Shown one piece after another: positions 1 through 11,700 of a DNA stretch of 11,700 bases (position 1 is the first letter of the stretch; the number at the start of each line of letters is the position of its first letter). The translations under genes were made by a program, and so were the position numbers. This DNA comes from Chlorokybus atmophyticus (taxonomy: Eukaryota; Plantae; Mesostigma and Chlorokybus algae): assembly GCA_009103225.1 (NCBI GenBank), contig RHPI01000230.1:1-11700 (forward strand), read 5' to 3'. The notes under the pieces were generated by a model, which was not told the origin of the DNA, ran no database searches, and saw only the letters and a program-made list of their open reading frames with translations.

Positions 1-122
1 TCGTAGGGCTTAGGTGTTCTTGCCAAAGTTGGACTGTAGGTAGGATAATTGTTTGAAACAAAAGGAATGTAAATCGTCCATCGTGCGCAAAGTAGTATAA
101 TGAAAATAACCAGGAAAGTGAG

Positions 123-462
123 TCAAGCTTGCTTCCTGCAAGCCGCAGGTCCGTTGACCGTCGGCGATTGAGGACTTCCGTCGTCATTTACACCGTCCAC
201 ATGTCGATGATAGTGCACAGATACTGCACCGTCCCCTCCGCTTCGCCCAAGAGTTGTGGGCACGTGGCAATGGCGGCACGACGGCGGCGGCGAAGAGCTG
301 CGGTATGCCAGTGCTTCGCCGAGCGTGTGCGGCAGTAGCGCACAGACTGCACACAGTCGGACCAGGCTGACCGGGACGAAGAGCAGGCGGCACTGAAGGC
401 CGTAGCGGCGGCGGCATGCAATCGCCAGAGCCAAGGCGTCGCCAGGCAAGTCAGTGCACACA
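123..462 (-). CDS. Probable terminal coding exon of an unidentified gene; reading frame ambiguous
   Basis: GC-rich block with an acceptor-like TGCAG| (exon would start at 462) after a CA/TG-rich intron-like stretch. A donor |GTGAGT lies at 834 and a second |GTTAGT at 565. Two minus frames stay open through the block, stopping at 123 and 188. No family motif recognised. Confidence 0.35.
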
Positions 463-473
463 CTGCATTGCAT

Positions 474-830
474 ACCACGTCCACATCAACAAACGCAGGC
501 ACACGCACATGCTTGTGTGCACACAACCGTACACACTACTATTCTGCATACACACTCGTACTAACCTACGCCCGCGCAACGCACTGCACGGGCGCATGCA
601 AATGCACACGCAGATGGTCTGACACACGCATATGTGCACGCACACAAATGTACACATCAGAACGCGCACACAATGATTGATACACATGCATGCACGCACA
701 TTAAAAAGCACACAACAACACACGCACACATTGCACTGCACCTCAGGCCTGAACTGACGCACATATATGCACACATTGCAATGCAATGCATTGCGTGCAA
801 TGCATTGCACAAGCGTGTGCACACTCGTAC
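474..830. repeat. Low-complexity CA/TGCA-rich tract (intron-like)
   Basis: Dense imperfect CACACA/GCAC/TGCA runs, the same texture as introns of the dynein gene (e.g. 8330-8400, 10190-10250). Confidence 0.75.
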
Positions 831-2419
831 TCACCCACAGCCATCGAAACCCGCGCATTGTACTGCACGCGGGCGCAGAAGCACGCGTTGTGCATTTACT
901 TTGTTTGCATAACCTTCAATATGTTACGACCCTAACAAGTAATGTCTGTGAAAATTCTGGATGGCCTCAAAGTTAAGCATCCTACACATGATACATAGTT
1001 GGATACAATGCATATAATGAAGTGTGATAAAACTACTTCGAGTTGGCATGTTTCTTGCAATCGATGGTTAAAGTTGTATTTGTTCAAATGAAATCGACGA
1101 AAATGTATGCAAGGGTTGTCCTCTTTATTATGCAAGCAACCGTAACGTAGATTGTTGGGCCATCTGTTCCGGCAGCCGCAACAGAGAAGCCTTTGATTTA
1201 GGTTTTTTGACTAATTATATATATATTTATTATCATTACGTTACATTATATAATTATAACAACACAAGGCTTTCGTGTATTCAGTACACGTGAGCTACTT
1301 GAAAAGAGAGGGGAGTTTATATCCCTCAATTTTCAGTAATGACCGGTGCAAATCGGCTTACTTATTAATCATTTACATATAATAGCGGTCGCCCATTAAC
1401 ATCGAGCCTGTCGACAACCAGCTGACTGCCAAATCTGGTTGCGGTCGACCGTTACAATTCCATTCGATCAACTGAATCGAATGGTGCTCAATAGGTTAGC
1501 CACGCAATGCAGCCACTCATCTAACGGCGGCGCGACTTGCAACGTGGGCGCGCCGCGTTGCAGCACCCCGTGCTCTGGCAAGCTTCTTAAAGGCTGCATA
1601 GTAAAGGTGGGTACTGTACAGTAATAAACATGTACACGTGTATGCCAGCGCGCAAGGCCATACACATGAGGCTTCAATCAGCAATGTACCTGAGGTTTGC
1701 CTCTCATCAGCCTAAAAAAGCGCCCTTAAAAGGATCCATAAGCGCAAGGTGATTGTCCATCTGTTAGACAATGACCTTGTTGTAACCATAACAACATGTG
1801 GTTGGTTGATTGTTATGTTAAAAGTAGTATACGCATTTGCCAAATTTGCGCATCATGCGAATTGATAAATAATAAGCACCTAATGTGTATTGTGGTGTAT
1901 ATTAACCTAATATAATTGATAACCATTATCAATTTTTTATTTACACATTACTATGCACTTCGCTGTTTAGTGCTTTTGACATTGCTGCCCTGCTGCATAC
2001 AATGCTGCAGCTCATTGTGATACATGTCGTATAACATGTAACTCGACGTTCGCTGCAATTATTAATGAATCTATCATGTCATCATTATTGTGACAACTTC
2101 ACTGTGTAGAATGTGTAGTGTCCGAAGCGTTCAACCCTTATGCTGCATGCTATTCGATTTCTTTAAGTGCAACGCAAGCCATCTTCGGCCGGACATGGCT
2201 TGATTCGAACACTCAAAAAGACTGAAAACATGTAATTTTTCCCTCATAATTGACAACGGTAGTTTTTGCTCTTTCAGGCTTTGCTCTCCGTGAGATCTTT
2301 CCACATGCCTTTTCCTTTAATTATGGGATGAGAGAGGTGTCATTCGCTTTTCTAACTGATCTCACTGGCGCGTTTCTTCGACACTAGCGCTTGCTTCGTG
2401 GAATAATGTATTATAAAAA

Positions 2420-2466
2420 CTTAAGAGAAGTTTTAAGGTTTATAACAGCTTAAAACTTCTCTTAAG
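2420..2466. repeat. Perfect 18-bp inverted repeat with 11-nt spacer
   Basis: CTTAAGAGAAGTTTTAAG (2420-2437) is the exact reverse complement of CTTAAAACTTCTCTTAAG (2449-2466). Confidence 0.95.
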
Positions 2467-2985
2467 CTCTCATAAAGCTTTGCAATTGAGCTCTGTTGCT
2501 TTATATGCTTGCTTTGGCATGTTATAGCGAGCCTGCAACCTTATGAAGTTTTCTTCCTACATTCGTATAAATATTATCTATATATTGGTTGAGTGATAGT
2601 TATTGATCTTGTATGTATCTTATATAACCTTAATTAAACAACTCTGCAGAAGTTGGCTACTTCAAATTAAATTAGAATGATAATTTACTTCAATGAGTTG
2701 ATGCTTTTATTATATTTGATGATAATTAGGTACTGCTAAACTTCATTCGCTTTGAGATCAATTACCAATTATAATTGTTAAAGTGATACATATTTATAAA
2801 ATGCTTAACACTATTGCTGAATGCAGCAACAATGCTTGCGTTAAAATGTTAACACGCAAATGCAAACAATCTCAAAGTTTTTTGTAACACTGGTATGAAA
2901 CAACGTGTTGAGATGTTTGATATTGAGTATCGTTGTATTCTCACAAACCCGGCAAGTTGATTACAATCCAACGAATATGTTTCTA

Positions 2986-3026
2986 AGTCTGTTGCTAACA
3001 AACGGAGTCTGTTGCTAACAAACGGA
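2986..3026. repeat. Exact 20-bp tandem duplication
   Basis: AGTCTGTTGCTAACAAACGG at 2986-3005 and 3006-3025, plus one further matching base. Confidence 0.95.
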
Positions 3027-3450
3027 TGTACATATGTTCATGCAAATTGGTGATTACTGTTAAGTACATATTACGCGCATAGCTGTATTATTGATGCGTG
3101 TACTTGGAACTTGCAACAACTTACAGCATGAGGGGCTGGTGTAGCGGTTTAAGGTTTATGGTTTTTTATATATGAGAGGCAGCGGACTGTAATGGCCAAC
3201 CAGATGTGGTGTACACAAGGAACCCTCGCGGGCCTTAACAGTCGAGCCATGCACTTTACCTAACACCAAGGGCTTCGCTAGCATCATTTGATCTTGCCTG
3301 GTTCCTACCCCCTCCTCCCTCTGATTCAACTAGCGCACATAGAATTGAAGTAGTGGGGCGCCCACCGAGTGTGATATTGCTCACTGTTTGCTTGTATCCT
3401 TGTGATTGTGCAAGCCTACCTAGTCCGACTGACTGGCCCATTTCTAATTT

Positions 3451-3455
3451 TTACA
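3451..3455 (-). promoter_or_regulatory. Putative TGTAA polyadenylation signal of the TMEM249-like gene
   Basis: TGTAA on the minus strand about 115 nt after the stop codon at 3569. UGUAA is the established chlorophyte poly(A) signal. Confidence 0.55.
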
Positions 3456-3568
3456 ACTAGATGCTATATTGTAACACGCTTCTCGCTTCAATACAAGTCA
3501 CGGGTTTACGACTCGTATTGTCGCCACATCATGCTCTCTTCAAAATCTCTTGCAACATCATGCGGGAG

Positions 3569-4706
3569 TCATGTTGCTTTTTGTGATAACGCTGGGTTGC
3601 TGTATCGTATTGAATCTGCATATGTGCACCATTGTTGATGAAACGCATTGCATGCACGACAAGGCATAAACAGCACTTGCAATATTCGGTGTTGTGTAAG
3701 CTTTGCCATGAAGCATGCACACCAATACAAGCACTTGTGCTTTCTCTATGATTGCAATCATCACCAACTTACGATGCATGGAAATGTTGGCCTCATCAAA
3801 GTAATTCACATCCAGCCTCTTTGCCAAAGCCTGTCCCAAACTGCGCATCTCCTGCATACAACAAATTATAAACACCTATGATACCATCACTTCAACTGCT
3901 GCAATAAGACCCCCCCTCCCTTGCTTGGTTGTGCGCCACTTCACATGCGACAGGCATGCTATGCACACGCGTGCATGCATGAGAACCATACCTCCAGGCT
4001 ATCTGAATAACCCCAAGTCAGATACACTGTCTCCAGCTCGTTCCCCCCAAACGTCAACTGGTACTTTGGCTTCTTGCCCGGCGCTGCACCTAAATCACAC
4101 GACAATATACTGAGCAAATGCTCTGTGCAGCACAACAAAAACAATAACCACAATTACATCAAGAAGTACAACAACCAGCACAACAATGACGACAACAACC
4201 TCACCAGCGACTGCCCTGAGTTGGACGTAAACGTTCCACCACTCTCCGGAAGCAGCCTCCTGGCCGCCAACCAGGAGTGTGTATCTGCCTTGGGGGTGGT
4301 GTTCTGACCCTCTCTTGGGCGACGCCAACAAGGAGGAGGAGGCGGCGGCGGCGAAGGAGGAGGACGAGGCGGAGGTGAGGAAGGATGAGGGCCCCTCCAG
4401 CAGGACGGTCCTGGCAAGGCGGTAGCCCCACGCCAGGGGTAGGCAGGCGACGATGACCAGGAGGCAGGCGGCGAAGAGGAAGGCGTCGGCCTGGCCGGCG
4501 GCGGCGAAGGCGGTGGCGGCGACGGCGGCGGCGGCGACGATGGCGACGCAGGTGTAGAACGCCGCCGGGCGGTAGGTCAGCGTGAAGGCGCCCTTGCGGC
4601 GTCCAGGCAGGCGGACGAAGGGAGCCACGTGGTTGCCCTGCAAACGATGAGCGTACGCCTCGTGCGTCGATACTAGCGGCCACACCGCTGGCACAGCCAA
4701 ACGCAT
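3569..4706 (-). CDS. TMEM249: TMEM249 / CATSPER-theta-like (DUF4579) two-transmembrane protein, 241 aa, 4 exons
   Basis: Exons 4706-4205, 4089-3992, 3851-3773 and 3615-3569, all GT-AG with consistent phases (726 nt). The protein has collinear blocks AHRLQGNHVAPFV, FTLTY, two hydrophobic helices, GRYTLLVGG..SGEWWNVYVQL, YQLTFGGNELETVYL and LGQALAKRLDVNYFD..HHSIR. These parallel human TMEM249 as I recall it (ARRLKNNSFYPFV, FVLEY, 2 TM, GVYHFSIQG..QGPLHLVYVRL, FHLVLGGHRLEPLVL, LGRYIARKLNINYFD..RHVVR). The last exon is the least certain. Confidence 0.8.
4130..4200 (-). repeat. Imperfect (GTT)n/(CAA)n microsatellite in intron 1 of the TMEM249-like gene
   Basis: Runs of caacaa/acaacaa on the plus strand between donor 4204 and acceptor 4090. 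Confidence 0.8.
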
Positions 4707-5101
4707 CACCGCCGCCGCCGCCGGTGCCGGCGACAACACCGCGAGAGGCGAGCGATGCCGCGAAGTCACGTGACCACACTGGAGCGTATCGTGAATTGCG
4801 TATTGGCGTTACGTTAGCTGAATAATCGCAGTATCTCTGATGCGCGAAGTCACACTGGTGGTTATAGCAATGGTTGTGCTGCAATGCTATCACAGCTTCT
4901 GAGAATCTGACTTATACCTACTGCGCACAGAACCTTGTTGTGTAGTTTGTGCTGTACATGCACACATAACAGACACATACACATGCACTGGAAAACAAGC
5001 CGCTGCGCGTGACAAGGAGGTCAAAGTCGATAACTCGCGTGCAACCTACTCGTACCAATGCAGCATGCCTTTCATCAGTTGCTAATCATAAACCAGCAGT
5101 A

Positions 5102-5106
5102 TTACA
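5102..5106 (-). promoter_or_regulatory. Putative TGTAA polyadenylation signal of the DnaJ-like gene
   Basis: ttaca on the plus strand, about 235 nt past the stop at 5342. Confidence 0.5.
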
Positions 5107-5341
5107 ATAGTTTGGAGAAAGCTACAATAAATGCACACCAAGCCGAGGGCAAGGCAGTCGCACCGCAGCACTGGCGTGTGCAGACCCCGTGCATTTGTCA
5201 ATATAGCCTTGCATGTAGTGATTAATCTTCCACACAGTGTTTACTGCAGTGCATGTGAAGTGGCTGCTCGCACTCGCACTTACCTAAAGAGCAGTGCATG
5301 TAACCTACGCAGCATGGTGTGCATTGTCTCCATTGTGCTGC

Positions 5342-6424
5342 CTACAACCTTCGCACGAAACCCGTCCCGCTGCACTTCTTGCACAACACCAGCCCTGCCC
5401 CAACATGAACATGATCAACACACGCACGCAAACGACACACCAACCAGCTATCACCCACGGTTATTGTTGTTGTCGTATGCTTACCAGCACCCTTGCACAC
5501 TCTGCACTCCCTCACTTTGCCCTCCTCGTTGGTAGCCATCTTTCCCGTATTGTTGCAAAACACGCACTTCACCCCACCTGAAACACAAAATAAATTGATA
5601 GAGTGTGCGTGTGTAAGTTAGGCGCTGACTGCGTGACTATATGTGTAGGTGTGTCAGTGAACGCTTATACTCAAACAGGTTGACTACAGAACTTAACACG
5701 TCGTGATGCTAAACTGCATGCCCAAATTTCCAAATCAAAGCTGCGCCGCAAAGCCGCTTTATTCAGTCGCTCTGTTCATGTAAATGAGTCAACAAGTGTT
5801 GAACGACCATGTTCACCAACTGGATACCAGATTGAGAGCTGCATGTATGGAGTAATGTATAACATGCAGCTACGTTGTTGCATGTTATACATTACTCCAT
5901 GCATGCGGAACATGTTGATACTCTCTCTTACTGCCTGCCTCTCGTTCTTACCATTCCCTCCGCAATCAGGACATGGGAGCGGATCACCCTGCATTGCAAT
6001 CAGTCAGCGCTGATCAGCACGAACCAGCTTGCTTGAAACTGCTTTTGAATCAACGAAGCAATGCAAGATGAAGCGAATTGCATACCTTTAGTCCAAAATA
6101 CAGTGCAGCCCCCGCCGCAACCGCTGCGCTCCCCGCCGTCAGCACAGTCTGCAAGCCAGGGTCAATCGCTGCCCTATCACACAAAAAGATCACACCCATA
6201 TCAGTTGACCAGACTACCTTGCTCAAACACACAGCATGCAGCACCACACCAGACCAGGCCACGCAGTTTGGGCACTACAGTGCGCAAGTCTCTTACTGCG
6301 TGTGCAGCCGTCGCCTCCTTGGCGTACGCCACAAACCAAGATCAGGCCGTGGCCTGCTGTGGTGAGCGGAAGTAGAAGCCGCCGCCACTGCCGCCGTCGC
6401 CGCGGCGGCGGCGCTTGTCGCCAT
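5342..6424 (-). CDS. DnaJ-like cysteine-rich zinc-finger protein without J-domain, probably plastid-targeted and membrane-anchored, 132 aa, 5 exons
   Basis: Exons 6424-6297, 6173-6086, 5988-5952, 5577-5485 and 5394-5342 (399 nt, GT-AG, phases consistent). It has an Ala/Ser/Arg-rich N-terminus, a hydrophobic segment [19 protein letters not shown] and four CxxCxGxG-type motifs ([32 protein letters not shown]), ending FVRRL. From memory it resembles the plant At1g22630-type DnaJ-like proteins; not verified. Confidence 0.9.
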
Positions 6425-6595
6425 TGCCTGCCACGTGGCGCACCGAGAATGCGGAGAGCCCGAAACCTAACATTTGAGCCTTACGCAAGCTCCACGTCAT
6501 TGACTGAGCAGCATGTGATACAAGTCTGAACGCACTGATCTGGCTGATCAGTCTAGTTCAGGTTGCGTTCGCATGCGTTCGGTAAGCACACATCC
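6425..6595. promoter_or_regulatory. Compact bidirectional promoter region
   Basis: Only 171 bp separate the divergent ATGs at 6424 (-) and 6596 (+), and this must hold both 5' UTRs and promoter elements. Confidence 0.7.
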
Positions 6596-7466
6596 ATGGC
6601 GACGGCGGCGGCATCGGCGGCGTCATTGAACGTGGCGCTGTTGTATAGGCACATACTCAAGGCGGCGCAGCGTTACCCTTCTGTGAAACGAGCGGACATC
6701 ATCCGGGAGATCAAGACAGGTATGCCCTGTGCTTCTATGCATGTGTGGCACAGCCTATTAGGTAGGTGCATGGTTGTTGTGCTGTGTTACACAAGCCTAA
6801 TGTCTCTATGAATTATATCGATGCATGATGACCGGTGCACAAGCACTATGTTACGGAAATGATTGTGTACATGTCTACCTTTGACTGAAAGCATGCAGAG
6901 TCATGTGCATGTGCCATTGAAGCGTGTACTCCGTTTCACCAAACATTCTTGCAGATCAGAACTCACACAACTTACGCAACCATGCATGCATCATGCTTTG
7001 TGCAAGTCGCATTATGCGGTGCCAGATCTTACTTGCTTTCTCTGCGTGTGCACTATCGCGTGTATCTGTATCGTGCAAGCAGAGTTCCATCAAAACAAGA
7101 GTCTCAGAGACTCCCAGCAGATTGTGCAATGCCGGCAGGCTGCGCTACACAGCCTACAGAGCCTCCAAGCATACGCAGGTGGGTGTATGAGTTGTCAATC
7201 AGAGTTGTCCTAGACATGTATCTCTTTGCCATGCACACTGCCAGCCACTTGGTTCATGCCAAGTCGAGCGCCAGTTTAAAATGTCATGTTTGTGGCAACC
7301 CCAACACCGTTAAGCGATCCGCACACAACTTGCAAGTTGTGCTCGTCAGCTATGGCATGCACATGACACTTTCGTCCATGTTGTTGCAGGGCTCGACAAC
7401 AGTTCACCTGACTGGGAAGTGTACTTGAAGGGAAGCGGAGCCGTGCACCCTTCAGCGCAGCATTGA
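6596..7466 (+). CDS. LYR-motif (Complex1_LYR family) small protein, probably mitochondrial, 98 aa, 3 exons
   Basis: Exons 6596-6719, 7083-7178 and 7390-7466 (GT-AG, phases consistent). Protein: MATAAASAASLNVALLYRHILKAAQRYPSVKRADIIREIKTEFHQNKSLRDSQQI...GLDNSSPDWEVYLKGSGAVHPSAQH. It has the LYR tripeptide, L..A and the downstream I..EF..NK...D pattern of LYRM proteins. Subfamily not assigned. Confidence 0.88.
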
Positions 7467-7500
7467 GGGCAACAGTACTGTAGTCGAGCACTTTGCTAGT

Positions 7501-7537
7501 TGTAACTCAGGGTTAGAACCATTGTGTGACTGTTACA
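7501..7537. promoter_or_regulatory. Pair of opposed TGTAA polyadenylation signals (LYR gene +, dynein gene -)
   Basis: TGTAA at 7501-7505 (+) and at 7537-7533 (-), between the two convergent stop codons (7466 and 7720). Confidence 0.6.
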
Positions 7538-7719
7538 GTGTAGCCGACTCTGGTACACTTGTACATTACCGGCCATGTTGCATAGTTATGCACTTGAATC
7601 AAATGAGTTGTGGCCACTGCAGTACATATGCGGGGGCCTTGAATACATGGAGGCAAACTGATCCGGTTAATCTGTAGTGTTTGTGTTATGTTCTGCACAC
7701 GGAACAGTAACCAATGTCT

Positions 7720-10700
7720 TTATTGTCCGTCTGTTATGGCCTCAGGAGCTTCATGTTGCAGCTTGTCCACCGGCTCTTCCGCATCCTCCTGCTTGGTCAG
7801 CTCCATGAACTCCGCAGTGAGCTGTAAGAAACGTTACCACATTTGTGTTCATACCAGAGCACAAGTGTGCATGCATGGTAGCACGTGCGAGGTAGCGCAC
7901 ATGTGCACGGTAATCCCTGCAATTGCACAACATAGCACATCAACATACCTGTTTAATGACTTCATCAGAGGCGTCTGCGCCCGCAGCCTCAGCCCTCGCT
8001 TGGTCCTTCTTGGCCTTGGCCTTCATCTCTTTGGCCCTGGCCTCAAGGTTGCGCTCCCTCTTTGTCTCCCTTTCAAACATCTGCACATGCCCAACGTTTG
8101 ATGATGTATGCTACTCCTGCAGCAAGACACGACAATCACGTGTAACGCATGCGCACCTGACTGATGCTTTGCTTTTCCCCTGCCTGCAACACAGCGAGAC
8201 CGTCGCACAGATTCAACAACGTTGTGGACCCATCACGCGCACCCGCCGCCATGAACTTGCCAGTGTGATCCACTTTGAATGCAGACAACCCACTCTCGTT
8301 GACCTGCATTGGCGCAAAGTAAGCATGCACGCAGGCAGGCACACACACGCACGCACACATAGGCACGCACAAGTGCACGCGCACTCGAATATACATGCCT
8401 TTGTACAAGCATTGGTACATAATATTCTTGATGCTAGCTCAAAGCAGCCATATGCATTGCAAACAGCAGAGCTGAGAGCGTTGTCTTACTTGCAAGGTGA
8501 GGGCAGGGTCGTTCTGCTTGTAGAAGTAGTCCCACACATCCAATGTGCCATCTGCTTTTGTCGTGAAGAACACGCCTGGGCGTGTGGGTGACCAGGCGCC
8601 CGCCGTGACATAAGATGAGCTGCAAGAGCACCAGCCACCCCATCAGCAAATCCAACATGCAAGTGGGCACACAACCAAGTGTGGCTATGGGTTTTATACC
8701 TGTATCGTGTCGTCATCACCGCGGCTCTCAGGTCCTCCATCCACACTCGCGCCGTCCAGTCACCCGCAGACAGGAAGTACTTGGGGAATGTTGGGTGGCG
8801 TTGGAGGGAGAGGACGGGTGCGTGGTGGCCAGTATAGGATGCACCGATGCGGTCCTGAAAAGTCCAACCAGTTAGATGCATACAGAATATGTTGTGTGCA
8901 AGGGCATAAGTTCTCTGTGCAATAGAGTACTGCTTGCCTGCGGGTTCTTGGCTTTCCTGTTGCAGGAAAGGATGATACCCTGTTCTGTTCCAACCATGAA
9001 CTTGGAAGGACCCGCCACGGCCTCGTACTCCATACTCACCTGTTGGAAGGCAGGTGCAATCAGACAACCACAATATGACACAATGGAGCGAGCATACCCA
9101 CATACACCCACATACCCGCAAACTTCCGCACTTACCGCCCCAAGCACTATGTTACTGCCCTTTTCTTGCAAGAGCAGCGACTCCACAGGCTCACCCAGTC
9201 TCCTTGTATCCCACCTAAAACAGCGAGGTCATCGCACATCTGACGTTGTGTCTTGGGCTCATAATACTCACTGTCAAAACGGCCATGTACGCACCAGTGA
9301 ATGTTGCCGTCTGTTGAACAGCTGGCGCACTCGGTGGCCGTCTTGCTCTGCAGCCACGTGACGTCATACACGGGGTCGCGGTGCGATCGTTCAATGGGAG
9401 AGGCGTCCATTGCGGCCGAACCCTTGCGCGCATCCCACCAGGCAACCTGTGTATGTTGTGACAACGGTGCGCTTGGTGTTGTGTGTTTCAGAGGTGCAAG
9501 GGAGACTGCAGTCTGTACCTGGCCATTGTACTGTCCTCCGGCGATGATGTTGGGGTCGCGGGGGTTGTACACGGCGCAGCAGAGCTGAGATGAGGGTGAG
9601 AGCTCCAGCTCGGGGAATGTTGGGTTTGAGACGTCCCATATGTACGATGGCATCGACGTTCCTTCTGGTACACCCTGTTGTGCGCATCACATAGACATAC
9701 ACGACCACACCCCCACCGCAACTATGTCAGTGCTATAGTTTGCACCACTGGTCAATTCAACAAAGTACGTTCTGCTGGTACCTGGAATGCCATGATACTG
9801 TATGCTACTGCAATCTTTCGCCCAGCATCTGGATACCTGTTCACACGTGGTAGTTTATTCTGTTGTCGTTAAAGCATCATATCTGTCGGTGTCTGTTGAA
9901 GCCATTATGTTAAACAAGCTATCCTTACCATGAGATGTAGTTGGCCTGTCTTGTCCCTGCTGGTCCCGAAGTGCATGGGTCTCGGAACACGGTGAGCGTC
10001 TTCGCGGTAGGCGCCTCGCTCGAATGGTCCGCTGCAGCGCCCTTAAAGTACTCCTCGTAGATGTCAATCGCGTTGTTCTGGCGCACAAGCTCTTCCACCT
10101 GTCACCGCCATTCAGAAAGTTCGACAACCATGTCATTGCATGCCGCCAAGACATTACAACGCTTCCACTTAAACAACTGTACTCAAACCAATACCCACAC
10201 CCACACGCGCACCCACACCCACACACGCGTGTGGGCGCACGCGTACACACGCAGCAAACGTGGCACTGCAGTTGGATCCAAGCTGGTGCACTGGCTAAGA
10301 CTGTAAGCGTGCAATAAATGTTGCATGTATCTGACGTAGGCACCCTCCTTCATACGCAAAGGCGTGCCGTGCGGGGGTGTGTGGTGGGGGGTGGTTGGGG
10401 TGGTTAACATGTTGCTAGAGCCTGCATGTACCATCCATCTCGCAGAGCTATACTTACCTGGCATAATACATGGTTACCAACTCTGCACAACAACTCTCCC
10501 TACCTGAACCCCCAACTTGACGATGGTCTTGATGTACTCTTCATCCTTCTCGACCTTCCGCCGCCACCTAATCACGTGCTCTGCCTCCGACGCGTCCACG
10601 TCCTTGGGCCAGCCGCCTTCTGTGTGAAGCAGGCCTTGGGACACGTAAGCCTGGCGCTCCGTGTTCACCTAACAACACATAATACAGATCAACACCGCTA

Positions 10701-11009
10701 ACCAACACTAACAAGAAGGCGTTGTAACATTGGGCAGGCAAATACAGGATGTGATGCTAGTCCCACAATGCCGACAAAGCTCAACACAACAACAGCAACA
10801 GCAGCAGCAACATACTGGCGGCACTGGTGTGTTACAGCTACATGACTGTGCAGCTGCGGAGAGCAGAGTATTGCATTGTTTATGAGGTACCCACACAGAC
10901 TGACCTCATGCTCGGACATCTCAGGTCCAATTTGCACAACTGTGGTGCAAGGTGACCGCGTCACGTAGTCAGCCAGCATGGACTCGTCTGGCCGGATGTC
11001 TGCAATGAC
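7720..11009 (-). CDS. DIC2: Axonemal outer-arm dynein intermediate chain 2 (IC2/IC69, ODA6; DNAI2 orthologue), WD40 repeat protein; 5'-partial, 13 exons in window
   Basis: Exons 11009-10905, 10668-10504, 10098-9929, 9836-9782, 9674-9519, 9446-9295, 9214-9136, 9039-8938, 8854-8700, 8619-8490, 8303-8157, 8080-7949 and 7821-7720 splice to 1650 nt (549 aa plus stop) with no frameshift. Hallmarks: PEMSEHE, HTEGGWPKDVD..EAEH, QNNAIDIYEEYF, SHRDPVYD..WLQSKT, FMVGTEQG..CNRKAKNP, GDWTARVW, WSPTRPGVFFT, MFERETKRE. The roughly 25 N-terminal residues were not found before 11700. Confidence 0.96.
8855..8937 (-). other. Non-canonical GC-AG intron (83 nt) in the dynein gene
   Basis: Donor CAG|GCAAGC at 8937 and acceptor TTTCAG|GAC at 8855. 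Splicing gives KAKNPQ|DRIGASY, collinear with IC2 (KAKNPVDRV); read-through hits a stop. Confidence 0.88.
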
Positions 11010-11700
11010 CTGGGGCAGGGACAGTGTGCAATGTTGGACAGAAGTACCATCAAGATCACGGGCACATGATGTTGTGTATGCTGTTCATGGGTTAGCTTGT
11101 GACACGAGTATGTATTGAGTTGTTCTGTAGCCTTTCTCATGCCACCAACGTATACAAGCACAGCCATGCACTCACAACAAAGGTTGCAGTAAACAGTCCA
11201 GGCTTGCACAGCAAGGCAGTTCGCAAATAGACAATTGGCCAACCCACGAGGACACCAAACCACCATGGACCTTACTCGTGATTAGTATGGCGCTGAATCA
11301 AGTGTCTTAAGGTGAAAGCTGCTAGCGTTGGCAGCTGTTTTGAGCCACTGAAGCGCACATGCTCGTGTATGAAGACTATATGATGTAACAGACCAGTCAT
11401 TTCAACCGGCTAGCTGCACTGCACGCCAGCCTTCTTGACAGCTCTGGTTTTCATGGTTCCCCGCCCAGTCTCCTCATGCATGTTTGTGCGTGTGCGTGTG
11501 GCAAAGGCTGCATGCATGCGTGATTGCGCAAGCATGTACGCCCGTGTGTGGTGTCACTGCGTACATGCGTGCGTATGAGCGCGTTTGCGCGTGTGTATAT
11601 GCAAACATGCGCATGTCTATGTCGGAGGGCAGTAAGGGAACAAAGATTGGTATGGTATGGTGTGGTGATGGGAGTGAAAGGGAGGGACCCCCCCCCCCCC

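What the first reader, a model, noticed from the sequence alone, without database searches (positions are those of the whole stretch)
3569..4706. Green-algal homologue of the sperm CatSper channel subunit theta (TMEM249)
Seen: a 4-exon gene splicing to 241 aa with two TM helices and six collinear motif blocks, ending LGQALAKRLDVNYFD. It is invisible in the ORF track because it is split over three unrelated-looking ORFs. Known: TMEM249 (CATSPER-theta) is a component of the mammalian sperm-flagellar CatSper Ca2+ channel complex, needed for its assembly. To my knowledge, CatSper pore subunits are not described in Chlamydomonas reinhardtii, although they occur in scattered unicellular eukaryotes. 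Inference: this alga either has an unrecognised CatSper-like flagellar channel, or theta has an older, CatSper-independent role, for example with another flagellar Ca2+ channel.
Basis: partly seen in the sequence, partly recalled or inferred. Interest (0 to 1): 0.88.

Follow-up and report, generated by a model that had tools for sequence, protein, structure and literature searches.

The report
CatSper-theta (TMEM249) gene in Chlorokybus
An early-branching relative of land plants, the alga Chlorokybus, carries an intact and expressed copy of TMEM249, the small membrane protein that helps assemble the sperm-tail calcium channel CatSper in mammals. This suggests the channel's machinery is far older than animals and survives in the plant lineage.

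Summary
A four-exon minus-strand gene (CDS 3569-4706, all introns GT..AG) splices to 241 aa. That protein is identical to the public JGI Chlorokybus atmophyticus model, so the alga is a streptophyte, not Chlamydomonas. RNA contigs from two independent studies carry all three splice joints exactly.

The protein matches Pfam PF15158 (TMEM249) at E 4.5e-17 over nearly the whole profile. It keeps every invariant family residue and hits only mouse TMEM249 chains in the PDB. Its AlphaFold model (pLDDT 87) best matches mouse CATSPER-theta in the CatSper dimer (Z 9.8, 164/168 residues) and human TMEM249 (TM 0.73/0.75).

It is a divergent member: a very long branch, a private 35-aa Ser/Ala-rich insert and a degenerate N-terminal motif. 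No other green-lineage kin was identified among 59 homologues in 1.84 billion representatives. Those whose source I could identify come from flagellated eukaryotes of many supergroups.

I could not search this genome for the pore subunits. Unchecked notes of this scan report CatSper1-4-, beta-, epsilon-, tau- and EFCAB9-like genes in it. The most likely role is assembly scaffold of a CatSper-type zoospore flagellar channel; this is inferred, not shown.

New member of a known family. It is already auto-annotated, and no held paper names CatSper and Chlorokybus together.

The parts
3291..4933 (-). Transcribed region (mRNA at least 1231 nt after splicing)
   Evidence: RNA contig X1 (1231 nt) lies on 3300-3615, 3773-3850, 3991-4086 and 4202-4933, with 9 more letters beyond 3300. 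X2 covers 3437-4231 with the same joints.
4707..4933 (-). 5' UTR, 227 nt, without any upstream ATG. In-frame stops lie at 4811, 4889 and 4892.
   Evidence: The ATG at 4706 is the first AUG of the transcript.
4205..4706 (-). Exon 1 CDS (residues 1-167 plus 1 nt), GC 0.69. It encodes the N-terminal helix, the first beta strand, the TM hairpin, the insert and the first strands of the cytosolic domain.
   Evidence: Pfam hit of this ORF alone to profile positions 5-119.
4500..4565 (-). TM helix 1 (residues 48-69)
   Evidence: AF2 helix 48-69. Kyte-Doolittle 19-residue windows score above 1.8.
4425..4481 (-). TM helix 2 (residues 76-94)
   Evidence: AF2 helix 76-94. Hydropathy up to 2.58.
4290..4394 (-). 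Lineage-specific Ser/Ala-rich insert (residues 105-139), predicted disordered
   Evidence: Of the 21 of 42 family rows displayed, only two others (P0004, P0039) have residues in these alignment columns. pLDDT is 51-60 here.
4090..4204 (-). Intron 1 (115 nt, GT..AG, phase 1)
   Evidence: joint 4086/4202 with cut +3.
3992..4089 (-). Exon 2 (residues 168-200)
   Evidence: It holds the invariant G183.
3852..3991 (-). Intron 2 (140 nt, GT..AG, phase 0)
   Evidence: joint 3850/3991 with cut +1.
3773..3851 (-). Exon 3 (residues 201-226 plus 1 nt)
   Evidence: Pfam hit of this ORF alone to profile positions 151-177.
3795..3839 (-). Signature block LGQALAKRLDVNYFD (residues 205-219): the C-terminal helix of the PH-like domain plus the invariant N-Y-F-D
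   Evidence: Invariant N216, F218 and D219; near-invariant G206, A210, L213 and Y217. Helix 199-213 and strand 216-218 in the model.
3616..3772 (-). Intron 3 (157 nt, GT..AG, phase 1)
   Evidence: joint 3615/3773.
3569..3615 (-). Exon 4 CDS (residues 227-241 and the TGA stop at 3569-3571)
   Evidence: The near-invariant H227 and the HSIRY stretch align with mouse HVVRH.
3291..3568 (-). 3' UTR (about 278 nt) with one TGTAA at 3455

Best explanation
This is a genuine, intact and transcribed TMEM249/CATSPER-theta family gene of the streptophyte alga Chlorokybus atmophyticus. It encodes a 241-aa protein with a two-helix membrane hairpin and a cytosolic PH-like domain, one strand of which lies before the hairpin. 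Those points are shown here. By analogy with mouse CATSPER-theta, I infer that it works as an assembly scaffold and checkpoint for a CatSper-type four-subunit Ca2+ channel. The mouse protein binds the cytosolic part of the pore subunit CATSPER4, self-associates at the CatSper dimer interface, and is needed for the complex to leave the cell body for the flagellum. In this alga the channel would sit in the flagellar membrane of the biflagellate zoospores. The family dates back to early eukaryotes. Chlorokybus would have kept it by vertical descent while the other green-lineage organisms represented in the protein collections lost it.
For: Gene structure and splicing. Family membership: PF15158 at 62.9 bits, E 4.5e-17, profile positions 6-181 of 184. 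phmmer against the PDB returns only mouse TMEM249 chains 7eeb_J and 9ubw_J, E about 1e-8. All five invariant and ten near-invariant family columns are kept. The AF2 model has pLDDT 87.1 and pTM 0.79. The best solved-structure match is 9ubw_J, CATSPER-theta in the mouse CatSper dimer: Foldseek E 5.6e-5, TM 0.71 by target; VIA Z 9.8, rmsd 3.1 A over 164 of 168 residues. The best Swiss-Prot model is human TMEM249, E 4e-15, TM 0.73/0.75 over 236 columns. Function in mammals: Huang et al. 2023, PNAS (PMC10523455; preprint 10.1101/2023.03.17.532952). They found Tmem249 by its co-evolution with Catsper1-4, b-d and Efcab9 across 1,256 eukaryotic genomes, and showed CATSPER4 binding, self-interaction and loss of the whole channel in knockouts. 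The alga keeps flagellar machinery: an outer-arm dynein IC2 gene lies on the same contig, matching 7kzm_E at E 3.5e-32. Leads not tested here: scan notes report CatSper1-, 2-, 3- and 4-like, beta-, epsilon-, tau-like and EFCAB9 genes elsewhere in this genome, three of them followed up as intact and transcribed.
Against: I could not verify any CatSper pore subunit in this genome myself, because no seed sequence was available by reference. The protein is the most divergent family member seen: terminal branch 2.78 against a median of 0.81, odd composition, at most 30-35% identity to any homologue, the N-terminal NPxYPF motif degenerated to NHVAPF, and a 35-aa disordered insert. It may therefore have changed partner or be under relaxed constraint. 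The transcripts come from bulk cultures. I did not establish the life stage sampled, and expression in zoospores is not shown. The fold is shared with other membrane-complex assembly factors (EROS/CYBC1, Ycf4, GPI15), so the fold alone does not dictate CatSper as the client.
Confidence: 0.62

Rival explanations
1. It is a true TMEM249 homologue that works independently of CatSper. It would be a general two-TM plus PH-like chaperone or scaffold for another membrane complex, for example one of the four-domain voltage-gated channels of this alga.
For: The fold is shared with EROS/CYBC1 (chaperone of NOX2), Ycf4 (photosystem I assembly) and GPI15. The matches are 8kei_D at Z 5.3 over 141 residues, and Ycf4 and CYBC1 models at E 1e-3 to 1e-2. 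The atlas features also point to the Cybc1_Eros family. The protein is strongly diverged. Scan notes list several four-domain voltage-gated channels in this genome (unchecked).
Against: TMEM249 was discovered because its presence and absence track the CatSper genes across 1,256 eukaryotic genomes. Scan notes report many CatSper subunits in this same genome. No CatSper-independent role is described in the papers read.
Confidence: 0.2
2. It is a decaying relic: still transcribed and spliced, but no longer under selection for the ancestral function.
For: Very long terminal branch and deviant amino-acid composition. A low-complexity insert and a degenerate N-terminal motif. No other green-lineage homologue was identified.
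Against: The reading frame is intact across four exons with canonical splice sites. The first AUG of the mRNA is the start codon. All invariant residues are kept. The model is confident outside the insert, with pLDDT 90 or more at 170 residues. The transcript is present in two independent studies.
Confidence: 0.08
3. It is not an algal gene by descent: either a contaminant contig or a recent horizontal acquisition from another eukaryote.
For: It is the only green-lineage member identified. Its nearest homologues are protists of other supergroups, at 35% identity or less.
Against: The same contig carries an outer-arm dynein IC2 gene whose best solved relatives are the Chlamydomonas protein. RNA contigs labelled with the same organism in two studies eight years apart hold the spliced transcript at 99-100% identity. 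No close donor exists: the best identity is 35% and the tree gives no supported sister.
Confidence: 0.02

Closest known systems
Mammalian CATSPER-theta / TMEM249 (Pfam PF15158; mouse chains 7eeb_J and 9ubw_J; human Q2WGJ8)
   Same: About the same length (241 aa against 235 in human and 242 in CUG-initiated mouse). The same order of parts: N-terminal helix, beta strand, two-TM hairpin, cytosolic PH-like domain ending in the LGxxLAxxLxxNYFD helix-strand block and the HHxxR(H/Y) motif. Full-length fold match: Z 9.8 to 9ubw_J and TM 0.73/0.75 to human.
   Different: About 20% identity over the full-length structural alignments, 31-32% over the C-terminal domain alone (7eeb_J; mouse AFDB model). 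It has a 35-aa Ser/Ala-rich disordered insert after TM2, NHVAPF in place of NPxYPF, an ordinary AUG start rather than CUG, and it is in a plant-lineage alga. The partners, flagellar location and role are untested.
TMEM249 homologues of flagellated protists and zoosporic fungi (Cyanophora, Rhodelphis, Mantamonas, Diphylleia, Gefionella, Lapot, Mastigamoeba, Ploeotia, Ancoracysta, Syssomonas, Allomyces, chytrids)
   Same: The same family and architecture. They are the best sequence hits, at E 1e-14 to 1e-9 and 27-40% identity.
   Different: All are uncharacterised 'hypothetical proteins'. They lack the insert and sit on much shorter branches.
EROS/CYBC1 (PF15169), Ycf4 (PF02392) and GPI15/PIG-H: two-TM plus PH-like assembly factors
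   Same: The topology (TM hairpin plus PH-like domain) and a role in assembling a multi-subunit membrane complex. Weak fold matches: 8kei_D at Z 5.3, AFDB matches at E 1e-3 to 1e-2.
   Different: No sequence-level match: Pfam returns only PF15158. TM-scores are 0.3-0.45. The clients differ (NOX2, photosystem I, GPI-GnT).

Membership tests
TMEM249 / CATSPER-theta (PF15158) | Score above Pfam's gathering cut-off with near full-length profile coverage | tested here: met
   62.9 bits against a cut-off of 25, E 4.5e-17, profile positions 6-181 of 184, residues 17-230.
TMEM249 / CATSPER-theta (PF15158) | Reciprocal specificity: searches with the protein return TMEM249 first | tested here: met
   phmmer against the PDB returns only the TMEM249 chains 7eeb_J and 9ubw_J. 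The top Swiss-Prot model is human TMEM249. Named hits include vertebrate 'cation channel sperm-associated auxiliary subunit TMEM249'.
TMEM249 / CATSPER-theta (PF15158) | Two transmembrane helices forming a hairpin near the N terminus | tested here: met
   Model helices 48-69 and 76-94. Hydropathy windows score 1.8-2.6.
TMEM249 / CATSPER-theta (PF15158) | Cytosolic globular domain with the conserved family residues (NYFD block and others) | tested here: met
   Invariant Y160, G183, N216, F218 and D219 are present, as are near-invariant P29, R99, Y142, R162, G206, A210, L213, Y217, S224 and H227.
TMEM249 / CATSPER-theta (PF15158) | Same three-dimensional fold as the solved subunit in the CatSper complex | tested here: met
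   9ubw_J: Foldseek E 5.6e-5, TM 0.71 by target. VIA Z 9.8, rmsd 3.1 A, 164 of 168 residues, the only full-length match.
TMEM249 / CATSPER-theta (PF15158) | Co-occurrence with CATSPER1-4 pore genes in the same genome | not tested
   No CatSper seed sequence was available by reference, and the genome cannot be searched with these tools. Only unchecked scan notes exist (s1-194298, s1-078828, s1-078795, s1-186315).
TMEM249 / CATSPER-theta (PF15158) | Physical association with CATSPER4 and self-association at the channel dimer interface; flagellar localisation | not testable with these tools
   These are defined experimentally in mouse and need biochemistry or imaging in the alga.
EROS/CYBC1 (PF15169) and Ycf4 (PF02392) | Sequence match to the family profile | tested here: not met
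   The Pfam scan at E up to 10 lists only PF15158 and a chance-level DUF6232 hit. The similarity is at fold level only.

The most novel reading that the evidence does not exclude
Chlorokybus retains a near-complete CatSper complex: four pore subunits, beta- and epsilon-type ectodomain subunits, theta, EFCAB9 and tau. Together with the TMEM249 homologues found here in glaucophytes, Rhodelphis, euglenids, malawimonads, CRuMs, Rhizaria, Provora and Amoebozoa, this would make CatSper an ancestral eukaryotic flagellar Ca2+ channel rather than an innovation of the apusozoan-animal-fungal lineage. Chlorokybus zoospores would be the only known plant-lineage setting in which to study it.
Probability: 0.5. 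Interest if true: 0.75.

Novelty: new member of a known kind. Interest (0 to 1): 0.6.

Why it matters
CatSper is usually treated as a sperm channel of animals. [quoted passage not shown] Another notes that land plants such as Arabidopsis lack it and asks for more plant species to be surveyed (PMC5406480). An intact, expressed theta subunit in the earliest-diverging streptophyte clade, with homologues in many other supergroups, pushes this assembly factor back towards the last eukaryotic common ancestor. By its published co-evolution with the pore genes, the channel probably goes back that far too. It also implies loss along the line to the other green-lineage groups in the collections. This gives a testable prediction: Chlorokybus zoospores steer with a CatSper-type channel. 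It also provides a minimal, very divergent theta sequence showing which residues are truly indispensable. No paper in the searched library mentions CatSper together with Chlorokybus.

Tried and rejected
(1) The word-indexed profile search with alignment A1 scored only the 8000 most word-rich candidates and returned 7 proteins. It was useless for mapping the family's range.

(2) A scan of JGI metagenome contigs with P0001 gave 79 pattern matches, none confirmed by tblastn.

(4) A maximum-likelihood tree of 46 family members left Chlorokybus unplaced on a very long branch. It says nothing about vertical or horizontal origin.

(5) I looked for a TMEM249-CatSper fusion or neighbour among the long hits. 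P0018 (Sorochytrium, 1031 aa) is TMEM249 joined to EML-type WD40 propellers, probably a merged gene model. P0059 is a bacterial false positive.

(6) Cai et al. 2014 (PMC4169769), the key paper on CatSper distribution, is not held.

(7) I could not search this genome for CATSPER1-4, beta, gamma, delta, epsilon, eta or EFCAB9.

(8) Contamination or horizontal transfer was considered and rejected; see the rival explanations.

Full report
**What is there.** The stretch 3569-4706 holds a minus-strand gene of four coding exons: 4205-4706, 3992-4089, 3773-3851 and 3569-3615. The three introns are GT..AG, in phases 1, 0 and 1 (sequence; splice reconstruction). The 726-nt CDS gives 241 aa. The mechanical ORF list splits this over ORFs 4095-4769, 3959-4153, 3558-3875 and 3569-3730. 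That is why the gene does not show up as one ORF. The spliced protein is identical, residue for residue, to a public model, P0001 (eukprot jgi/Chlat1, Chlorokybus atmophyticus), which already carries a precomputed PF15158 label. The organism is therefore an early-diverging streptophyte alga, not Chlamydomonas.

**Transcription and splicing.** Four RNA runs labelled with the same organism were found. Assembled contigs of two of them, from different studies (X1 from 2021, X2 from 2013), lie on the window. Their joints skip 3616-3772, 3852-3991 and 4090-4204, with CT..AC ends on the plus strand, which is GT..AG on the gene's strand. X1 shows no differing letters and X2 shows one. The X1 contig of 1231 nt runs from about 3291 to 4933. 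That gives a 227-nt 5' UTR without any upstream ATG and a 3' UTR of about 278 nt. These are contigs, so they show presence, not expression level or life stage.

**Family membership.** The separate ORF pieces give only collinear sub-threshold Pfam hits to TMEM249: 17.1 bits to profile positions 5-119 and 20.2 bits to 151-177. The spliced protein scores 62.9 bits, E 4.5e-17, over profile positions 6-181 of 184, against a cut-off of 25. phmmer against all PDB chains returns only mouse TMEM249, in the CatSpermasome (7eeb_J, E 1.1e-8) and in the CatSper dimer (9ubw_J). That alignment runs across the exon 3/4 joint.

An exhaustive phmmer search of 1.84 billion representatives found 59 proteins at E 1e-3 or better, the best at 35% identity. 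I aligned 42 of them. In that alignment the alga keeps all five invariant columns (Y160, G183, N216, F218, D219). It also keeps the ten near-invariant ones.

Its peculiarities are:
- a private 35-residue Ser/Ala-rich insert (residues 105-139);
- NHVAPF where the family has NPxYPF;
- an Ala-rich, GC-rich first exon (GC 0.69 against 0.38-0.55 in the later exons).

**Structure.** AlphaFold2 with that alignment gives pLDDT 87.1 and pTM 0.79. Confidence is low only at the N-terminal tip, the insert and the last residue. The predicted elements, in order, are:
- a helix at 14-24 and a strand at 40-45;
- TM helices at 48-69 and 76-94;
- a beta-rich domain at 99-104 and 141-190;
- a helix at 199-213, a short strand at the NYF motif, and a C-terminal helix.

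The best solved match is chain J of 9ubw, CATSPER-theta in the mouse CatSper dimer. Foldseek gives E 5.6e-5 and TM 0.71 by target. VIA gives Z 9.8 and rmsd 3.1 A over 164 of 168 residues, and this is the only full-length match. Among Swiss-Prot models, human TMEM249 is first, at E 4e-15 and TM 0.73/0.75 over 236 columns. Weaker matches follow: EROS/CYBC1 (8kei_D, Z 5.3), Ycf4, GPI15 and many PH domains. The atlas search also brings up the Cybc1_Eros family and bacterial two-TM/PH-like proteins. The fold is thus a TM hairpin plus a PH-like domain, a plan shared by several membrane-complex assembly factors.

**Distribution.** The hits whose source could be read are listed below.
- Archaeplastida: Cyanophora paradoxa, Rhodelphis marinus.
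- CRuMs: Mantamonas, Diphylleia.
- Other protist groups: Gefionella (malawimonad), Lapot (Rhizaria), Mastigamoeba (Amoebozoa), Ploeotia (euglenid), Ancoracysta (Provora), Syssomonas (Holozoa).
- Zoosporic fungi: Polychytrium, Polyrhizophydium, Allomyces, Sorochytrium, Sanchytrium.
- Animals: a ctenophore, an annelid and vertebrates.

No other green-lineage protein was identified. About half of the hits come from unnamed assemblies, and gene callers may miss such a small split gene, so this is no proof of absence. In a tree of 46 members the alga sits unplaced on a terminal branch of 2.78 changes per column, against a median of 0.81.

**What is known of the family.** Huang et al. 2023 picked out Tmem249 because its gains and losses track Catsper1-4, b-d and Efcab9 over 1,256 eukaryotic genomes. 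They showed that CATSPER-theta binds CATSPER4 through cytosolic parts and self-interacts at the dimer interface. Its loss leaves the channel stuck in the cell body. A 2026 structure paper confirms the knockout phenotype. On the age of CatSper the literature differs. One review places its origin before the unikont/bikont split and notes its absence from Arabidopsis. [quoted passage not shown] No held paper names CatSper together with Chlorokybus. The few that mention it with Viridiplantae or Archaeplastida were not about such a gene, judging by their titles and by the passages I read in two of them.

**How it most likely works.** Shown here: a real, spliced, transcribed gene whose product is a TMEM249 family member by sequence and by fold. 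Inferred: it scaffolds a CatSper-type channel destined for the zoospore flagella. The inference rests on three things. The first is the published co-evolution. The second is that the alga has flagellar machinery: an outer-arm dynein IC2 gene lies about 3.2 kb upstream on the same strand. The third is notes of this scan, which I could not test. Those notes report CatSper1-like, CATSPER2, CatSper3-like and CatSper4-type genes in other pieces of this genome. They also report beta-like, epsilon-like and tau-like genes and EFCAB9. Three of the eight were followed up as intact and transcribed. These notes raised my odds for the CatSper-bound reading from about 0.4 to about 0.6.

The main rival is a CatSper-independent assembly role. 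The EROS/Ycf4-like fold and the strong divergence keep it alive, and scan notes also list four-domain voltage-gated channels as possible clients. A decaying relic is unlikely, given the intact frame, the conserved key residues and the confident fold. Contamination is unlikely, given the neighbouring green-type dynein gene and the two independent transcriptomes.

**Verdict.** It is a new, very divergent member of a known family, already auto-annotated in public data but not discussed in any paper I could find. Its value lies mainly in what it implies, together with the other reported subunits, about the antiquity of CatSper and its survival in the plant lineage.

Noticed in passing
window 8136-10343, minus strand (ORF fragments 9147-9653, 8486-9121, 8136-8420): A multi-exon gene for the flagellar outer-arm dynein intermediate chain IC2 (IC70/DNAI2). 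Its best solved relatives are Chlamydomonas 7kzm_E and 8glv_Ac (E 3.5e-32) and human DNAI2. It lies on the same strand, upstream of the TMEM249 gene, so two flagellum-related genes sit in tandem.
   Followed up: partly
model of P0001 (window 3569-4706): The TMEM249 fold (TM hairpin plus PH-like domain) resembles EROS/CYBC1, Ycf4 and GPI15/PIG-H, all of them assembly factors of multi-subunit membrane complexes, and also bacterial two-TM/PH-like proteins. This may be one ancient 'assembly scaffold' fold class. The similarity is at fold level only (Z about 5, TM 0.3-0.45).
   Followed up: partly
proteins P0003, P0004, P0006, P0008, P0010, P0012, P0016, P0026, P0057 and others: TMEM249 homologues occur in glaucophytes, Rhodelphis, CRuMs, a malawimonad, Rhizaria, Amoebozoa, a euglenid and Provora. 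That is a much wider range than the 'Apusozoa plus animals plus fungi' origin given for the CatSper complex in one review (PMC7935092).
   Followed up: partly
P0018 (Sorochytrium milnesiophthora KAL7749060.1, 1031 aa): A TMEM249 domain (residues 8-157) is joined to EML-type WD40 beta-propellers in one predicted protein. This is probably two merged gene models, but a real fusion is not excluded.
   Followed up: no
P0048 (JGI metagenome sample 3300045300, contig of 1171 bp): A 43-aa fragment is 62% identical to residues 202-233 of the Chlorokybus protein. It is the closest relative found and may come from a related alga. Its DNA was not retrievable.
   Followed up: partly
window 2501-3000: A GC trough (0.31, against 0.45-0.60 in most of the window) lies downstream of the gene's 3' end. 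Its content was not examined.
   Followed up: no
window 4513-4543 and 4706-4729: High-depth RNA contigs of run X4 touch only these short GC-rich (GCC-repeat) stretches and then run on unlike the window. They are most likely chance matches of other transcripts to low-complexity Ala-coding sequence.
   Followed up: no
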